Shown here one piece after another: positions 1 through 64,000 of a stretch of 64,000 bases of DNA (position 1 is the first letter of the stretch; the number at the start of each line of letters is the position of its first letter). Location of the stretch: NCBI GenBank assembly GCA_002691145.1, contig NZHE01000026.1:15678-79677 (forward strand). The letters are read 5' to 3'. The notes beneath the pieces are model-generated. The model did not search any database. It was given only the letters and a program-made list of their open reading frames with translations, and had not been told where the DNA came from. This DNA is from Rickettsiales bacterium. GTDB taxonomy: Bacteria > Pseudomonadota > Alphaproteobacteria > Methylaequorales > Methylaequoraceae. A program made the position numbers and the translations under genes.

Positions 1-1331
1 CCTTTAACCATCTCCTCTTTATTAAGATTACGACCAATAAAGACAAGTTGGTTTTTTCTTGGCAAACTTCCCCATGGACGGTCAGGTTTGCCATCAAAAA
101 GCATGTGAACTCCCTGGAATACAAATCTATCTGATTCTCCGGCAATACTCAGAAATCCTTTCATACGGAAAATATCTATGCCTTTTTCACCAAGTAATTT
201 TGAAAGCCAAGCCTGTAATTTATTTTGATCTAAGTCACCGTCCTTTTCAATGGAAATAGATCCAACCTCATCGTCATGTTCATGTTGCGCAATCCAAGTT
301 CTTTGTTCAACAACTGGTATTTCGGCATTATTTTCTGCTTGAATTAGCTTCATATCAAATTCTTCAGCAGTATGCTGAGCAAAAAGTCCAATATGCATTT
401 CCTTTTCAATATCTATATAAAAAACTTTTTGTCCAGGTAATTCAAGCTTTAAATTGACATGTTTTCCCTTTGGAATAATTTCTTCAGGGTTGATGATTTC
501 TGGCTCCTCTGCATACAAGCGAACGCATTGTTCTGCACTGTTTCTAAGATCAGCATCATGGTTACCTTGTTCAATTCCAATAACTAGAGACATTGTCGGG
601 TCAGGTCCTTCGGAAAGGACTAGTTTGTATTTTCCAGGCAATGTTTTGTAAACACCTGTCCATTCAAATGGATACTCTGGCTCTAGAAATGTAGGTCGAC
701 GTTTAAGTACTTGGTCTAAATTAAAAGCACTTTTATCAAGAACAGAATTGATGGGAACGTTAGCCATCTCACTTCTAATAAATTTAGCCATTTTATTCAT
801 TTCACGTAAACGAACCTCAAGTTTATCTACCTCATCGTTAATAACTAAATCAGTTTTATTTAAGACAACAACATCTGCAAAAGCTATCTGCTCAGTGCTC
901 TCGTCACTTCTACCAAGTTGTTGTTTAATATGGTATGTATCAACTAATGTAATAATTCCATCAAGAGCAAATTCAGAACTGATTTCATCATCCATGAAAA
1001 AAGTCTGGGCTACAGGGCCTGGATCAGCAAGACCAGTAGTCTCTACAATTACATAATCAAATTTATCACGTCTTTTCATGAGATTTCCAAGAACCCTAAT
1101 TAAATCACCACGAACCGTGCAACAAATACAGCCATTGGCCATCTCAAATATTTCTTCCTCTGCATTGATAACCAAAGCCTGATCAATTCCAACTTCACCG
1201 TATTCATTTTCAATCACAGCTATACGCTTGCCGTGCTTCTCACTAAGTATACGATTTAATAAAGTTGTTTTACCTGAACCTAAAAAGCCGGTTAAAATGG
1301 TTACAGGGATCTTTGTTGATGAATTGTTCAT
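1..1331 (-). CDS. COG0523 family GTPase (CobW/ZigA/YjiA-like putative zinc metallochaperone); C-terminus runs off the window start
   Basis: Reverse-strand translation from the ATG at 1329-1331 with an upstream GGAGAA RBS: MNNSSTKIPVTILTGFLGSGKTTLLNRIL... Contains the Walker A motif GFLGSGKTT and the GCICC (CxCC) metal-binding motif typical of COG0523. Not in the ORF track because it runs off the window. Confidence 0.85.
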   Translation of the reverse strand, partial: MNNSSTKIPVTILTGFLGSGKTTLLNRILSEKHGKRIAVIENEYGEVGIDQALVINAEEEIFEMANGCICCTVRGDLIRVLGNLMKRRDKFDYVIVETTGLADPGPVAQTFFMDDEISSEFALDGIITLVDTYHIKQQLGRSDESTEQIAFADVVVLNKTDLVINDEVDKLEVRLREMNKMAKFIRSEMANVPINSVLDKSAFNLDQVLKRRPTFLEPEYPFEWTGVYKTLPGKYKLVLSEGPDPTMSLVIGIEQGNHDADLRNSAEQCVRLYAEEPEIINPEEIIPKGKHVNLKLELPGQKVFYIDIEKEMHIGLFAQHTAEEFDMKLIQAENNAEIPVVEQRTWIAQHEHDDEVGSISIEKDGDLDQNKLQAWLSKLLGEKGIDIFRMKGFLSIAGESDRFVFQGVHMLFDGKPDRPWGSLPRKNQLVFIGRNLNKEEMVK

Positions 1332-1385
1332 TTGGTTCTCCGTTAAAATTTTGCAATAAATATACTTAGTATTTAATTTATAATA

Positions 1386-1583
1386 TTAAAGGTTAGGTAA
1401 AGTATGATCATCTATAATGGTCATCCTTCTCTTTAAATCCTTTAATAAAAGGCGTATTTTTGCATAAGGCTTCATTTTTTTCCACTCTTTACACTCGTCT
1501 AATGTTCGGCCACAACCGATGCACCAATTATTTTTTGCAGTAAACTTACATATATCAATACATGGACTTTTAATTTGTTTCAT
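1386..1583 (-). CDS. DUF1289-like small Cys-rich protein (CxDIC...CxGCxRTxxE...W), immediately upstream of the COG0523 gene on the same strand
   Basis: 65-aa ORF MKQIKSPCIDICKFTAKNNWCIGCGRTLDECKEWKK; the motif pattern matches the DUF1289 predicted Fe-S/metal-binding family. Confidence 0.55.
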   Translation of the reverse strand: MKQIKSPCIDICKFTAKNNWCIGCGRTLDECKEWKKMKPYAKIRLLLKDLKRRMTIIDDHTLPNL

Positions 1584-1700
1584 TAATTAAATTCTTTAAA
1601 TAACTTTTGTATTGTTATGTTATATTTTAACGGTTAAAACAACAATTGATTAAAGTTTATAAAATAAATTTTAAATAACATCATTAATTAGGGTAAAAAA

Positions 1701-2057
1701 ATGGATTTAATTTTAGAGAATATTTTTGATCAAACTACTGGAAATTACAAAGGACTCATCTTTGGGTTTGTTCATGTTGCAATTATGATAATTGGTTATT
1801 ATACAGGTTTTAGTATAAATCGTTTTCTAAAATTGCTTTCCAACGGCTATGTTGCGGGTATCTTTGGAGCAGCTTTATCTCATATTTTTGCTGATATTAT
1901 TGCATGTTATCTTGATCCGGATTTAAGGAAAATGATTTTTGGAGTTGTCATTGGCGGTATAATTCCTCTTTTCTTCATACCAATCTTTGAAAGATTTGTA
2001 GTTAAAAGTAAAGATACTTTCTTAGATGAGACAAAAGAGGAAACAAAAAAAAGCTAA
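1701..2057 (+). CDS. hypothetical small membrane protein
   Basis: 118-aa ORF with 3-4 predicted hydrophobic helices; no recognisable family. Confidence 0.35.
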   Translation: MDLILENIFDQTTGNYKGLIFGFVHVAIMIIGYYTGFSINRFLKLLSNGYVAGIFGAALSHIFADIIACYLDPDLRKMIFGVVIGGIIPLFFIPIFERFVVKSKDTFLDETKEETKKS

Positions 2058-2162
2058 AAATTGAGAACTTCATAAATTTTTTGATGCTTTTATTCAAATG
2101 AAATTTTTTATAATAGTAGTGAAGTAAAGCTATCTAATATAAATTTTTGGTTTTATGAAAAT

Positions 2163-3779
2163 ATGAATTTAGAAAATCTTGATTGGTTAATTATAAGCGG
2201 ATATTTGATTTTTCTAATATTATTGTCTTTTAAATTATCAAAAAATCAAAAAAATTCAAAAGATTATTTTATTGCATCAAGAAAACAAAACTCAAAGAGT
2301 TTAGCAGTATCTATTTTAGCTACTCAATGTTCAACAAATAGTATTTTAGGGGCGCCAGCATTTGTGGCTTTCTCAATTGGTGGAGGATTGAGTTGGCTTC
2401 AGTATGAATTGGCAGTACCTTTATCGATGATTGCTATTATGATTTTCTTGTTCCCGATTTTTTATAAACTAAAGCTTATTTCAATATACGAATTTCTGGA
2501 AAAAAGATTTGATCTTAAAACTAAATTATTAATGAGTATGTTATTTCTTTTTATTCGTGTTTTTGCAACAGGCGTCATTGTTTATAGCGTATCCATAATC
2601 GTAGAGCTCATTTCAGGTTTAAGCTTTATTTATTCGGTTTTAATTTTAGGTATGATAACGATTATTTATGACGTCCTGGGTGGTATAAAAGCCATTATTT
2701 ACAGTGATATAATTCAAATGATAATTTTGACCTCAGTACTCTCTGGGATATTTCTTTATTTAATTAATATTTTTGGTGGATTTAGCTCAATGTTTGATTT
2801 TTTTCCTGCAGAAAGAAATATTAAAATTAATTTTTCTGATCATGGCTTTGGTGATGGAAATGAATTTGCTTTTTGGCCAATGCTCATAGGTGGTTTTTTT
2901 TTATATGTTTCTTATTACGGCTGTGATCAGAGTCAAATGCAAAAAGGGTTATGCGCTAAAAATCAAAATGAAGGTCAAAAAGTTTTTTTTTTAAATGGAA
3001 TTTTGAGATTTCCAATTGTACTTCTTTATTGCTTTATTGGAGTTGGCATAGGTTCTTATGCTGTTTTAGATTCAAGCTTTATTTCTAGTCTTCCTTTACA
3101 AAATGGAAAACCAAATTTTAATTTAGCAGTACCGGTTTTTCTTATGGAAAATTTACCAACGGGAATCTTAGGATTAACGCTTGTAGCTTTATTTTCTGCT
3201 GCAATGTCATCTTTAGATTCTGTACTCAATAGTTTGTCGGCAGTAACAATTGAGGATTTTATTAAAAGAAAAAAGGGTTTTAGTAGTTATTCAGAAAGAA
3301 AAATTCTTTTTATTTCCAGAGCTGTTACATTATTTTGGGGTATGTTAGCTATCGTTTTGGCTTTTTATGTTGAAAATGTTTCAAATAATGTGCTTATTGC
3401 TATTAATAAAATTGGTTCTCTAATTAATGGACCAATAGTTGGTGTTTTTTTATTAGGTATATTTACAAAAAAAATTAACGGTACAAGTGCCTGCATAGGA
3501 GTTGTAGGAGGATTCATATGTAATCTTTATTTTTGGATTTATGTTGAGAGTGTATCTTGGCTTTGGTGGAATGTAATAGGTTTAATCGTTACATTTAAGA
3601 TTGCAGTAATTTATTATTATTTTTTTTGTGGTAAAAAACTTTGCAATAATAATGTATGGTCATTAAATTCATTTAAGAAATTGGGCTTTAATAGTGAATG
3701 GGAAGTTAGGTATATTATTTTATTTGTTTGGTTTATCCTTATATTTATTTTAATTTATAGTCTCAAAAATATTTTTTAA
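2163..3779 (+). CDS. sodium:solute symporter (SSS) family transporter with extra C-terminal TM segments
   Basis: 538-aa polytopic protein; the N-terminal two thirds fit the SSS family (PutP/SglT-like) pattern. Confidence 0.7.
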   Translation: MNLENLDWLIISGYLIFLILLSFKLSKNQKNSKDYFIASRKQNSKSLAVSILATQCSTNSILGAPAFVAFSIGGGLSWLQYELAVPLSMIAIMIFLFPIFYKLKLISIYEFLEKRFDLKTKLLMSMLFLFIRVFATGVIVYSVSIIVELISGLSFIYSVLILGMITIIYDVLGGIKAIIYSDIIQMIILTSVLSGIFLYLINIFGGFSSMFDFFPAERNIKINFSDHGFGDGNEFAFWPMLIGGFFLYVSYYGCDQSQMQKGLCAKNQNEGQKVFFLNGILRFPIVLLYCFIGVGIGSYAVLDSSFISSLPLQNGKPNFNLAVPVFLMENLPTGILGLTLVALFSAAMSSLDSVLNSLSAVTIEDFIKRKKGFSSYSERKILFISRAVTLFWGMLAIVLAFYVENVSNNVLIAINKIGSLINGPIVGVFLLGIFTKKINGTSACIGVVGGFICNLYFWIYVESVSWLWWNVIGLIVTFKIAVIYYYFFCGKKLCNNNVWSLNSFKKLGFNSEWEVRYIILFVWFILIFILIYSLKNIF

Positions 3780-4311
3780 ATTATTGTTTTTAAATATTTT
3801 TTTTGTAGTTATTTTAATAAAATTAAAAGATATTAGATTTCGCATGTTTTAAACATCTGTAACAAAAAATTTTTAAAATAGTATTTTTGATGCTACGTAA
3901 AATTTAGTAAAAAAGAGGAAATTATAATATAATTTGTGTCGATAATGTTAAAAATATTGCAATGAGTTCCTATGCTCTTTGGAATGGTAGTGATGTTTCC
4001 AAGTTGAAATAAAGCAAGTTTCTTCACAAATAAAGATTATTAGATAGATCTAAAAATTATAGATAACAAAAAAAAAATAATTTAAGAATATATATATATA
4101 TTTTAAAAATTTAAGGTTTAGTGTATCTAATTTAAATTTTTATTTAAAATCTTTACTTCTTAAGTACAAAAAAATTAATTGAATAAATTAATAGTGATTC
4201 AAAATCAAAAAAATATTTAACTTAATTAATATAAAATGAATATAGCTGTCAGACTTTTTTAACTTTGGTGTGTTAAATAATATATAATTTTAATTTTTTA
4301 AAGGACAAAAA

Positions 4312-4389
4312 ATGGCTTGGACAAAACCAATAATTTCTGAAATCTCTGTAGGTCTTGAAATCAATTCTTATGCTTGCGCTGAGAAGTAA
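4312..4389 (+). CDS. pqqA: PqqA-like peptide (coenzyme PQQ precursor family), 25 aa, stand-alone
   Basis: ATG at 4312 preceded by an AAAGGAC RBS. Translation MAWTKPIISEISVGLEINSYACAEK* is near-identical in pattern to alphaproteobacterial PqqA (e.g. Gluconobacter MAWNTPKVTEIPLGAEINSYVCGEKK) and includes the conserved Glu-X3-Tyr (E16/Y20). Followed by a strong hairpin terminator. Confidence 0.6.
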   Translation: MAWTKPIISEISVGLEINSYACAEK

Positions 4390-4416
4390 CTTCAAACTGT
4401 AAATCAATTTCTTTTG

Positions 4417-4448
4417 AAAAGCCTGACCAAGTAGTCAGGCTTTTTTTT
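4417..4448. terminator. bidirectional rho-independent terminator between pqqA-like (+) and cobS (-)
   Basis: AAAA-GCCTGAC-caagta-GTCAGGC-TTTTTTTT: a perfect 7-bp GC-rich stem flanked by an A-run and a T-run, so it works on both strands. Confidence 0.65.
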
Positions 4449-4466
4449 GTCTGAAGTAATTTATTT

Positions 4467-5243
4467 TTAAATTCCAATTACCACTGTATTACCGATTAGA
4501 AATGTGAGTTCTGTAAGAAAAGCAATTGCTCCTAAAATATCACCTGTAATACCTCCCAAAACTTTTTTTGCCTTTATTCCTAAAATTAAAATGACTGATA
4601 TTGTGAAAATAATTCCAAAAAAAACACCTAAAAATGGAAATATTAATAAAGTTGGTAAAGCCCATATTAAACATGCGCAAACTAATTGTTTATGTGAAAC
4701 TTTACCAACTATACTGCCTATTTTCGCAAATTTTGAATGCTTAAAAAAATTTCTTGTAAATATTATTGCTAACTTTCCTGAAGCAAATGCTATTGACAAA
4801 ATCGACACCAAAGAATACCCACTTTCTACCAAAGCTTGAATTAAAGCAAGTCTAAAAAGTAATCCTAAAATTATTGCTACCACTCCATAAGTTCCTAAAC
4901 GACTATCATGTATAATTTTATTTATTTTTTCTGGAGAACCGCCAGCACCTAAACCATCAGCTGAATCTGCCAAGCCATCCTCATGAAAAGCTCCAGTTAA
5001 AAGTACGCTTATAGTTATAGAAATCACACAAGATAAAAATATAGACTGTTCTAAATAAATAAACAAATCACCAATTAATCCTGCTATTAATCCTATTAAT
5101 AGACCTACCAGTGGAAATGACCACGCTGCTTGTGTAAGATCTGGTGGTTTATTCGAAAAATAAGACCAATTAACTGGTATTCTGGTAAAAAACATAACAG
5201 ATGCTATAATGTCTAATAAGTATTTATTTTTTAACAATAACAT
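4467..5243 (-). CDS. cobS: adenosylcobinamide-GDP ribazoletransferase (cobalamin 5'-phosphate synthase)
   Basis: 258-aa polytopic protein MLLLKNKYLLDIIASVMFFTRIPVNW...; typical CobS N-terminus and length. Confidence 0.85.
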   Translation of the reverse strand: MLLLKNKYLLDIIASVMFFTRIPVNWSYFSNKPPDLTQAAWSFPLVGLLIGLIAGLIGDLFIYLEQSIFLSCVISITISVLLTGAFHEDGLADSADGLGAGGSPEKINKIIHDSRLGTYGVVAIILGLLFRLALIQALVESGYSLVSILSIAFASGKLAIIFTRNFFKHSKFAKIGSIVGKVSHKQLVCACLIWALPTLLIFPFLGVFFGIIFTISVILILGIKAKKVLGGITGDILGAIAFLTELTFLIGNTVVIGI

Positions 5244-5248
5244 CGAGT

Positions 5249-6265
5249 TTACTTTTTTTTACTAATTCCAGCCTGAGAAAAAGTAGCCATTTTATTATGA
5301 GTAACTAACGCAGCCTTAATTACAAGGGCAGCTAATGCTCCACCACTGCCCTCCCCTAATCTCATGTTTAAATCAAGAATAGGTTTTTTGTTTAAATAGG
5401 AAATAATACCTTTATGACCCGGTTCTGATGATAAATGAGAAATTAGACAGTGTTGAAGTATATTTTTTTCAAAAAGTGTTAATGTCGCTGCAGATACAGT
5501 TGATATAAAACCATCTAGCAAAACAGGAATACCCATTAATCTTGCCGCAATAACTGAACCAGCAATGGCTGCCATTTCTCTACCTCCAAATGCAGATAAT
5601 ATCTCAAATGCATTATCAAATTGCTTTCCATGTAATTCAAGACCTTTTTTTATAACTGATATCTTTTTTTTTAGTTTTTTTTCTGACACACCAGTACCAA
5701 ATCCAGTCCATTTTTCTACTGATTCATCGAAAAGTGCACAAGATATTGCTGTTGCTGATGTTGTGTTAGATATACCCATTTCACCGAGTATTAATAAATC
5801 ACATTTCTCTGGCACAGAATTAAATCCTATTTGCAAAGCTGATAAGGTTTCCTTTTCATCCATTGCTTTTTCCTCTGAAAAATCTTTTGTTGGGTTGTCA
5901 AGTTCTAAGGGAATTACCGACAAATCAATATTTGCCAAATCACATAACTGATTAATTGCCGCCCCTCCACTTTTAAAATTTTTTACCATTTGCTCTGTTA
6001 CCTCCGCAGAATAAGCTGATACATTTTTTTTTGCTACACCGTGGTTAGAAGCAAAAACTAGACACTTAAAATTATCTATATTGGGTTTTTTTTTCCTTTG
6101 CCATCCAGCCATCCATATAGCATACTCTTCCAGGTCGCCTAAACTTCCATTTGGTTTAGTTAAATTATCTTGGTGTTTTCTAGCTAGATTGGCATAATCT
6201 TCATCAAAATTTTTTAAAGGAATTTTTCCTTCTAAAAATTCTATAATGTTACTTTTATTAGCCAT
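5249..6265 (-). CDS. cobT: nicotinate-nucleotide--dimethylbenzimidazole phosphoribosyltransferase
   Basis: 338 aa; contains the CobT signature LGEMGISNTTSATAI (GEMGIGNTT motif) and the glycine-rich C-terminus. Confidence 0.9.
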   Translation of the reverse strand: MANKSNIIEFLEGKIPLKNFDEDYANLARKHQDNLTKPNGSLGDLEEYAIWMAGWQRKKKPNIDNFKCLVFASNHGVAKKNVSAYSAEVTEQMVKNFKSGGAAINQLCDLANIDLSVIPLELDNPTKDFSEEKAMDEKETLSALQIGFNSVPEKCDLLILGEMGISNTTSATAISCALFDESVEKWTGFGTGVSEKKLKKKISVIKKGLELHGKQFDNAFEILSAFGGREMAAIAGSVIAARLMGIPVLLDGFISTVSAATLTLFEKNILQHCLISHLSSEPGHKGIISYLNKKPILDLNMRLGEGSGGALAALVIKAALVTHNKMATFSQAGISKKK

Positions 6266-6482
6266 TTTAAAGTTTTCAATTATGAAGTTTCTTTTGCAAA
6301 GATCCTTTCACAAAATTTTAACATGATTTAATACTTAAAAGATAAGTTTATGAGCCAAAAATTTGTAAATACAACTTTTTAAAATAATAATACTAACTTC
6401 TAATTTCTAAGAAGACCATATTTTAGTTATTTGTATAAAAAAAATCTTAATTTTTAAAATATTTGAATATTAAATGAATAAA

Positions 6483-6534
6483 AATCTACTTTTAAAAACT
6501 GATTATTTAGAATGAAAAATTTTAAAAGTAGATT
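6483..6534. repeat. perfect 15-bp inverted repeat (AATCTACTTTTAAAA ... TTTTAAAAGTAGATT) with a 22-nt spacer, in the cobT / yqjG divergent intergenic region
   Basis: Direct reading of the sequence; the arms are exact reverse complements. Confidence 0.5.
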
Positions 6535-6697
6535 CTATTAGGCATTAACTTTAAGCAGTACAAGTATTAGTTTATCTTATTCTAAAAAATAATTAAATTA
6601 AAGCTACAATTTTTTTTGAAATTAAATATAATAAATTCATATATTTACGGATTTTTTCTTTTAATAAGCGTTAGTTAATAATTGATATAAAAAAATC

Positions 6698-7627
6698 ATG
6701 GGCAAACTTGTAGATGGAAAGTGGATTACTAGTTCTGTGATAAATTCAGATATAAATGGTAATTATGATCGACTCCCAAGAACTTTCCTAAACTCTATTT
6801 CAGAAAAAAATAATAAATATAAACCTGAGACACAAAGATATCATTTATACGTCAGTTATGCTTGTCCTTGGGCTACTCGAACCCTTATTTATCGAAAATT
6901 AAAACAACTGGAAGAACACATAAGTGTAAGCGTGGTTCACCCAGATATGCTAGATAATGGTTGGATCTTTGATGAAACCTTTTTAGATTCAACCAAAGAT
7001 CATTTATATAATTTTAAATACCTCAAAGATTTATATTTAAAAGCAGATTCAAAAATAACAACAAGTGTAACAGTTCCTATACTTTGGGATAAAAAGACGG
7101 AAACAATTGTAAATAATGAGTCTTCTCAAATTATTCGTATATTTAATTCATCATTTAATAAATTAACAAATAATTATGATGACTATTATCCATTTGATAA
7201 AAAAAAAAAGATCGATCAGCTGAATAAAGAGATATATGAAAATGTTAACAACGGAGTTTATAAAAGTGGTTTTGCTGTAACTCAACAAGCTTATGATAAA
7301 GCAGTTACTAATTTATTCAAAACACTCGAAAAACTTGAAAAAATTCTTGAAAATTCAACTTATTTAATAGGTGATAAAATTTCTGAGGCTGATCTAAGAC
7401 TGGTTCCAACACTATTGAGATTTGATGTTGTTTACGTTTCACATTTTAGATGTAATATTAAACGTATAATTGATTTTAAAAACTTACATCGTTACATGCA
7501 GGAAATGCTTAAAATAAAAGCTGTTAAAGAAACATTTAAAATAAAACATATCAAAAGGCATTATTACTTCAGTCATAAAGAATTAAATCCATTAAGAATT
7601 ATACCCAAAGGACCTGAATTTTATTAA
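6698..7627 (+). CDS. yqjG: glutathionyl-hydroquinone reductase (Xi-class glutathione S-transferase, YqjG/ECM4 family)
   Basis: 309 aa; RYHLYVSYACPWATRTLIYRKLKQLEEHISVSVVHP matches the YqjG CPWA active-site region. Confidence 0.85.
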   Translation: MGKLVDGKWITSSVINSDINGNYDRLPRTFLNSISEKNNKYKPETQRYHLYVSYACPWATRTLIYRKLKQLEEHISVSVVHPDMLDNGWIFDETFLDSTKDHLYNFKYLKDLYLKADSKITTSVTVPILWDKKTETIVNNESSQIIRIFNSSFNKLTNNYDDYYPFDKKKKIDQLNKEIYENVNNGVYKSGFAVTQQAYDKAVTNLFKTLEKLEKILENSTYLIGDKISEADLRLVPTLLRFDVVYVSHFRCNIKRIIDFKNLHRYMQEMLKIKAVKETFKIKHIKRHYYFSHKELNPLRIIPKGPEFY

Positions 7628-7685
7628 AATTTTGTTAATTTTGAATTAAAGAAAAAATAATTGAAAAAAATAAACTAAAGTATAA

Positions 7686-7700
7686 TGTTATAATATAACA
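7686..7700. promoter_or_regulatory. Zur-box-like perfect palindrome TGTTATAATATAACA, 7 nt upstream of the 7708 start codon
   Basis: 7-1-7 perfect palindrome identical to the proteobacterial Zur consensus TGTTATAWTATAACA. Confidence 0.6.
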
Positions 7701-7707
7701 ATACATT

Positions 7708-8334
7708 ATGAATTATTTTAACACTAAAATTAATAGAAAAGTATTAGAATTTAAAAACGAAATTCAAAATTTAAAAATAATTGAAAGAGATATCCCACTT
7801 AATTCAGCAATATTTTTCGAAGAGTTATGTGAATCACTTCCTACAATTAAAGGTTTAGTAGATTACTCTAATGCGGAAAATAATATTCTTCAGCTTTTTG
7901 AAGATAAGGTAAGTATTAAAATTAAGAAAAATCCTTTCTTTAATCTATGGATTAAAGATATGAGTAAATTATGTCAGTTATTTTCTAAACTTTTAGAGGA
8001 AAATACAGTTTTTTTTTGCATTGGAACAAAAAGAGGTTGCAAGCGTTACCATGTAGACATGGTGCCATTCAGATTATTAGTAACTTATGCCGGACAAGGT
8101 ACTGAATTATTACCTAATCATGCAGCAGATCGTGAAGCATTTTTTAAGGGTAAATCTAATAAATTTATTGTTAAGGACAAATCAAAAATCAAACATATTA
8201 AAAATTGGGATATTGCTTTATTTCGGGGAGGAAAAAAAGGTATACTGCACAGAACCCCACATTCAGCATTAAAAAATAGAACATCAATTTTAATGAAAAT
8301 TGACTCCTCATCTTTTTTAGAGCAAATGATCTAG
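7708..8334 (+). CDS. conserved hypothetical protein (possibly DUF1826 family; tentative), predicted Zur-regulated
   Basis: 208-aa ORF with the conserved-looking block CKRYHVDMVPFRLLVTYAGQGTELLPNHAADREAFFKG; a Zur box overlaps its promoter. Confidence 0.45.
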   Translation: MNYFNTKINRKVLEFKNEIQNLKIIERDIPLNSAIFFEELCESLPTIKGLVDYSNAENNILQLFEDKVSIKIKKNPFFNLWIKDMSKLCQLFSKLLEENTVFFCIGTKRGCKRYHVDMVPFRLLVTYAGQGTELLPNHAADREAFFKGKSNKFIVKDKSKIKHIKNWDIALFRGGKKGILHRTPHSALKNRTSILMKIDSSSFLEQMI

Positions 8335-8629
8335 ATTAATAACGAGTAATATAATATATTATTAAATCTTATTTATACAATTTTTCTTTTTTATTATTCA
8401 AGTTATTCTAGTTGTTATCATAAAAAAAATATTCTAATATAAACTCGTAATAATGAGCTAGAGCAATACATGAATACATTTGATTTGGTAAAAAAGGGTT
8501 TCTGGTTTTTGCTTATTCTAGTCATTGTACTATTCCTGATTGCTAGTATTTTTTTTTAGTTTTGTAGCAATAATCTGTAGATCAAATATTCTATACTTAA
8601 ATTAATTACTGTAAATCAAAAATCATCTA

Positions 8630-9013
8630 CTAAAAAAAAATATCATCAGCTAAAAAAGAAAAGAAAAATCCGACTAAGTAAATAACTGACGAAACAATAA
8701 TAATTTTCAAATTTATAATTTTTAGCCTGTTGCAGATCTTTGCTTGCTTAATATTAAATGGACAAGGTGCATTCTTAAATCGCCAAAATAAATAAATAGT
8801 AATTATTAATAAAAGTCCTGCTACAGCAAACACCTGAACTTTGTATTTAGATATAATAATCAACCATGGAAATATTGATATAAAACTTGCTAACACAGCA
8901 CCCATTCCAATAACAACAAGTAGGGATGGAATAGCACAACAAATTAAAGTACTAAAACTTGTGAATAAACTCAATACGGGTACAAGCATTTGTTTATATC
9001 TACTAATTCTCAC
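8630..9013 (-). CDS. MerT-like heavy-metal transport membrane protein
   Basis: 127 aa with 3 TM helices. Has the Cys-Cys pair in TM1 (TLICCAIPSLLVVIG) and a Cys-containing cytoplasmic loop (APCPFNIKQAKIC), matching MerT topology. Confidence 0.55.
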   Translation of the reverse strand: MRISRYKQMLVPVLSLFTSFSTLICCAIPSLLVVIGMGAVLASFISIFPWLIIISKYKVQVFAVAGLLLIITIYLFWRFKNAPCPFNIKQAKICNRLKIINLKIIIVSSVIYLVGFFFSFLADDIFF

Positions 9014-9314
9014 GAAACACCTCTACAACTTCGTAACCAGAATCTAAAATTAATTTTTTTATTGTTTCATCAGTTAAATTCTCACCCTCTTTTAAATTAA
9101 TAGTAATTAACATTTTTTCTAAATTTACATCAATACTTTTAACAGATTGTTTTCTTTTAAAAATTTTTTCAATTGACCTGGCACAAAAATCACAAACTAA
9201 TCCATTCACTGAAACGTACAAAATCTTATTGTCTTGTAAAACTTTCGATTCTAATTTTGTATTTGTTGTAAGTAAAAAAAGAATTAAAATTAAAATTGGT
9301 AAAAATAATTTCAT
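9003..9314 (-). CDS. periplasmic heavy-metal-associated (HMA) domain protein, MerP/CopZ-like
   Basis: 103 aa; signal peptide followed by an HMA fold carrying GLVCDFCA (a GMxCxxC-type metal-binding loop). Overlaps the MerT-like gene by 11 nt. Confidence 0.7.
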   Translation of the reverse strand: MKLFLPILILILFLLTTNTKLESKVLQDNKILYVSVNGLVCDFCARSIEKIFKRKQSVKSIDVNLEKMLITINLKEGENLTDETIKKLILDSGYEVVEVFREN

Positions 9315-9323
9315 TATAATCTC

Positions 9324-9968
9324 CTAAAATCTTTTAATAAAATTAAACAAAAAATCGTTGTGATAACTTAGTCCTATTTCAGCCAAATAATCACCTTTAA
9401 AGATTCTTAAGAAAGGTGTGAAAACTAAATTATCTGAAGAATTCGGCATATGATCAATCTGAAACATAAACCATGTATGAAGATCTCCATATTTACCAAT
9501 ATAAGGAGCTAGTCCGAATCGTAATTTTTGTTGATAAAATTTTTCTATCGATAAACTATTATTTATTCTATTTTCGTAACTCACAAAATAATTTCTATTT
9601 TCCCAATCAAATAAAAGTCCAGTAAAAAAACTTGGCAAGACTTTATTCTGAAAATGTTTATAATTACTTAGGGCCACACCAACTCCATTCCTAATATAAA
9701 AATTTGATTGTGATTTTGAAGTATTAATTCGATTAATCAGATAGTTAAATTGTGCACCATGAAATTGCCATTCTTTTTTTCTCCAATATTCTGCTCTATA
9801 GCCTAGAGAATATTTTACTGAAGGGCTCAAGTGAATGTGAACACTATTTTTGTTTACGTCATTCATCTGCATGATTGTCCAACCATTAGGATAAGAAATA
9901 GGTCTAGTTTTGACATCAGTTGTAAAAACTAAAAATAAAAAAGGTCCAAATATAAGATATTTAAACAT
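9324..9968 (-). CDS. secreted / putative outer-membrane protein (signal peptide, Tyr/aromatic-rich, beta-rich)
   Basis: 214 aa, N-terminal signal peptide, no internal TM helices; family not recognised. Confidence 0.3.
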   Translation of the reverse strand: MFKYLIFGPFLFLVFTTDVKTRPISYPNGWTIMQMNDVNKNSVHIHLSPSVKYSLGYRAEYWRKKEWQFHGAQFNYLINRINTSKSQSNFYIRNGVGVALSNYKHFQNKVLPSFFTGLLFDWENRNYFVSYENRINNSLSIEKFYQQKLRFGLAPYIGKYGDLHTWFMFQIDHMPNSSDNLVFTPFLRIFKGDYLAEIGLSYHNDFLFNFIKRF

Positions 9969-10028
9969 ATAATCTCCAAATAAAATTTACGAAAGAAAGA
10001 CATACGTCTCTCTATTTTTTAATAATTA

Positions 10029-10376
10029 TTAGGAGGTATATTTAGGAGGTGGATCTTTTAGTTCACTTATTAATGAATAATGATTAGAAATTAAAAAAAT
10101 TTCGAACGAATTACCAAAATTAATCATTGATAATATATGATTTTTATGAGTTAAAACATTTTTCAAATAACATTGGCAATCCAAACATAACTTTATATTA
10201 CTTTTATCAACGTTATTATTTTGATTATGGCAAGATTTATCATGAACGGAGATTTCTTGAACCTGACTTTGATGTTCTATTTTTTCTAAACAAAAATCAT
10301 TAATATTACTAAATGTAGTAGAATGAATAAAACATACTACAGAAAACATAACTAGTAAAAATTTAGGATAATTCAT
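10029..10376 (-). CDS. small secreted Cys/His-rich protein (putative periplasmic metal-binding)
   Basis: 115 aa; signal peptide, then CLEKIEHQ...HDKSCHNQ...CLDCQCY...HKNH. Confidence 0.3.
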   Translation of the reverse strand: MNYPKFLLVMFSVVCFIHSTTFSNINDFCLEKIEHQSQVQEISVHDKSCHNQNNNVDKSNIKLCLDCQCYLKNVLTHKNHILSMINFGNSFEIFLISNHYSLISELKDPPPKYTS

Positions 10377-10491
10377 ACTTATATATTTAATTTAAAACAA
10401 ATATTTTTTCAAGCGTTAAAATTAATGGCTCTACCAAAATTTTAATACCTTAATTATTTCCAAAAAAAGAAAAGTGTTGTGTTGACAAAAC

Positions 10492-10539
10492 TATATTTGT
10501 TATATTATAACACTACTATATTTGTTATATTATAACACT
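10492..10539. promoter_or_regulatory. two tandem Zur-box-like perfect palindromes (TGTTATATTATAACA at ~10498-10512 and ~10523-10537) inside a 23-bp direct repeat, in the divergent promoter between the TonB receptor and the MerP/MerT-like operon
   Basis: tatatttgttatattataacact repeated twice with a 25-bp period. Each core is a 7-1-7 perfect palindrome matching TGTTATAWTATAACA. A TTGACA -35-like hexamer lies at ~10481. Confidence 0.65.
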
Positions 10540-10567
10540 TTAATCTTTCAAAAAAAGGTATATCATT

Positions 10568-12529
10568 TTGAAAAATTCATTAAAATTCTTGACGATAATA
10601 TTTTTTGTAAACCAGGCTAGCGCTGAAAATCTTGAAACTATTTTTTCTGCACCTGATTTATTCGTTACTTCAAAAATTAAACCTTCATCAAATTTTGACG
10701 GTGATCGTGGAAACATACTTTTTGAAAATGATCAGCTTGAAAAAAAAGGACAATACTCAATTGGAGGTATATTGAATGATTTACCTGGTTTATCCTCTAC
10801 AAGTTTAGGTAACGCTTCTAGACCATTGATTAGAGGTATGTCAAATTCAAGGGTAAGAATTCTTCAAAATAATAGTTCTCTAAGTGACGTTTCTGAGTTT
10901 GCAGCAGATCACATAGTGGGTTATGACCCACTTTTGATTGATAAGATAGAGATTATTAAAGGTCCTGCAACATTGCTATATGGAAATAATGCTTTCGCAG
11001 GTGTTGTAAATATTATTAATCCTTTAATTGCTGTTGATACACCGATTATCGATCAAAGTGTTCAGGCTAGTTTTGGTTACAGCACTTCCGGTGGTGAACT
11101 TAAGTCGGCTCTTAAGGGTACCAAATCAATTGATAATTATACAGTTAGGGGGATGGGAAGTTTTTTAAGTGCTAGTTCTTATAATTTAGCAAATACATCA
11201 GCCAATCAAGGCAATTCTGCGAAGTCAAATTTTACAGGTGGATTTGGATTTACTTACAATAATGGTGAAAATTTTTTCGGGATTGCTGCAGACAAATTGG
11301 AAGCTGAATATAGTTTGCCGGGAGGTGAAGGTGTGGAAAATAGAACTACAATTAATCCTACAAGAAATACTTTTAATTTCAAAGCCGGTATTGCTTTAGA
11401 TTCTAGTTTATTTGAAAAAGTAAACTTAGAAGGAACTGTTTCAGAATATAGTCATGCGGAAAGAGTTCTAGCTGATAAACATAACATAGAGTTTTTCAAT
11501 GACTCTTACGAAATTAAAACCTCACTAAATCATAAATCCTTATTTTCAAATAACCTTGAGGGATTAATAGGGTTTCATTATCAGAATCTCGATCAAGGAG
11601 CTAAAGGAGATGAGGAAGTTCATTTAACAAAAACAAAAACAAATAGTTTTGGTTTATTTGTTTTGGAAAAATTCAAATATAATACTATTGAAATAGATCT
11701 TGGTGGTCGTCTTGAATCTGTGAACCTTAAAAATTCAAGCAATGAAAAAGGTTTCTTTCCAGTATCCTTTTCATCCACGGCAAGAAAAGAATTTATAGAA
11801 AATAATACTTCATTTATTGGTTTTGATTTCACCCAAAGAGCACCAAATCCAGTTGAACTATTTGCTAATGGGGCACATCATGCTGTTGAAAATTTTGAGA
11901 ATGGTGAATCTACCCTAACAACTGAAAGTTCTTACAATTTTTCATTAGGTAATATTTACAAAAATGATTTAGACAAGTTACAAGTTGAAACATATTTAAA
12001 TTATATTGATAATTTTATAGCTGCGGATAGAGACGGTACAACTGTAGCAGTCGAGGGTGAAGATTTTAACAATGTTATTCATGAACAATATAATGCAATG
12101 TTTACAGGCCTTGAGGTTTCTGGTCGATATAATTTTGCAAGTATAAATGAATTTAACATTCTAACAAATTTTATGTTTGACTTCATTAAAGGATATAAAA
12201 CATCTACTGATAAAGCTATTACAAGAGTTCCTCAATCTAAAGTTAATGCCGGTTTGCAGCTATTAGGAGATAGTTTAGATTCAAACTTAACTTATAATCA
12301 TTATTTTAGTAAAGGATTTCTTGGACCTTTTCAAACGCGCACAGGTGGACATTCTAGACTTGATTTTGATGTTACAAAAGATTTTTCCTATTCCACAATC
12401 TCTGGACATTTAGTATTTTCAGCTTTGAATTTATTAGATGTAGTTGGAAGAAGTCATTTGGAATCAAAAAAAGACACTGTACAACTTCCTGGCAGACATT
12501 TTAATTTTTTGTTAAAGGTTTTTTATTAA
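10568..12529 (+). CDS. TonB-dependent outer-membrane receptor (predicted Zur-regulated)
   Basis: 653 aa; signal peptide, N-terminal plug region and long beta-barrel, C-terminal aromatic residue. Zur boxes lie immediately upstream. Confidence 0.85.
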   Translation: MKNSLKFLTIIFFVNQASAENLETIFSAPDLFVTSKIKPSSNFDGDRGNILFENDQLEKKGQYSIGGILNDLPGLSSTSLGNASRPLIRGMSNSRVRILQNNSSLSDVSEFAADHIVGYDPLLIDKIEIIKGPATLLYGNNAFAGVVNIINPLIAVDTPIIDQSVQASFGYSTSGGELKSALKGTKSIDNYTVRGMGSFLSASSYNLANTSANQGNSAKSNFTGGFGFTYNNGENFFGIAADKLEAEYSLPGGEGVENRTTINPTRNTFNFKAGIALDSSLFEKVNLEGTVSEYSHAERVLADKHNIEFFNDSYEIKTSLNHKSLFSNNLEGLIGFHYQNLDQGAKGDEEVHLTKTKTNSFGLFVLEKFKYNTIEIDLGGRLESVNLKNSSNEKGFFPVSFSSTARKEFIENNTSFIGFDFTQRAPNPVELFANGAHHAVENFENGESTLTTESSYNFSLGNIYKNDLDKLQVETYLNYIDNFIAADRDGTTVAVEGEDFNNVIHEQYNAMFTGLEVSGRYNFASINEFNILTNFMFDFIKGYKTSTDKAITRVPQSKVNAGLQLLGDSLDSNLTYNHYFSKGFLGPFQTRTGGHSRLDFDVTKDFSYSTISGHLVFSALNLLDVVGRSHLESKKDTVQLPGRHFNFLLKVFY

Positions 12530-12538
12530 TATAAAAAA

Positions 12539-12907
12539 ATGTTTAAGTATTACTCTTCTTATGTTCTATTTTATTTTACTTTAACACATTTTTTGTGTTG
12601 TGGTATTCCCATTCTTTTAGGCACAATGTCTGTGTTTACAAGTTTATTAATATTTGAATCATTAGTAGTAAATTTTGAGTTTTTGGAAGCATTTGATATT
12701 TATTTCTTTACTCTTACATCTCTTCTTTTTTTATTAATAATATGTTTTGAAGTTTATAAAAAAAAATTAAAGACAAAGGTTGAAATTGATAACAGTGATA
12801 TCCAGAAATTAAATTTAACTAGAAGAAAAGCTAGATTAAACATAATTGCATCTTCAATTATCTATGTATTCAATGCATCAATATTTTTTTCAGAAAGAAT
12901 GTTTTGA
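12539..12907 (+). CDS. hypothetical membrane protein, probably co-transcribed with the TonB-dependent receptor
   Basis: 122 aa with 3 hydrophobic helices, 9 nt downstream of the receptor gene. Confidence 0.3.
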   Translation: MFKYYSSYVLFYFTLTHFLCCGIPILLGTMSVFTSLLIFESLVVNFEFLEAFDIYFFTLTSLLFLLIICFEVYKKKLKTKVEIDNSDIQKLNLTRRKARLNIIASSIIYVFNASIFFSERMF

Positions 12908-12963
12908 ATTCTAAAGTTTGGTTTTATATAAAATCAAATTAGTTACTTTGGGATTAAGTTTTG

Positions 12964-13554
12964 TTATTCATCTATAAACTTATTATTTTTAAAAATCCCT
13001 TTTTTTTTGTCACCATTTTTTTTTGTGAGTACCCCTCTACCGTCAAATAGATTGTTCTTAAACTCTCCTTCATATATATCGCCATTTGAAAATGTATAGG
13101 TGCCATTACCCTCTCTATTTCCAAATTTAAAGTGGCCAATGTACTTATCACCCACTTCAAATATTTGTGTACCAAAGCCGTGGGGTAAATCTTCAAAATA
13201 GTCTCCTTCATATTCTTCTCCATATGAAAATTTTGCCTTACCATATCCATGGAAAAGTCCATCTTTAAAACCACCTTCGTATCTATCACCGTTAGCAAAA
13301 TCAAAAACCCCGTTACCATGTTGAATACCATCTCTGAAGTCACCAACATATTTATTACCATTAACATATAAATAGGTCCCTTTTCCGTTGTATTTGTAAT
13401 CTTTAACTTCTCCAACATATTTTTCTCCATTGGAGTGGTTTATTACACCAAAACAGTGTTCAACAAAGTTACCATTACACTTAGGAAGACTGAATACGTA
13501 ATTTGTATTCGAAAAAAAAAATAAAAAGAATAAAACTATGATATTATTTCGCAT
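12964..13554 (-). CDS. secreted MORN-repeat protein
   Basis: 196 aa; signal peptide, then ~7 tandem YxGxxKxGxxHGxG MORN-type repeats. Confidence 0.75.
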   Translation of the reverse strand: MRNNIIVLFFLFFFSNTNYVFSLPKCNGNFVEHCFGVINHSNGEKYVGEVKDYKYNGKGTYLYVNGNKYVGDFRDGIQHGNGVFDFANGDRYEGGFKDGLFHGYGKAKFSYGEEYEGDYFEDLPHGFGTQIFEVGDKYIGHFKFGNREGNGTYTFSNGDIYEGEFKNNLFDGRGVLTKKNGDKKKGIFKNNKFIDE

Positions 13555-13596
13555 GTATTTAAAATAACTATTTAAAATATTATTACAATCTGATAG

Positions 13597-14835
13597 TTAA
13601 TTTACCCATCTTTTAGATAAAAGTTTTGTTCCCTCTTTTATACCAAGAGGAGTTAATGGAACCATTCTATTTGAAAAAATTTTTTTTATAATGCTTATCG
13701 ATTCAGTTATTTGCCATTTATTTTCTGGAACGGGATTTATCCATAAACTAGAGGACCATTTTGAAAGGGCTCTACTCAACCAAAATTTTCCGGATTCTTG
13801 GTTATAATGTTCATTACTAGCTCCGGGCATCAATATCTCGTAAGGACTCATAGAGGCATCACCAACAAAAATACATTTAAAATCTTTACCATAAGTTCTT
13901 ATAATTTCATTTGTAGAAGATCTTTCGCTCCATCTTCTTTTATTATCTTTCCAAACACCCTCGTACAGACAATTATGAAAATAAAAGTATTCTAAATTTT
14001 TAAAAACACTTTTAGCGGCAAAAAATAAACTCTCAACTTTTTTTATATGATCATCCATTGAGCCACCAACATCTAAAAAGAGAATAACTTTTAAAGAATT
14101 TTCTTTTTGTTTTTGTTTTTTTATATCTAAATAACCATTTTTAGCAGAAAAATTAATAGTATTTTTAATGTCAATCTCTTCTTCTATGCTTGTTCTAGCC
14201 CATTGTCGCAAATGTTTTAAGGAAACTTGTAAACCCCTAGAGTTTAATTGTTTTGAATCATCGAAATCTTTGAATCTTCTTTTGTCCCATGTCTTTAAAG
14301 CCTTTCGATGTCTGCTTTCACTTTGTCCGATCCTAATTCCCATTGGATTATAACCATAAGCACCGAATTGTGAGGTTCCAGAAGTTCCTATCCATTTATT
14401 TCCACCTTCATGTCTTTTTTTTTGTTCTTCAAGTCTTTTTTTAAATTTTTCCATAAGTTTCTTGAAACCACCGGAGGACTTTATTTTTAACATTTCTTCT
14501 TTAGAAAATTCCTTCTCAAATAACTTTTCTATCCAATGATTAGGAATACTAAAAAATTTAGCAACATCTTCAAATTGGATCTTTTCGATAGACTTAAAGT
14601 GTTCACCAAAAATAACATCAAACTTATCTATCAGGTTTTCATTTTTTATTAACGTAGTTCTGGTTAAAAAGTAAAATTCTTCAATATCATATTGAATAAA
14701 ATTTAACTGTAATGCTTTTAATAAAGTTAAATATTCATTCAGAGAAACCGGCAAATTTGAAGCTTTTAACTTTATAAAAAATTCTAAGAACATTAAATCA
14801 ATCGTTATTTCTTGACATAAATGCCAATTGCTCAA
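13597..14835 (-). CDS. von Willebrand factor A (VWA) domain protein, CoxE-like partner of the MoxR ATPase
   Basis: 412 aa; VILFLDVGGSMDD (MIDAS-type DxSxS) and the C-terminal VWA fold fit the CoxE/COG3552 architecture. The track start is a TTG; the biological start is probably the ATG ~42 nt downstream (MFLEF...). Confidence 0.75.
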   Translation of the reverse strand: MSNWHLCQEITIDLMFLEFFIKLKASNLPVSLNEYLTLLKALQLNFIQYDIEEFYFLTRTTLIKNENLIDKFDVIFGEHFKSIEKIQFEDVAKFFSIPNHWIEKLFEKEFSKEEMLKIKSSGGFKKLMEKFKKRLEEQKKRHEGGNKWIGTSGTSQFGAYGYNPMGIRIGQSESRHRKALKTWDKRRFKDFDDSKQLNSRGLQVSLKHLRQWARTSIEEEIDIKNTINFSAKNGYLDIKKQKQKENSLKVILFLDVGGSMDDHIKKVESLFFAAKSVFKNLEYFYFHNCLYEGVWKDNKRRWSERSSTNEIIRTYGKDFKCIFVGDASMSPYEILMPGASNEHYNQESGKFWLSRALSKWSSSLWINPVPENKWQITESISIIKKIFSNRMVPLTPLGIKEGTKLLSKRWVN

Positions 14836-15635
14836 AAAGTTGTATATCTTGCTCGTTTTTGATTAAAGCTCCATAAAGTTTAGGGAGAATTTCTTTAGAA
14901 TTTTGTTTTAAATCACTGGGTTCCAAATCTTCAATAAGCAGCAATTTAATCCAATCTAAAGCCTCAGATGTAGATGGTTTTTTTTTTAAGACCTGGAACT
15001 GATCTTATTTCAAAAAACTTAAAAATAGCAGCATTTAATAATTGTTTTTTTATATCAGGAAAATGCACTTTAACAATTTTTTTTAATGTTTCAATTTCCG
15101 GAAATTGAATAAAATGAAAAAAACATCTTCTTAAAAAAGCTTCTGGCAATTCTTTTTCATTGTTTGAAGTTATAATTATAATTGGTCTAGACTTTGCTTG
15201 AATTAGTTTATTAGTTTCAAAAACAAAAAACTCCATTCTATCTAATTCTTGCAGTAAATCATTTGGAAATTCAATATCTGCTTTATCAATTTCGTCAATG
15301 AGTAAAACTAATTTTTCACTGGATTCAAAAGCCTCCCAAATTTTTCCCTTTTTAATATATTTTTCAATATTATCAATATTTACTTTCATTTGACTATCTC
15401 TTAATCTGCTTATAGCGTCAAACTCATACAATCCTTGAGAAGCTTTGGTTGTCGATTTTATGTTCCACTCAATGATTTTTAAATTTAAACTTTTTGCGAC
15501 TTGTCTAGCTAATTCTGTTTTTCCTGTTCCTGGTTCGCCTTTGACAAGCAACGGTTTTTCTAGGGAAATAGCTGCATTAACAGCAACAGTTAAATCTAAA
15601 GTAGATATGTAATCTTTAGTACTTGAGAAGTGCAT
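14798..15635 (-). CDS. MoxR-family AAA+ ATPase (CoxD-like), interrupted by a 1-nt frameshift in an A10 run (plus-strand T10 at ~14978-14987)
   Basis: Track ORF 14964-15635 (223 aa) has the Walker A motif GEPGTGKTELA and a Walker B/sensor region. Reading with A9 instead of A10 continues into PGLKKKPSTSEALDWIKLLLIEDLEPSDL...FMSRNND*, giving a normal ~278-aa MoxR. Confidence 0.75.
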
Positions 15636-15697
15636 ATAAACTATTCATAATGTTTGAATCTAAGCATAATAGTCAAAATTTTAGTTAAAATATTTTT

Positions 15698-16123
15698 TTA
15701 TAAACATTTTCTGCATATACCTGTAATCTCTATGCTCCAACTTTTTTGTTCAAACATATTTTCTTGTAGAGTTTTTTTGAATATAGATGGCAGTTTTCCA
15801 AAATGAGATTCGGTAACAGCACCACAATCATTGCATATCATGAATTGAGTTCCTTTATGAGGCTTGTCAGATTCGCATATTGTATACGCATTTAAACTCT
15901 CAATTTTATGAATAAAGTTAATACCTCTCCAAAAGTCAATTGCTCTATATACTGTTGGTGGTTTTGGATTCTTTACGAGTTTTGACAGTTCAGATAAGAT
16001 ATCATAAGCTTTAATGGGTCTTTTGCTTGAAGAAACAATCTTCAGCACATTCAACCGAGACTTAGTAACCCTATGCTTATTTTTAATACAAAAATCTAAA
16101 ACTTTTTTTTCGAAAGATTTCAT
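15698..16123 (-). CDS. zur: Fur-family transcriptional regulator, probable Zur
   Basis: 141 aa; winged-helix N-terminus and two CxxC pairs (CNDCG...CRKC). Located in a cluster with Zur boxes, a COG0523 gene and metal transporters. Confidence 0.65.
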   Translation of the reverse strand: MKSFEKKVLDFCIKNKHRVTKSRLNVLKIVSSSKRPIKAYDILSELSKLVKNPKPPTVYRAIDFWRGINFIHKIESLNAYTICESDKPHKGTQFMICNDCGAVTESHFGKLPSIFKKTLQENMFEQKSWSIEITGICRKCL

Positions 16124-16161
16124 GATCTTATTTTATTTATTTTACTGTATAAATCAATTTT

Positions 16162-17316
16162 TTATAACTCAAATTCTTCAATTATTTTTGGAATATTTTT
16201 TTTAAAATTAAAAAAACCTTTTTTTGCAAATTTAAAACAAAAAATATCCTCTTTTCTGAAAATAAAATTAAACTTTTTTTGTTTAATTTCATTTTTAAAA
16301 TTTAATATGAAATCTAAATTCTCACCAATAAAAGGATAAATTATATCGATTTCTATAATATCATTTATTAATTCCTGGAAATTAGATGCATTTACACTAA
16401 TAATATTATTCTTAAATTCTTTTTTGAAATCGTTCAACAATTCACTTTTATAATTAATAACTTTTTCACTGAGTTCAATTCTTCGGTTGCTATTACTAAG
16501 TAATAGCACATAAATCTTTTTATAATTTTGAAATAATATTTTTCTTGAGGTAACATGTAAGTCATTTTCGAAAACCAATAAATTTTCATTTTTGGGTTCA
16601 AAATTTGAAGTTAGTAAATTATTTTCAATAGAATAAAATGTAGATTCTTCTTTTGGAAGCGCATTCTCATTAAGGTCAATATTTGCAAACCTATTATTAG
16701 TATACCTTTTGATATTCATGCTCCTTGCAAGATAGTGTTTGCCTCTTGTTTGTAATCCTGCAACCCATCGCCAGCTAAGTGTGTTTGAAGCAGCATCTCC
16801 ATCAAATAAATGTTTTAGAAAGAAATTAGCTCCCATCTGCCATGGCAAATTAAAAGTAAATATCCAAATACTAGCAAACCACATTCTCACATGATTATGA
16901 AGATAATTTTTTGTTTTTAATTCTCTTACCCACTCATTAAAGCATTCTATTTTAGTTTCTCCGTTGTATGCTTTGATTAAATCTTTAAAATTATCATTTC
17001 GATTGGCCGATTTAACATAATCAAACCAAACACTTGGTCTATGCTCTAACCATCCTTTCCAATAGATTCTCCAGAATACTTCCTGAATAAATTTTTCTAC
17101 CTCAGAATATTTATAATTTTCAAGCACTTTAGAAACTAATTCATATTCTAGTATTATCCTATGTGATATAAATGGTGATAATTTAGAAACATAATTAGAG
17201 TCTGAACTACCAAAGTCAAAGTTTCTATACCTGCTGTAATTAGAAATTTTTTTTTTTAAAAAAGAATTAAGCTGCGATTCTGATCTATCAAAAATGGACG
17301 TATTATACATATTCAT
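16162..17316 (-). CDS. cryptochrome/photolyase-family protein with only the FAD-binding (FAD_binding_7-like) domain plus a ~170-aa C-terminal extension
   Basis: 384 aa; SKLSPFISHRII...WRWVAGLQTRGKHYLARSM matches the photolyase FAD-binding domain. There is no N-terminal photolyase alpha/beta domain and no upstream ORF that could supply one. Confidence 0.55.
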   Translation of the reverse strand: MNMYNTSIFDRSESQLNSFLKKKISNYSRYRNFDFGSSDSNYVSKLSPFISHRIILEYELVSKVLENYKYSEVEKFIQEVFWRIYWKGWLEHRPSVWFDYVKSANRNDNFKDLIKAYNGETKIECFNEWVRELKTKNYLHNHVRMWFASIWIFTFNLPWQMGANFFLKHLFDGDAASNTLSWRWVAGLQTRGKHYLARSMNIKRYTNNRFANIDLNENALPKEESTFYSIENNLLTSNFEPKNENLLVFENDLHVTSRKILFQNYKKIYVLLLSNSNRRIELSEKVINYKSELLNDFKKEFKNNIISVNASNFQELINDIIEIDIIYPFIGENLDFILNFKNEIKQKKFNFIFRKEDIFCFKFAKKGFFNFKKNIPKIIEEFEL

Positions 17317-17445
17317 AAAATAATAATATTTTCAAAAAATTCATTAAAAATATAATATAAAAGATGAATATATTATATTAATTACTTTATAAATATTAAA
17401 AATAACTACACGTATTTTTTTTATTTTAAATAAGCATCAAAATAT

Positions 17446-19137
17446 ATGGAAGATTTTACTTACACTTTTTTAGCCTTTTCTCCAATTTTATTAGCAGGCT
17501 TATTTCTTATTGGTTTTAAACTTTCAGCGAAAATTGCAATGCCAATTGTTTTTATCTGTACTTGTATTTTAGCATATTTTTTTTGGGAAGTAAGTTTCAT
17601 AAGAATATCAGCTTCCATTCTTCAAGGCTTGGTAATAAGTATCGGAATTGTCTGGATAATTTTTGGTGCATTATTATTATTAAATACCTTGAAATATTCT
17701 GGGGCAATCATGACAATTAGAAGAGGATTTTCAAACATTAGTCCGGATAGAAGAATTCAAGTCATTTTGATAGCATGGTTGTTTGGGTGTTTTATTGAAG
17801 GAGCATCAGGATTTGGGACACCGGCTGCAGTAGCAGCTCCTTTAATGGTCGCAATTGGTTTCCCCCCATTATCTGCTGTAGTATTCGGAATGATGATTCA
17901 ATCAACACCTGTATCTTTTGGAGCTGTAGGAACACCAATGATTGTCGGAGTGCAAGGGGGATTAAATAAATCAGAAATAACAGAACAATTGAATATTATT
18001 GGACTAGAATGGGATTCTTACTTTTCAATAATAGTGACTGAGGTTGCTTTAATTCACTCTGTATGTGGAACTTTCATGCCTATGTTACTTGTAATGATCA
18101 TGACAAGATATTTTGGTAAAAATAAATCCTGGTTTGAGGGAATCTCAATCTTTCCATTTGCAATATTTTCAGCATTAAGTTTTACAATTCCATACGCACT
18201 TGCAGGAGTTTTTCTAGGTCCAGAATTTCCCTCTATTTTAGGTGGATTAATGGGTTTAGCTTTAGTAAGCACTGCAGTAAAATTCAATTTTTTAGTTCCC
18301 AAAGATAAATGGGACTTTCCTAAGACCCCAGAATCCTCTTCCAAATGGACAATTAACTCTGAGCGAAAAATGGAAAATATAAACAATAGAAAAATAGGTA
18401 ATTTTTTAGCCTGGTGCCCATATTTAGCTTTAGCTTTTTTTCTAATTCTAACTAGAACTTTTGAACCAATTAGTTTTTTTTTAAAATCTTTGGATTTTAA
18501 AATTTTAGATATTTTAGGTGAAAATGACATTGATGCAGGTTTTCAAATTATTTATCTTCCTGGAGGGATACTTGTATTCGTTTGCATATTAACATTTATT
18601 ATGCATAAAATGAGTTTTCCTCAAATTTCAAATGCTTTTAGTGAATCTTCTAGAACAATATTTGGCGCAGCATTTGTTTTAATTTTTACTGTTCCACTTG
18701 TAAGAATAATGATTAACTCAGGAATAAATACACTTGATATTCCCAGTATGCCAATAGCAATGGCAAAAGGAACCTCAGAGCTTATGGGGCAGTTTTATCC
18801 TTTATTTGCTCCTGCAATTGGAGCAATTGGTGCTTTCCTTGCTGGATCCAATACTGTTAGTAATCTTATGTTAAGCCAATTCCAATTTGAAACGGCAAAT
18901 TTACTCAATATTTCAGGAGCACTAATGGTCGCCGCACAAAGTGTAGGTGCGGCGGCTGGCAATATGATAGCTATCCATAATATAGTAGCTGCCTCAGCGA
19001 CAGTGGGACTTTTGGGTAATGAAGGAGCAACTCTTAGAATTACTATAATTCCAACTATTTATTATCTTTTTTTAAGTGGAATAATTGTTTTTATTCTATT
19101 TCAAGTATTTGGTATAACTGACCCGTTGATAATTTAA
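17446..19137 (+). CDS. lctP: L-lactate permease (LctP family)
   Basis: 563 aa polytopic transporter with LctP-family-like sequence and length. Confidence 0.8.
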
Positions 19138-19164
19138 AAAATATATTTTGTTGATTATAAGATA

Positions 19165-20171
19165 ATGGAACCTATTACCCAAGGATTGATTGGTGCAAGT
19201 TTAGCGGGATCAATTTCAAAAAAAGATCATTTAAAACAAGCATCAATTTTAGGAGCAGTTGGAGGTATTTTTCCAGATATTGATGTTTTAATTAAATCAG
19301 ACAATGATCCACTACTATTTATTGACTTTCATAGACATTTTACACATTCTTTAATTTTTAGTCCTTTTGGTAGTCTTTTTTTAGCTTGTATTTTTTTTTT
19401 TTATTAAATAAATCAAAATCTTCATTTAAAAATATATATCTTTACATATTCATAGGTTTTATTAGTCACGGTCTATTAGACGCTTGCACAAGCTACGGAA
19501 CTAGTCTATTTTGGCCCTTTTCTAATGATAGAATATCATGGAATTTAATTTCAGTTGTTGATCCATTTTTTTCAATTTTATTACTTTTATTCTTTACAGT
19601 GTTTTTATTGAAAAAATCCAGAGTATTTGTTCAAATTGGAACTTTACTATGTTTAATTTATCTTGTCTTTGGCTATGTAAAAAAAGAAAAGATTAAAAAG
19701 TACGTAATCGATTTAGCTGAAAAAAGAAATCATAAGATTGAACGAATATTATTAAAACCAACCTTTGGTAATAATATTCTTTGGAGAAGTATTTATCAAA
19801 CGAAGAACTTTTATTATCTGAATGCAGTTTATATCCCATTATTCTCAGTTAAGAGTCATAGAAAGGGTGATAGATTAAATGTTATTAATAAAAACACAAT
19901 ATTCTCTGAGATTCCTGAAAATTCAATTCATAGGCAGGATATACTGAGATTTGCAAATTTTTCTCAAAACTTTATTTTTTTGCATCCTGATTATAGTACT
20001 GTAATAGCAGACCTAAGATATGGCTCGCTTCCGCATGATTACAAATCTTTATGGGGAATAGAAGTTGATTTAAAAAAATATGACCAGCATGTAGCTTATA
20101 AAAATTTAAGAAATTTTGAAAATGACTTCTTAAGAAATTTTTTTAAAATGCTTGGTGGGAATTTAAATTGA
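19165..20171 (+). CDS. membrane-bound metal-dependent hydrolase (YdjM/DUF457-like), interrupted by a 1-nt frameshift in a T12 run (~19391-19402)
   Basis: Track ORFs 19165-19407 and 19386-20171 encode the N- and C-terminal parts of one DUF457-type protein (HRHFTHSL ... FISHGLLDACTSYGTSLFWPFS). Reading T13 instead of T12 fuses them into a 335-aa protein. Confidence 0.6.
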
Positions 20172-20210
20172 AAAAATTTATAAATTTAGTTTATAATAAT
20201 ATCAAATATT

Positions 20211-20489
20211 ATGAGTTCAGTTGCATTTACACTTATTTATATTTCTTTGCAAACTTTGAGTTATAGTAATGAAGCTAAAATTCATATTATTAACGATAAA
20301 AAAGTTAAGAATGAAAAGACATTTGCTGGCCCAATGGGTATGGGGTTAGCAAAATCATTTGAAATAGATGGAAAGAAATTTTGTGTTTATAATATTATTC
20401 AGGGTCAAAAGAGAATTGAACTCTCTGAAAAGAAGTACGAATGCCCTAAGAATATTTTAGACAATGATAGATATTTAAATGATGATTAA
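20211..20489 (+). CDS. hypothetical small protein
   Basis: 92-aa ORF with an N-terminal hydrophobic segment. Confidence 0.25.
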   Translation: MSSVAFTLIYISLQTLSYSNEAKIHIINDKKVKNEKTFAGPMGMGLAKSFEIDGKKFCVYNIIQGQKRIELSEKKYECPKNILDNDRYLNDD

Positions 20490-20892
20490 AATCTTATTTA
20501 TATTTTTTCTTTTATTTTTAAACGCTTGCAGTGTTCAAAGATATTCGCATGAGTACTATATTGAATGTGAAAAAAGTAACGATACCTTCTCAGAAATAAA
20601 TACTTGTGCTGAAAAAAAAATTGAGAGTAATTGCAATGGTTCAACGAATTGTAAATTAGAAAATAAAAGATTTTTAGGCTCTATTTCAAAAATTAAAGAA
20701 ATGATTAAATCAAAAGAATTATCAGAAAATGGTGCAATGCTGCAGTATTATTTATTTCTGGAGATGGCAGAAATAAAAAAAGAACAGTTCAAGAAAAAAG
20801 AAATTGAAAAAAAACTAAAATTAAAATATCAAGACTATATTTCTGGAGGAAGATTTTACCGATGTTTTTATGTAGATCAAATTTTTTGTTAA
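20479..20892 (+). CDS. hypothetical lipoprotein (Cys-rich)
   Basis: 137 aa; lipobox-like FLNAC signal, then a Cys-rich segment CEKSNDTFSEINTCAEKKIESNCNGSTNC. Confidence 0.3.
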   Translation: MMIKILFIFFLLFLNACSVQRYSHEYYIECEKSNDTFSEINTCAEKKIESNCNGSTNCKLENKRFLGSISKIKEMIKSKELSENGAMLQYYLFLEMAEIKKEQFKKKEIEKKLKLKYQDYISGGRFYRCFYVDQIFC

Positions 20893-20918
20893 AAAATACT
20901 AATCTTAAATTTATCAAA

Positions 20919-21452
20919 CTAGCCAAAAACTTGTTTAGCATCTTTAAGACGATAAAAAATGTTAAATTCATCATCTATAGGTACAAGCTCTAATTTGCCT
21001 TTAATGTTGATAGCATCATATGAAAAATTAACCGGCTTAATAGCATGAACCTCAATTAATAGATTTGAGGAAGTATGAGGATGATACGGACAAGTAAGTG
21101 GAAAGGGGCCCAGTAAAAATAATTTTTGTTTTTCATCTTGTTCTAAAGGAAACATGTAACCCTGGATTAAAACTTCTCTAGATTCTAAATTTTTAATTTT
21201 TTCTTTAAAAACTGGACGAAAACCAATCCAATCATTTCCATTATCGTCAGTAAAGGAATATTCATTCATTCCGGTTTCACTAAATGTTTTCCACGAAATA
21301 CCTCCAGTCGGTAAATCTATAAAATCATCAACAGCAGAAAGTAATTCATTTGGTTGCTCAAGATCACCATCGATTATTTCAAATGTATTTAATTCCTTAA
21401 AATAAAAGGAAATTAGGAAAATAATAAGTATTTTTAAATTAAAACTCTTCAT
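20919..21452 (-). CDS. DUF3299-like periplasmic protein, last gene of the ABC transporter operon
   Basis: 177 aa, signal peptide; the family call is from memory of the DUF3299 pattern and its usual pairing with MacB/FtsX-type ABC systems. Confidence 0.4.
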   Translation of the reverse strand: MKSFNLKILIIFLISFYFKELNTFEIIDGDLEQPNELLSAVDDFIDLPTGGISWKTFSETGMNEYSFTDDNGNDWIGFRPVFKEKIKNLESREVLIQGYMFPLEQDEKQKLFLLGPFPLTCPYHPHTSSNLLIEVHAIKPVNFSYDAINIKGKLELVPIDDEFNIFYRLKDAKQVFG

Positions 21453-21467
21453 TATAACTGAATGTAT

Positions 21468-22901
21468 TTATACATTTTTTGTAAGTTGATGTGCAACATT
21501 TATTTTTGATGCTTTCATTGCTGGAAAAATGGCTGCTAAATAACCTGATAAAATCACAGTAAAAACTATTAAAAAAAAGCTTAGATTAAACTGAAAATTT
21601 GCCTGAATTGTATTTAATGGAATAATGATTTTGGTTAGAACTTCAAAACCTACTATCCCAACTAAAATTCCAATAAAAAGACCAATTCCAACAATTGACA
21701 TTCCCTCTAAAATAATTATTTTAAAAATTCTTTTTCTTGAATAACCAATGGCTCTTAATATTGCAAGTTCTCCCATTCTATTATCCAAATTAGTAATTAA
21801 GCCAGCAAAAATACTTAAGATTGAAATTATAATTAAAATTGAAGAAAAGATGGTCAAACTTTTAGAGCTCAAACCAAAAATTGATGTCAGACGGGTAATC
21901 TCTAATGCTGGATTGGCAGCCTGCAACGAACTTTCTCTATTAATAAGACGAGGCAAATTAACATTTGCAATCGGAGATTTAGTGGTAATTAAAACTGCAG
22001 TAATTTCAGAGGTTTTTTTTTCAAAAGAATTTTTTACTATATTTTTGTCATTATTTATTTTATTTTCGATTAAATTATCTAAGTTTAGATTTTTGGTATT
22101 CTTTTTGTTATTTGAGCTTTCAACTTTATGATGCTCATGGTGGTGGTGAGTGTTTTTATTTTCTTCATGATTATGTTCTTCATGACTTGTTTTAATTTCA
22201 TGATGATCATGCTCTTTGGGTAAGGTATCAACTTTTATAGTACTATTTTTTTGTTCTGGTTTATTTCGATAATTTACATTACTCTCATTTATCTGAGGAT
22301 GATCATGAATGCTCAAAACTGAATCAACTGATGTTAAAAGCAATCTATCAATAACAGTGTTGGTTGGTTTTAAAATTCCTACGACCTTATATTTCTCATC
22401 TTCATGTTGGTTGTTGGAATCTAATAAACCATGAGAGCCGTAAAAGGTTTCTTCAATTTGAACATCAATGGAAGAACCTGCTATTATTTCAAAATTATTT
22501 TCCCATTTTCTTCCTTTAAATATTTCTGCATTATAGTGTTCGATATAATCAAATGTAGTACCAACAATTCTATATCCATTCCAATTATCTCCAAGTGCAA
22601 GTGGAATTGCATTCTCAATTTGAGGATGTTGAATATAGTTTTGAACTAGATCTAATGAAATATTTCCAGTTGGAATATCGACATGATAAACAGTGGATAA
22701 AACCATTTGAAGTGGACTTCCTTTGGCACCAACAACGATATCAATATTTTTTCCATCAGCTTTTAACCTATTGTTAAAATGATTATTTAACTGAGCTAAA
22801 ATTAGTGCTGTAAATACTCCAAAAACGATCAAAATTAAAGATAATGAAGTATTTAATAACCTATATTTTAATGAAAAAAATACAAACTTTAGATCACTCA
22901 T
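21468..22901 (-). CDS. ABC transporter permease, FtsX/MacB-type, with a histidine-rich periplasmic insertion
   Basis: 477 aa; N-terminal TM, large periplasmic domain containing KEHDHHEIKTSHEEHNHEENKNTHHHHEHHK, and a C-terminal 3-TM FtsX domain. Confidence 0.75.
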   Translation of the reverse strand: MSDLKFVFFSLKYRLLNTSLSLILIVFGVFTALILAQLNNHFNNRLKADGKNIDIVVGAKGSPLQMVLSTVYHVDIPTGNISLDLVQNYIQHPQIENAIPLALGDNWNGYRIVGTTFDYIEHYNAEIFKGRKWENNFEIIAGSSIDVQIEETFYGSHGLLDSNNQHEDEKYKVVGILKPTNTVIDRLLLTSVDSVLSIHDHPQINESNVNYRNKPEQKNSTIKVDTLPKEHDHHEIKTSHEEHNHEENKNTHHHHEHHKVESSNNKKNTKNLNLDNLIENKINNDKNIVKNSFEKKTSEITAVLITTKSPIANVNLPRLINRESSLQAANPALEITRLTSIFGLSSKSLTIFSSILIIISILSIFAGLITNLDNRMGELAILRAIGYSRKRIFKIIILEGMSIVGIGLFIGILVGIVGFEVLTKIIIPLNTIQANFQFNLSFFLIVFTVILSGYLAAIFPAMKASKINVAHQLTKNV

Positions 22902-23521
22902 TATTTAATTTCCAATACATTTTTAAAAAGTCCTTTGATTCTTTTATCATGAGTACAGACTATTAAAGTTGAATTTGTTAATTTTATTTGCTTAAAAATA
23001 AGTTTCATTACTTTTTCAGTATTTTTATCATCCAATCCTGAAGTAAGTTCATCAGCAAAAATTACTTTTGCTTCGTTTGCAACCCCTCTTGCAATAGCTA
23101 CCCTTTGTGCCTCACCAAAACTAAGATTTTTAACTAATTTTTTTTTTATATCTTTTAAACCTAGCTCTTTAATTAATAGATTAATTCTTTCCTTGTTAGT
23201 ATTATCTTGAACTAACATTATATTTTGTTCAATATTTAAGTGTTTAATTAAGTAAAAGTTTTGAAAAATAAATCCAAAGTTTTTTGAACGAATTTTGTCT
23301 AATTCATCTTCATTAAGTAATAACAAATTTTTACCTTCAAAAAAAATTTCTCCTGATGTTGGTTTTAATAAGCCACCCATCAAATTAATTAGAGTTGTCT
23401 TTCCACAACCAGAAGGTCCAAGGATAAGCAAGTGCTCATCTCTATTAACTTTAAAGTTTAATGGTCTTAAAATCTCTTGATTCTCAAATTTGTACTTAAC
23501 ATTGACTAAGTTAAAAAGCAT
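22901..23521 (-). CDS. ABC transporter ATP-binding protein (MacB/LolD-like)
   Basis: 206 aa; Walker A GPSGCGKTT, ABC signature LSFGEAQR (LSGGQ-like variant), and Walker B. Confidence 0.85.
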   Translation of the reverse strand: MLFNLVNVKYKFENQEILRPLNFKVNRDEHLLILGPSGCGKTTLINLMGGLLKPTSGEIFFEGKNLLLLNEDELDKIRSKNFGFIFQNFYLIKHLNIEQNIMLVQDNTNKERINLLIKELGLKDIKKKLVKNLSFGEAQRVAIARGVANEAKVIFADELTSGLDDKNTEKVMKLIFKQIKLTNSTLIVCTHDKRIKGLFKNVLEIK

Positions 23522-23650
23522 ACAATTTATCTAACCATTATAATTGAATTCATAAAATAATAAACGTAACTGCTCATTTCATTTTATTTATTATCATTTT
23601 ATAATTTGATCGATATTATTTTTAAACCTATATTAATATTTGTAAAGTTA

Positions 23651-24823
23651 CTAAAAATTGTTTTCAAATACAAAAAAATAAGTATAGGAAACTAAAACAG
23701 CTGGAATCGCACTATAAAGTGTTGCTATGATCGCAGCTTTTGGAAGGATAGCAATAGCCGGAAAAAGTGCATCGCCATCATTAGATATAGCATTCCCAAT
23801 CTCAGCCGAAAAAGGAATAATACCATTTAAATAAAATGTAGTTACCAGGATTTGTGGTCCACAACCCGGAACAAATCCCATGAAAATAGCTATTAAAGGT
23901 ACAACTGGTTTCCAAATATCGAAGATAATTTTAATATCAAAATTTGAAAAAAAAATAAAACTTTCATAAAATAAAAATCCACAAACAACCCAAGTTGTTA
24001 CAAAGTTAGTTGTATCAATAGTCCTTGAGAGATACGAACGTGATTTTTCTGTTGAACATTGAAAATCGCTCAAAGGATTTAAAGTCCACATAAAAATGGA
24101 TACCACAGCGCCAAATGAGCCAATAGTATTTACAACACTGAAATCATTATACAAAAAGAAATAGTCATCAACATTTACCTGTATTAAATTTAAAATACCA
24201 ATAAGCAATCCGGGGAAAAAAACAATAATCCATAAAATATTAAATTTTGAAACAAATGTTTTTTTTATGCTTTCAAATTCAACATTTAATTTTTTTTTAT
24301 CCAATAAATAATCTCTTTTATGAAAAATATCAACTAAATACCCAGTTACTAAACCCGTTGAAAAAGCTATAATAAAAATAATCATACCTTGCATCGGTTG
24401 TTTTGCAAGCAATAGAAAGGCTGCATCACCCATAGTTGACGACAAGACTGCAACTAAAGAACCGAAGCTTAATCTACCTTGTATAAACTGGGTAACAACT
24501 ATAATCGCTCCACCACACCCAGGCAAAGAGCCCAAAAACGACGAAAATAGTACATGAAATTTTTTTGATTTTTTTAAAAAGTTTTTAATTTCAAAATTTG
24601 TAAGTGAGTCTAAACCCAAAAATATAAAAAGAGTAAAAGCAACAAATACTGAAACATTTAAATAAGCATCAATCAGTGAAGTTCTTACAACTGTCGCAAA
24701 GTCATTAGTTTGAAAAGCAAGAGAAAGAATTAGAAAACCTAAAATACATTTTTTTAGAAGTCTTCCCTCGTTCGCAACTAATATTTTCTTTTTTTTTATT
24801 ACACTTACAAATAAAGCATTCAT
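23651..24823 (-). CDS. polytopic membrane protein with internal two-fold repeat (GSLPGCGGAII / GFVPGCGPQIL motifs); putative permease
   Basis: 390 aa, ~10 TM helices; each half carries a PGCG motif inside a TM helix. Family not confidently assigned. Confidence 0.35.
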   Translation of the reverse strand: MNALFVSVIKKKKILVANEGRLLKKCILGFLILSLAFQTNDFATVVRTSLIDAYLNVSVFVAFTLFIFLGLDSLTNFEIKNFLKKSKKFHVLFSSFLGSLPGCGGAIIVVTQFIQGRLSFGSLVAVLSSTMGDAAFLLLAKQPMQGMIIFIIAFSTGLVTGYLVDIFHKRDYLLDKKKLNVEFESIKKTFVSKFNILWIIVFFPGLLIGILNLIQVNVDDYFFLYNDFSVVNTIGSFGAVVSIFMWTLNPLSDFQCSTEKSRSYLSRTIDTTNFVTTWVVCGFLFYESFIFFSNFDIKIIFDIWKPVVPLIAIFMGFVPGCGPQILVTTFYLNGIIPFSAEIGNAISNDGDALFPAIAILPKAAIIATLYSAIPAVLVSYTYFFVFENNF

Positions 24824-24928
24824 TTTTAATTAGTTACCATTGGTAATAATGTAATAAATAAAAAAAAAATACATTATGCAATTTTTAAACATTTTTCAAA
24901 ACGAGTTATAAAAATTATTTGTTTATTG

Positions 24929-25267
24929 TTAGGCATCTCGTAATATGATGTGAAAACCGAAATCAGATTCAACAGGTTTGCTCATCTCACCTACACCTAA
25001 CTTGAAGGCAGCATCTTCAAATTCCTTTACCATAACTCCTTTACCAAACTCGCCAAGGAAACCCCCTGACTTTCCGGAAGCACAATCAGAGTATTTAATA
25101 GCAAAGTCTTTAAAAATAACTTGGTTTTTACTATCTTCCTTTGAAATTTTTGTGTGTATATCTTTAATAAGTTTGTGAGCCTTATCTTTTGTTAATTCTG
25201 ACCTGGAATTAGCAGAATCTTTATGCATTATCAATATATGGTAAGCAGAAATTTTTTCACTCATCAA
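24929..25267 (-). CDS. parvulin-type peptidyl-prolyl cis-trans isomerase (PpiC-like)
   Basis: 112 aa; the HILIMHK...CASGKSGGFLGEFGKGVMVKEFEDAAFKLGVGEMSKPVESDFGFHII pattern fits parvulin. Confidence 0.7.
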   Translation of the reverse strand: MMSEKISAYHILIMHKDSANSRSELTKDKAHKLIKDIHTKISKEDSKNQVIFKDFAIKYSDCASGKSGGFLGEFGKGVMVKEFEDAAFKLGVGEMSKPVESDFGFHIILRDA

Positions 25268-26480
25268 CTTTACCTAGTTTTAACCTTTTAAACAAAATAT
25301 TTAAAGTAAATATAAAAAATATAATTAAATAAACAAAATCGTAGTTTAATTTATAGTATATTAAATAATAAACTATTCCCATAATCAAGACAGAATTAAT
25401 CATATAAAATAAATTATAACTTAAAAATAACTGTTTTACATTATTATTTCTTAAATGAAAGGACAATGGCAAGGCACAAGCAGAAATTACAGATAAATAA
25501 AATTGAAAAAAATTGATTCCATACGAGGATGAAAGTTCAACAAAGAAAAAATAAATTAAACATAATAAAATATTAAAAAAAGAAAAATAAGTTACTATTT
25601 TTTCTTTTCCAATAAGTTGAAATACAAAATGAAAACAAAACATTAATAAAAGAAAAAGGAGTATATGACTCAATTTAAACTGAATAAAAAAAGAATTTTC
25701 AGGTCTAACAATTCCAGGAAGCCAAGTTTGTAAAATTATCATCATTAAAAAAAGAATAGGTAATATAAAAAACAAGTTACCAAGTAATAATCTAATTAAA
25801 TTTGTAATATCCGAGGCCTTACTATTTGAATCAATAATTAAACCAATTAAAAAATTTTCTTCTTTATAATCTTTATTGATGTAAAAATGAAAAATTGAAA
25901 TAACAATTAAAATCAAAAGACTTATCTTCCAATACCAACTATTCAGCTCATTGTTAGAATAAATTTGATTTAGAAACTCTACGAAAAGCAACCCAAACAT
26001 TATACCTAAAAACTTAAATACAAATTTTTTAACATTCATAAAAGATGGATTTTTTACAGTATAATCACTTAAAAAGTTATAATTTAAGGCAAATACAATT
26101 CCAATTATAATTCTTATTGAAAATAAAATTAAAACATTTAATAAGATATTATTGTTAAAGTTTGGAATTAAAAAACAGCTTAAGTAGGTAAAGGGAATAA
26201 TATAAATGAAACAATTCTTAAAACTTAGTATTTTTTCACATTCAACTTTAAGTCTTTTTTTTATAAAAAATAAAATTTTTAAAGCAAATGGTCTTATAAA
26301 GTACGAACATACGACCAATGAGAGACTTAAAAATAAAAAATCATTATCTTTTAGCTCATTAAAATAATAGTACGAAATATAGGGTAAAAGAGATAGAAAT
26401 AACGATATGTCCAAACCGTCAATAAAGCCTAGAGTACAGTTTGGGTTTAAAAATTTATTTTTTAAATTACGTTCTTTCAT
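25257..26480 (-). CDS. hypothetical polytopic membrane protein
   Basis: 407 aa with >=10 hydrophobic helices. Confidence 0.3.
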   Translation of the reverse strand: MKERNLKNKFLNPNCTLGFIDGLDISLFLSLLPYISYYYFNELKDNDFLFLSLSLVVCSYFIRPFALKILFFIKKRLKVECEKILSFKNCFIYIIPFTYLSCFLIPNFNNNILLNVLILFSIRIIIGIVFALNYNFLSDYTVKNPSFMNVKKFVFKFLGIMFGLLFVEFLNQIYSNNELNSWYWKISLLILIVISIFHFYINKDYKEENFLIGLIIDSNSKASDITNLIRLLLGNLFFILPILFLMMIILQTWLPGIVRPENSFFIQFKLSHILLFLLLMFCFHFVFQLIGKEKIVTYFSFFNILLCLIYFFFVELSSSYGINFFQFYLSVISACALPLSFHLRNNNVKQLFLSYNLFYMINSVLIMGIVYYLIYYKLNYDFVYLIIFFIFTLNILFKRLKLGKVDE

Positions 26481-29400
26481 TTTATTTCAGACATTAAAAT
26501 TAAAAAGTTTTTAATTTCTCTAAATTTTTTTTCACTTTCTTTATATCTACTTAAATAAACTAGTTTATTATCTGGTCGTAACTTTAAGGTTTTGTTATTT
26601 TTCTTTACTAATTCTAAAAGGTTATTGATACCACTAAATTTATTATTTTTAAATGAAATTATGAAACCTTTTGAACCTGATGTAATTTTACTTACATTGA
26701 CTAATTTACTTAAATATTTTATTTCCACAACTTTAGTTAAATTAATTAATTCATTTGGAACTGTGCCATATCTGTCATCTAATTCACCTAAAATTTCTTT
26801 AATCTTTTCAAGACTATTAATTCTGGATATTCTTCTGTAAAAACTTAAGCGAGTTTGCAAATCTTTAATATAACTTTCTGGAATAAATACTGGAAAACCC
26901 AAATTAATTTGAGGTGACCAATCATCATCAATATTTTTATTATTTTGTATTTCACTAATAGTATCTTTTATAAGTTTTTGATAAAGCTCGATGCCAATTT
27001 CTTTTATATGACCAGACTGTTCTTCTCCAATTAAATTACCAGAGCCCCTTATATCAAGATCGTGACTTGCAATTGTAAAACCTGCTCCCAAACGATCGAG
27101 TTTTGAAATTACTTCTATTCGTTTTACTGCATTATTAGTGATTAATTGTCCTTCTGGTAGTATTAGGTATGCAAAAGCTTGTTTAGAAGATCTTCCCACC
27201 CTACCTCGAAGCTGATATAATTGGGACAATCCAAAATAATTTGGTTTTTCAATAATAATTGTGTTTACATTAGTTACATCTAATCCTGATTCAATTATCG
27301 ATGTCGATATTAAAATATCAATCTTTTTCTCATAGAATCTTTTATAAACATTATTTAAAACATTACCATTTAACTTGCCATGAGCAATTTCAAGGCTGTT
27401 GTTCGGAAAAATCTTTTTTAAATTTAAGTAAATGATATTCAAATCTTTAATTTTTGGTGCAACATAAAAAATCTGTCCTTCTCTCTGTAATTCATTTTCA
27501 ATAGCATTTTTGATGGTAGTTTTATTATATGAGGTTACATACGTTTTAATTGGCAATCTATCCACTGGCGGGGTCCTTATCATACTTAAGTCCCTAATTC
27601 CTAACAAAGAGGATTGTAACGTTCTCGGAATTGGAGTTGCAGATAATGTTAAAATATGCACATTAGATTTCAATTTTTTTAACTTTTCTTTTTGCTCAAC
27701 TCCAAAACTTTGTTCTTCATCTATGATTAAAAGTCCTAGTTTATTGAAAATAAAAGATTCACTGAGAATAGCGTGGGTCCCAATCAAAACTTTTAAGGTA
27801 TTATCTTTTAAAAAATCACTTATTTCTTTTTTTTCTTTTAAGCTTTCAAATCTACTAAATTTTTTAATTGAGATATTTAAAGCCTCAAATCTATTCTTAA
27901 AATTATTGTAATGTTGATTAACCAATAAAGTTGTGGGGCACAAAAAAGCTACTTGCTGTCCATCAGATGCGACCATAAAAGCAGCTCTCATTGCAATTTC
28001 AGTTTTTCCAAATCCAACATCTCCACATATAAGTCTATCCATAGGAACTCCTGATGATAAGTCGTTTTCAATATCATTGATAGCTTTAAGTTGATCAGAA
28101 GTTTCAATATAATTAAATTTTTCGGAAAATTTTACATAATTATCGTTGTTAGGAATTATAATTTGGCCTGTCTTTAATTTTCTCTCAGCAGCCACTTTTA
28201 TTAAATCAAAAGCTATATCTTTAAGCTTTTTTTTTATTAAAGCTTTTCGTAGTTGCCAGTTCTGAGAACCAAGTTTATCAAGGCTAACAATTGAATCTTT
28301 GCTTCCAAATCTTGAAATAAGTTCTAAATTTTCCACAGGTAATAATAAAATATCTTTATTATAATACTCAATTTCTACACATTCATGGATTGCTTCGTAT
28401 AATTGAATATTTTTTAAACCTTTAAATCTTCCAATCCCGTGTTCTGAATGAACTATAATTTCGTCTTCAATGAGATTCGAGATTTCTTCGATCAAATTTT
28501 CAGGATTAATATTTGGTCTCGATTTAGTGAAAACTTTTTTTTCAAAAAGGCTTGATTCCGTAAAAACAAGTATATTTTTATTTTTATTTTTTATAATTTC
28601 AAAACTATTAGAAATATCTATTTTTAAAAAAAAAATGTTATTCTTCTCATAAAGAATCTTTTTATTTTTATCAAGATCAACCAAATTTTTGTTAAAATCT
28701 TTAAGGATATGCATTAATTTTTTTTTGGTTGCGTCACTTTTTAAAGTAAAAAGAAAGTCAAATAGACTTAGATTATTTTTTACATATTGTAAAAATTTAT
28801 TCTTATTTTTTTCACTATTTAACTTGTATGATAAATTTATGGGTTTCGAAAAGTGCTTAACTTTTTTTTGATGATTAAAGTTTATAACATGAGAATAGTT
28901 AATCATATCTTTTGAAATACCCTTAATTATCTCTTCAGGCGAAGCAATATACCTACAAAATATAGCTTCTGAAAAATTCCCATAATTTAGAAAATCATTC
29001 TTAATGTCATCAAATTTTTTTGATAAATTTTCTTTAAAATTTTCATTAATGATAAATTTATAATCTTTTATACTTGATACTAAACATGAATAATCTTTAT
29101 AAAATAAAGGTAAAAACTTTTCGTATCCTTGAATTTTTATTCCTTGAGAAATTGATTCATAGTATTCATTATCGTCTGCAAGGTTTAAAAGTCTGTAATT
29201 AGTTCTAAAATTTTCAATACTTTCCTCATTAATAAAAATTTCAGAAGATGGGTATATAAATTTTTTAATTATTTTTCTTAAACTTAATTGAGTAATTGGA
29301 TCAAAAATTTTGATTGATTCTATTTTGGATAAGAACAAATCTATTCGTAATGGATAGTTATTGCCTGGAGAATAAATATCTAAAATATCACCTCTAATTG

Positions 29401-29857
29401 CATATTCACCATATCCTCTTACAGTTTCCACTCTATTATAAGAATTTTTAATTAAAAAATCTTCCACCACAGATACGTCAATACCAATTTGAATTTCTAA
29501 GTAATTATTATTTAGTAATTTTAAGGGTAATACTTTAGTTAAAATAGCTTTAAAAGTTGTTAGTAAAACTATTTTTGGATGTTTAAAATTAGTAATATTC
29601 ATTAAGGAAGTTATCCTCAGATTTTTGTTAAAATCAGTTGGAGGAATATTAGAAAATAGTGGCGAATCAATTTCAGGAAATAAATATATACAATTTATTT
29701 TAAATATATTCTCACAAATTGATTTAAGTTTTAAAATCTCTGTATTGGAAGTGCCGATATAAACAAGCTTATTTTCATTTTCAGATAAATTGCTCAAAAA
29801 CCAAGGTAAAGAATCTTTGACAAGATAATAATTTTCGTCATTTAAATTGTTAGACAT
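26477..29857 (-). CDS. mfd: transcription-repair coupling factor
   Basis: 1126 aa; UvrB-homology N-terminus, superfamily-2 helicase motifs (GDVGFGKTEIAMRAAF, DEEQ) and TRG motif region. Confidence 0.95.
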   Translation of the reverse strand: MSNNLNDENYYLVKDSLPWFLSNLSENENKLVYIGTSNTEILKLKSICENIFKINCIYLFPEIDSPLFSNIPPTDFNKNLRITSLMNITNFKHPKIVLLTTFKAILTKVLPLKLLNNNYLEIQIGIDVSVVEDFLIKNSYNRVETVRGYGEYAIRGDILDIYSPGNNYPLRIDLFLSKIESIKIFDPITQLSLRKIIKKFIYPSSEIFINEESIENFRTNYRLLNLADDNEYYESISQGIKIQGYEKFLPLFYKDYSCLVSSIKDYKFIINENFKENLSKKFDDIKNDFLNYGNFSEAIFCRYIASPEEIIKGISKDMINYSHVINFNHQKKVKHFSKPINLSYKLNSEKNKNKFLQYVKNNLSLFDFLFTLKSDATKKKLMHILKDFNKNLVDLDKNKKILYEKNNIFFLKIDISNSFEIIKNKNKNILVFTESSLFEKKVFTKSRPNINPENLIEEISNLIEDEIIVHSEHGIGRFKGLKNIQLYEAIHECVEIEYYNKDILLLPVENLELISRFGSKDSIVSLDKLGSQNWQLRKALIKKKLKDIAFDLIKVAAERKLKTGQIIIPNNDNYVKFSEKFNYIETSDQLKAINDIENDLSSGVPMDRLICGDVGFGKTEIAMRAAFMVASDGQQVAFLCPTTLLVNQHYNNFKNRFEALNISIKKFSRFESLKEKKEISDFLKDNTLKVLIGTHAILSESFIFNKLGLLIIDEEQSFGVEQKEKLKKLKSNVHILTLSATPIPRTLQSSLLGIRDLSMIRTPPVDRLPIKTYVTSYNKTTIKNAIENELQREGQIFYVAPKIKDLNIIYLNLKKIFPNNSLEIAHGKLNGNVLNNVYKRFYEKKIDILISTSIIESGLDVTNVNTIIIEKPNYFGLSQLYQLRGRVGRSSKQAFAYLILPEGQLITNNAVKRIEVISKLDRLGAGFTIASHDLDIRGSGNLIGEEQSGHIKEIGIELYQKLIKDTISEIQNNKNIDDDWSPQINLGFPVFIPESYIKDLQTRLSFYRRISRINSLEKIKEILGELDDRYGTVPNELINLTKVVEIKYLSKLVNVSKITSGSKGFIISFKNNKFSGINNLLELVKKNNKTLKLRPDNKLVYLSRYKESEKKFREIKNFLILMSEIK

Positions 29858-29872
29858 AGTACAATTAACAAT

Positions 29873-30130
29873 TTAATTATTGATGTTTTTTAAACGATTA
29901 AATGTTTTGTTATCAAGATTACTCGGCAATGTTTTTTTTTCTAAAATAAAATCCAATAGCTCCAAATCTGGTATATCTAATAACTCATTAAGTTCATGGA
30001 GATCTTGCTCAGTTAAATTTTCAAAAAATTTTTGAGAGAATTTTTCAAATAACATATCCAATTCTTTTACGCCTCTATACTTTAATCTATAAAGAATTTT
30101 CTTTTTTTTTGTTAAGTTTTTAATATTCAT
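29873..30130 (-). CDS. sdhE: succinate dehydrogenase flavinylation/assembly factor SdhE (DUF339)
   Basis: 85 aa with an RGxxE motif (YRGVKELD). Conserved alphaproteobacterial position between mfd and recG. Confidence 0.55.
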   Translation of the reverse strand: MNIKNLTKKKKILYRLKYRGVKELDMLFEKFSQKFFENLTEQDLHELNELLDIPDLELLDFILEKKTLPSNLDNKTFNRLKNINN

Positions 30131-30179
30131 TTGTTAAATTTAAATATTTTTAATAGTAATCTATAATATAAAGAATAAA

Positions 30180-32264
30180 ATGTATAAAAAAAATAGTCAA
30201 AAATATGAGATTTTTGATGAATTCTCTAGTATCAATAGCAAAAAAAGTCAATTTATAAAGAAAATTGAAGAACTTTTTGGAAAACGGATTATAGATTTAT
30301 TCATGCATTATCCAAAAGAATTTATCAAAAGAAAACTTATCAACGAAAAAGTAACATCTCAGCATATGGTAAGTTACAATTTAGTTTCACTAGATTTAAA
30401 GGTTTTAGAAATAAAGTTTTCATATAACAAAAGAATGCCAACTAAGATTATTACAAGAAATAATTCAGAACAAATTTTTAATATACTTTATTTCAACACT
30501 TCTACAAGAATAATAAATAGTATATATAGTCTTGGTAAAATATATAGGATTACTGGTAATTTACAAGATTTTTTAACGCATTTTCAAATAATTCATCCAG
30601 AAAGTGTTTTAAAAGAAGAAAGTTTTGAAAAATTTGAATCTATTGAGCCTATCTATAACTTGGGAAAAAGCTCAATTAATAAAAAAAAATTTAGAAAATT
30701 GATACTCAATAATCGTAAATTTATAAAATTATTGTCAACTCCAGTTGAGTGGATTGATAAGAATTTGATTAATCAAAATAAATGGTTTGATTTTAAAAAA
30801 TCCTTGTACAGAATACACTTCCCTAATAATGAACAAAGCGAAAAATTCAGGAGAAGACTTGCCTTTGATGAAATATTATCAAATTTTTTAGTAATTTCAA
30901 AATTAAAGAAAAGCAAGGTTAGTAAGAAATATTATAAAATAAATAATTTTGAAAATTCAGAAAAAATAATGAGTAATTTAGACTTTAAGCTAACTAAATG
31001 TCAAAAAAATGCAATTTTTAACATAAGGAATGATTTAAACTCAAAAAGAATGTTTAGATTAATTCAAGGAGATGTTGGATCAGGAAAAACAATTGTATCT
31101 GCCTTGATAACAGCAGACATAATTAACTCTGGATTTCAAGTTGCAATCATGGTTCCAACTGATGTTCTTGCCAATCAACATTTTTATTATTTTAAAAAAC
31201 TGTTTAATAAAATAAACTTAAGCATTTCATTACTGACAGGCAAATTGTCTATCAAAGAGAAAAATAATATATATAATAAATTAGAATTAGGTAAGATCAA
31301 TCTATTAATCGGAACTCAATCACTTTTCAATAAAGATATAATTTTTAATTCTTTGGGATTGATTGTTATTGACGAACAACATAAGTTTGGAGTAAATCAA
31401 AGACTTAATCTCCAAAAAAAAAATCCAAATTCTCATATTTTGATAATGTCAGCAACTCCTATTCCGAGGAGTTTGACATTTGCAATATATGGAGAAATTG
31501 ATGTATCAGTAATAAAAAACAAACCGCCAGGAAGGCAAGAAATTAAAACAATTGTGATTAGTAATGATAAAATTGAAGATTTAATACAGGGGCTAAAAAG
31601 AAAAATTTATAAAAACGAAAAGATTTTTTGGGTTGTTCCTGAAATTGGAAAAGATGAAATAAACCCAAAAAAACAAAATATTATTTCAAGAAGGAGATTT
31701 CTTCAAAAATACTTCGGGCAACAAATGGCTTGTATTCACGGAAAAATGAAAAAAAATGAAATTAATGAAATTATAGAAAAGTTTAGAAATGAAAATATCA
31801 TGATTTTGTTGTCTACCAGTCTTATCGAGGTCGGTATCGACATACCAAAGGCTAGCGCAATTATAATTGAACATGCGGATAAATTTGGTTTAGCACAACT
31901 ACATCAGTTAAGAGGAAGAGTTGGAAGAGGAAAAATAAAATCTGATTGCATTCTTTTACATCACAATGATTTGAGTGATAGAGGTTTACAAAGACTAGTT
32001 GTAATGAAAAATTCTAACGATGGTTTTTTTATAGCTGAGCAAGATTTATTAATAAGAGGTTCGGGAGAAATTTTTGGAATAAAACAAACTGGGCTTCCAA
32101 GTTGGAAATTTTTCAATCCTTACAAGGATATGGATTTTTTAGAGGATGTTAGATTACATAGTAAGAAAATGGCCCCGGATAACTTTACAAACAAAAAGCA
32201 AAAAGATTTTTTAACATCAATATTCTTCCAAAACAAACAAATTGAAAATTATTTTACAGGATAA
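30180..32264 (+). CDS. recG: ATP-dependent DNA helicase RecG
   Basis: 694 aa; wedge domain and helicase motifs GDVGSGKT, DEQHKFGV, QLRGRVGRG. Confidence 0.95.
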   Translation: MYKKNSQKYEIFDEFSSINSKKSQFIKKIEELFGKRIIDLFMHYPKEFIKRKLINEKVTSQHMVSYNLVSLDLKVLEIKFSYNKRMPTKIITRNNSEQIFNILYFNTSTRIINSIYSLGKIYRITGNLQDFLTHFQIIHPESVLKEESFEKFESIEPIYNLGKSSINKKKFRKLILNNRKFIKLLSTPVEWIDKNLINQNKWFDFKKSLYRIHFPNNEQSEKFRRRLAFDEILSNFLVISKLKKSKVSKKYYKINNFENSEKIMSNLDFKLTKCQKNAIFNIRNDLNSKRMFRLIQGDVGSGKTIVSALITADIINSGFQVAIMVPTDVLANQHFYYFKKLFNKINLSISLLTGKLSIKEKNNIYNKLELGKINLLIGTQSLFNKDIIFNSLGLIVIDEQHKFGVNQRLNLQKKNPNSHILIMSATPIPRSLTFAIYGEIDVSVIKNKPPGRQEIKTIVISNDKIEDLIQGLKRKIYKNEKIFWVVPEIGKDEINPKKQNIISRRRFLQKYFGQQMACIHGKMKKNEINEIIEKFRNENIMILLSTSLIEVGIDIPKASAIIIEHADKFGLAQLHQLRGRVGRGKIKSDCILLHHNDLSDRGLQRLVVMKNSNDGFFIAEQDLLIRGSGEIFGIKQTGLPSWKFFNPYKDMDFLEDVRLHSKKMAPDNFTNKKQKDFLTSIFFQNKQIENYFTG

Positions 32265-32908
32265 GACGGGTTAGGCGGAATAATGCCTGCTGAAACAATA
32301 GTCTTAATTGCATCATCTACTTTTACATCAAGATATTTGAGTTCTTTTTCGGGAACCATTAACAAAAAACCAGATGTTGGATTAGGTGTTGTTGGAACAA
32401 AGACATTTACAAGTTTCTGTCTATTCTTCTTTTTTATATCACCACTACATGGACCAGTTGTAAAACCAATAATCCATAAACCTTTTCGAGGATATTCAAT
32501 CATTACAACTTTTCGAAAAGATTTTGATTGCCTTTCATCTAACACTGTTTCAAGTATTTGTTTTATTGACTTATAAAAAACTTTTATAAATGGGATGTTT
32601 TGGATAACAATTTCTGCTTTTTTAACAATCCATTTGCCAAATATATTAGCGGTAAGAAATCCAATAAGAATCAAAAATGTAATTAGTACTATTAGTCCAA
32701 GACCAGGAACTTCGGTTGGCAAGTAATTATTCGGGTTGAATGTGTTAGGTATAAAAGGGGTAACAATTTTATCAAAAATATTGACTAAGCTTACTACGAT
32801 CCAAACTGTAATTACGACAGGGGCTGTCACTACAATGCCTGTAAAAAAATAACTTCTTATTTTTAAAGCAATAATTTTTATAGGTATATTTTTATCATTA
32901 TTAGTCAT
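32249..32908 (-). CDS. DUF502 family membrane protein
   Basis: 219 aa; N-terminal TM pair, then the conserved DUF502 (COG2928) region. Confidence 0.55.
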   Translation of the reverse strand: MTNNDKNIPIKIIALKIRSYFFTGIVVTAPVVITVWIVVSLVNIFDKIVTPFIPNTFNPNNYLPTEVPGLGLIVLITFLILIGFLTANIFGKWIVKKAEIVIQNIPFIKVFYKSIKQILETVLDERQSKSFRKVVMIEYPRKGLWIIGFTTGPCSGDIKKKNRQKLVNVFVPTTPNPTSGFLLMVPEKELKYLDVKVDDAIKTIVSAGIIPPNPSYPVK

Positions 32909-32915
32909 AATAATT

Positions 32916-32991
32916 TGGTACGCCGGATGAGGCTCGAACTCATGACAGCTCCCTTAAAAGGGGAGTGCTCTACCAACTGAGCTACCGGCGC
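32916..32991 (-). tRNA. tRNA-Lys (anticodon TTT)
   Basis: The reverse complement folds as a cloverleaf: GCGCCGG acceptor, GTAGCTCAGTTGGTAGAGC D-arm, CTCCC-CTTTTAA-GGGAG anticodon arm (UUU), GTTCGAGCC T-arm, CCA end. Confidence 0.85.
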
Positions 32992-33041
32992 ATATTGAAA
33001 GATATAAAAGAGAAATAACAAATTATCAATAAAAAAAAAAG

Positions 33042-33590
33042 TTAATTTTTGGTTCTCATAGAAATAATTTTAGTCGGATTAGATAAAACTTCTCCATTAT
33101 TTCCTTTTCCACCCGGTATTCTGTCAATTAAATGCATTCCCTCAATAACTTTGCCAAATGCAGTATATTGCCCGTCTAAAAATTCATGTTTGTCATAACA
33201 TATGAAAAACTGGCTATCTGCTGAATCAGGTTCTTGTGCACGAGCCATTGAAATAATACCTCTTTCATGTTTTAATTCGTTAAATTCTGCTTTTAAATTT
33301 TTACCGCTGCCTCCTGTTCCATCCCCATTAGGATCCCCTCCTTGAGCCATAAATCCTTTTATGACCCTGTGAAACGTTAGACCGTCGTAAAATCCTTTAT
33401 TTGAAAGCTCTACTATTCTTTTAACAGTATTTGGAGCATATTTGGGGTATGTTTCTATTTTAACAACCCCTGTTTCTAAGATCATAAGAATCAACGGTTT
33501 ATCATTTACGTTAGCAGAAGCATCAGAGCTGAAAATTTTTAAAAAAATAGCAATAGTTGTTAAAAAATTTAAATTCTTAAGATTTTTCAT
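33042..33590 (-). CDS. ppiA: peptidyl-prolyl cis-trans isomerase, cyclophilin type, secreted
   Basis: 182 aa; signal peptide plus cyclophilin motifs (FHRVIKGFMAQGGDP, GTGG). Confidence 0.85.
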   Translation of the reverse strand: MKNLKNLNFLTTIAIFLKIFSSDASANVNDKPLILMILETGVVKIETYPKYAPNTVKRIVELSNKGFYDGLTFHRVIKGFMAQGGDPNGDGTGGSGKNLKAEFNELKHERGIISMARAQEPDSADSQFFICYDKHEFLDGQYTAFGKVIEGMHLIDRIPGGKGNNGEVLSNPTKIISMRTKN

Positions 33591-34104
33591 GATTTTCCTT
33601 CCTTTTTAATTTTTTATTAAGTTTTCCAATAACATTTTTGGGAACAAATGGTTCAATATTCCCTCTATGAAAAGCAACTTCTTTTACAAATCTAGCTGAA
33701 GTTAATTGTAAATTCTCAGAAGCCATAAGAAAAATCGTTTCAATTTCAGGACATAACTTAGCATTCATTCCTGCCATTTGAAACTCATACTCAAAATCTG
33801 CTACCGCTCTCAAACCTCTGATTATAACTTGAGCATTAGATCTTTTTGCATGTTCAACCAATAAATCATCAAAGCCCACAACTAGAATTTCACAATCTTT
33901 TTTAACTAACTCGGTTAAGGATTCATTAATCATAGAAATTCTCTCTCTTAAGGAAAAAATCGGGGTTTTGTTTTGATTTTTCGCTACACTTATTATCAAT
34001 TTTTCTACTATGTGCGTTGCTCTAGTTACAATATCAAGGTGTCCAAAGGTAAAAGGGTCAAAAGTACCTGGATAAATTCCAATTATTTTTTTTTTACTGC
34101 TCAT
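33577..34104 (-). CDS. coaD: phosphopantetheine adenylyltransferase
   Basis: 175 aa; [19 protein letters not shown] nucleotidyltransferase motif. Confidence 0.9.
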
Positions 34105-36745
34105 TTTCTTCTAATTTAGCAACAGATACAACTTTCTCATTTTCAGATACATTTAATAAAGTAACACCCTGAGTCTGTCTGCCAGCAATTCTTACACCAT
34201 TAACTGGGCAACGTATTAACTTACCCTTATCTGTCACTAACATTAACTGATCAGTATTTTTTATCGGAAATGATGCCACAATCTCTTCGCCATTTCTTGG
34301 AGTAAGTTGCATATTGGCTATCCCCATACCCCCTCTTTTAGTAACTCTATATTCATAAGCTGAACTTCTCTTTCCAAAACCTTTGTCAGTAATGCTTACA
34401 ATGAATTGTTCCTCATCTTTGAAAGATTTCAGTTTTTCTTTATTTAGATTTATAGAAATTTTTTCTTTTTTTCTCTCAGCATTAGAAAATTTCAAGTAAT
34501 TATCCCTTTCAGATGTATCAAAATTAATATTCTTTAAAATAGCAAGAGAAATTACAGAATCCCTATTCTGAAGTCTTATTCCTCTTACCCCGACAGAGGT
34601 CCTTCCTGAAAATAAACGAACATCTTTTCCTAAAAATCTAATACATTTTCCAAGCTTTGTGGAAATAAAAATATGTGATTTTTCTGAACAAGTAATTACG
34701 TTTATTAGTTTATCATCCTCTATCAACTTCATTGCAATTTTTCCATTAGCATTAATATTATGAAAATCAGTAAGTTTATTTCTTCGAATATTTCCCTTTG
34801 CAGTTGCAAATACAATGTTGTTATTATTATCATCAGATACATACGGCATAATAGTGGTTATTTTTTCATCTGATTGTAATGGTAAAAGATTGATTAATGC
34901 TTTTCCTCTGGATTGAGGATTACCTATTGGTAATTTGTAAGCTTTTAACTTATAGACAATACCTCTTGAAGAAAAAAACAAAAGCGCAGATAAAGTATTT
35001 ACTACAAACACCTCATTAACAAAATCTTCCTCTCTAGTTGCCATACCTGCTCTTCCTTTTCCGCCCCTTCGTTGAGATCTATATGTTGATAAAGGCACTC
35101 TTTTGACATAGCCTTTATGTGTAACAGTAACAACTACTTCCTCTGAGGATATAAGGGATTCGTCATCAATATCGTCTTCATGCTCAGATATTTGGGTCAT
35201 TCTTTCACCAGATAATTTTTCTCTAATTGATTTTAATTCATTTATTAAGACATTATTGAGTTTTTCCGAAGATGATAATATTTCTAAATACTCCGTTATT
35301 AAATTATTACATTCATTAAGATCATCCGAGATCTTGTTCCTTTCCAAATTTGTAAGTTTGCTCAGTCTAATTTCAAGAATAGATTTTGCTTGTCTTTCAG
35401 AAAGCATATACTTGTCATCAATGACTGGATGTTCAGGATCATTAATTATTTTTATTAAATCCTTGACCTCTGCAACCGACCATTTTTTTTCTAATAATTT
35501 ATTTTTTGCTTCATTTGTATCTTGAGAATTTTTTATTAATTCAATCATTTCATCAATATTTTCTAAAGCAATTGATAGACCACATAAAATATGAGCCCTT
35601 TCTCTTGTTTTATCTAAGTGAAATTTAGTTCTTTTAAAAATTAAATCTTTTCTGAACTCAATAAAGTATTTAATTGCTTTTTTTAGAGTTAAAATTTGGG
35701 GTATCCCATTATGAAGTGCTAACATATTTATCCCAAAAGATGTTTGCAAAGATGTATACCTATACAGTTGATTAATGATTACTTCAGATTGAATATCTTT
35801 TTTTAGGTCAATGACTATTCTTACCCCTTCTCTGTTGGACTCATCTCTTAACTCGGAGATACCTTCAATCGTCTTTTCTCTTGCTACCTTTGCAATACTT
35901 TCAATTAATTGAGATTTTTTTATTGAAAAAGGGATCTCGGTGATGACTATAGAATCTCTTGATTTTTTATTATTTTCAATGTTAAGCTTGCCTCTGATAA
36001 GAATTGAGCCTTTTCCAGTTAAATAAGCTTGCCTCAAACCACTTTTTCCCATAATAATTCCTCCTGTAGGAAAGTCAGGACCTTTTATAATTTCAAATAA
36101 CTCATCATCTTTTATTTCTGGATTAAGAACAAATTTACAGCATGCAGAAATAATTTCATTTGGACAATGAGGTGGAATCTTTGTTGCCATCCCAACAGCT
36201 ATGCCCTCAGAGCCGTTAATTAATAAATTAGGAAACTCAGCTGGTAAAAGTTCAGGTTCTTTAGCAGTTCCATCATAATTATCTTTAAAAGCCACAGTAT
36301 TAAAATTTATATCATTCGTTAAAAAGGAAGCTACTTCAGATAGCTTTGCCTCTGTATACCTCATTGCAGCAGCAGAATCCCCATCCATTGAACCGAAGTT
36401 ACCTTGCCCCTTAATTAAGGGCACACGCATATTAAATTCCTGAGCCAATCTCACCATTGCATCATAAATTGCTGAGTCCCCATGCGGATGATACTTACCC
36501 ATTACATCACCAACAATTCTTGCAGATTTTCTTGTTGGTTTATTAAACACATAACCAGCCTCGTTCATTGCGTATATAATTCTTCTATGAACAGGCTTCA
36601 AACCATCGCATACATCAGGAAGTGCTCTAGATACAATTACACTCATTGCATAATCGAGAAACGAACTCTTCATTTCTTTTTCAATATTAATAGTTTTAAT
36701 ATTTTTTGATTGTTCTAAATTTTCTGGTGAGCTGTCGTCAATCAT
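34094..36745 (-). CDS. gyrA: DNA gyrase subunit A
   Basis: 883 aa; the [14 protein letters not shown]...RRI active-site region and the GyrA box QRRGGKG ([12 protein letters not shown]) distinguish it from ParC. Confidence 0.9.
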
Positions 36746-36757
36746 TTACACAAACAA

Positions 36758-37231
36758 TTAAAAAGGAATTTCATCTTCTATTTCCAAGTTTCTTGATTCA
36801 GGATTGTCTGTATTTTTGTTTGTAGCTCCAACTTTATTATTATCAGAAAAAGATGAATTAATAATTTCGTTATTTTCTGACCTATTATCAAGCATCGTTA
36901 AAGTTGAGTTGAAGTTTTGCAAAACGATTTCAGTAGTGTATTTTTCAACGCCTGCCTGATCGGTAAATTTTCTTGTTTGAATTTGGCCCTCGAGATAAAC
37001 TTTTGAACCTTTTTTAAGATATTTTTCTGCAATTTCTGCTAAACCATTAGAAAAGATTACCACCCTATGCCATTCTGTTTTCTCTTTTCTTTCATTTGTA
37101 GATTTATCTTTCCAACTATCTGAAGTAGCAAGAGATAATCTTACAATTTTATTTCCATCCTGAGAAAGTCTTACTTCTGGATCATTTCCAAGTCTTCCTA
37201 TCAAAATTGCTTTATTTACAGAGCTCGCCAT
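36758..37231 (-). CDS. ssb: single-stranded DNA-binding protein
   Basis: 157 aa; OB-fold N-terminus and acidic C-terminal tail ...EDEIPF. Confidence 0.9.
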
Positions 37232-37296
37232 TATATTTTCAATAAAAATGAATAGTATATTAAATCATATTTACAATATCAATAACATACTTTAAT

Positions 37297-40158
37297 TTGA
37301 TTCTTCATAGAAAAATGTCAAAAAAAAAAAATATTAATCAATCTGTAGATTTTATTAAAATTGTGGGCGCAAGACAACACAATTTAAAAAATATTTCGAT
37401 CAATATACCAAGGAATAAATTAGTTGTAATAACTGGATTATCAGGTTCAGGAAAATCATCATTAGCATTTGACACTATTTATGCTGAAGGTCAAAGAAGA
37501 TATGTAGAAAGCTTATCTTCCTATGCCAGACAATTTCTTGATATGATGGAAAAACCAGACGTTGATTTAATTGAGGGGTTGTCTCCGTCAATATCAATAG
37601 AACAGAAATCAACATCAAAAAATCCAAGGTCAACTGTTGGAACAGTAACAGAGATATATGATTATCTGCGTTTACTTTTTGCACGAGTGGGTACTCCATT
37701 TTCCCCTAAAACTGGATTGGAGATAAAAGCATTGTCAACCGGAGAAATTGTTGATCAAATTTTAGAACTAAATAACGGTAATAAGTTTCTTTTACTATCC
37801 CCAATAGTAAAAAATCGAAAAGGAGAATATAAAAAAGAATTAGATGAATATCAAAAAAAAGGATTCGTTCGATTTAGAATTAATGAAAAAGTTTACACTA
37901 ATGATGAGTTTCCAAAATTAGATAAAAATAAAAAAAATTCAATTGAGGTAGTTGTTGATCGACTAAAAGTTGATAATAAATTCAAGTCAAGAATCACAGA
38001 TTCCGTCCAGACAGCACTCCAAATATCTGATGGCGTTACATATATATATGAAATAGAAAATAAACAAAAAATAGTTTATTCATCAAAATTTTCGTGTCCA
38101 GAAACTGGTTTTACGATTGAAGACATAGAACCGAGGTTATTTTCTTTTAATAGTCCAAATGGTGCTTGCTCGGAATGTGATGGACTTGGATATAAAGAGA
38201 ATTTTGATGAAAATTTAATAATCGGAGATACTGACCTGTCACTGGAAGATGGCGTTATAATTCCGTGGAATAAAAAAAATAATACTTTCTACAATGAATT
38301 AATAAAAGATGTTGCCAATCATTTTAAAATTAATAAAAAAACAAAATGGCGGGAACTTAGTGAAGATGTAAAAAAAGGAATAATATACGGAAGTGGTAAA
38401 CTAATAAAAGTAAGTTTTTCCTACTACAGAGATAACTTTTTAAAAGAGAAAGTATACGATGGGGTTATTGGTTTTTTAGAAAAAAAACTTGCTAAATCTG
38501 ATTTATGGCAAAGGGAAGAATTATCAAAGTATTTAAATAAATTTATGTGTGAAAAGTGCAAAGGTGCAAGGTTAAAACTTGAGGCGCTTTCAATTAAAAT
38601 AAATGGTAAAACAATATTTGATGTAACACAGCAATCTATATCTGAATCATTGATCTGGTTTAAAAGTATTCAAAAAGAATTTTCAGATACTCAGAAACAG
38701 ATAAGTGAGAGAATTATTAAAGAGATAGAAAATAGACTTACTTTCTTAGAGGATGTTGGGTTAGGTTACTTAAATTTATCTAGAAGTTCAACGACTTTGT
38801 CAGGAGGAGAAAGTCAAAGAATTAGACTCGCTTCTCAAATTGGGTCTGGTTTAACAGGAGTTTTGTATGTTTTAGATGAACCATCAATTGGGCTTCATCA
38901 AAAGGATAATAAAAAACTGATAAAAACACTAAAAAAGTTAAGAAATCTTGGAAATACAGTTATTGTAGTAGAACATGATGAAGAAACAATGATTTCGGCT
39001 GATTACCTTATAGATATTGGTATAGGAGCAGGAGTAAATGGTGGTAGTATAATTGCTCATGGTAAGCCTGAAAAAGTCAAAAGCAATAAAAAAAGTTTAA
39101 CAGCCAAGTATTTGTCAAAGAAAGCAGAAAAAATTATGTTGAAATATCAGGATGAACAAAATTTTAATAACTTTCTTTCAGTTGAGGGCGCATGCGGAAA
39201 TAATCTAAAAAACATTAATGTAAAGTTTCCTTTAAATAAATTTATATCAGTAACTGGGATTTCTGGTGGAGGAAAATCAACTTTAGTAATTGAAACGCTG
39301 TATAAGGCTCTTTCAAAACAAATAAATAAGTCTAAGGAAAGACCTTTAAAATATTGTAAAATTGATGGTTATCAGCATATAGATAAAATTATTAAAATCG
39401 ATCAGAATCCAATAGGAAAAACCCCAAGATCTAATCCCGCCACATATACTGGTTGTTTTACGTTTATAAGAGATTGGTATGCTAATTTACCAGAAGCAAA
39501 AGTAAGAGGTTATCAGCCAGGTAGATTTTCATTTAATGTAAAAGGAGGTAGATGCGAAAACTGTCAAGGAGATGGAATGATTAGAATTGAAATGCATTTT
39601 TTATCGGATGTTTTTGTAAAATGTGAATTGTGCAATGGTAAGAGATTCAACAGAGAAACTCTTGAAGTTAAATTTAAAAATAAAAGTATAGCTGATGTCC
39701 TTGACATGACTGTAAATGAGGGACTGACTTTTTTTAAAGCGATTCCATCAATTAGTAGTAAGTTGAAACTATTACAAGAAGTTGGTTTGGATTATATAAA
39801 GATAGGTCAATCTGCTACCACCTTATCCGGTGGTGAAGCTCAAAGAATAAAGTTGTCTAAAGAACTTTCAAAAAGGGCAACTGGAAAAACCTTATATATT
39901 CTCGATGAACCAACAACAGGTCTTCATTCTCATGATGTGCAAAATCTTTTGAAAGTACTGCATAAACTAGTTGAGAAAGGAAATACAGTTGTTGTGATTG
40001 AACATAATTTAGATGTTATTCAAACATCAGATTGGGTGATTGAACTTGGTCCTGAGGGGGGAGAGAAAGGTGGGCATTTAATTCATCAAGGAAACATTCA
40101 AAATTTACTCAAAGTCAAAAACAACCCTACAGCTGAATGTTTAAGGGAAATAATGTAG
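37297..40158 (+). CDS. uvrA: excinuclease ABC subunit A
   Basis: 953 aa; duplicated ABC ATPase modules and zinc-finger CxxC motifs. Confidence 0.95.
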   Translation: MILHRKMSKKKNINQSVDFIKIVGARQHNLKNISINIPRNKLVVITGLSGSGKSSLAFDTIYAEGQRRYVESLSSYARQFLDMMEKPDVDLIEGLSPSISIEQKSTSKNPRSTVGTVTEIYDYLRLLFARVGTPFSPKTGLEIKALSTGEIVDQILELNNGNKFLLLSPIVKNRKGEYKKELDEYQKKGFVRFRINEKVYTNDEFPKLDKNKKNSIEVVVDRLKVDNKFKSRITDSVQTALQISDGVTYIYEIENKQKIVYSSKFSCPETGFTIEDIEPRLFSFNSPNGACSECDGLGYKENFDENLIIGDTDLSLEDGVIIPWNKKNNTFYNELIKDVANHFKINKKTKWRELSEDVKKGIIYGSGKLIKVSFSYYRDNFLKEKVYDGVIGFLEKKLAKSDLWQREELSKYLNKFMCEKCKGARLKLEALSIKINGKTIFDVTQQSISESLIWFKSIQKEFSDTQKQISERIIKEIENRLTFLEDVGLGYLNLSRSSTTLSGGESQRIRLASQIGSGLTGVLYVLDEPSIGLHQKDNKKLIKTLKKLRNLGNTVIVVEHDEETMISADYLIDIGIGAGVNGGSIIAHGKPEKVKSNKKSLTAKYLSKKAEKIMLKYQDEQNFNNFLSVEGACGNNLKNINVKFPLNKFISVTGISGGGKSTLVIETLYKALSKQINKSKERPLKYCKIDGYQHIDKIIKIDQNPIGKTPRSNPATYTGCFTFIRDWYANLPEAKVRGYQPGRFSFNVKGGRCENCQGDGMIRIEMHFLSDVFVKCELCNGKRFNRETLEVKFKNKSIADVLDMTVNEGLTFFKAIPSISSKLKLLQEVGLDYIKIGQSATTLSGGEAQRIKLSKELSKRATGKTLYILDEPTTGLHSHDVQNLLKVLHKLVEKGNTVVVIEHNLDVIQTSDWVIELGPEGGEKGGHLIHQGNIQNLLKVKNNPTAECLREIM

Positions 40159-40425
40159 TTAATTTTTTTTTTTTAATCTAGCCCTTGCTGAAACGATAAT
40201 TGGGTGTTCATCAGCCGATTCATTTACAGCTTTGTTTTTTTCATTCTTTGTTGATGAATCTTTTGAACTAGTTTGAATTTCTTTAACGAAATCTTTGATA
40301 ATCATAAAAATTGATAAATAAAATAATATAAACGCAAACAAGAAAAAGGAAAAATTTAAAAATAATCCTAATGCAAATGACAATATACAAAACACAATAA
40401 TCAGATTTAGTTTGATATTTTTCAT
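40159..40425 (-). CDS. hypothetical small membrane protein
   Basis: 88 aa with two hydrophobic helices and a Lys-rich C-terminus. Confidence 0.3.
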   Translation of the reverse strand: MKNIKLNLIIVFCILSFALGLFLNFSFFLFAFILFYLSIFMIIKDFVKEIQTSSKDSSTKNEKNKAVNESADEHPIIVSARARLKKKN

Positions 40426-41054
40426 TTTATAAATATACCCACAAAAATATAAAATATATACTCAATTTTGGATATTTTTTTTCTTTTATTATTTTTATAA
40501 CTCTTTAAAAAACACTTACAAAATATTTTCTCAAAATAGTTAATTTTAGTATCATCATATTCAGAAATAAGGTTTTTAACATTTTCATACGGATATTTTT
40601 GTATCTCTGAATGATATAAAAAGTAACAAAATTGGAAAAGTGGACTTGTTTGATATAATTGATGTGAATCTGGCATAATTAGTTTAATTATTTGATTATA
40701 TAATCTTGAAATTTTTTCAAATATAAAAAAGATCTTATCATGATGATTCATTTGAATTGACAATTTTTGATATTCTGCAATTAAATTCTCAAATAAACTT
40801 CGAAACTCAAACTTAGTTTTTAATATGATTATTTCATCAACTAAAAAATGCTCAGACGATTTTTTTTTTGTTTCGTCTAAATACCACTGATATTTTATTA
40901 GTCTGAGATTTTGGTCTTCAGTTGCATTAAAAATTCTTAATAGTTCATTTTCTAGTAAAAATACTACCTCTAAAAACTCTTTGTTTTTGTTATTTACTAT
41001 TAATAATTGTAAGAATCTAAAATAATTTACTTTTTTTAATTTTTTATTAAGCAT
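40422..41054 (-). CDS. hypothetical protein
   Basis: 210-aa ORF; overlaps the downstream gene by 4 nt (ATGA). Confidence 0.3.
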   Translation of the reverse strand: MLNKKLKKVNYFRFLQLLIVNNKNKEFLEVVFLLENELLRIFNATEDQNLRLIKYQWYLDETKKKSSEHFLVDEIIILKTKFEFRSLFENLIAEYQKLSIQMNHHDKIFFIFEKISRLYNQIIKLIMPDSHQLYQTSPLFQFCYFLYHSEIQKYPYENVKNLISEYDDTKINYFEKIFCKCFLKSYKNNKRKKISKIEYIFYIFVGIFIK

Positions 41055-41116
41055 TGAAATTTTTGAATTTAAGTTTAATTTATAGATTATTATATAATTT
41101 TATACAGGGATTTTAA

Positions 41117-41713
41117 ATGTCTAATGTTCTATCATCTTTACCAAAAACAATAGTATCTGGATTTATATTACTTTTAATAATAGTTGGTTTAACTAATAAT
41201 GTAAGTGAATCTGTTGTACTAGATTATGCATATCTTAGTTTTTTTTTCAGATGGTTACATGTTCTTTTTGGGATTATGTGGATTGGACTTTTATGGTATT
41301 TCAATTTCGTACAAATCCCAAGCATGCCAAAAATTCCAGATGAACAAAAACCCGCTGTTGGAAAAGTGATTGCTCCGGCTGCATTATTTTGGTTTAGATG
41401 GGCAGCTCTATTTACTTTATTATCAGGTTTAATTTTAGCCTACATAAACGGTTATGTTCATGACGCATTAACTTTAAATTATTTAGATAGCAAATCATTT
41501 ATGATAGGAATTGGCATGTGGTTAGGAATCATAATGGCTTTAAATGTATGGGGTGTAATATGGCCAAATCAAAAAAAAGCTCTTGGAATTGTAGAAGCAA
41601 CTCCTGAACAGAAACTAAAATCCGCTAGAACAGCAATGCTTTTTTCTAGAACTAATACAATACTTTCTATCCCAATGTTGTATTGTATGGTGGCTGCTCA
41701 AAATATCTATTAG
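41117..41713 (+). CDS. membrane protein with a conserved His/Trp TM motif (HVLFGIMWIGLLWYF; HemJ/CopD/PuuD-N-like superfamily; tentative)
   Basis: 198 aa with 4-5 TM helices; the motif resembles the UPF0093/HemJ-like clan. Confidence 0.3.
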   Translation: MSNVLSSLPKTIVSGFILLLIIVGLTNNVSESVVLDYAYLSFFFRWLHVLFGIMWIGLLWYFNFVQIPSMPKIPDEQKPAVGKVIAPAALFWFRWAALFTLLSGLILAYINGYVHDALTLNYLDSKSFMIGIGMWLGIIMALNVWGVIWPNQKKALGIVEATPEQKLKSARTAMLFSRTNTILSIPMLYCMVAAQNIY

Positions 41714-41714
41714 T

Positions 41715-42623
41715 TTATTTTTCTTTTAAATAATTTTTAAAACCTAAAATCGCAATTAACGGTGATGCAATAAATATAGAAGAATAAGTTCCAATAAATA
41801 CACCCCATATCATCGCAATCACAAAACCTTTTATTACTTCACCTCCAAGAGCTAGCAAAGCTGTTAATGCAATTAAAGTAGTCAGTGAGGTTACTATGGT
41901 TCGTGAAAGAGTTTCGTTAACTGAAATATTTAATAAGTCATTAAAAGAAGTTTTGTTTCTTTTATTTATGTTTTCTCTAATTCTATCAAATACAACTACA
42001 GTGTCGTTAATGGAGTAACCTGCAATTGTTAAAATTGCTGCAATAGAGGCTAAGTTAAATTCTAGTTGAGTGAGAGAGAAAAAACCAATGGTGCTAAAAA
42101 CGTCATGAACAACTGCTATAACTGCTCCCAGGCCAAATTGCCACCCAGAAAATCTAAACCAAATATATGCAAACATTGCTAAAAGAGAGAAGATTACTGC
42201 TTTAAATCCCATAATTTTGAGTTCTTGTCCAACTTTAGGCCCAACATATTCAATTCTTCTGTAATCAACATTACCAGGTAATATTTCTTTTACTTTTTCA
42301 ATAGCAACTAGTTGATTTGATTCATCACCTTTTTGCTTTTCGACTCTTATAAGGATATTTTTTGAGTTTCCAAATTCCTGAATTTCAAAGTTACCTAAAT
42401 TTAAACTACCAATATCATTTCTTAAAATATTTAAATTAGGTTCGGCATTAAATTTCACATCAATCATTATTCCTCCAATAAAATCGATACCGAAGTTCAA
42501 ATTTTTTTTAAAAAATAGAAAAGTAGAGCCGCTTATTAAAATTATGGAAAATAAAAAAGCAATTCTCCTAACTGCAAAAAAGTTAATATTGAATTTCTGT
42601 CCAAAATTGATTAGCGGTTTCAT
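41715..42623 (-). CDS. secF: protein translocase subunit SecF
   Basis: 302 aa; SecF-family sequence, adjacent to secD. Confidence 0.9.
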   Translation of the reverse strand: MKPLINFGQKFNINFFAVRRIAFLFSIILISGSTFLFFKKNLNFGIDFIGGIMIDVKFNAEPNLNILRNDIGSLNLGNFEIQEFGNSKNILIRVEKQKGDESNQLVAIEKVKEILPGNVDYRRIEYVGPKVGQELKIMGFKAVIFSLLAMFAYIWFRFSGWQFGLGAVIAVVHDVFSTIGFFSLTQLEFNLASIAAILTIAGYSINDTVVVFDRIRENINKRNKTSFNDLLNISVNETLSRTIVTSLTTLIALTALLALGGEVIKGFVIAMIWGVFIGTYSSIFIASPLIAILGFKNYLKEK

Positions 42624-44200
42624 TATAAATTTACTGCATTAGGTTTGAACTTTCTTAACCAGATAACTATCAATAACCTTGTAAGCATTAAAGCTGTGAA
42701 CATAGATGATATGATTCCAATTGAAAGAGTGACTGCAAAGCCCTTAATTGGACCTGAGCCAAAATTAAATAAAAGTAATGCGGCGATCAAGGTAGTAATA
42801 TTGGCGTCTAAGATGGTTTTTAAGGCTTGTTTATATCCTAAATCTACTGAGTTTATAGGAGATCTACCTGACGTAAATTCTTCTTTTATTCTTTCAAATA
42901 CTAAGACATTTGCATCAACAGCCATTCCAACCGTTAAAACTATACCTGCTATTCCGGGCATGGTTAGGGTTCCTTCGATAAGACTTAGTACCGATACAAT
43001 AATAAATAAATTGAAAATCAGAGCAACATTTGCAAAAATACCAAAAAGTGAATATTTTAAAATCATAAAAACTATAACCAAAATAAAGCCCAGGATTAAG
43101 GCTTTTTTTCCTGCTAAAATTGAATCAGCACCTAAACTTGGTCCTACCGTCCTTTCTTCTAAAACTTTTATTGGGGCGGGAAGTGAACCAGCTCTCAATA
43201 AGACAGCTAAATCATTAGCCGCTTCGGGTGAAAAATTTCCAGATATATTTCCTTGTCCACCTGTTATTGGCTCTCTAATTTGAGGAGCACTTATAACTTT
43301 ATTGTCAAGAATTATAGCTAATCTTTGAAATGTGTTGTCCGTTGTAATCTTTGCAAACTTCTTAGCACCTTTATTGTCAAATTCAAAAGCAACAACATAT
43401 CTTCCTGTTTGCGGGTCGACAGTAGCAGCTGCATCATTAAGCCTATCACCTGATAATAGCACTCTTTTTTTAACCAGAAATTCTTTTTCAAAAGAATTAG
43501 GATCATAATTATTAATTTTAATGGTACCAGGAGGTAACTTTCCTCGCTGATTTGCTAACTCGACAGTAGTTTGATCCAAAAGATGAAAGTTTAATTTAGC
43601 GGTTCTACCGATTAAAGCTTTAATTCTCTCGGGATCTTTTAAACCCGGAAGCTGAACAATAATCCTATCCTCACCTTGCTTTTGAATATTTGGCTCTCGC
43701 GTACCAGATTCATCAACTCTTTTTCTAATTACCTCTATTGATTGCTCAAGTGTATTATTGTTAAATTCATTGATTACAATATCAGAGAAAACAAAATTTA
43801 ATTTATTATTATCAATTTTTTTTATCTGTACTTCTTTTCCAATCACATCTCTTAAAACTGTAATAGCTTTTTTTTGCTCTTCAGAATCCTTAATAGAAAC
43901 TGTTGCTCCAATACCCTTCGAACCCAATTTCAAATATTTGATTTTATTTTTTCTGAGTGTTTTTCTTATGTCGTCAACAATATCAAGAGACTTTTCCTTT
44001 AAAACAGAATTAGTGTCAACTTCTAATAAGAGATGAGAACCGCCTTGTAAATCCAATCCGAGATTAAATTGTTTTTTTGAAATTAAAGTCGGCAAAGTTA
44101 AAACTTCTGTTTTATTATAGAAATTAGGAATTAAAAAATAAACACTAAGAAATAGTATTGTTAATATAAATGTTATTTTTCCCTTACCGTAGTTTAACAT
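42623..44200 (-). CDS. secD: protein translocase subunit SecD
   Basis: 525 aa; SecD periplasmic domain and C-terminal 6-TM domain. Confidence 0.9.
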   Translation of the reverse strand: MLNYGKGKITFILTILFLSVYFLIPNFYNKTEVLTLPTLISKKQFNLGLDLQGGSHLLLEVDTNSVLKEKSLDIVDDIRKTLRKNKIKYLKLGSKGIGATVSIKDSEEQKKAITVLRDVIGKEVQIKKIDNNKLNFVFSDIVINEFNNNTLEQSIEVIRKRVDESGTREPNIQKQGEDRIIVQLPGLKDPERIKALIGRTAKLNFHLLDQTTVELANQRGKLPPGTIKINNYDPNSFEKEFLVKKRVLLSGDRLNDAAATVDPQTGRYVVAFEFDNKGAKKFAKITTDNTFQRLAIILDNKVISAPQIREPITGGQGNISGNFSPEAANDLAVLLRAGSLPAPIKVLEERTVGPSLGADSILAGKKALILGFILVIVFMILKYSLFGIFANVALIFNLFIIVSVLSLIEGTLTMPGIAGIVLTVGMAVDANVLVFERIKEEFTSGRSPINSVDLGYKQALKTILDANITTLIAALLLFNFGSGPIKGFAVTLSIGIISSMFTALMLTRLLIVIWLRKFKPNAVNL

Positions 44201-44202
44201 TT

Positions 44203-44505
44203 CTATTTTTTATTTAAAACATCAGAAACTGTAGCTCTGAAAATCTTTACATTTACATTTGGAGATATTTCAACTGTCAAATATTCCGTATCAGCCTTAA
44301 CAACCTTGCATAAGATACCTCCACTTGTGATAATCTGATCACCTTTTTTTATTCCTGCTAATAATATTTGATGCTGTTTTTGTTTTTTTTGTTGTGGCCT
44401 TATTAATAAAAAATAAAAAATTACAAAAATTAAAATTAATGGTATAAATGAAGCAAATAAAGATGGTTGTTGAGTTGCTGATTGAGCATAAGCATAATTA
44501 AACAT
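44203..44505 (-). CDS. yajC: preprotein translocase subunit YajC
   Basis: 100 aa, single TM; secD-secF follow it on the same strand. Confidence 0.8.
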   Translation of the reverse strand: MFNYAYAQSATQQPSLFASFIPLILIFVIFYFLLIRPQQKKQKQHQILLAGIKKGDQIITSGGILCKVVKADTEYLTVEISPNVNVKIFRATVSDVLNKK

Positions 44506-44620
44506 GTTAAAACCTAAAATAAATAAATAAATTTATATTACAAAATTATATTAATTTTTCCACAATAATTGTAGAAAAGGAGTTATACAACAGTTTATTT
44601 AATTTTTAAATAGTAAAAAA

Positions 44621-45390
44621 ATGATTAATAAATCAGACATAACAAGATTTGAATACTTTTTTCTATTAAGCGATATAAAAAAAATTATACCAATTAAAAA
44701 ACTTGATGTTGAGGACTTAAGTAACTTTTTATTTATTGATGAGCAAAAACAACTAATTTTTAAAAATACAAAATATTTTATACAAAATAAGGTTGCAAAC
44801 AATGTTTTGCTTTGGGGAGAGAGGGGAAACGGCAAGTCTTCACTAATCTTAAGTACAGTAAATGAAATTAATAAAAGTGTAAAAAAAAAAATAAAAATTA
44901 TAGAAGTTTTAAGTTCTGATTTAAATTGCTTGCCCCAATTAGTCTATAAATTATCTAACATATCTGAAAAGTTTATTATTTATATTGATGACATTTCATT
45001 TGAAAAAAATGAGAAAAATTTTAAAATTTTCAAAGTAATTCTTCAAGGGAGTATGTTAAGTTACTGTAGAAATATACTTTTTTATACAACATCTAATATA
45101 AGAAATTTATCTTTTTCTAAAAATTCAAATTTCAATGATATAGAATTTAAGGATGACCAAAATAACATTTTATCCTTACAAGAAAGATTTGGCCTTAAAT
45201 TAGGATTTCATAATTTCTCAAAAGAGCAATTTTTGTCATTAATAATTCACTACGCAAACAAAAAAAACTTAAATTATCCCAGAAAGAAATAGAAAAAAAA
45301 TCACTTAATTGGTCTGTTCAAAAAGGTAGTTTCTCTGGCAGAGTTGCTTCTCAATTTGTAAGTAATTATTTATTAAATAATTCAGATTAA
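44621..45390 (+). CDS. DUF815-like P-loop ATPase, interrupted by a 1-nt frameshift in an A8 run (~45260-45267)
   Basis: Track ORF 44621-45292 has the Walker A motif GERGNGKSSL. Reading A9 instead of A8 continues as ...KKLKLSQKEIEKKSLNWSVQKGSFSGRVASQFVSNYLLNNSD*, whose RSGR.A.QF-like tail fits the family C-terminus. Confidence 0.45.
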
Positions 45391-46235
45391 AAAGTTTTTA
45401 GGATTAAAAGCTTTCTTTCCCTTTCTAATTTCAAAGTGTAATTGTGGAGTTATGACGTTTCCAGTTTTACCCACCTCACCGATTCTATCACCTTTCTTTA
45501 CTTGAATATTTTTTTTTATACTAATTTTTTTTAAATGCGCATAAGCAGTTATTAAATTTCCTTTGTGCTTGATTAAAATTAGATTTCCATAACCGGGTAT
45601 TTCATTGCCAACATAAATAACTTTACCATCTTGCGAGGCTTTTACTGGACTTCCTAGTTTTCCTTCAATATTGATACCGTCATTATGGAGTCCAGGTTTT
45701 ATTTGCCCAAAATTGAGAATTATATCTCCTTTAATAGGCCACAAAAAATTTTGCTTTTTAAGTTTATATTTTTGTTCTGCTTGTCTTTCATTTTTCTCTT
45801 TAAAATTATTTTTTTTATTTGAACCTTTTTTTATTTTAATTATTTTTTGAGAAGGTATTATTAATTTTTGTCCGGGGAAGATAACTTTTTGTATCTTTAC
45901 ATTATTTAACCTAGATAATTGGTATCTATCGACATCATATTTTCTTGAAATGGAATAAATTGTTTCCCCTCTTTGAACAATATGTAAGTTATTTGACGGA
46001 ATGATTAACTTTTGATTGGGAAAAATTTTAAAAGGTGAAATTAAATCATTTTCTCTAATTAAATCTTTAATTGATAAATTATATTTATTTGCAATTTTAT
46101 ATAGATTATCCCCAGGCTTTACTGAGTAAATTTTTTGTATTCTTTTGTTAATATTCTTATCATAAATTTCATATGAACCATAAAAATACTTCTCGCATGA
46201 ACATAAAAAAATTATTAAGATCAGTACAATGTATC

Positions 46236-46239
<4 letters not shown>
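45382..46239 (-). CDS. nlpD: LysM-domain / M23-family peptidase (NlpD-like)
   Basis: 285 aa; lipoprotein signal (FLCSC), two LysM repeats, and a C-terminal M23 peptidase domain (HKGNLITAYAHL, HFEI). Confidence 0.85.
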
Positions 46240-48164
<1,925 letters not shown>

Positions 48165-48166
48165 AA

Positions 48167-48900
48167 TTATTTATTATCTTTTTCGAAAAATATAATCAAC
48201 AAAATAGCAAATTCATAAAATAAATATAAAGGAAGAGATATTACTAACTGTGAAATTACATCAGGAGGTGTAAGTACCGCACTAAATAGTAAAATTAAAA
48301 TAAAAAAAATCTTTCTTTGTTTTTTTAGAATTTTTACTGTCAAAATATTAATTTTACATAATGTCATTAAAATTATTGGAAATAAAAAAGAAACACCACC
48401 AGAAAATAACAAATACATTGTTAGTTTCATATATTCACCGTACCTAGATTCCAATTCAATAGAAAAAAAATTCTCTGTATTTAAAGTCTGAAACGAAAGA
48501 AAAAAATTCCAAACTATAGGAATTAAAATAAAATAAGAAAATAGTACTCCTAAAAAAAAAAAGAAAAGGTATTAAGCAAAATATAGGTAAAAAGAATTTT
48601 TTTTCCTTTTTATATAAAGCAGGAGAAATAAAAAGGAAAAATTGTAATACCAAAATTGGAAAAGTTGTCAAAAATGAGGCGAAAAAAGATATTTTAAGAT
48701 TTGAAATAAATACTTCTGGCAAACCAGTAAAAATCATCCTTGTTTGTTCACTATTTTCGAGTATTTTATATAGTGGTAAGGATAAAATTTTTGCAACAAT
48801 GTCTGCTATATAAAAATAAAAAAAAAAAACTAACAAAAAATATAAAAAAACAAAATAAAAGTCTATTTCTTAGCTCTGCAAAATGACTTAGATAACTCAT
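48167..48900 (-). CDS. tatC: twin-arginine translocase subunit TatC, interrupted by two 1-nt frameshifts (T8 run at plus ~48463-48470 and T11 run at plus ~48818-48828)
   Basis: Three pieces: an unlisted N-terminus MSYLSHFAELRNRLLFCFFIFFVSFFF (HL.ELR.RL motif) plus track ORFs 48456-48836 and 48167-48454 (LTPPDVISQ motif). Removing one T at each run restores a ~243-aa TatC. Its ATG overlaps the tatB stop (ATGA). Confidence 0.8.
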
Positions 48901-49103
48901 AACTTTTTATTTTTTTTTCCATTTTCTTTTTCCTCTGAAATATCAATTTTAGAAAACTCATATTTTAGATCAAATAAATATTTTTGGATTTTCCTGTAAA
49001 AAAGTCCAAAATTTTTTGCAATTATTGGCAATTCTTTCGGTTTAATAAATATTAAAGAAAAAAAAATTATAATTAATAACTCAATGAGGCCTATATTAAA
49101 CAT
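48897..49103 (-). CDS. tatB: twin-arginine translocase subunit TatB
   Basis: 68 aa; N-terminal TM helix plus amphipathic helix ([26 protein letters not shown]), between tatA and tatC. Confidence 0.7.
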   Translation of the reverse strand: MFNIGLIELLIIIFFSLIFIKPKELPIIAKNFGLFYRKIQKYLFDLKYEFSKIDISEEKENGKKNKKL

Positions 49104-49285
49104 TAATCTTTTTCAATTTTATCTTTATTCTGTTTTTCATTTTTGCTGTTCTCATTTAAACCGTGCTTAAATGCCCTGATTCCTTTTGCGATTTCACCAG
49201 CAACCTTCGGTAGTTTTCCAGCTCCAAAAAAGATAAGAACTATTAATAAAATTAGTAAAATTTCCCAATGACCAAGTCCAAACAT
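49103..49285 (-). CDS. tatA: twin-arginine translocase subunit TatA
   Basis: 60 aa; MFGLGHWEILLILLIVLIFFGAGKLP is the classic TatA N-terminus. Confidence 0.8.
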   Translation of the reverse strand: MFGLGHWEILLILLIVLIFFGAGKLPKVAGEIAKGIRAFKHGLNENSKNEKQNKDKIEKD

Positions 49286-49303
49286 ATATCCTCCTTTTTA
49301 TAA

Positions 49304-49828
49304 TCAATCAAAATTAAAAGAAACTAATTCATCAACTTTTGGTAAATCTTTGATGCTTTGTAGTCCAAAATGTTTTAAAAATTCAAGATCAGTTGACCAA
49401 GTCACTGGTCTTCCTGGTGTTTCTCTTCTTCCATAGGGTTTAATCCATTTTAATTCCAATAGAATATCTAATGTTCCTCTAAATACTGATTTTCCCCTTA
49501 CTTTTTCAATCTCGGCTCTAGTAACAGGTTGATGATATGCAATAATTGCAAGTGTTTCTAGTGCAGATTTTGAAAGTCTTTTTTTCTTTTCGGTTTCAAT
49601 ACGCAAATATTTAGAAAGATCATTGTTGGTTTTAAAAAACCATTTTTTTTCAATTGAAAAGAGATTTATACCCCTAACTTCATACTCTTTGACAAGTTCT
49701 TGTAAGATTTGTTTAACACTGTACTTTTCATATCGTTCAACCACTGATTGTATATATTTTTCAGCCAATGGTTCTCCAGCACTAAATATCAAACCTTCAA
49801 CTAATTTTTTTGCATCTTCATAATTCAT
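49304..49828 (-). CDS. scpB: segregation and condensation protein B
   Basis: 174 aa; ScpB winged-helix pattern (LETLAIIAYHQPVTRAEIEKVRG). Confidence 0.8.
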   Translation of the reverse strand: MNYEDAKKLVEGLIFSAGEPLAEKYIQSVVERYEKYSVKQILQELVKEYEVRGINLFSIEKKWFFKTNNDLSKYLRIETEKKKRLSKSALETLAIIAYHQPVTRAEIEKVRGKSVFRGTLDILLELKWIKPYGRRETPGRPVTWSTDLEFLKHFGLQSIKDLPKVDELVSFNFD

Positions 49829-50561
49829 TTTTATCTATTAATTTTATAAATATATTACTAAATGGTTTTTCTTGATTAATTTTTAACTCACCTTTTCTTG
49901 CCATCGACATTGAAGCTAAAAGCAATGAAATTATTGCTGATTTTTTCAACCTCAAGTGTTTTATATCTAAGGGAACAAATTTTTTTAAATTTTCCCATGA
50001 TCTAATTTTATCATTAAATAATCTACTTAGCCACTTTAATGCATCTTCAACTGAAAAATAAATATTTTTTTTCATCTGTAAACTTAACTTTTCTTTTCGC
50101 TCATAAATTGAGAGATAGTTTTGGATTAAATCATGAAAACTTAAATCAACTACTAATTTGTTTGTAATCAAAAACTCATTTTTTTTTTTATTGATAAAAA
50201 AATCTATATCTAACTGAGGAAGTTCTTCTATCTTGATTACTGCCTTTTTAATTGCTTCATAATGCATTAATCTATTAGTTAATTCTTCTTCAAGTTCTTT
50301 TGTCTCAATATCATCATTTGGAATAAGCAGCTTTGATTTTAAGAAAGCTAAAAATGTAGCCATTACAAGATAATCAGCTGAAAGTTTAAGATTATACAAA
50401 TTATCATTTACAAATTTTAAATATTGTTCGGCTAATTCTAATATCGATACTTTAGTTATATCTACTTTTTGTTTTTTCGATAGCTCAATTAGTAAGTCTA
50501 ACGGGCCCTCATAACCACTAATGTTTACATTAAGTACATTTTCACTTTTATTTTCAATCAA
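49818..50561 (-). CDS. scpA: segregation and condensation protein A
   Basis: 247 aa; ScpA-family pattern, upstream of scpB with an overlap. Confidence 0.8.
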   Translation of the reverse strand: MIENKSENVLNVNISGYEGPLDLLIELSKKQKVDITKVSILELAEQYLKFVNDNLYNLKLSADYLVMATFLAFLKSKLLIPNDDIETKELEEELTNRLMHYEAIKKAVIKIEELPQLDIDFFINKKKNEFLITNKLVVDLSFHDLIQNYLSIYERKEKLSLQMKKNIYFSVEDALKWLSRLFNDKIRSWENLKKFVPLDIKHLRLKKSAIISLLLASMSMARKGELKINQEKPFSNIFIKLIDKNEL

Positions 50562-51567
50562 TTATATTTATCCTATCAATTTGTTGTTTCAAATATTTTT
50601 TACTTAATTTACTTTTTTTAACGTGTAATTTTGATTTAAGAAAAAATTCAAATTTATTTTTACATACTAATTTTGAAACACTATAAATTTTTTTCATATC
50701 AGACAGGACACCTGAACAATACAAAAGTATATCGCATCCACCATTATAACAGTTTTTAGCTTTTAACTTTATATCACCATTAAGTGCCTTCATATCCAAA
50801 TCATCTGAAAGAGTAAAACCTTTATACAAAATAATATCCTTTAATATATTCTTTATTATAATTTTTGAGTAAGGAGCCACTTTTTTATCTAAATTACTAT
50901 ACAAAATATGAGCAAGCATTAAAAAGTTTTCATTTTTTAATCTTACATACGGCTTTAAATCTATTTTTTTCAGTTCATTTAAATTTACCTTTATTTCAGG
51001 CAAGGTTTTATGACTATCTTTGTCTGATCTTCCATGACCAGGAAAATGTTTTAAAACCGGAAAGATACCTGATTCTCTCATTCCTTCACAATAAATTTTC
51101 GCTAAATTTGAAACTATTTCTGGATCTTCACTAAACGATCTGTCTCCAATAATATTATCTCCAAAGTCAAAAAAAATATCGAGTACTGGCGAACAATTTA
51201 TATCAATACCAATTTCCTTTAATTCAAAACCCATCAATCTTGAATAAAGAAATGCTAAGTTCTTAGCTTTATCACAATTTTTTTTATAAATATCACCAAA
51301 ATATTTTTGAGATGGAATAGAAAAAAACTCCTCATTATTAAATCTCTGAACCCTACCTCCCTCATGATCAACAAAAATTTGAAGATTTTTGTTTAAAGAT
51401 ATATTTTTAAGGTTTTTAATTAATTCAGATATTTGTTTTTTTGATTTAAAATTTCTTGTAAATAAGATAAACCCAAAAGGATCAATTTTAGAAAAAAAAT
51501 CAAACTCAGATGAACTTATTTTAGTTCCACTACATGATAAAACAATGCCTTTTGGAATTTGAACCAT
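50554..51567 (-). CDS. nagZ: beta-N-acetylhexosaminidase (GH3, NagZ)
   Basis: 337 aa; KHFPGHGRSDKDSH catalytic motif. Confidence 0.8.
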   Translation of the reverse strand: MVQIPKGIVLSCSGTKISSSEFDFFSKIDPFGFILFTRNFKSKKQISELIKNLKNISLNKNLQIFVDHEGGRVQRFNNEEFFSIPSQKYFGDIYKKNCDKAKNLAFLYSRLMGFELKEIGIDINCSPVLDIFFDFGDNIIGDRSFSEDPEIVSNLAKIYCEGMRESGIFPVLKHFPGHGRSDKDSHKTLPEIKVNLNELKKIDLKPYVRLKNENFLMLAHILYSNLDKKVAPYSKIIIKNILKDIILYKGFTLSDDLDMKALNGDIKLKAKNCYNGGCDILLYCSGVLSDMKKIYSVSKLVCKNKFEFFLKSKLHVKKSKLSKKYLKQQIDRINIID

Positions 51568-51570
51568 ACT

Positions 51571-52092
51571 CTATTTTACAATTATACAGTCAAATTTTTT
51601 TTTCTTCAAATTTAAACATATTTTTTCAGCCTCTTGTTTATTAAACTTTTCAAAACTTTTTATTCTATAAAAACTTCCTTTATTTTTGATTTTTACTTGT
51701 TCAATGTTTGGAAAGTCCTCTTCAAAATATTCTGGAAAATTTAATTTATAATCTTTATAAATTTCATTGATTTTCTCTTTATTTTTAATTGATGCAATTT
51801 GAACTCTGAATTTATTATCAGAAGTTTTTTCAATATTTTTTCTTTTTGATTTATCATGACTTTGAATATTTTCATAAGATGATTTTTTTTTTGGATCATC
51901 AATTATATTATAAATTTCTAATTGCTCGGGTTTGTTTTTTAAACCAACTGCGGCTTTTTTTATACTAGTAATTTCAGCAAAAATTGTAATTTCATTATTT
52001 TTAACCATTAAATTATAATTAAATTTAATTATAAAAATAAATAAGATTATCATTGAGAAAATAATAAAAAATTTAAATTTAAATTTGAACAT
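51571..52092 (-). CDS. SPOR-domain protein (septal peptidoglycan binding)
   Basis: 173 aa; N-terminal TM helix and C-terminal SPOR-like domain (FRVQIASIKNKEK...FYRIKSF). Occupies the conserved argS-SPOR-nagZ position. Confidence 0.6.
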   Translation of the reverse strand: MFKFKFKFFIIFSMIILFIFIIKFNYNLMVKNNEITIFAEITSIKKAAVGLKNKPEQLEIYNIIDDPKKKSSYENIQSHDKSKRKNIEKTSDNKFRVQIASIKNKEKINEIYKDYKLNFPEYFEEDFPNIEQVKIKNKGSFYRIKSFEKFNKQEAEKICLNLKKKKFDCIIVK

Positions 52093-52095
52093 CTT

Positions 52096-53817
52096 CTACA
52101 TATTTTCAGGTGCATTTATTTTAAGTAAATTCAATCCTTTTTTTAAGGTTTGTTTTACTGCTAAAACTAAACCCAATCTAGATAAAGAGACTTCTTCATC
52201 ATCAAATACTAAAATCTTTTTCTTACAATCAATATTACCTAATGACCAATAATTGTGAAAATTCTTCGATAGGTCGTATAAATAGTTTGTGAGTTTTTGA
52301 GGTTCAAAATAATTTGCAGCTGACATTATAACTTTTTCATAAGAACAAATTATTTTTATTAAATTTAATTCTTCGAGCATAACTAAAAGACTAAAATCAT
52401 GGTTTTTAAAGGAATTTTTAAATTGAAATTCTTTTTTTGCCATTTCTTCGATAGAACAACATCTTGCAAAAGCATATTGCACATAAAAAACAGGATTTTC
52501 TTTTGTTTTTTTCTTAATTAAATCAAAATCAAATTCAATGATTTTATCAGAACTTCTTGATATCATCATAAATCTTAAAGCGTCTTTTCCAACCTCCTCA
52601 ATTACCTCTCTTAATGTTATATAAACACCAGCTCTTTTTGACATTTTTAACGATTTTTTATTTTTTATTAGTTTTACTAGTTCTGTTAATTTTATATGAA
52701 AATCAAAATCTCGACTTTTAATAACATTCATTGCATTTTTAAGTCTAGAAACGTAACCACTATGGTCAATTCCCCAAATATTTATTAAAATATCATATTG
52801 ATTGTTAATTTTTTCCTCATGATAAATTATATCTGACATAAAGTAGGTAAGTTCACCATTAGGTTTAATTAAGGCTCTATCCGACTCATCATTAATTTTT
52901 TTTGATTTAAATATTAATTGTTTTTTTTGTACCCAATCTTTGTTTTTTCTACCCTTTGGCGGTTCTTGGACTCCGAAATATACAAGATCTTTTTTTAATA
53001 ATTTATTTTTAATTTCCTCAACTTTTTTATTATTGGTCAATTCTTTTTCGGAAACAAACTTATCATGAATAATTTCAAGACATTTTAAATCCTTTTTTAT
53101 ATCAGAAAGAATTATTTCAACTGCTCTGTCCTTTATAAAATTATTTTCTTTGCTTTTTTCAATTTTTTTTTTTTTTAGTTCAAATTTTATAACATTTGCA
53201 ATATTTTTCAAATACTCTCCTGGGTAAAGTTCATCTAAAATAGTGTCTTTCAAAGCACCAAAAATATGAAATTTTATAGTTTCAGCTAAAACATTAATTT
53301 GATTACCTGCATCATTGACATAGTATTCTCTAGTCACATTATGACCACATTCTTCAAGTAATGATGAGATTGTATCACCTAAAACAGCGCCTCTTGCATG
53401 TCCAATATGCATAAGTCCTGTTGGATTTGCAGACACAAATTCTATATTAATATTTTTTATTTTTTTTAATTTTTTTTTAGGAGGATTTAGAAAGAAATAA
53501 GAAAGTTGAGATTGCCAAAATTTTTTTTTTAAAAAAAAATTTATAAATCCTGGTTTTTTAATCTCAATTTTTTCAAAAATAGAGTTTTCTCTCATTAATT
53601 CTAGAACACTGTCAGCTAGTTCTAAAGGACCAAATTTTGTGTATTTTGTATATACTAATGCAAAATTAGTTGAAATGTCTCCAAATTTCGCATTTGCTGG
53701 GATTTCAATACTAAAGTTTACATTCTCGGTTAAAACATGTTTTTTTAAAATATTTTTTTTGACCAAATCATTTTGAACATCCCTTAATAGATTTTGAAAT
53801 TGTTCATAAAAAAACAT
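52096..53817 (-). CDS. argS: arginyl-tRNA synthetase
   Basis: 573 aa; HIGH-region variant (PTGLMHIGHARG) and the C-terminal anticodon-binding DALR domain. Confidence 0.95.
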   Translation of the reverse strand: MFFYEQFQNLLRDVQNDLVKKNILKKHVLTENVNFSIEIPANAKFGDISTNFALVYTKYTKFGPLELADSVLELMRENSIFEKIEIKKPGFINFFLKKKFWQSQLSYFFLNPPKKKLKKIKNINIEFVSANPTGLMHIGHARGAVLGDTISSLLEECGHNVTREYYVNDAGNQINVLAETIKFHIFGALKDTILDELYPGEYLKNIANVIKFELKKKKIEKSKENNFIKDRAVEIILSDIKKDLKCLEIIHDKFVSEKELTNNKKVEEIKNKLLKKDLVYFGVQEPPKGRKNKDWVQKKQLIFKSKKINDESDRALIKPNGELTYFMSDIIYHEEKINNQYDILINIWGIDHSGYVSRLKNAMNVIKSRDFDFHIKLTELVKLIKNKKSLKMSKRAGVYITLREVIEEVGKDALRFMMISRSSDKIIEFDFDLIKKKTKENPVFYVQYAFARCCSIEEMAKKEFQFKNSFKNHDFSLLVMLEELNLIKIICSYEKVIMSAANYFEPQKLTNYLYDLSKNFHNYWSLGNIDCKKKILVFDDEEVSLSRLGLVLAVKQTLKKGLNLLKINAPENM

Positions 53818-53818
53818 A

Positions 53819-54961
53819 TTAAAAACTATATAGATTAAAAAATCGATTGTGAATTGTTATTGCTTTTTTATCAGTTAAACTAGAAATATAATTTGAAATG
53901 TTATCATGTAGATCACTTTTTTCATTAAATTCTCTCCAATCTTCGGGTAATAATTGTGGTTCATTTTCAAATAAATCAAACAGTTCTGATATTATTTTTT
54001 TAGCTTTAAATGTCATAGTTTTCACCGTTGCATGTTCATACATCTTTTTTTTTAAAAATAATCTTAACTCTTCCTCATTTTTTTGCATTTCCTCGCTAAA
54101 AGTTACAACTTTCTCTTTTATTTCCTTTATATCATTTGAGGATTGAGGTTTGTATTTACTTAACTTTAATTTTGTGCAAAACGCTAAGTCATTTAACATA
54201 TCTTTTATACATAAGCGAACTAATTCATGTTTAATCCTCGATTTATTTCTTTTTGCATTTTTAATGTTTATTTTTTTTAAATTATTTTTAATAATACTTA
54301 ATGTTTCAAGCTCTTCTAAATCAAATAACTTTGCATGTAATCCATCATCAATATCATTATTATTATAAGCAATATCATCAGCAACTGAAGCTATTTGACC
54401 CTCAATAGAAGAATTTAAATAAGTATCACCTTCAAACGATTTTAAAAGATTATCAATAAAATTAGGTAAAGTTTTCTTTTTTAATGGACCATTATGTTTC
54501 AAAATTCCATCTAATGTTTCCCATGTTAGATTTAATCCATCAAAATCAATGTATCTTTTCTCTAAAAATGTTAAAATTTTTATTGTTTGGAAATTATGAT
54601 TAAAACCGCCTCTCATCATTAACTTCTCATTCAAAGCCTCTTCACCGGCATGACCAAATGGAGTGTGTCCAAGATCATGAGCCAATGCAATGGCTTCCGA
54701 AAGGTCTTCATTAACTCGAAAAATTTTTGAAATAGACCTTGCTAATTGAGATACTTCAATACTGTGAGATAACCTTGTTCTGTAATAATCACCTTCATGG
54801 TATACAAAGACCTGTGTTTTATATTTTAGACGTCTGAAAGCTGTTGAGTGAATAATTCTATCTCTATCTCGCATGAAACAAGTTCTGTGGAGATCGTCAG
54901 CCTCTGGAAAAATTCTATAATTTGAATTTTTAGCTTTTGTTGCGATTATTGAGTAATTCAT
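53819..54961 (-). CDS. dgt: deoxyguanosinetriphosphate triphosphohydrolase-like protein (HD domain)
   Basis: 380 aa; HD-domain motifs RLSHSIEVSQLARSI and HDLGHTPFGHAGE. Confidence 0.8.
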   Translation of the reverse strand: MNYSIIATKAKNSNYRIFPEADDLHRTCFMRDRDRIIHSTAFRRLKYKTQVFVYHEGDYYRTRLSHSIEVSQLARSISKIFRVNEDLSEAIALAHDLGHTPFGHAGEEALNEKLMMRGGFNHNFQTIKILTFLEKRYIDFDGLNLTWETLDGILKHNGPLKKKTLPNFIDNLLKSFEGDTYLNSSIEGQIASVADDIAYNNNDIDDGLHAKLFDLEELETLSIIKNNLKKINIKNAKRNKSRIKHELVRLCIKDMLNDLAFCTKLKLSKYKPQSSNDIKEIKEKVVTFSEEMQKNEEELRLFLKKKMYEHATVKTMTFKAKKIISELFDLFENEPQLLPEDWREFNEKSDLHDNISNYISSLTDKKAITIHNRFFNLYSF

Positions 54962-55019
54962 ATATATATATTAATAATACAAAATTTAAAAATTAATATA
55001 ATATAATAAAACTTTAATT

Positions 55020-55343
55020 ATGATAACAATTACAAAAAATGCCGAAGAAAGAATTTCTCAAGTCCTTCTTAAAAAAAAATTAAAAAATAATTATTTTCGA
55101 ATATCTGTTGATGGAGGCGGCTGTCAGGGATTCTCATATAATTTCGTTTTTGACACAAAACTAAATAAAGAAGATCAGATAATTGAATTAAGCAGTATTA
55201 AAGTATTAATAGATAAAACATCTCTGAAATTAATTGATGGGTCTAAACTTGACTTCACAAACGATTTGATGGGTTCCTATTTTAAGATTGAAAATCCACA
55301 GGCATCTTCAACTTGCGGTTGCGGTACTTCATTTTCTGTTTAA
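55020..55343 (+). CDS. erpA: iron-sulfur cluster insertion protein (HesB/IscA/ErpA family)
   Basis: 107 aa; conserved Cys in GGGCQGFSY and the C-terminal CGCGTSF motif. Confidence 0.8.
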   Translation: MITITKNAEERISQVLLKKKLKNNYFRISVDGGGCQGFSYNFVFDTKLNKEDQIIELSSIKVLIDKTSLKLIDGSKLDFTNDLMGSYFKIENPQASSTCGCGTSFSV

Positions 55344-55353
55344 ATAATTTTTT

Positions 55354-56142
55354 ATGTTGTTGATAGCTTCCTGGAATATTAATTCAATAAGAATTAGATT
55401 AAATTCAATTTCTGATTGGATAGAAAAAAGATCCCCAGATATTATTTTATTTCAAGAGATAAAATGTCAAACAAATGAATTTCCATATACTTTTTTTATT
55501 GACAAAGGTTACGAAAACATTGTGGAAGGTCAAAAAGCAAGAAATGGTGTAGCAATTGTTATTAAAAAAGACTTACTAAAAAAGAAGGAACAGAAAATCA
55601 ATAATAAAATTAACTTTAATAATCAATCAAGGTTTATGTGCTATTATCTTCCTTTATTAGATATTTACCTATGTAATATTTATGTTCCTAATGGTAATCC
55701 AACCGACGATGTTAAAAAATATAATTATAAAGTAGATTTTTTTTTGGCATTAAAAAAATTTTTATATCCGTTTATAATTAACGAAAAGAAAATAATTATT
55801 GGAGGCGATTTTAATGTTATTGAGAATAAAAAAGATGTTAAAAATTTTGAACTTTGGAAAAATGATGCACTTGGCAAACTTCAGATAAGAAAGTCATTTA
55901 GAGAACTGATTTCTCTTGGTTATTTAAATGTTTGTCGTTTTTTTTTTAATCCTGGAGAAAAATACAGTTTTTGGGATTATCAAAAAATGGCATGGGAACA
56001 AAATAATGGTCTTTTGATAGACCATTTCTTAGTTTCCCCGAAAGTAATTGACAAAACAGTGAAATTTGGAATAGATAATGAAGTTAGAGGCTTACAAAGA
56101 CCCTCTGATCATGTTCCTATTTGGATGAATCTAAATATCTGA
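55354..56142 (+). CDS. xth: exodeoxyribonuclease III
   Basis: 262 aa; the [16 protein letters not shown]-terminus and the catalytic SDHVPIW C-terminus match ExoIII/APE1. Confidence 0.85.
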
Positions 56143-57855
56143 ATAAATTTTTGTTTCTTTTGTTGCTCCTGGATGTGTTACAGCTCCAAATCTAGCAGGA
56201 CCAACAGTTTGAGCATACTTCCACAAGGCCCCAGAATTAAAGTCATTGTTTTTATTTTTCCAATTTAACTTTCTTATTTTTAATTCATCCTTTGAAACTA
56301 ACAGACTTATTACCCCTTTAGTTGCATCAATTTCTATTATGTCACCATTTTCTATAAGAGCAATTGGGCCACCATCTGCAGCTTCTGGACCTACATGACC
56401 AATACAAAAACCCCTTGTAGCGCCTGAAAATCTTCCATCAGTAATCAAAGCAACTTTATCTCCTTTTCCTTGACCATATAAGGCTGCGGTTGTTGCTAAC
56501 ATCTCCCGCATACCTGGACCTCCTTTTGGTCCCTCATATCTAATAATAATAACATCGCCGTCATTATATTTTTCCTCTGAAACTGCTTTAAAAGCATCCT
56601 CTTCAGAGTTAAAACAAAGGGCTTTTCCCTTAAAAGTCAAAGATTTCATTCCGGCTACTTTCACAATGGCTCCATCTGGAGCTAGATTACCCCTCAAGCC
56701 AATTACTCCACCTGTTTTTGAGATAGGATTTTTGGTTGAATAAACAATTTTCTGACTAACAGTATTAAACTTAATTTTTTCAAGATTTTTGGAAATCGTG
56801 TCTCCAGTTATAGTTAAACAATCTCCATGAAGATATCCTCCCTCAAGTAATGCTTTCATAATAATAGGTACCCCTCCAATTTCATAAAGATCTTTAACTA
56901 AATAATTTCCACCAGGTTTAAGGTCTGCAATATATGGCGTTTGCTTAAAAATTTCAGCAATATCAAAAAGATCAAATTTTATTCCTATTTCATTTGCTAA
57001 TGCAGGTAAGTGAAGCGCAGCATTAGTTGAACCACCACTACAGGCAACAATTCTAGCGGCATTTTCTAATGATTTAATGTTAACAAGATCTCGAGGTTTG
57101 ATGTTATTATTAATTAAATTCATAACTGTTTCTCCTGCATGTAAACAAAAATTATGACGTGACTCATAGGGTGCAGGTACCGCTGTTGAATTTGGAAGAG
57201 CAATGCCCAATGCCTCTGCTACACACGCCATGGTATTAGCCGTAAATTGACCACCGCATGAACCAGCAGATGGACAAGCTACTTGCTCGAGTTCTGTAAG
57301 TTCATTCATAGTTATTTTTTTTGATGCATGTTCACCTACAGCTTCAAAAACATCTTGCACTGTAACATCTTTATTTTTGAATTTTCCAGGCAATATTGAA
57401 CCTCCATAAACAAAAACTGAAGGAATATTTAACCTTAACATAGACATCATAATACCCGGCAAAGATTTATCACATCCAGCCAAACCTACCAAACCATCAT
57501 AACAATGTCCTCGCATAGTTACTTCGATAGAATCAGCAATAATATCTCTTGATACTAAAGAAGATTTCATACCCTCATGCCCCATCGCTATTCCGTCAGT
57601 AACAGATATTGTTGTAAACTCTCTTGGAGTTCCTTTTTTATTTTTCACACCTTCTTTTACAGACTGAGCTTGTTTGGATAATGATATGTTGCATGGAGCA
57701 GATTCATTCCAACAAGAAGCAACTCCAACAAAAGGTTGTTTAATTTCTTTTTCAGTCATACCCATAGCGTAATAATATGATCTATGAGGAGCGGACTCCG
57801 GTCCAATGCTGACATGCCGACTTGGTAAATTTGACTTACTAACCATCAGTTTCAA
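56131..57855 (-). CDS. ilvD: dihydroxy-acid dehydratase
   Basis: 574 aa; IlvD/EDD-family motifs including CDKSLPG and SGGS. Confidence 0.95.
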
Positions 57856-58628
57856 ATAAAAGAATGAATAATAGTTCTGAATATATCTTTGTCGTATATA
57901 TATGCAAAGTGATTTCCGTTTTTAATACATTTTTTTTTATGGCCGCAAAGTTTTGATATTAAATTTCTATTTGCACTCTTTTCTCCATATAAATATAATG
58001 TGTTTTTAAAATAATTTTTAAAATAACCAAGCAGATAGTCTTTTTTAGACCAATTGTAAATATGTTTTGAATACATGTAAAAGTCGAATGCACTTATATT
58101 TTTAATATTTTTGCTCCAATTTCTTATAAAATAATCTTCTGAGAAAGTACATTTTTTTAGTAAATTGTTGAACCCAACTTCAGTGAAAAATTTCAAAGGA
58201 TAAGAGATAGTTTTTTTAGTAACTAAAGATGAGTCGGTTCCAATTAAATTTCCTTCAAAAATTAGAAATTTACAATTTTTATTTTTATTCCTCAAAAAAT
58301 TTTTATAAAGTAAAATAAAGATAATTGAGGACATTGAATGACAAAATATATTAAATTTATCAATACCTTTTATTTTTAAAAAACAATAAATCTTTTTAAC
58401 ATAATCTAGTAGATAATCATTCCTTAAATTACAAACAACTCCTTCATGTCCAGGATTTTTAAATAAAATGATATGTATTTTATTCAAACTAGTTAAAAAA
58501 GGAGCATAATCTTTTGAAACACAGCCTAAACCAGGTATAATCACTAATATTTTTTGGCTTTTATTTTTTTTACAATTTAATTTCTTATTGGAAACTATTG
58601 ATAAATCTCTAAATTTGAGTTTATACAT
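57852..58628 (-). CDS. alpha/beta-hydrolase fold protein
   Basis: 258 aa; nucleophile-elbow-like CHSMSS (GxSxG variant) after a beta-strand; HG oxyanion-like motif (PGHEG). Confidence 0.45.
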
Positions 58629-61260
58629 TGTCTTTATAATTTTTTTCTAAAATATCTAAATTCTTTGTTGCATCTTCTAATTTTCTTATTTGTTCTTCAA
58701 CTATTTTTTTTGGTGCCTTTTTCAAAAAATTTTTATTTTTTAATTTATTATTAAAAAAGTCGATTTCTTTTTTCAAAAAAATAACTTTTTCTTTATAAAT
58801 TTTATCTGATAGATTTTTTTTAATATAAAATCCAAATTTTAGTTGAGCAGTAAAAAATAGCTTGAAATTTTCATTATTTTTAGTTTCAAAAACTAAATCT
58901 TTTACTTTAAAAATAGAATTAAATATTAAAAAGTTTTCGATTAAGAATTGGACATCTTTTTTATTATTGAAACAAAACATCTCTAAATTAGCAATTGTCT
59001 TAATTTTATTTTTCTCTAAAAAAGAGCGTAAATCTCTAATAAATAAAATAAGTTTTTCAATATTATTATATTTAATTTTATCAATATTTACTTTTTTTAA
59101 ATTATCAAATTTTTGATTATAAAGGTAATAAGGCTTTCCAAACTTTAAGTTTTTAAATATTTCTTCAGTTATAAATGGAATAAATGGATTACATAAAATC
59201 AAGATATTTCTAAATATCCAATTGAAAGTTTCATTTATTTCTTTGAAATTTTCATTCTCATTTAAGTATGGTTTTACAAATTCTATATAAAGATCACAAA
59301 AGTCTGTCCAAATAAATTGGTACAAATTTGTTGTAGCAAAATTAAACTGAAAATTTTTTATATTTTTTTGAACTTTTTTATTGAGCTTAAAGAATTTATC
59401 ATATATCCAATGGTTTATTGTAAGTTTTAATTTCTCTGGATAAAATTTTCCAGTGTATTGAAAATTATTAAGCTCGTAAAATCTAGCAATGTTCCAAATT
59501 TTTGTTAAAAAGTTTCTGCTATTTTCAACCAATTTATCAGATAATTTAATATCTCTTCCTTGTGTAGATAAATTAACCAATGTGAATCTGACAGCATCCG
59601 CCCCGTAAGTACGTATTAAATCTAAGGGATTTATTACATTCCCCTTAGATTTAGACATTTTTTTCCCGAATTTATCCTTTACTAGTGGATGTATGTAAAT
59701 ATGTTTAAAGGGGTTATCCTTTTTAAAATAAATTCCCATCATAATCATTCTAGCGACCCAAAAAAATATAATATCAAAACCTGTAACAAGAACATTTGAT
59801 GGATAATACTTTTCTAACTCATTTGTTTTTTCTGGCCAACCTAGAGTCGAGAAAGGCCATAAAGCAGACGAAAACCAGGTATCCAAAACATCTTCGTCTT
59901 GCTTTAATGTAAGATTTTTAGAACCATACTTTTTTTTTGCAATTTTTAATGCTGCTTCAAAATTTTCAGCAACAACAACATTACCATCATTAGTGTACCA
60001 AGCGGGAATTCTATGACCCCACCAAATTTGTCTTGAAATACACCATGGCTCAATATTTTCTATCCAATAATTAAAGGAATTAATCCAGTTTTTTGGATGA
60101 AAATTAATTTTATTATCCTTAATTAAATCTTTTATTGGAATACAAAGCTTTTTTGCATCGCAAAACCATTGCTCCGTAAGCAAAGGTTCAATCACTTCGC
60201 CAGATCTGTCCCCGACTGGTATATACATTTTATTTTCTTTTTCCCCTGATAATATTTTTAGAGATTGAAATTCTAATAAAATTTTTTTTCTAGCATCAAA
60301 TCTGTATAGTTTTTGATATTTAAGAGGCACATTCTCATTCATTGTAGCGTTTCGATCAAAAATATTTATTGGCTTTAAATTATGTTTTTTTCCTATTTTA
60401 AAATCATTAAAGTCATGAGCAGGTGTAATTTTAACTGCCCCACTACCTTTTTTTGGATCAGCGTATTCATCAGAAATTATCGGAATTTTTTTGTTAATTA
60501 TTGGTACAATAGCAAATTTTCCAATATATTTTTTTAGTTTTTTATTTTTAGGATGAATAGCGATTGCACTATCAGCGAAAATTGTTTCTGGTCTTGTTGT
60601 AGCAATCGTTACTATATCTTTAGAATCTGCTATTTTATAGTCAATAAACCACAATTTCCCCAAAACTTCTTTTTGGTTTACCTCTAGATCAGAAATTGCT
60701 GTTTGAAGTTTTGGATCCCAATTTACTAGCCTTTTATCCTTGTAAATAACGCCATCATTATACAACTTTTCAAAGACTTTATTTACCGCTTTTGATAAAC
60801 CTGAATCCATCGTGAAACGGGATCTTTCCCAATCAACCGCAGTACCCAATCTATTCATCTGATGGATAATTAAATCGCCTGAGACTTTTTTCCACTTCCA
60901 AATTTCATCAATAAATTTTTTTCTCCCAATTGTTTTTTTTTTTATTTTTTTTTTTTCCAATTCCTTTTCAACTATGATTTCAGTAGCAATCCCAGCATGA
61001 TCTGTTCCTGCTTGCCATAAGACATCGAAACCTAACTTTTTATAAAACCTGATTAAAATATCCTGTAAAGTAAAAGTTAGCGCATGCCCAATATGAAGAC
61101 TTCCAGTTATATTTGGTGGTGGCATCATGATTGTAAAACTCATAGTTTTTTTTTCATCAAGAAACTTAAAAACTTTTTTTGATTTCCAATTTTCTAAACA
61201 ATTTTTTTCAACTATTTCTGTATTAAATCTTTTTTCAATCATCTCACTCAATAATATCAA
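58621..61260 (-). CDS. valS: valyl-tRNA synthetase
   Basis: 879 aa; HIGH motif (PPPNITGSLHIGHAL), KMSKS motif, C-terminal coiled coil. Confidence 0.95.
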   Translation of the reverse strand: MILLSEMIEKRFNTEIVEKNCLENWKSKKVFKFLDEKKTMSFTIMMPPPNITGSLHIGHALTFTLQDILIRFYKKLGFDVLWQAGTDHAGIATEIIVEKELEKKKIKKKTIGRKKFIDEIWKWKKVSGDLIIHQMNRLGTAVDWERSRFTMDSGLSKAVNKVFEKLYNDGVIYKDKRLVNWDPKLQTAISDLEVNQKEVLGKLWFIDYKIADSKDIVTIATTRPETIFADSAIAIHPKNKKLKKYIGKFAIVPIINKKIPIISDEYADPKKGSGAVKITPAHDFNDFKIGKKHNLKPINIFDRNATMNENVPLKYQKLYRFDARKKILLEFQSLKILSGEKENKMYIPVGDRSGEVIEPLLTEQWFCDAKKLCIPIKDLIKDNKINFHPKNWINSFNYWIENIEPWCISRQIWWGHRIPAWYTNDGNVVVAENFEAALKIAKKKYGSKNLTLKQDEDVLDTWFSSALWPFSTLGWPEKTNELEKYYPSNVLVTGFDIIFFWVARMIMMGIYFKKDNPFKHIYIHPLVKDKFGKKMSKSKGNVINPLDLIRTYGADAVRFTLVNLSTQGRDIKLSDKLVENSRNFLTKIWNIARFYELNNFQYTGKFYPEKLKLTINHWIYDKFFKLNKKVQKNIKNFQFNFATTNLYQFIWTDFCDLYIEFVKPYLNENENFKEINETFNWIFRNILILCNPFIPFITEEIFKNLKFGKPYYLYNQKFDNLKKVNIDKIKYNNIEKLILFIRDLRSFLEKNKIKTIANLEMFCFNNKKDVQFLIENFLIFNSIFKVKDLVFETKNNENFKLFFTAQLKFGFYIKKNLSDKIYKEKVIFLKKEIDFFNNKLKNKNFLKKAPKKIVEEQIRKLEDATKNLDILEKNYKDNV

Positions 61261-62607
61261 GCCATTTAAATTTTACATCATTATAATTTTTAGTATCATC
61301 AAAATGTTTAACCGGTAGTCCTAAAAAAACAGAATTTAGTAATCCTTTATAAGATAATAGTGCAAAGTAAGCATTAAAATTTTGTTCATAACTCTTCACT
61401 AAATTAAATTCAGATTCAATCAACTCTTGTTCTGCATCCAAAATGTCTAAAATTGTTCTTTCACCTAACAAAAACTCCTGTCTTAAACCCTCCAGAAAAT
61501 TTTTATTAGCCTCGATCTGTTTTAAATTAGCTTGAACTTGTACTTCAGATGACTTGAATTCTGACCATGATAAGGTGGCGTTATATTTTAACTCATTCAT
61601 TTGAGAAAATTTTAATTCTTTTAGACCCAATAGCTCTTTTTTTACTTCTCTAATTTTAGATGATGCTAATCCAGATTGATATATTGGAAAATCTAACTTT
61701 GCAAATGCCGTCATAACCTCTCTAGAACTATCACTTTTAAAATAACCTTTACTTTTTCTAGCCTCTGCTTCAAAATTAACTGACGGAAGTTTGCTAGAGT
61801 ATAAACTGCTAATCTTTTTACTCACAGATTTTATTAAAAAATCTGTACTCTTTATCATTGGGTTGTTTTCTAAACAGTCTTTTATAAAATTATCAAGCTC
61901 ATCATTAATTTCTGGAAAATTAAAAAATAATTCAGGTCTTTTAGATTCTATGCCTACTGTTAGTTTGTATTTTGATTTCAATGAAAGCAACTCACTTTCA
62001 GACCTAATTAAGTTAGCTTCTGCTAGTAGTAATCTGGCTTGTGAAATTGAAACATCTGTTAATGTAATTTCACCAATATCAAATTGATCATTCGCTTGAT
62101 TAAATTGTTGTTTTAAAAATTCGACATTTTTCCTGTTTAATTCAATCTCAGATAGTTTTGATGCTAGTGATGAATAAATCTTTATTACTTCAAGAAATAC
62201 TTGTTGTTCAAAGTCTTGTAAATTATATCTTTGTGAAAAAATTTCAAATTTTGCGGCAGAAAGATTAAAAATAGATTTTCCTCCATTAAATATTGGCTGA
62301 GTAATTTTAATTCCTGCACTAGTTTCAGTTCTTACACCATCTGTTACGAAATTAGATCCAGACAAAGCAGTATCTACCTTTCCTTTCTCATAATATCCCT
62401 CAACTTTAGGTCTAAATTCAGAGAGTGCTTGCGGCATTAATTCATCCTTTTGAAAAAGTTTTTGTCTCTCGATTTTAAGTTTTGGATTAAAATCGTATGT
62501 GCTGCTAAGTGCATCCAATAATTCAAAGTTTAAAAAACTTTTTGCAAAAAGAGAACTATGTAGTAAGGATAAAAAATAAAGAACAAATATGTTAATTTTT
62601 AAACTCA
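61244..62607 (-). CDS. tolC: TolC-family outer membrane efflux protein
   Basis: The track ORF extends to 62716, but the signal peptide begins at the internal Met (MSLKINIFVLYFLSLLHSSLFA, ~62605-62607). Two-repeat TolC architecture. Confidence 0.8.
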
Positions 62608-63266
62608 TCTTGTATACCACGATTTTTAAATTCCTGAAGTAATTTGGCATTTGCATTAAATAAATGCCTAAAAGAAACAGTGCCGTCAATTTTAACACCA
62701 ACCATACACTCACCAATAACTGAAGATTTATTTTTAAAAATAGTGTATATCTTACCTCCCTCTTTCACTTGTTCTAAAACTTTATTCGATATTTTCTCCA
62801 CAGAACCTTCGATGATAACTGAATCGTATGGTGAATTTTTTTTTAGACCATCTGAAAGTTTTCCATAGTTAACAGAGCAATTATGACAAGCTATTTCGCT
62901 TAATGTTTTATTTGCTTGATTTACTAATTCATTGTTACTTTCAAGACCAAAAACATATCCGGCTAATTTAGAAATTATAGCTACAGAATAACCGGTTAAA
63001 CAACCAACTACCAAAATAGATTGATTTGCATTAAAATTACAAAATTCAAACAACTTGGCTAATAAAAAAGTTTTAATCATGCTTCTAGTTTCCGAAAAGG
63101 GAATCTCAGAATCGCTATAAACAATAGAAAGTTGTGATTTTGGTATAAATAATTCTTTTTGAACTGTTAAGAATGCTTCTATTAGAAATTCATTTTTAAC
63201 GTTATTAGTAATAATTTGGTTATGAACCATATTTTCTCTGGAAAGAGTGAAAAATTTATCGTACAT
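62592..63266 (-). CDS. protein-L-isoaspartate O-methyltransferase-like SAM methyltransferase (PCMT-like gene upstream of tolC, an arrangement I recall as common in alphaproteobacteria)
   Basis: 224 aa; SAM-binding VVGCLTGYSVAIISKLA motif. Confidence 0.55.
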   Translation of the reverse strand: MYDKFFTLSRENMVHNQIITNNVKNEFLIEAFLTVQKELFIPKSQLSIVYSDSEIPFSETRSMIKTFLLAKLFEFCNFNANQSILVVGCLTGYSVAIISKLAGYVFGLESNNELVNQANKTLSEIACHNCSVNYGKLSDGLKKNSPYDSVIIEGSVEKISNKVLEQVKEGGKIYTIFKNKSSVIGECMVGVKIDGTVSFRHLFNANAKLLQEFKNRGIQDEFKN

Positions 63267-63350
63267 ATTAAACTTAAAAATTAAAATTTTACTATATTGT
63301 TATATTTATTTTTTACAATACAAGGTTTATTAATCTTTTGTATCAATAAT

Positions 63351-63424
63351 GGTGCGGTGGCGGAGAGGCTACGCTGCGGCCTGCAAAGCCGTCTACACCG
63401 GTTCGAATCCGGTCCGCACCTCCA
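63351..63424 (+). tRNA. tRNA-Cys (anticodon GCA)
   Basis: GGTGCGGTGGCGGAGAGGCTACGCTGCGGCCTGCAAAGCCGTCTACACCGGTTCGAATCCGGTCCGCACCTCCA; anticodon loop CTGCAAA, cloverleaf with CCA end. Confidence 0.85.
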
Positions 63425-63476
63425 AAATATTAAATGTTTTTACAAATTAAAATTTTGATTTAATATAATTAAATTT

Positions 63477-63552
63477 TCCGGCGTAGCTCAGTTGGTAGAG
63501 CAAGCGACTGTTAATCGCTGGGTCACAGGTTCGAGTCCTGTCGCCGGAGCCA
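63477..63552 (+). tRNA. tRNA-Asn (anticodon GTT)
   Basis: TCCGGCGTAGCTCAGTTGGTAGAGCAAGCGACTGTTAATCGCTGGGTCACAGGTTCGAGTCCTGTCGCCGGAGCCA; anticodon loop CTGTTAA. Confidence 0.85.
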
Positions 63553-63573
63553 ATTAAAATGTAAAAATTAATT

Positions 63574-64000
63574 ATGAAAAGATTACTAATTACAGGAGGA
63601 GCAGGTTTCATAGCTCATCATACTATAAGACACTTTCTAGAGAACACTGATTGGGAAATTGTATCCCTAGATAGACTTGATTATTCAGGAAATTTAAATA
63701 GGATTCATGACATGATGAACGAGGTGAAAACTAATAAAAAAAATAGACTGAAAATTGTTTATCATGATCTAAGAGCAGAAGTTAATCAAATGATTACAGC
63801 AGATTTAGGTCAATTTGATTACATTATTCACATGGCAGCATCTTCTCATGTTGATAGATCAATAGAAGATCCGATGTGCTTTGTATTGGATAATGTAGTC
63901 GCAACTTGTAACATCTTAAACTTTGCTAGAAATCAGGATAATTTAGAAAGATTTGTTTATTTCAGCACTGATGAAGTATTCGGCCCAGCTCCTGATGGAA
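63574..64000 (+). CDS. rfbB: NAD-dependent epimerase/dehydratase, dTDP-glucose 4,6-dehydratase-like (RfbB); 5' part only, runs off the window end
   Basis: ATG at 63574; MKRLLITGGAGFIAHHTIRHFL...YFSTDEVFGPAPDG matches the extended-SDR GxxGxxG and STDEVYG motifs of RfbB. Confidence 0.7.
   Translation, partial: MKRLLITGGAGFIAHHTIRHFLENTDWEIVSLDRLDYSGNLNRIHDMMNEVKTNKKNRLKIVYHDLRAEVNQMITADLGQFDYIIHMAASSHVDRSIEDPMCFVLDNVVATCNILNFARNQDNLERFVYFSTDEVFGPAPDG

Follow-up and report, generated by a model that had tools for sequence, protein, structure and literature searches.

The pqqA gene studied here lies at positions 4312–4389 on the plus strand of the window, the whole 64-kb stretch of DNA that was analysed, and comprises an ATG start, 25 codons and a stop codon encoding the peptide MAWTKPIISEISVGLEINSYACAEK. 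The sequence-only reading had ascribed the full PqqA signature to this peptide, and searches with both family HMMs bore this out. The NCBIfam PqqA equivalog TIGR02107 matched the peptide at 38.9 bits (E 5.3e-10; cut-off 20 bits) over profile positions 1–21 of 21, and Pfam PF08042 matched it at 34.3 bits (cut-off 21.1 bits) over positions 1–19 of 19. The peptide has 25 residues, compared with about 20–40 residues in the family, and carries the Glu-X3-Tyr cross-link pair as E16-I-N-S-Y20, with the Glu16 codon at 4357–4359 and the Tyr20 codon at 4369–4371 on the plus strand. Its leader motif, W3-T-K-P6, is the same as in the operon-linked copies of relatives; the W-x-K-P region is the type of N-terminal leader that PqqD binds. 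When the peptide was searched against PDB sequences, there was no match. Judged by the HMM scores, the 25-codon gene is a bona fide pqqA.

The gene also possesses expression signals of its own, and the ribosome-binding site and terminator that had been claimed for it were both confirmed. Direct reading of the sequence placed a Shine-Dalgarno (SD) motif, AAGGA, at 4301–4305 on the plus strand, 6 nt 5′ of the ATG, and AAGGA(G) stands at the same position in 80 distinct aligned pqqA upstream regions among the matches listed. A sigma-70-like promoter candidate, TTAACT-18 nt-TATAAT (4259–4288, plus strand), ends 23 nt before the start codon and had the top score of the promoter scan with 10 of 12 matches; because promoter-like sites are no more numerous in this AT-rich stretch than expected by chance, this is an argument from placement and not proof. 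On the 3′ side, an intrinsic terminator at 4416–4448 (plus strand) is formed by a 12-pair GC-rich hairpin (4416–4445; −17.2 kcal/mol, z = −3.5) and a following T run, and the terminator scan returned 2 terminator-like sites where 0.1 was expected. An equivalent hairpin was found 3′ of every examined pqqA copy, orphan or operon-linked. As an A run lies on the 5′ side of the hairpin, the terminator may also serve the convergent cobS. The HMM scores, together with the promoter-like site, the SD and the terminator, therefore identify a self-contained, genuine pqqA.

Upstream of the gene, the 530-bp spacer (3780–4311) proved to be as free of genes as the sequence-only reading had described it, with no ORF longer than 44 aa and no gene remnant by blastx or blastn against all related loci, the pqqA-proximal element being the sole part shared with these loci. 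An Rfam scan of the whole window at gathering thresholds matched tRNAs alone, and a scan of 3700–4500 at E values up to 1 gave only sub-threshold chance matches, with no riboswitch or sRNA in the spacer. The upstream neighbour is an SSF transporter gene (2163–3779, plus strand), and the downstream neighbour is cobS (4467–5243, minus strand). The statement that neighbouring genes run on the opposite strand thus holds for cobS, which is convergent with pqqA, but not for the transporter gene, which lies on the same strand.

Duplication and conservation of the pqqA cassette

A second pqqA, flanked by a PhyH gene and a DUF6279 gene, is located at positions 2779–2856 of the single-cell (SAG) contig L018. 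It lies outside the window, 9.8 kb leftward of the window copy and about 5.5 kb beyond window position 1, and is present on all six same-species contigs as well as on L018. The two genes encode identical peptides and differ at 6 synonymous and 0 non-synonymous positions. The second copy has its own SD (AAAGGAG), upstream element and hairpin terminator, and the flanks beyond the cassette are unrelated to those of the window copy, so that the genome holds two cassettes 9.8 kb apart, each with SD, element and terminator. By sequence comparison, pqqA is duplicated in this species and its peptide is under strong purifying selection.

The two copies form direct repeats that bracket a 9.8-kb segment with genes for DUF6279, SDR, DEAD helicase, WD40, CobW, DUF1289, a hypothetical protein and SSF. 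Relatives such as L080 and L024 carry one pqqA, located between DUF6279 and cobS, an indication that a rearrangement or duplication took place in the window species. Two pqqA copies were also found on a 9.5-kb metagenome contig (L077), with Met at residue 7 in one and Thr in the other.

Conservation of the gene across the clade was assayed by scanning metagenome DNA with the back-translated pattern MAWTKPxxxEIxxGxEINxY, which retrieved at least 119 loci. About 95 of those among the matches listed are of low GC (0.24–0.36) and encode MAWTKP[M/T/I/K/V/Q]ISEISVGLEINSYACAEK, and these low-GC loci comprise 73 distinct DNA sequences among the matches listed. Over the 11 pattern-free codons of these 73 sequences, pS was 0.295 and pN 0.0055, giving a pN/pS of 0.018 among the matches listed; the check proposed for the gene had been conservation of the ORF across the clade with dN/dS below 1. 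The invariance of Glu16 and Tyr20 among the retrieved loci is not evidence, because the search pattern demanded both residues. Residue 7 (codon 4330–4332) is the one freely variable position and the remaining residues are almost invariant: in 75 distinct sequences (L023–L141, among the matches listed) it is Met in 50, Thr in 16, Ile in 5, Lys in 2, Val in 1 and Gln in 1.

Codon choice in pqqA departs from that of the genome. At Ile11 and Ile17, ATC is used in 62–63 of 75 sequences among the matches listed, versus 9% of the Ile codons in window genes, and at Tyr20, TAC is used in 57 of 75 among the matches listed, versus 22% in window genes. The genome-rare codons favoured by pqqA are ATC, TAC, TGC and CTT and, towards the 3′ end, GAG and AAG. 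This bias relative to the genome suggests that expression or the mRNA itself is under selection, a hint of the translational or mRNA-level selection typical of highly expressed genes.

The scan also retrieved loci of high GC (0.55–0.71), for example L023, L035, L036, L045, L048, L051, L114 and L117, which encode a longer PqqA type, such as MAWTKPVIREIECGMEINMYGPEHDDGVLF. Downstream of these are pqqBCDE-like ORFs, judged by ORF sizes alone.

The phased-repeat element upstream of pqqA

Within the spacer, a phased-repeat element was identified at 4225–4263 on the plus strand, with the arrangement ATTAAT-N5-ATGAAT-N6-GTCAGA-N4-TTTAAC and hexamer starts about 11 nt apart. The same element occurs at L018 2680–2722, upstream of the second copy, at L142 7775–7815, and at about 110 further loci among the matches listed. 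Its clade consensus consists of four hexamers with about 11-nt phasing, ATTAAC/ATGAAT – ATGAAT – (C/A)TCAGA – (A/T)TTAAG, and the distance from TCAG to the ATG is 58–71 nt in orphan copies and 79–86 nt in operon copies. A strict regular expression of the element, TGAA[TC].{6,8}TCAG.{6,8}TTAA, was run on both strands of 1.56 Mb and gave 117 matches, 114 of which had a pqqA start no more than 120 nt downstream (loci among the matches listed); the window contains one match, at 4237–4262. The element is exact in 70 of 82 low-GC pqqA copies, most of the others having one mismatch (among the matches listed), and the strict expression matched at none of the 23 high-GC PqqA loci among the matches listed.

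A mini-ORF of 8 codons, MNIAVRLF and stop, reads through this region in the orphan copies, and it was considered and rejected as a leader peptide, its frame ending after 3 codons in the operon copies. The broken frame in the operon copies, together with the fact that the conserved bases fall on third codon positions, argues that the element is a DNA motif rather than a leader ORF. Co-regulation of pqqA with xoxF through this element was likewise rejected, as it is absent 5′ of xoxF in L142 and L155.

Phased direct repeats reaching a promoter are typical of OmpR/PhoB-type activator sites. From its layout, the element is a candidate response-regulator or promoter-proximal site. In a more novel reading, this clade-specific element would be the operator of an undescribed regulator that sets PQQ supply. 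If the operator reading were true, it would concern the control of PQQ supply in what are possibly the ocean's most active methanol oxidisers. The element offers a concrete handle on the regulation of PQQ synthesis in the clade and is the most original by-product of this analysis. Since the element is common to orphan and operon-linked copies, the orphans and the operon-linked genes belong to one system, in which the orphans are complete, regulated cassettes rather than stray ORFs.

Pathway genes in the window and in relatives

The sequence-only reading had reported no pqqBCDE genes in the 64 kb, and this was confirmed by Pfam scans of essentially all ORFs of at least 90 aa, supplemented with precomputed Pfam annotation of identical contigs, which revealed no PqqB, PqqC, PqqD or PqqE, no radical-SAM protein and no PQQ-dehydrogenase in the window. 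The result extended to flanks of about 8 kb on the left and about 9 kb on the right, which contained no pqqBCDE or quinoprotein genes, so that about 82 kb of the genome was covered. Precursor use in other radical-SAM/RiPP chemistry had been put forward for the peptide; this found no footing near the gene, as no match to PF04055, PF13186 or PF05402 (radical-SAM and RRE/PqqD-like maturase families) was present in window or flank ORFs of at least 90 aa.

The neighbourhood of the pqqA copies, in window positions 1–25000 and the flanks on L001 and L018, is metal-related, with genes for a CobW GTPase, DUF1826 and DUF1289, an HMA-domain protein, a TonB-dependent receptor, MoxR-like AAA and VWA proteins, Fur, a DUF3299/FtsX/ABC transporter and an ArsP_2 exporter.

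The host was placed by its closest relatives. The window has a GC content of about 28% and matches 125-kb Tara Oceans scaffolds at 99.8–99.9% identity and a contig of the SAG GCA_902525415.1 at 99.6%; a second SAG, GCA_902615335.1, holds exact copies of its SSB and PCMT proteins. It encodes a TonB-dependent receptor, CobS/CobT, CobW and Fur, besides further metal-related genes. The species-level relatives traced through its CobS (61–69% identity) are GORG SAGs named 'SAR116 cluster alpha proteobacterium' and the 'Rickettsiales bacterium' MAGs MED652 and SP101, and the closest named relatives of its GyrA (75–76% identity) are 'Rickettsiales bacterium' MAGs. By these relationships, the host is an uncultured low-GC marine alphaproteobacterium of a clade labelled 'SAR116 cluster' or 'Rickettsiales bacterium'. 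The proposal of a SAR11-type genome was not upheld, as the CobS and GyrA relatives bear these two labels and never that of Pelagibacter. A contig with a CobS 65% identical to that of the window (L009, NYVP01000145.1) is filed as 'MAG: Verrucomicrobiales bacterium CPC300', which is probably a binning or labelling error.

In relatives, the same peptide family was found at the head of the PQQ biosynthesis operon. Clustering of the flanks of low-GC loci distinguished more than 10 pqqA contexts among the matches listed. At 19 of the 76 decidable low-GC loci, pqqA stands directly 5′ of pqqB-pqqC-pqqD-pqqE, and at the other 57 it stands alone, about three orphans per operon (all among the matches listed). 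In one such operon (L032), Pfam identified the genes after pqqA as encoding a 310-aa Lactamase_B_2 protein, a 261-aa TENA/PqqC protein, PqqD and a 381-aa radical-SAM/SPASM protein. The PqqE of this locus belongs to a single cluster at 90% identity, with 1273 members under the name 'PqqE [Rickettsiales bacterium]', and the next match has only 74% identity. Three variants from this cluster were traced to hundreds of marine contigs as well as to several SAGs and to long-read contigs reaching 866 kb in length. The two SAGs of the window species, GCA_902525415.1 and GCA_902615335.1, were not among the matches listed for the three variants. Sufficiently long pqqABCDE loci share a recurrent order, in which a PQQ-dependent-catabolism beta-propeller protein and an ABC transporter are encoded upstream, followed by pqqA-B-C-D-E, then, convergently, by genes for a xoxJ-like protein, a cytochrome c and a 607–610-aa PQQ dehydrogenase, and then by SoxYZ and H4MPT/methanofuran-type genes.

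The MAG 'Rickettsiales bacterium' SP101 (GCA_002711625.1) shows this arrangement on contig PARR01000022.1 (L142), where pqqABCDE adjoins xoxF-xoxG-xoxJ, the neighbours encoding a MoxJ-like protein, a cytochrome c, a PQQ dehydrogenase of the methanol/ethanol family and H4MPT-linked proteins. NCBIfam scores exceeded the equivalog cut-offs for PqqB (378.8 versus 245), PqqC (338.3 versus 240), PqqD (76.2 versus 46) and PqqE (573.2 versus 381), and the quinoprotein matched TIGR03075 at 664.5 (cut-off 480). A further contig of SP101, PARR01000009.1 (L012), has homologues of many genes in the left 16 kb of the window at about 70% nucleotide identity, among them those for the TonB receptor, MoxR/VWA, SSF, CobT/CobS and DUF1826. 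L012 also bears a decayed extra pqqA (14327–14404, minus strand), reading MACTKTTISEISVGLEINS*AYAKK, with the changes W3C, P6T and Tyr20 to stop and with a degraded upstream element and terminator; it shares the Thr7 codon ACG with the operon pqqA of SP101. The shared genes of L012 and the operon of L142 therefore show that a relative with gene content in common with the window has the full pathway and a dead spare copy.

The operon-linked PqqA of the clade, as in SP101 (L142 7883–7960) and on the SAG contigs L155 and L159, has the same length as the window peptide and differs only at residue 7, which is Ile in the window copy and Thr or Met in the operon-linked copies. These genes share with the window copy the same SD, the phased-repeat element and a GC-rich hairpin 3′ of the stop codon; unlike it, they carry one more hairpin, about 20 nt long, located between repeat element and SD. 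The operon-linked copies are followed by pqqB-C-D-E with xoxFGJ adjoining, whereas the window copy is followed by the convergent cobS, and the nearest 70 kb or so contain no pathway gene.

A probable spare pqqA and the competing explanations

As the full PQQ pathway is found next to a methanol dehydrogenase in close relatives, an ordinary spare pqqA is the most likely explanation, and we regard it as very likely that the window gene is a spare cassette feeding the clade's canonical PQQ pathway for an XoxF-type dehydrogenase. The suggestion of an orphan gene in a PQQ-less lineage is not supported, in view of the 19 of 76 loci among the matches listed, and of SP101, in which the same peptide family heads pqqBCDE. 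The sequence-only reading had itself named a complete pqq operon elsewhere as what would make the gene an ordinary spare copy; such an operon is present in the clade and in SP101, and for the genome of the window itself we infer that pqqBCDE is carried elsewhere.

In this explanation, the genome would hold at least two extra self-contained pqqA cassettes, each made up of repeat element, promoter, SD, 25-codon ORF and terminator, and the source of PQQ in the clade would be the canonical pqqA-B-C-D-E operon adjoining the XoxF-type methanol/ethanol dehydrogenase system. Following established PQQ biochemistry, PqqD would bind the PqqA peptide through its N-terminal leader, the radical-SAM enzyme PqqE would cross-link Glu16 to Tyr20, and the cross-linked product would be trimmed before PqqB and PqqC complete PQQ. 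Because one peptide is used per PQQ molecule, extra copies would enlarge or diversify the pool of precursor available for a quinoprotein dehydrogenase that is highly expressed.

That the species has no pqqBCDE at all, its two PqqA peptides being substrates of another maturase, decoy or regulatory peptides, or products passed to neighbours, is unlikely. It would agree with the lack of pqqB-E, radical-SAM and PqqD-like RRE genes in the roughly 82 kb inspected and with the state of both copies, which are intact and under selection, so that something uses them. However, those 82 kb are a small fraction of the genome, a single variable residue separates the peptide from the operon-linked PqqA of relatives, the specific upstream element is common to the operon-linked copies, and SP101, one relative with both loci, has the full pathway. 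Moreover, no alternative maturase was found beside the more than 10 orphan pqqA contexts among the matches listed, in which part of the ORFs were annotated. In its more specific form, in which the species has lost or never had pqqBCDE and its two conserved, regulated cassettes serve a maturase, signalling or an exchange with PQQ-making neighbours, this account is quite unlikely. An orphan peptide with new chemistry would be noteworthy, but what the evidence favours is an ordinary spare pqqA.

It is very unlikely that the window gene is a relic, that is, a duplicated pqqA no longer needed and heading for decay as in SP101. The decayed SP101 copy, with its three damaged residues and degraded upstream motif, gives this account a precedent, and a cobS-adjacent pqqA was not found in several representatives of related species; these absences and the SP101 pseudogene indicate that extra copies are dispensable in some lineages. 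Against it, both copies of the window species keep the start codon, SD, element, terminator and full peptide and differ by synonymous changes only, the orphan copies of the clade have the low pN/pS given above (0.018, among the matches listed), and codon choice in pqqA is strongly unlike genome usage, as in the preference for ATC (62–63 of 75 sequences, among the matches listed, versus 9%). A chance PqqA-like ORF, for which only the short length of 25 codons and the position inside a long AT-rich spacer could speak, is extremely improbable and was refuted by the PF08042 and TIGR02107 scores (E-value 5e-10, with full-length profile coverage) and by the conservation of 73 distinct DNA sequences (among the matches listed) with almost exclusively synonymous variation across the clade.

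The spare-cassette explanation also accords with known systems. Multiple pqqA copies have been described in Methylophilaceae, with 3–12 copies and one pqqBCDE (PMC4109929), in Methylorubrum extorquens AM1, with extra pqqA homologues, and Methylovorus MP688, with multiple copies (PMC6520949), and in Beijerinckiaceae RH AL1, with three copies (10.1101/2023.03.06.530795). These methylotrophs combine dispersed stand-alone copies and a single pqqBCDE with highly expressed PQQ methanol dehydrogenases (PMC4109929, PMC6520949, 10.1101/2023.03.06.530795). The window host differs from them in being an uncultured, streamlined marine alphaproteobacterium of about 28% GC, and the copies of its species, at least 2 in number, encode near-identical peptides and carry the clade-specific repeat element. 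Canonical PqqA (TIGR02107/PF08042) and the window peptide are alike in the W-x-K-P leader, the E-X3-Y pair and a size of 20–30 aa; in Klebsiella and Gluconobacter the canonical gene heads pqqABCDE(F), whereas the window copy does not stand at an operon head. The window pqqA is thus very probably another case of the known class of spare pqqA genes in PQQ-dependent, methylotroph-like bacteria.

What the case adds is an abundant, uncultured, genome-streamlined clade with about three dispersed pqqA cassettes per pqqBCDE operon among the matches listed, a copy number consistent with precursor supply mattering for oceanic methanol oxidation. Among the xoxF5 genes of the surface ocean, those with the highest expression belong to the 'Clade X' Tara MAGs, formerly 'Rickettsiales', whose xoxF5 dominates the PQQ-dehydrogenase transcripts there (PMC11996626). 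The clade of the window fits this description and may be 'Clade X'. Gene callers overlook pqqA genes of 78 nt, and PQQ capacity is therefore easily mis-scored in such genomes.

Two other genes of the window are disrupted: tatC (48167–48900, minus strand) is broken into at least two ORFs and has T10–T12 runs inside it, and serS (47019–47040, minus strand) stops 45 codons short of its version on the Tara scaffold. In serS, the two sequences differ in length by 1 nt within a T11/T12 homopolymer, the window being otherwise 99.92% identical to the scaffold, and the breaks in both genes are probably homopolymer-length assembly errors rather than pseudogenes.

What the first reader, a model, noticed from the sequence alone, without database searches (positions are those of the whole stretch)
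8630..10376. Candidate new zinc-acquisition route: Zur-box-controlled operon with a MerP-like periplasmic HMA protein and a MerT-like inner-membrane transporter, paired with a TonB-dependent receptor
The minus-strand operon transcribed from the Zur-box promoter encodes four proteins. (1) A secreted 115-aa Cys/His-rich protein. (2) A secreted 214-aa aromatic-rich putative outer-membrane protein. (3) A periplasmic HMA-fold protein with a CDFC metal loop (MerP-like). (4) A 3-TM MerT-like membrane protein with the CC pair in TM1 and a Cys-containing cytoplasmic loop. MerT/MerP normally import Hg(II). Placing such a pair under Zur-type operators beside a Zur-controlled TonB receptor suggests import of Zn (or another thiophilic metal) through a Mer-like relay rather than ZnuABC. 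No znuABC genes are in the window.
Basis: inference. Interest (0 to 1): 0.65.

Follow-up and report, generated by a model that had tools for sequence, protein, structure and literature searches.

The report
Conserved Mer-like metal relay gene cassette
Four neighbouring genes in a marine bacterium encode an uncharacterised but widespread set of envelope proteins that probably hand a sulphur-loving metal ion from the outside to the cell interior, and the evidence points to copper handling at least as strongly as to the zinc uptake first proposed.

Summary
Four minus-strand genes (8630-10376) encode a secreted Cys/His-rich protein (A), a predicted 12-stranded outer-membrane barrel (B), a periplasmic HMA protein with a CDFC loop (C), and a 3-TM protein (D) carrying the four MerT-type cysteines. 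They face a ZnuD-like TonB receptor across two perfect Zur-type palindromes.

D is a remote MerT homologue (profile-profile probability 93.6%) but not a Pfam or NCBIfam MerT. A, B and D match no curated family.

B-C-D is collinear in 68 of 69 informative loci. These span Alpha-, Beta- and Gammaproteobacteria, Bdellovibrio, Verrucomicrobia and a Leptonemataceae spirochaete.

The zinc reading is only partly supported. Zur boxes keep a fixed distance from the receptor, a MerT-like paralogue, DUF1826 and an ABC gene. They lie upstream of the cassette only where it is the divergent neighbour (9/9 against 0/64).

In nine sister loci the same cassette, with the same CDFC motif, is driven by a CueR-type Cu(I) sensor through a MerR-style promoter. 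In three others it follows a CDF efflux gene.

Best reading: an autonomous Mer-like thiol relay for a soft metal, probably Cu(I)-class, placed beside and possibly co-repressed with a Zur regulon. It is a new variant of a known kind and moderately interesting.

The parts
10029..10376 (-). Gene A: secreted 115-aa Cys/His-rich protein. It has a signal peptide, a CH motif, a C-x2-C-x-C cluster and a C-terminal PPPK motif. It is the first gene of the cassette.
   Evidence: ORF. Hydrophobic segment 7-25. Alignment of 21-47 homologues shows invariant C49, P110 and P111, and near-invariant C64, C69 and K112. No Pfam family matched.
9324..9968 (-). Gene B: predicted 12-stranded outer-membrane beta-barrel (214 aa) with a C-terminal Phe and conserved Asp/Glu/His/Arg in the strands.
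   Evidence: AF2 model with pLDDT 86.4 and 12 strands. Foldseek PDB matches are intimin/invasin beta-domains, KdgM, NanC and autotransporter barrels. Only weak generic OMP Pfam hits and none to CopB. All 120 listed homologues are unnamed.
9003..9314 (-). Gene C: periplasmic HMA-fold metallochaperone (103 aa) with the loop NGLVCDFCA.
   Evidence: PF00403 E 4.4e-7. Best NCBIfam matches are CopZ-type (38 bits); MerP scores 16.5 bits. The CDFC motif is present in 69 of 82 cassette HMA proteins.
8630..9013 (-). Gene D: 127-aa, 3-TM MerT-superfamily membrane protein with C25-C26 in TM1 and C84/C94 in a positively charged loop.
   Evidence: Invariant C25, C26, C84 and C94 in 29 diverse homologues. 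hhalign against a MerT profile gives 93.6% probability, E 2e-7. AF2 pLDDT 83 with helices 5-34, 38-56, 58-79 and 88-126. Charge distribution.
10498..10512 (.). Zur-type palindrome 1 (TGTTATATTATAACA). It overlaps the inferred -10 (TATAAC) of the receptor promoter.
10523..10537. Zur-type palindrome 2, the second copy of a 25-nt tandem duplication (copies read by eye as 10490-10514 and 10515-10539; one search reports the same repeat in another register, 10485-10509 and 10510-10534).
10568..12529 (+). Divergent TonB-dependent receptor, ZnuD-like. It is the gene the Zur boxes are positioned for.
   Evidence: Plug domain PF07715. NF038289 ZnuD is the best match at 206 bits, below the 950 cut-off. 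The box-to-start distance is constant across 9 loci.
12539..12907 (+). Dp122: a paralogue of D (H..CCGxP in TM1) just downstream of the receptor. This copy has lost the loop cysteines that its orthologues keep.
   Evidence: hhalign of the Dp profile against the D profile gives 96.6% probability, E 6e-10. Alignment. The family has 84 clusters, all from marine samples.
7686..7700 (.). Third perfect Zur-type palindrome, ending 7 nt (8 bases) upstream of the DUF1826 start codon (box start 22 nt upstream).
7708..8334 (+). DUF1826 gene, convergent with D. DUF1826 is a recognised Zur-regulon family.
   Evidence: PF08856 E 6.8e-25. Literature: PMC2770081, PMC5786701, PMC9431628.
15698..16123 (-). Fur-family regulator, the candidate Zur that would bind the palindromes.
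   Evidence: PF01475 E 4.7e-12. NF008646 Zur scores 98 bits against 36 for Fur, but is below the 167 cut-off.

Best explanation
The four genes form an autonomous, widely conserved envelope module. A is a secreted Cys/His-rich protein, B a small 12-stranded outer-membrane barrel, C a periplasmic CopZ/MerP-like HMA protein with an almost invariant CDFC loop, and D a MerT-superfamily 3-TM protein with a vicinal Cys pair in TM1 and a Cys pair in the cytoplasmic loop.

The inferred mechanism runs as follows. A thiophilic metal ion crosses the outer membrane through B. It is captured by the cysteines of A and/or C in the periplasm. It then passes by thiol ligand exchange to the CC pair of D, and on to D's cytoplasmic Cys pair, as in the MerP-to-MerT relay. 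Net movement would be inward, down the free-ion gradient.

The metal is most likely Cu(I)-class. The same module, with the same binding motifs, is the adjacent target of CueR-type sensors in sister lineages. The physiological role is therefore more likely soft-metal homeostasis or defence, following Mer and PcoB logic, than dedicated zinc acquisition.

In this genome the module lies back to back with a Zur-controlled ZnuD-like receptor / MerT-like paralogue operon. It may share those Zur operators, but the operators are placed for the receptor.

Shown: gene content, motifs, homology, conservation, box positions and the regulator types in sister loci. Inferred: transport itself, its direction, the metal, and Zur control of this operon.
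For: - D family: four invariant cysteines at MerT-equivalent positions and profile-profile homology to MerT at 93.6%, E 2e-7. The N-terminus and the TM2-TM3 loop are rich in Lys/Arg, which places the loop in the cytoplasm.
- C: HMA fold with a signal peptide.
- B: confident model of a 12-stranded barrel.
- Conservation: B-C-D is collinear in 68/69 loci, with A-like proteins in 47 of them. There are 573 GTDB species hits and 888 clusters at 50% identity.
- Autonomy: neighbours are unrelated in L006, L095, L096 and L098.
- Copper link: nine loci have a divergent regulator that matches CueR TIGR02044 best, at 137-150 bits against 70-96 for the MerR, ZntR and CadR models. One of the three adjacent regulators scored (L045) reaches the curated cut-off. 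Their promoter is TTGACC-19 nt-TATATA around a CCTTAACGTTAGGG dyad and points at B.
- The CDFC loop is identical in the CueR-linked and the Zur-clade loci.
- Other excess-metal contexts: a ZntR/MerR-like regulator in the operon in L069; a CDF efflux gene as the first gene in L056, L099 and L100; a D-like::HMA fusion beside a helix-turn-helix regulator (family not determined) and a GDCCVxC protein in a Tn3 context on a Vibrio plasmid.
- Zur boxes track the receptor, Dp122, DUF1826 or ABC starts, not the cassette.
- Precedent for a 12-stranded copper channel in a defence system: PcoB (PMC9210255).
Against: - No experiment and no transcript data exist for any member.
- The conserved Asp inside CDFC, and the carboxylate/His-rich conserved positions of B, would suit a divalent ion (Zn, Cd) as well as or better than Cu(I).
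- CueR-linked loci lack gene A, so the A-containing form could have a different role.
- Within the marine clade, the cassette stays next to Zur-box genes through three different arrangements. In the compact 120-nt intergenic regions a single box could repress both promoters, so Zur control here is quite possible.
- A CDF exporter as the first gene in some operons fits outward rather than inward flux.
- Only the 80 best of 573 loci were examined.
- Zur motifs of distant taxa were not modelled.
Confidence: 0.5

Rival explanations
1. The cassette is a Zur-repressed, ZnuABC-independent zinc acquisition route: zinc is captured by A/C in the periplasm and imported by the MerT-like D, working alongside the Zur-controlled TonB receptor.
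For: - Two perfect Zur boxes lie in the shared divergent control region. A plausible minus-strand promoter (TTGAAA-16-TATAAC) also overlaps them.
- A Zur-like gene is in the window.
- In 12 loci of this clade the cassette stays adjacent to Zur-box genes through three arrangements: receptor-divergent, Dp-ABC-divergent, and convergent with DUF1826.
- A paralogue of D sits inside the Zur-controlled receptor operon.
- The Asp in CDFC recalls the Asp/Cys/Cys zinc site of ZntA-type HMA domains (from my own knowledge).
- I found no znuABC in the window.
Against: - Box-to-start distance is constant for the receptor, Dp or DUF1826 genes but variable (84-168 nt) for A.
- 0 of 64 cassettes without such a neighbour have a box.
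- In L004 the cassette is separated from the boxes.
- Cassettes with identical binding motifs are under CueR-type activators.
- A CDF efflux gene leads the operon in L056, L099 and L100.
Confidence: 0.22
2. An outward detoxification route. Metal exported to the periplasm, by a CDF or P-type pump, is picked up by C/A and leaves through barrel B. D serves as a membrane anchor or donor rather than an importer.
For: - Control by metal-excess sensors (CueR-type, ZntR/MerR-like).
- CDF as the first gene of the operon in three loci.
- In Caulobacter the 12-stranded PcoB is described as a copper efflux channel (PMC12509749).
Against: - D is the most conserved and diagnostic member, and it is homologous to an importer.
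- The module has no energy-coupling component.
- Most loci have no adjacent pump.
Confidence: 0.13
3. A thiol-disulfide (redox) relay rather than a metal transporter. D would shuttle reducing equivalents across the membrane to keep the cysteines of A and C reduced, in the manner of CcdA or DsbD.
For: D has two invariant Cys pairs, one in the membrane and one cytoplasmic, and its partners have CxxC or Cys clusters.
Against: - D is homologous to MerT, not to CcdA or DsbD.
- C has an HMA fold, not a thioredoxin fold.
- The contexts are metal-sensor regulators.
- A dedicated outer-membrane barrel has no role in this model.
Confidence: 0.07
4. A genuine mercury resistance (mer) uptake pair.
For: MerT homology and the HMA partner. 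On plasmids, D-like fusions occur with GDCCVxC proteins, which also accompany merT/merP.
Against: - The window has no merA, no MerR-family ORF and no second HMA-domain ORF.
- MerT and MerP curated models are not met.
- The adjacent regulators are CueR-type, not Hg-MerR.
- The genes are chromosomal in streamlined marine oligotrophs.
Confidence: 0.03

Closest known systems
MerT/MerP mercuric ion uptake relay of mer operons (Tn501/Tn21)
   Same: - A small 3-TM inner-membrane protein with a vicinal Cys pair in TM1 and a Cys pair in the TM2-TM3 cytoplasmic loop.
- A signal-peptide HMA protein with CxxC as the periplasmic partner.
- Adjacent genes.
- In sister loci, a divergent MerR-family sensor with a 19-nt-spacer promoter, the same layout as merR/merTPA.
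- Detectable profile-profile homology.
   Different: - D fails the Pfam and NCBIfam MerT models, and C fails MerP and scores nearer CopZ.
- The gene order is reversed (HMA before the membrane protein).
- There is no merA.
- Two extra conserved partners exist, barrel B and Cys-rich A.
- The sensor is CueR-type or absent.
- The genes are chromosomal and widespread in non-resistant oligotrophs.
Pco/Cop copper systems with the outer-membrane barrel PcoB/CopB
   Same: A 12-stranded outer-membrane barrel with conserved acidic residues, encoded beside periplasmic copper-binding proteins and, in sister loci, controlled by a copper sensor (PMC9210255).
   Different: - No sequence match to CopB PF05275, and PcoB is not among the top Foldseek hits.
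- No multicopper oxidase.
- The inner-membrane partner is MerT-like, not PcoD/CopD.
Zur-regulated ZnuD-type TonB receptors with accessory genes (Neisseria/Acinetobacter ZnuD; Pseudomonas PA4063-4066; DUF1826/ZigA clusters)
   Same: A ZnuD-like receptor, DUF1826, and ABC/FtsX/DUF3299 genes preceded by Zur-type palindromes in this clade (PMC2770081, PMC9431628).
   Different: The A-D cassette is not part of any described Zur regulon. MerT-like proteins (D, Dp122) have not been reported in one: in the searches made here I found no paper describing this.
MerTP / MerT-CopZ fusion proteins (NCBIfam NF033556, NF045683)
   Same: A MerT-like membrane domain combined with an HMA domain. A D-like::HMA fusion occurs on Vibrio plasmids.
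   Different: Here the two are separate genes, with the HMA gene first. Scores against the fusion models are far below their cut-offs (23 against 180 bits).

Membership tests
MerT (Pfam PF02411 / NCBIfam MerT) | Significant match to the curated family model | tested here: not met
   The window protein has no hit at E<=0.1 in Pfam or NCBIfam. Only 3 of 29 homologues touch PF02411, best E 0.0054, which is below the gathering score.
MerT (Pfam PF02411 / NCBIfam MerT) | Remote homology detectable by profile-profile comparison | tested here: met
   hhalign of A1 (29 sequences) against A5 (4 annotated MerT) gives probability 93.6%, E 2e-7, over 96 aligned columns. Against a single MerT sequence the probability is only 12.7%.
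MerT (Pfam PF02411 / NCBIfam MerT) | Vicinal Cys pair in TM1 and Cys pair in the cytoplasmic TM2-TM3 loop; three TM helices, N-terminus inside | tested here: met
   C25, C26, C84 and C94 are invariant. The AF2 helices and the Lys/Arg distribution place the loop in the cytoplasm.
MerT (Pfam PF02411 / NCBIfam MerT) | Operon context with merR and merA; Hg(II) transport | tested here: not met
   The 64-kb window has no MerR-family ORF and no second HMA-domain ORF. No merA-like protein was recognised in the ORF translations I read by eye or among the recurrent neighbour families of the 80 loci. Hg transport itself cannot be tested here.
MerP (NCBIfam TIGR02052) | Periplasmic HMA protein reaching the MerP equivalog score | tested here: not met
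   The HMA fold is met (PF00403, 30.6 bits against 24.8). MerP scores 16.5 bits against a 92.55 cut-off. CopZ-type models score higher (38 bits) but are also below their cut-offs.
Zur regulon member | Zur operator positioned on the gene's own promoter, conserved across orthologues | tested here: inconclusive
   Boxes lie 122-161 nt from the start of A and overlap a possible minus-strand promoter. Across loci, however, they keep a fixed distance from the receptor, Dp or DUF1826 genes, and they are absent from 64/64 cassettes that lack such a neighbour.
Zur regulon member | A Zur regulator encoded in the genome | tested here: met
   The Fur-family gene at 15698-16123 matches Zur best (98 bits against 36 for Fur), though below the equivalog cut-off of 167.
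ZnuD zinc-piracy TonB receptor (NF038289), for the neighbouring gene | Score at or above the curated cut-off | tested here: not met
   206 bits against a 950 cut-off. ZnuD is still the best-matching family, at E 1.2e-60.
PcoB/CopB outer-membrane copper channel (PF05275) | Sequence match to CopB; 12-stranded barrel | tested here: not met
   No CopB hit for any of 29 B homologues at E<=10. The 12-strand barrel architecture is shared.
CueR regulon (in sister loci only) | Adjacent CueR-type regulator and a MerR-type promoter with a 19-20 nt spacer | tested here: met
   TIGR02044 scores 136.9-149.8 bits for the three adjacent regulators that were scanned (L046, L041, L045; cut-off 147.4, reached by L045). 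The other six of the nine adjacent regulators were assigned by sequence similarity and the shared CPG[DN]xKPxCPI loop. The promoter is TTGACC-19 nt-TATATA with a dyad and points at B. This is not met in this window, which has no MerR-family ORF.

The most novel reading that the evidence does not exclude
In streamlined marine Alphaproteobacteria, MerT-superfamily proteins (D, and its paralogue Dp122 downstream of the ZnuD-like receptor) are the inner-membrane step of a Zur-controlled, ZnuABC-independent zinc import pathway. The substrate could be free zinc or a zinc-thiol complex. The A-B-C-D cassette would be its porin/chaperone branch and the TonB receptor its high-affinity branch. That would be a Mer-type thiol relay re-used for acquiring a nutrient metal.
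Probability: 0.2. Interest if true: 0.8.

Novelty: new variant of a known kind. Interest (0 to 1): 0.55.

Why it matters
Proteins A, B and D match no curated family, and every homologue that carries a source name in the hit lists is called 'hypothetical'. Yet the cassette occurs in at least 573 GTDB species and in about 900 clusters at 50% identity. Its carriers include abundant marine oligotrophs, Micavibrio, Bdellovibrio, Polynucleobacter, Alteromonas and Thiothrix.

If it is a Mer-like thiol relay with its own outer-membrane channel, Mer-type transport would not be confined to mobile mercury resistance. It would also be a common chromosomal mechanism for handling copper-class or zinc-class metals.

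The cassette also gives a testable candidate for how bacteria that lack ZnuABC or classical copper systems move soft metals across the inner membrane. That bears on trace-metal limitation and copper toxicity in the surface ocean. Separately, the Zur-controlled receptor / MerT-like paralogue / DUF1826 operon adds unreported members to the Zur regulon.

Tried and rejected
- Direct Pfam and NCBIfam scans of A, B and D gave nothing useful.
- A profile search of D against PDB sequences found only chance hits to membrane proteins.
- Foldseek of the D model against the PDB gave nothing below E 2.5.
- The consensus promoter scan found fewer sites than in shuffles in this AT-rich DNA, so it could not assign promoters.
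- The tandem palindrome TAAGTT-N7-AACTTA upstream of the L004 cassette is not enriched in the window.
- A search for shared GC-containing palindromes upstream of cassettes in other taxa found none in common.
- An exact-sequence look-up of the receptor found no contig, and the look-up of D found only contigs of about 1 kb. I therefore could not search the rest of this genome for znuABC, copA or cueR.
- Literature searches for a MerT-like protein in Zur or CueR regulons, and for SAR11 zinc systems, found no description of this cassette.
- Rfam found no RNA element between 7500 and 13600.
- The 1.84-billion-protein representative search listed only close family members, so it did not bridge to MerT.
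- I considered and rejected a PcoB/CopB assignment for B and genuine mer resistance for the pair. The reasons are in the membership tests.
Full report
**1. What is in the sequence**

The window is low-GC DNA (about 27%). An identical copy of gene D is recorded from a marine MAG labelled 'Rickettsiales bacterium TMED127' and from Tara Oceans contigs.

On the minus strand between 8630 and 10376 lie four tightly spaced ORFs, with gaps of 60 nt and 9 nt and then an 11-nt overlap.

- **A (10029-10376, 115 aa).** It has an N-terminal hydrophobic segment and five Cys and seven His in the mature part.
- **B (9324-9968, 214 aa).** It has no family match.
- **C (9003-9314, 103 aa).** It has an N-terminal hydrophobic segment and an HMA domain (PF00403, E 4.4e-7) with the loop NGLVCDFCA.
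- **D (8630-9013, 127 aa).** It has CC at residues 25/26 and Cys 84 and 94 in a Lys/Arg-rich loop.

Across a 191-nt intergenic region lies a TonB-dependent receptor (10568-12529). Its best NCBIfam match is ZnuD, at 206 bits, which is far below the 950-bit equivalog cut-off.

The intergenic region holds two perfect TGTTATAnTATAACA palindromes at 10498-10512 and 10523-10537, created by a 25-nt tandem duplication. A third perfect copy at 7686-7700 sits just upstream of a DUF1826 gene (7708-8334). Three perfect matches compare with none in 100 shuffles.

**2.

- Directly after the receptor comes a 122-aa ORF (12539-12907) with H..CCGIP in its first hydrophobic helix. A profile of this protein and seven orthologues aligns to the D family with 96.6% probability, E 6e-10, so it is a paralogue of D. 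I call it Dp122. The window's copy has lost the loop cysteines (KC..D..CC....C) that most of its aligned orthologues keep.
- The window also encodes a Fur-family regulator (15698-16123). It matches Zur far better than Fur (98 against 36 bits), although below the curated cut-off of 167.
- There is a DUF3299/FtsX/ABC gene set (20919-23521) and an ArsP_2 family exporter (23651-24823).
- DUF1826 is a recognised Zur-regulon family (PMC2770081, PMC5786701, PMC9431628).
- I found no ZnuABC-like genes in the window. Some ORFs were scanned against profiles and the rest I read by eye from their translations.
- No MerR-family ORF and no second HMA-domain ORF are present.

**3. Is D MerT-like?**

- By curated models, no. 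The window protein matches neither Pfam nor NCBIfam MerT. Only 3 of 29 diverse homologues touch PF02411, and they do so at noise level.
- By profile-profile comparison, yes. I then built a four-sequence MerT profile from annotated plasmid genes. hhalign of the D profile against it gives 93.6% probability, E 2e-7, over 96 columns. The TM1 CC pair aligns to MerT C24/C25 and the loop cysteines align to the MerT loop.
- The four cysteines are invariant in the D family.
- The AF2 model (pLDDT 83) and the charge distribution fit the MerT topology, with the N-terminus and the Cys loop in the cytoplasm.

D is a member of the MerT superfamily but not of the MerT family proper. Dp122 is one step further out: it aligns to MerT at only 3% probability.

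**4. The other proteins**

- **B.** The model is a 12-stranded beta-barrel (pLDDT 86.4), and the protein ends in Phe. Its nearest solved folds are 12-stranded outer-membrane barrels: intimin/invasin beta-domains, KdgM, NanC and autotransporter barrels, with TM-scores of 0.4-0.58. Sequence hits are only weak generic OMP families, and there is none to CopB/PcoB.
- **C.** It scores closer to CopZ-type models (38 bits) than to MerP (16.5 bits), but below every cut-off.
- **A.** It evolves fast. It keeps a CH motif, a C-x(2-4)-C-x-C cluster and a C-terminal PPK motif, and it matches no Pfam family.
- **Naming.** Every listed homologue of B, D and Dp122 that carries a source name is called 'hypothetical'; most carry no name at all. 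RefSeq also calls the Variovorax copies 'hypothetical protein'.

**5. Conservation**

A degenerate-pattern scan of one genome per GTDB species found 573 stretches that encode a D relative, and the best 80 were fetched. The exhaustive profile search found 888 clusters at 50% identity.

In the fetched loci, B, C and D are collinear in 68 of the 69 loci that have enough upstream sequence. An A-like gene precedes them in 47.

The carriers are marine and freshwater Alphaproteobacteria, Micavibrio, Alteromonas, Thiothrix, Pseudomonadales, Polynucleobacter, Bdellovibrio, Verrucomicrobia and a Leptonemataceae spirochaete.

Neighbouring genes are otherwise unrelated. The cassette is an autonomous module.

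**6. Do the Zur boxes belong to the cassette?**

- Across all loci, boxes with at most one mismatch lie a short distance upstream of the receptor (about 45-52 nt from the nearest box, up to 70 nt from a second one), Dp122 (35 nt), DUF1826 (22-55 nt) or the ABC ATPase (18 nt). Their distance to A varies from 84 to 168 nt.
- A box lies within 300 nt upstream of the cassette in 9 of 9 loci where the receptor is the divergent neighbour, and in 0 of 64 others (Fisher p 1e-11). Two caveats apply. The nine loci belong to one clade, and Zur motifs of distant taxa were not modelled.
- In L004, a 1.46-Mb genome of the same clade, the receptor keeps two boxes. The cassette lies at the other end of the receptor operon, has none, and carries a different tandem palindrome instead.
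- In the window, a TTGACA (10482-10487), an 18-nt spacer and TATAAC inside box 1 form a good receptor promoter, with box 2 just downstream. This is read directly.
- A minus-strand TTGAAA-16-TATAAC promoter overlapping box 2 can also be drawn. A similar TTGATA-16-TATAAC exists in the L013-type loci. Its -35 element is not conserved in L010, L019 or L031.

Shared Zur control is therefore possible; I put it near 50%. The boxes are positioned primarily for the receptor.

**7. Evidence that the clade-level link to the Zur regulon is nevertheless real**

In a second architecture (L056, L099, L100) there is no receptor. Dp122 heads an operon Dp-ABC-FtsX-DUF3299 that is preceded by a Zur box with 1-2 mismatches. 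The cassette, now led by a CDF (Cation_efflux) gene, is again the divergent neighbour.

DUF1826 with its own box is again nearby. Adjacency of the cassette to Zur-box genes thus survives three arrangements. This is why I do not dismiss the zinc reading.

**8. Evidence pointing to copper and to metal-excess control**

- In nine low-GC marine alphaproteobacterial loci (L041, L042, L043, L045, L046, L048, L049, L055, L072), B-C-D lacks gene A and lies 36-82 nt from a divergent MerR-family gene.
- Three of these nine regulators were scanned against NCBIfam, and the other six were assigned by sequence similarity. The three scanned match CueR TIGR02044 best, at 137-150 bits against 70-96 for the MerR, ZntR and CadR models. 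L045 exceeds the curated cut-off of 147.4.
- All nine carry the loop CPG[DN]xKPxCPI and a Ser at the position which, from my knowledge of E. coli CueR, distinguishes monovalent-ion sensors.
- The intergenic DNA reads TTGACC, then 19 nt, then TATATA, around a CCTTAACGTTAGGG dyad, and it points at B. This is the signature layout of a MerR-type activated promoter and mirrors merR/merTPA.
- The HMA loop NG[LM]VCDFCA is identical in the CueR-linked, Zur-clade and most other loci (69 of 82). The likely substrate is therefore the same.
- Other contexts also suggest metal stress: a ZntR/MerR-like regulator inside the operon in L069, and ECF sigma factors near the Bdellovibrio copies. On a Vibrio plasmid, a D-like::HMA fusion sits beside a helix-turn-helix regulator of undetermined family and a GDCCVxC protein in a Tn3 context. 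GDCCVxC proteins also accompany merT/merP on other plasmids.

**9. Mechanism**

The best-supported model is a Mer-like ligand-exchange relay:

1. The ion passes through barrel B.
2. It is captured by periplasmic thiols in C, and in A where A is present.
3. It is handed to the TM1 Cys pair of D.
4. It is released to D's cytoplasmic Cys pair.

The module has no energy-coupling component. Net flux should therefore follow the free-ion gradient, which means inward.

Induction by a metal-excess sensor is compatible with this. Mer works the same way, importing mercury for cytoplasmic handling. PcoB, a 12-stranded copper channel in a defence operon, is a further precedent (PMC9210255), although in Caulobacter PcoB is described as an efflux channel (PMC12509749).

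The metal is not settled:

- The CueR linkage and the CopZ-like scores of C favour Cu(I).
- The conserved Asp in CDFC, the carboxylate/His-rich conserved positions of B, the CDF partner and the Zur neighbourhood would also suit Zn or Cd.

Everything beyond gene content, motifs, homology, synteny and operator positions is inference.

**10. Novelty and verdict**

The searches made here found no paper describing this cassette. A, B and D have no curated family.

It is a new variant of a known kind: Mer-type thiol relay transport, extended by a dedicated outer-membrane barrel and a Cys-rich secreted partner, encoded on chromosomes, widespread, and wired to CueR-type or Zur-type contexts.

The specific claim of a Zur-controlled zinc acquisition route is only partly supported for these four genes. 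It fits the neighbouring receptor-Dp122-DUF1826 operon better.

My probabilities are:

| Reading | Probability |
|---|---|
| Soft-metal (Cu(I)-class) relay | 0.50 |
| Zinc acquisition | 0.22 |
| Outward detoxification route | 0.13 |
| Redox relay | 0.07 |
| Genuine mercury resistance | 0.03 |

Interest: 0.55.

Noticed in passing
window 12539-12907 (+): A 122-aa paralogue of the MerT-like protein lies directly downstream of the ZnuD-like receptor, inside the Zur-box operon. This copy has lost the loop cysteines (KC..D..CC....C) that its orthologues keep. The family is small (84 clusters) and found only in marine samples.
   Followed up: yes
window 7686-7700 and 7708-8334 (+): A third perfect Zur-type palindrome ends 8 bases before the start codon of a DUF1826 gene. 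DUF1826 also carries a box in L056, L099 and L100. Its sequence has an HxD...H pattern (YHVD ... ILHRTP) that suggests a metal-dependent cupin or oxygenase-like fold.
   Followed up: partly
window 15698-16123 (-): A Fur-family regulator whose best match is Zur (98 bits against 36 for Fur) lies 5 kb from the palindromes. It is the likely protein that binds them.
   Followed up: partly
window 20919-23521 (-) and 23651-24823 (-): A DUF3299 / FtsX permease / ABC ATPase set lies next to an ArsP_2 '10TM heavy-metal exporter' gene. From memory, the ABC set resembles the Zur-regulated PA4064-4066 genes of Pseudomonas. In L059, L056, L099 and L100 the orthologous ABC operon is preceded by a Zur-type box, but the window copy has no recognisable box.
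   Followed up: partly
window 10490-10539: The two Zur boxes arise from a tandem duplication of a 25-nt unit (ACTATATTTGTTATATTATAACACT x2 as I read it). The repeat finder reports the same repeat in another register, with the copies 92% identical. Most sister loci have a single box, and L004 has two non-identical boxes 21 nt apart.
   Followed up: partly
window 12964-13554 (-) and 6698-7627 (+): A secreted MORN-repeat protein and a Xi-class-like glutathione transferase (CPWA motif) recur beside the receptor operon in 8 and 3 loci respectively. In L059 a Zur-type box lies 150 nt upstream of the MORN gene.
   Followed up: no
L004 6595-6650: Upstream of the L004 cassette there are two tandem 26-nt repeats, each holding the inverted repeat TAAGTT-N7-AACTTA. 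This may be an operator for an unknown regulator. The motif is not enriched in the window.
   Followed up: partly
L041 2640-2700: Upstream of the L041 DUF1826 gene is a 7-1-7 palindrome, TGCAATAATATTGCA. It has the same architecture as the Zur box but a different core, so it may be a variant Fur-family operator.
   Followed up: no
L010 10453-11817: In one locus an SBP56 (selenium-binding protein / methanethiol oxidase family) gene follows D directly. From memory, that family includes a copper-dependent enzyme.
   Followed up: no
L094 5254-7389 (Vibrio diabolicus plasmid NZ_CP069194.1): A D-like::HMA fusion protein lies beside a helix-turn-helix regulator and a GDCCVxC (seleno)protein inside a Tn3-type element. 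GDCCVxC proteins also accompany merT/merP on the Pseudomonas and Salinibacter plasmids (L089, L091).
   Followed up: partly
window 1618-1632: A two-mismatch Zur-like site (TGTTATATTTTAACG) lies about 70 nt upstream of a small membrane protein (1701-2057, with a weak MntP-like hit) and a sodium:solute symporter-like gene (2163-3779; judged by eye from the translation, not profile-scanned). It may be a chance match.
   Followed up: partly

Follow-up and report, generated by a model that had tools for sequence, protein, structure and literature searches.

Why does one promoter region carry the same operator twice? In the window, meaning the whole 64-kb stretch of DNA analysed here, a TonB-dependent receptor gene that begins with TTG at 10568 on the plus strand lies back to back with a four-gene operon that begins at 10376 on the minus strand, as an earlier note on this DNA had described; the Fur-family gene reported by the same note was likewise found in its place (15698-16123, minus strand). 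The intergenic region contains a tandem repeat, and each copy of the repeat contains a palindrome. The arrangement raises three questions: (i) which regulator recognises the palindromes, (ii) what a second copy could add to the control of the flanking genes, and (iii) how the second copy arose and whether it is kept by selection.

Tandem Repeats Finder calls the repeat at 10490-10539 as 2.0 copies of the 25-bp unit ACTATATTTGTTATATTATAACACT with 100% matches, and direct reading of 10480-10545 (gtgTTGACAaaACTATATTTGTTATATTATAACACT followed by ACTATATTTGTTATATTATAACACTttaatc) agrees with this call. A 23-bp repeat with a 25-bp period had been described previously: the duplication stands, and the 23-bp length has to be corrected, since the whole 25 bp are identical. 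As identity spans the full period in this strain, the repeat is a contiguous tandem duplication. The 15-bp palindrome TGTTATATTATAACA is present once per copy and is perfect in both, as claimed (Table 1). The boxes had also been said to overlap the TTGACA element, which in fact ends 10 nt 5′ of box 1. The pattern TGTTATAWTATAACA is found three times in the 64 kb, the third occurrence being at 7686-7700, and not once in 100 dinucleotide-preserving shuffles of the window; box matches with two or three mismatches are at chance level.

Table 1. Features of the receptor locus and their positions in the window (an empty strand cell marks a feature to which no strand is assigned).
Feature	Position	Strand	Basis or remark
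DUF1826 box: third perfect Zur box, TGTTATAATATAACA	7686-7700		7 nt 5′ of the DUF1826 start codon
DUF1826 gene	7708-8334	+	Pfam DUF1826 6.8e-25
127-aa membrane protein, invariant CC..P and C-P..C motifs ('MerT-like' in the earlier note)	8630-9013	-	247 homologues
103-aa HMA domain protein, N-terminal hydrophobic segment	9003-9314	-	Pfam HMA 4.4e-07
214-aa protein, C-terminal Phe	9324-9968	-	no family match; conserved in relatives
115-aa Cys/His-rich protein, N-terminal hydrophobic segment, first gene of the divergent operon	10029-10376	-	no family match (Pfam, NCBIfam)
TTGACA, -35-like hexamer of the receptor promoter	10482-10487	+	direct reading; its 3′ end is 10 nt from box 1
Copy 1 of the 25-bp duplication (ACTATATT + box + CT)	10490-10514		Tandem Repeats Finder
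Zur box 1, TGTTATATTATAACA, ancestral operator	10498-10512		TTGACA-N10-box geometry as in single-box relatives
Copy 2 of the 25-bp duplication	10515-10539		Tandem Repeats Finder and allele comparison
Zur box 2, TGTTATATTATAACA, duplicated operator	10523-10537		present in 18/20 contigs of the species
TTGAAA, weak -35-like hexamer, candidate for the divergent operon	10546-10551	-	8 nt from box 2
ZnuD-like TonB-dependent outer-membrane receptor, 653 aa, TTG start, predicted target gene	10568-12529	+	Pfam Plug, NCBIfam, PDB
122-aa membrane protein, CCGIP motif	12539-12907	+	9 nt 3′ of the receptor gene
zur, 141-aa Fur-family zinc uptake regulator, presumed box binder	15698-16123	-	Pfam FUR, NCBIfam, PDB

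The palindromes have the hallmarks of Zur boxes. Both, together with the box at 7686, match 14 of the 14 specified positions of TGTTATANTATAACA, the central 15 bp of the Escherichia coli Zur-box consensus GAAATGTTATANTATAACATTTC (PMC2895646), and the box closely resembles that of Neisseria meningitidis znuD (PMC2895646); the outer flanks of the consensus are only partly matched. The regulator encoded in the window is consistent with this assignment. Its product matches Pfam FUR (4.7e-12), and in NCBIfam the best model is Zur, PRK11639, at 4.5e-28 against 8e-9 for Fur. The score of 98.1 bits does not reach the PRK11639 equivalog cut-off of 167, and the protein is accordingly classed as a divergent Zur-like protein, not as an equivalog by that model. 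Among solved structures, E. coli Zur (4MTD, 2e-21) and Xanthomonas Zur (7DH7, 5e-21) come closest, with PerR and Fur structures at about 1e-4, which supports identification of the Fur-family protein as a Zur. Seven of the eight metal ligands of E. coli Zur align exactly (C103, C106, C143, C146, H77, C88 and E111) and the eighth, H96, is shifted by a single position. Tyr45 and Arg65, which contact DNA, are kept, and Asp49 and Arg52 of the E. coli protein are replaced by Ser44 and Ser47.

The conservation of the box was followed in relatives by scanning the receptor protein against genome and metagenome collections. About 80 orthologous loci were recovered, all from marine uncultured Alphaproteobacteria of about 29% G+C, and 75 upstream regions were grouped into 50 clusters, with receptor identity down to about 60%. 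Of the 50 clusters, 49 have a box about 30-90 nt ahead of the start codon of the orthologous receptor; detection allowed up to two mismatches, which inflates apparent conservation, second boxes included. Box positions 2-7 and 9-15 are almost invariant across clusters and the flanks are near random, apart from a weak palindromic extension, AAr...yTT, in the clade consensus, where this strain has att...ct. The conserved order is box, receptor, 122-aa CC-motif membrane protein and DUF1826, usually with zur and an operon for the Cys/His protein, the 214-aa protein, the HMA protein and the 127-aa CC-motif membrane protein nearby. Boxes are also found upstream of zur itself (L001, L002, L009, L090), between divergent zur and receptor genes (L004, L096, L104) and upstream of separately placed DUF1826 genes. 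In the window, no box within three mismatches precedes zur, unlike in several relatives. Taken together, these comparative data strongly back the reading of the palindromes as Zur operators.

Could the palindrome be the site of another regulator, such as Fur, Mur or Irr, or a mere AT-rich -10 element? The genome has 28% G+C, the box includes TATAAT-like hexamers, and a second Fur paralogue is possible beyond the 64 kb covered. However, the 14 specified central positions fit the Zur consensus and not the Fur consensus, shuffles of the AT-rich window yield no matches, G2 and C14 are invariant although they lie outside any -10 hexamer, and the box is tied to zur, ZnuD-like and DUF1826 genes in dozens of lineages. 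Assignment to another regulator is very unlikely, and the two palindromes are well supported as predicted operators of the Zur encoded at 15698-16123, in agreement with the earlier note.

The gene downstream of the boxes appears to encode a zinc receptor. The best NCBIfam model is ZnuD (1.2e-60), with 206 bits against a family cut-off of 950 that is not reached, and the best PDB relative is ZnuD 4RDR at 8.5e-29, other receptors being at 1.7e-7 or worse. The receptor is best described as ZnuD-like, and the Zur box suggests zinc as its substrate. The gene for the 122-aa protein follows the receptor in almost all relatives and is probably co-transcribed with it. This protein has no family match in Pfam or NCBIfam and is weakly similar to the 127-aa CC-motif protein of the divergent operon (E 0.001). 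DUF1826, the third gene of the receptor operon in most relatives, has been relocated in this strain and carries a box of its own; in Francisella, DUF1826 is Zur-regulated (PMC5786701). An inversion through inverted repeats I8 and I11, which the 7686 box forms with the boxes at 10498 and 10523, was considered as the source of this move and rejected, because the gene orientations demand a translocation. An Rfam scan of the whole window returned three tRNAs only; no known RNA was found close to the boxes, riboswitches included, and specifically none of the cobalamin type, though cobT adjoins.

The proteins of the divergent operon are less readily named. The 115-aa Cys/His-rich protein has counterparts at the same position in relatives, and the 214-aa protein is possibly a small outer-membrane barrel. 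The third protein, called MerP-like in the earlier note, does have the HMA (MerP/CopZ-like) domain by Pfam, with a CxxC motif; its CopZ and MerP matches are weak, the latter with 16.5 bits against a cut-off of 92.55. The likeness of the 127-aa protein to MerT is limited to the membrane Cys-Cys motif: neither Pfam nor NCBIfam gives a match to the MerT, MerC or MerF families or to any other even at E<=10, and all 247 homologues are unannotated. Residues C25, C26, P29, C84, P85 and C94 are invariant among them. The AlphaFold model is helical (pLDDT 72.5) and has no fold match in the PDB.

The position of the boxes relative to the promoter suggests how Zur could act. A stricter built-in promoter and terminator scan returned nothing relevant in the intergenic region and called none of the candidates that follow. 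In our own scan of both strands of 10377-10567, which is looser and only suggestive, all promoter-like combinations place their -10 within a box. On the plus strand, TTGACA-N18-TATAAC spans box 1, with the candidate -10 TATAAC at 10506-10511 and an 18-nt spacer; this assignment is imperfect. On the minus strand, TTGAAA-N16-TATAAC spans box 2 with 10/12 matches. This TTGAAA hexamer is not consistently conserved among relatives and is a weak candidate for a promoter element of the divergent operon. The receptor-side hexamer recurs: a perfect TTGACA is found 7-10 nt 5′ of the first box in 24 of 48 orthologous promoter clusters, in 16 of them at exactly 10 nt. It is never inside the duplicated unit, so that the extra copy always falls between the promoter-proximal box and the ribosome-binding site.

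The explanation that we consider likely is that the palindromes form a Zur operator pair on the promoter of the ZnuD-like receptor operon, in which box 1 is ancestral, box 2 is a duplicated auxiliary site and each is bound independently. Zinc-loaded Zur on both palindromes would control the promoter of the receptor operon (10568-12907). Box 1, 10 nt after the conserved TTGACA, would be the ancestral operator; as it holds the candidate -10, bound Zur would, from the geometry, exclude RNA polymerase. Box 2 would be the product of a 25-bp tandem duplication in which the box was copied and the -35 hexamer was not. Its predicted place is directly downstream of the transcription start, roughly +5 to +20 of the receptor transcript; a second Zur dimer there would raise occupancy or form a roadblock. 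By analogy with yciC and znuA, the expected effect would be less leaky expression or a lower zinc level for switching on the receptor. The two sites probably bind Zur without a fixed protein-protein contact.

Second boxes are scattered across the clade. Clusters whose members have a single box, or in one case no box, number 36 of 50; the other 14 include a two-box member, and L115 has three boxes. The spacings by cluster are 16, 16, 17, 21, 21, 22, 22, 23, 23, 23, 24, 24, 25 and 29 bp, and show no preferred helical phase. Some duplicates are recent and retain similar spacers (L074, L082, L115). In older ones (L002, L011, L085, L090, L104, L110) the cores are identical at 13-14 of 15 positions and the spacers have fallen to background identity, which argues that both copies are being kept in those lineages. 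The nearest species beyond this one that shares its gene order, at 83% receptor identity, has one box. The second box is thus not essential, since most relatives and two strains of this species have only one. In the comparison of this intergenic region across relatives that the earlier note had proposed, the box is kept and the second box is missing from most relatives.

Within the species, the number of boxes and the register of the duplication vary. Among 20 resolved contigs, 97.8-99.6% identical to the window and counted from assemblies, 18 have two boxes, in four duplication registers. Allele A, the window type, has the 25-bp unit ACTATATT-box-CT and is found in at least 7 contigs (7, with 9 more near-identical places). 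Allele B has a 25-bp unit in another register, TATATT-box-CTTT (6 contigs), allele C a 26-bp unit, AAACTATATT-box-C (4 contigs), and allele D a 27-bp unit (1 contig); allele S has a single box (2 contigs). Alleles A, B and D each equal the single-box sequence with one stretch duplicated exactly in tandem and nothing else changed; in the window, the single-box allele is duplicated exactly at offset 8. Allele C is such a duplication save for one substitution. The two differences of a 99.6% identical contig (L072) at 10515-10516 could be taken for point substitutions in a fast-evolving spacer, a reading rejected because each allele is a duplication in a different register.

The backgrounds of these alleles are almost the same. 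Alleles D and S show 0 differences in 2662 nt of adjoining sequence, and allele B departs from both at 1 position. Such near-identical flanks imply that duplication, or collapse and re-duplication, has occurred at least four times. Box duplication therefore outpaces point substitution in the neighbouring genes. Comparison of the alleles and clusters indicates that equivalent duplications arose repeatedly in the clade, and at least four times in this species. Such recurrence suggests that two operators are favoured by selection, that the sequence duplicates locally at an unusually high rate, or both.

Three other explanations of the second box have to be weighed against an independently bound operator pair. 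The earlier note had suggested tight, cooperative repression of both divergent units; in this model, contacting Zur dimers would bind the two operators cooperatively and repress the receptor operon and the divergent operon together. The boxes do lie between two divergent units, the divergent operon is linked to the receptor cluster in the genomes of many relatives, and E. coli Zur binds its operator cooperatively (PMC6103462). After the duplication, moreover, each direction retains a box that covers its -10 and has acquired a second a little farther downstream; with this symmetry the divergent operon could be controlled likewise, and with the -10 of all minus-strand promoter-like sites inside a box, shared control is plausible in this strain. 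Cooperative binding fits the spacings poorly, as these range over 16-29 bp across lineages and include 25, 26 and 27 bp within the species, without helical phasing, and the Asp49-Arg52 pair that links the dimers in E. coli is Ser44/Ser47 here. Nor do the comparative data across lineages bear out dual control. Where the OMP-HMA-membrane operon is placed elsewhere (L009, L011, L078, L094), no box lies upstream of it, the best match having at least four mismatches. Second boxes mostly occur where the divergent operon is absent: in the 13 other lineages with at least two boxes it was not seen upstream of the receptor, although several of these contigs are too short to exclude it. From the boxless detached operon and the two-box lineages without it, the second box is not a general device for two divergent operons. 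Cooperative repression of both units is unlikely; in this strain, the operators may also serve the four genes of the divergent operon.

The duplication could instead have doubled the promoter: a second Zur-controlled promoter would raise expression of the receptor when the cell is starved of zinc. Both boxes can be read as extended -10 elements (TGnTATAWT), with TGTTATATT on the plus strand and a perfect TGTTATAAT on the minus strand, so that a duplication could add promoter activity rather than repression. With the 25-bp period, the ATAACA that closes box 1 stands 10 nt ahead of box 2, the place that TTGACA takes relative to box 1, and our scan gives ATAACA-N18-TATAAC for box 2 with 9/12 matches. 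The surface ocean is zinc-scarce, and stronger induction would plausibly be beneficial there. However, the spacings of 16-17 or 21-23 bp in other lineages cannot restore this -35 geometry, and on the receptor strand A and T are equally frequent at the centre of the box (22 against 23), so that there is no directional selection for TATAAT at box positions 4-9. A doubled promoter is unlikely as the explanation of the second box. It and the operator pair can both hold. A neutral mutational hotspot, in which the palindrome or its bound protein provokes duplications and collapses and the second copy has no selected role, is also improbable. It would account for four registers and a single-copy allele on backgrounds only 0-5 substitutions apart in 2.66 kb, for one further scaffold with a run of N exactly over the boxes, and for a second box that seems to be decaying in L117 relative to L114. 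It sits less well with the identical palindrome at the DUF1826 promoter, single in 7/7 contigs of the species (unchanged in 6, with one substitution in the other), or with the sister species cluster, which has one box in 11/11 contigs. Tandem duplications collapse easily, yet 90% of the contigs of this species have two boxes; the older duplicates retain both cores between randomised spacers; and all four duplications span the whole box and spare the -35 hexamer and the ribosome-binding site.

With the auxiliary operator as the preferred reading, we advance only tentatively the further claim that, in a wild ocean population, the number of Zur operators at this promoter evolves fast and is under selection; we consider it possible, at somewhat less than an even chance. 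If selection drives the changes, operator copy number would be an evolvable dial for how scarce zinc must become before the receptor is exposed, and the locus would be a case of parallel cis-regulatory adaptation visible directly in metagenomes. The evolutionary value lies in the same 15-bp operator having been duplicated repeatedly at one promoter, across and within species. The natural allelic series (one box; two at 25, 26 or 27 bp) suits tests of threshold and leakiness, and operator copy number could be related to zinc availability across ocean samples. Within a marine alphaproteobacterial lineage that is abundant, uncultured and genome-streamlined, and whose proteins still carry the label 'hypothetical', the analysis also annotates a predicted zinc-starvation regulon: the ZnuD-like receptor, the small CC-motif membrane protein, DUF1826 and zur.

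Two-box Zur promoters and strain-variable box numbers have already been described, and the element belongs to the ordinary proteobacterial Zur-box class. In the literature surveyed, no description was found of recurrent, independent and exact operator duplication within one natural population. The closest parallel in sequence is the box between znuA and znuCB of E. coli, which shares the 7-1-7 palindrome core TGTTATANTATAACA, a position between divergent genes and an overlap with promoter elements; the PPTVYRA recognition stretch of its repressor is also present in the Zur described here. The E. coli promoter has one box bound by two dimers, and the Asp49-Arg52 salt bridge stabilises this dimer of dimers (PMC6103462), whereas here there are two separate boxes and a Ser/Ser pair, and the outer flanks GAAA/TTTC are only partly kept. 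As at znuD of N. meningitidis, the box lies 5′ of a ZnuD-type TonB-dependent receptor; one box was identified there (PMC2895646) against two here, and the receptor is shorter than Neisseria ZnuD, with 653 residues against 748.

Bacillus subtilis yciC and Streptomyces coelicolor znuA resemble the present locus in having two Zur boxes in one promoter region. In promoters of this type the boxes are thought to be independent and to provide more stringent repression (PMC6103462). The yciC and znuA boxes overlap the -35 and -10 elements, whereas those described here are predicted to cover the -10 and the start region, and unlike them the boxes here are exact tandem copies whose number varies between strains. 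The 5′-UTR of Pseudomonas aeruginosa czcR also has two boxes, which have been shown to bind Zur independently (PMC9827704), and at bmtA of marine Synechococcus the number of Zur boxes varies between strains (PMC9337993), as it does among the marine strains compared here. At czcR and bmtA, Zur is, or has been proposed to be, an activator of genes for export or storage, whereas the gene controlled here would be an uptake receptor, for which repression is expected.

The number of Zur boxes, the 15-bp palindromic predicted operators of the zinc repressor Zur, rises to three in a Sargasso Sea contig (L115, AACY023701607.1), the highest copy number seen, where they are arrayed in tandem with a 23-bp repeat ahead of the receptor gene. 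A scaffold from the window's own species (L179, KOPF15-1_SAMEA7392480_METAG-scaffold_3389) carries a run of Ns that starts within box 1 and ends within the receptor gene, as expected if the assembler had met mixed promoter alleles, that is, single-box and differently duplicated two-box versions.

Coordinates of features discussed in the text (in the window unless a locus is named)
Feature	Location	Strand	Remark
DUF1826 gene together with its own Zur box	7686-8334		also concerns loci L073, L078 and L116
Divergent operon	8630-10376	-	Cys/His-rich protein, 214-aa protein, HMA protein, CC-motif membrane protein
CC-motif membrane protein, divergent operon	8630-9013	-	Cys-Cys-x-I-P
CC-motif membrane protein, after the receptor	12539-12907		Cys-Cys-x-I-P
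Upstream regions of interest, zur	16124-16161; 17317-17445		
Inverted repeat, 17 nt, perfect	8271-8287; 10269-10285		one arm towards the 3' end of DUF1826, the other towards the 5' end of the Cys/His gene
Three-box array	L115, 1-112		
N run	L179, about 590-690		
Box-like sites at the cobT start	L086, 313-349; L017, 2174-2188		

The linkage of the divergent operon to the receptor cluster is kept in five related loci (L009, L011, L078, L094 and L095). In L095 the operon lies downstream of the receptor operon and is co-directional with it, and in L011 it is preceded by a gene that resembles, by eye only, a cation-diffusion-facilitator gene. Wherever the operon does not adjoin the receptor promoter, no Zur box was found at it. 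Comparison of gene order places DUF1826 third in the receptor operon of most relatives; in the window's species and L073 it has been relocated beyond the divergent operon, on the far side from the receptor. The relocated gene has its own perfect Zur box, which ends 7 nt 5' of the ATG and so leaves it with nearly no leader. The 17-nt inverted repeat spanning this region is probably due to chance, because one arm is substituted at position 8272 in the 99.6%-identical strain L072.

Upstream of zur itself, no recognisable Zur box was found in the window's strain, in which a mere 38 nt separate the gene from a photolyase-related gene on its 5' side. Several relatives have a box for zur alone or one common to zur and the receptor, and autoregulation may have been lost in the window's strain. 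Box-like sites also adjoin the cobT start in two relatives, with two sites 22 bp apart (1-2 mismatches) in L086 and one (1 mismatch) in L017; the corresponding stretch before cobT in the window, 6266-6697, has none.

The two small membrane proteins share the Cys-Cys-x-I-P motif in their first helix and a weak mutual similarity (E 0.001). No Pfam or NCBIfam family was found for either, and their homologues are all marine and all unannotated. One of them almost invariably lies 3' of the Zur-controlled receptor, and is therefore a candidate inner-membrane partner in zinc uptake.
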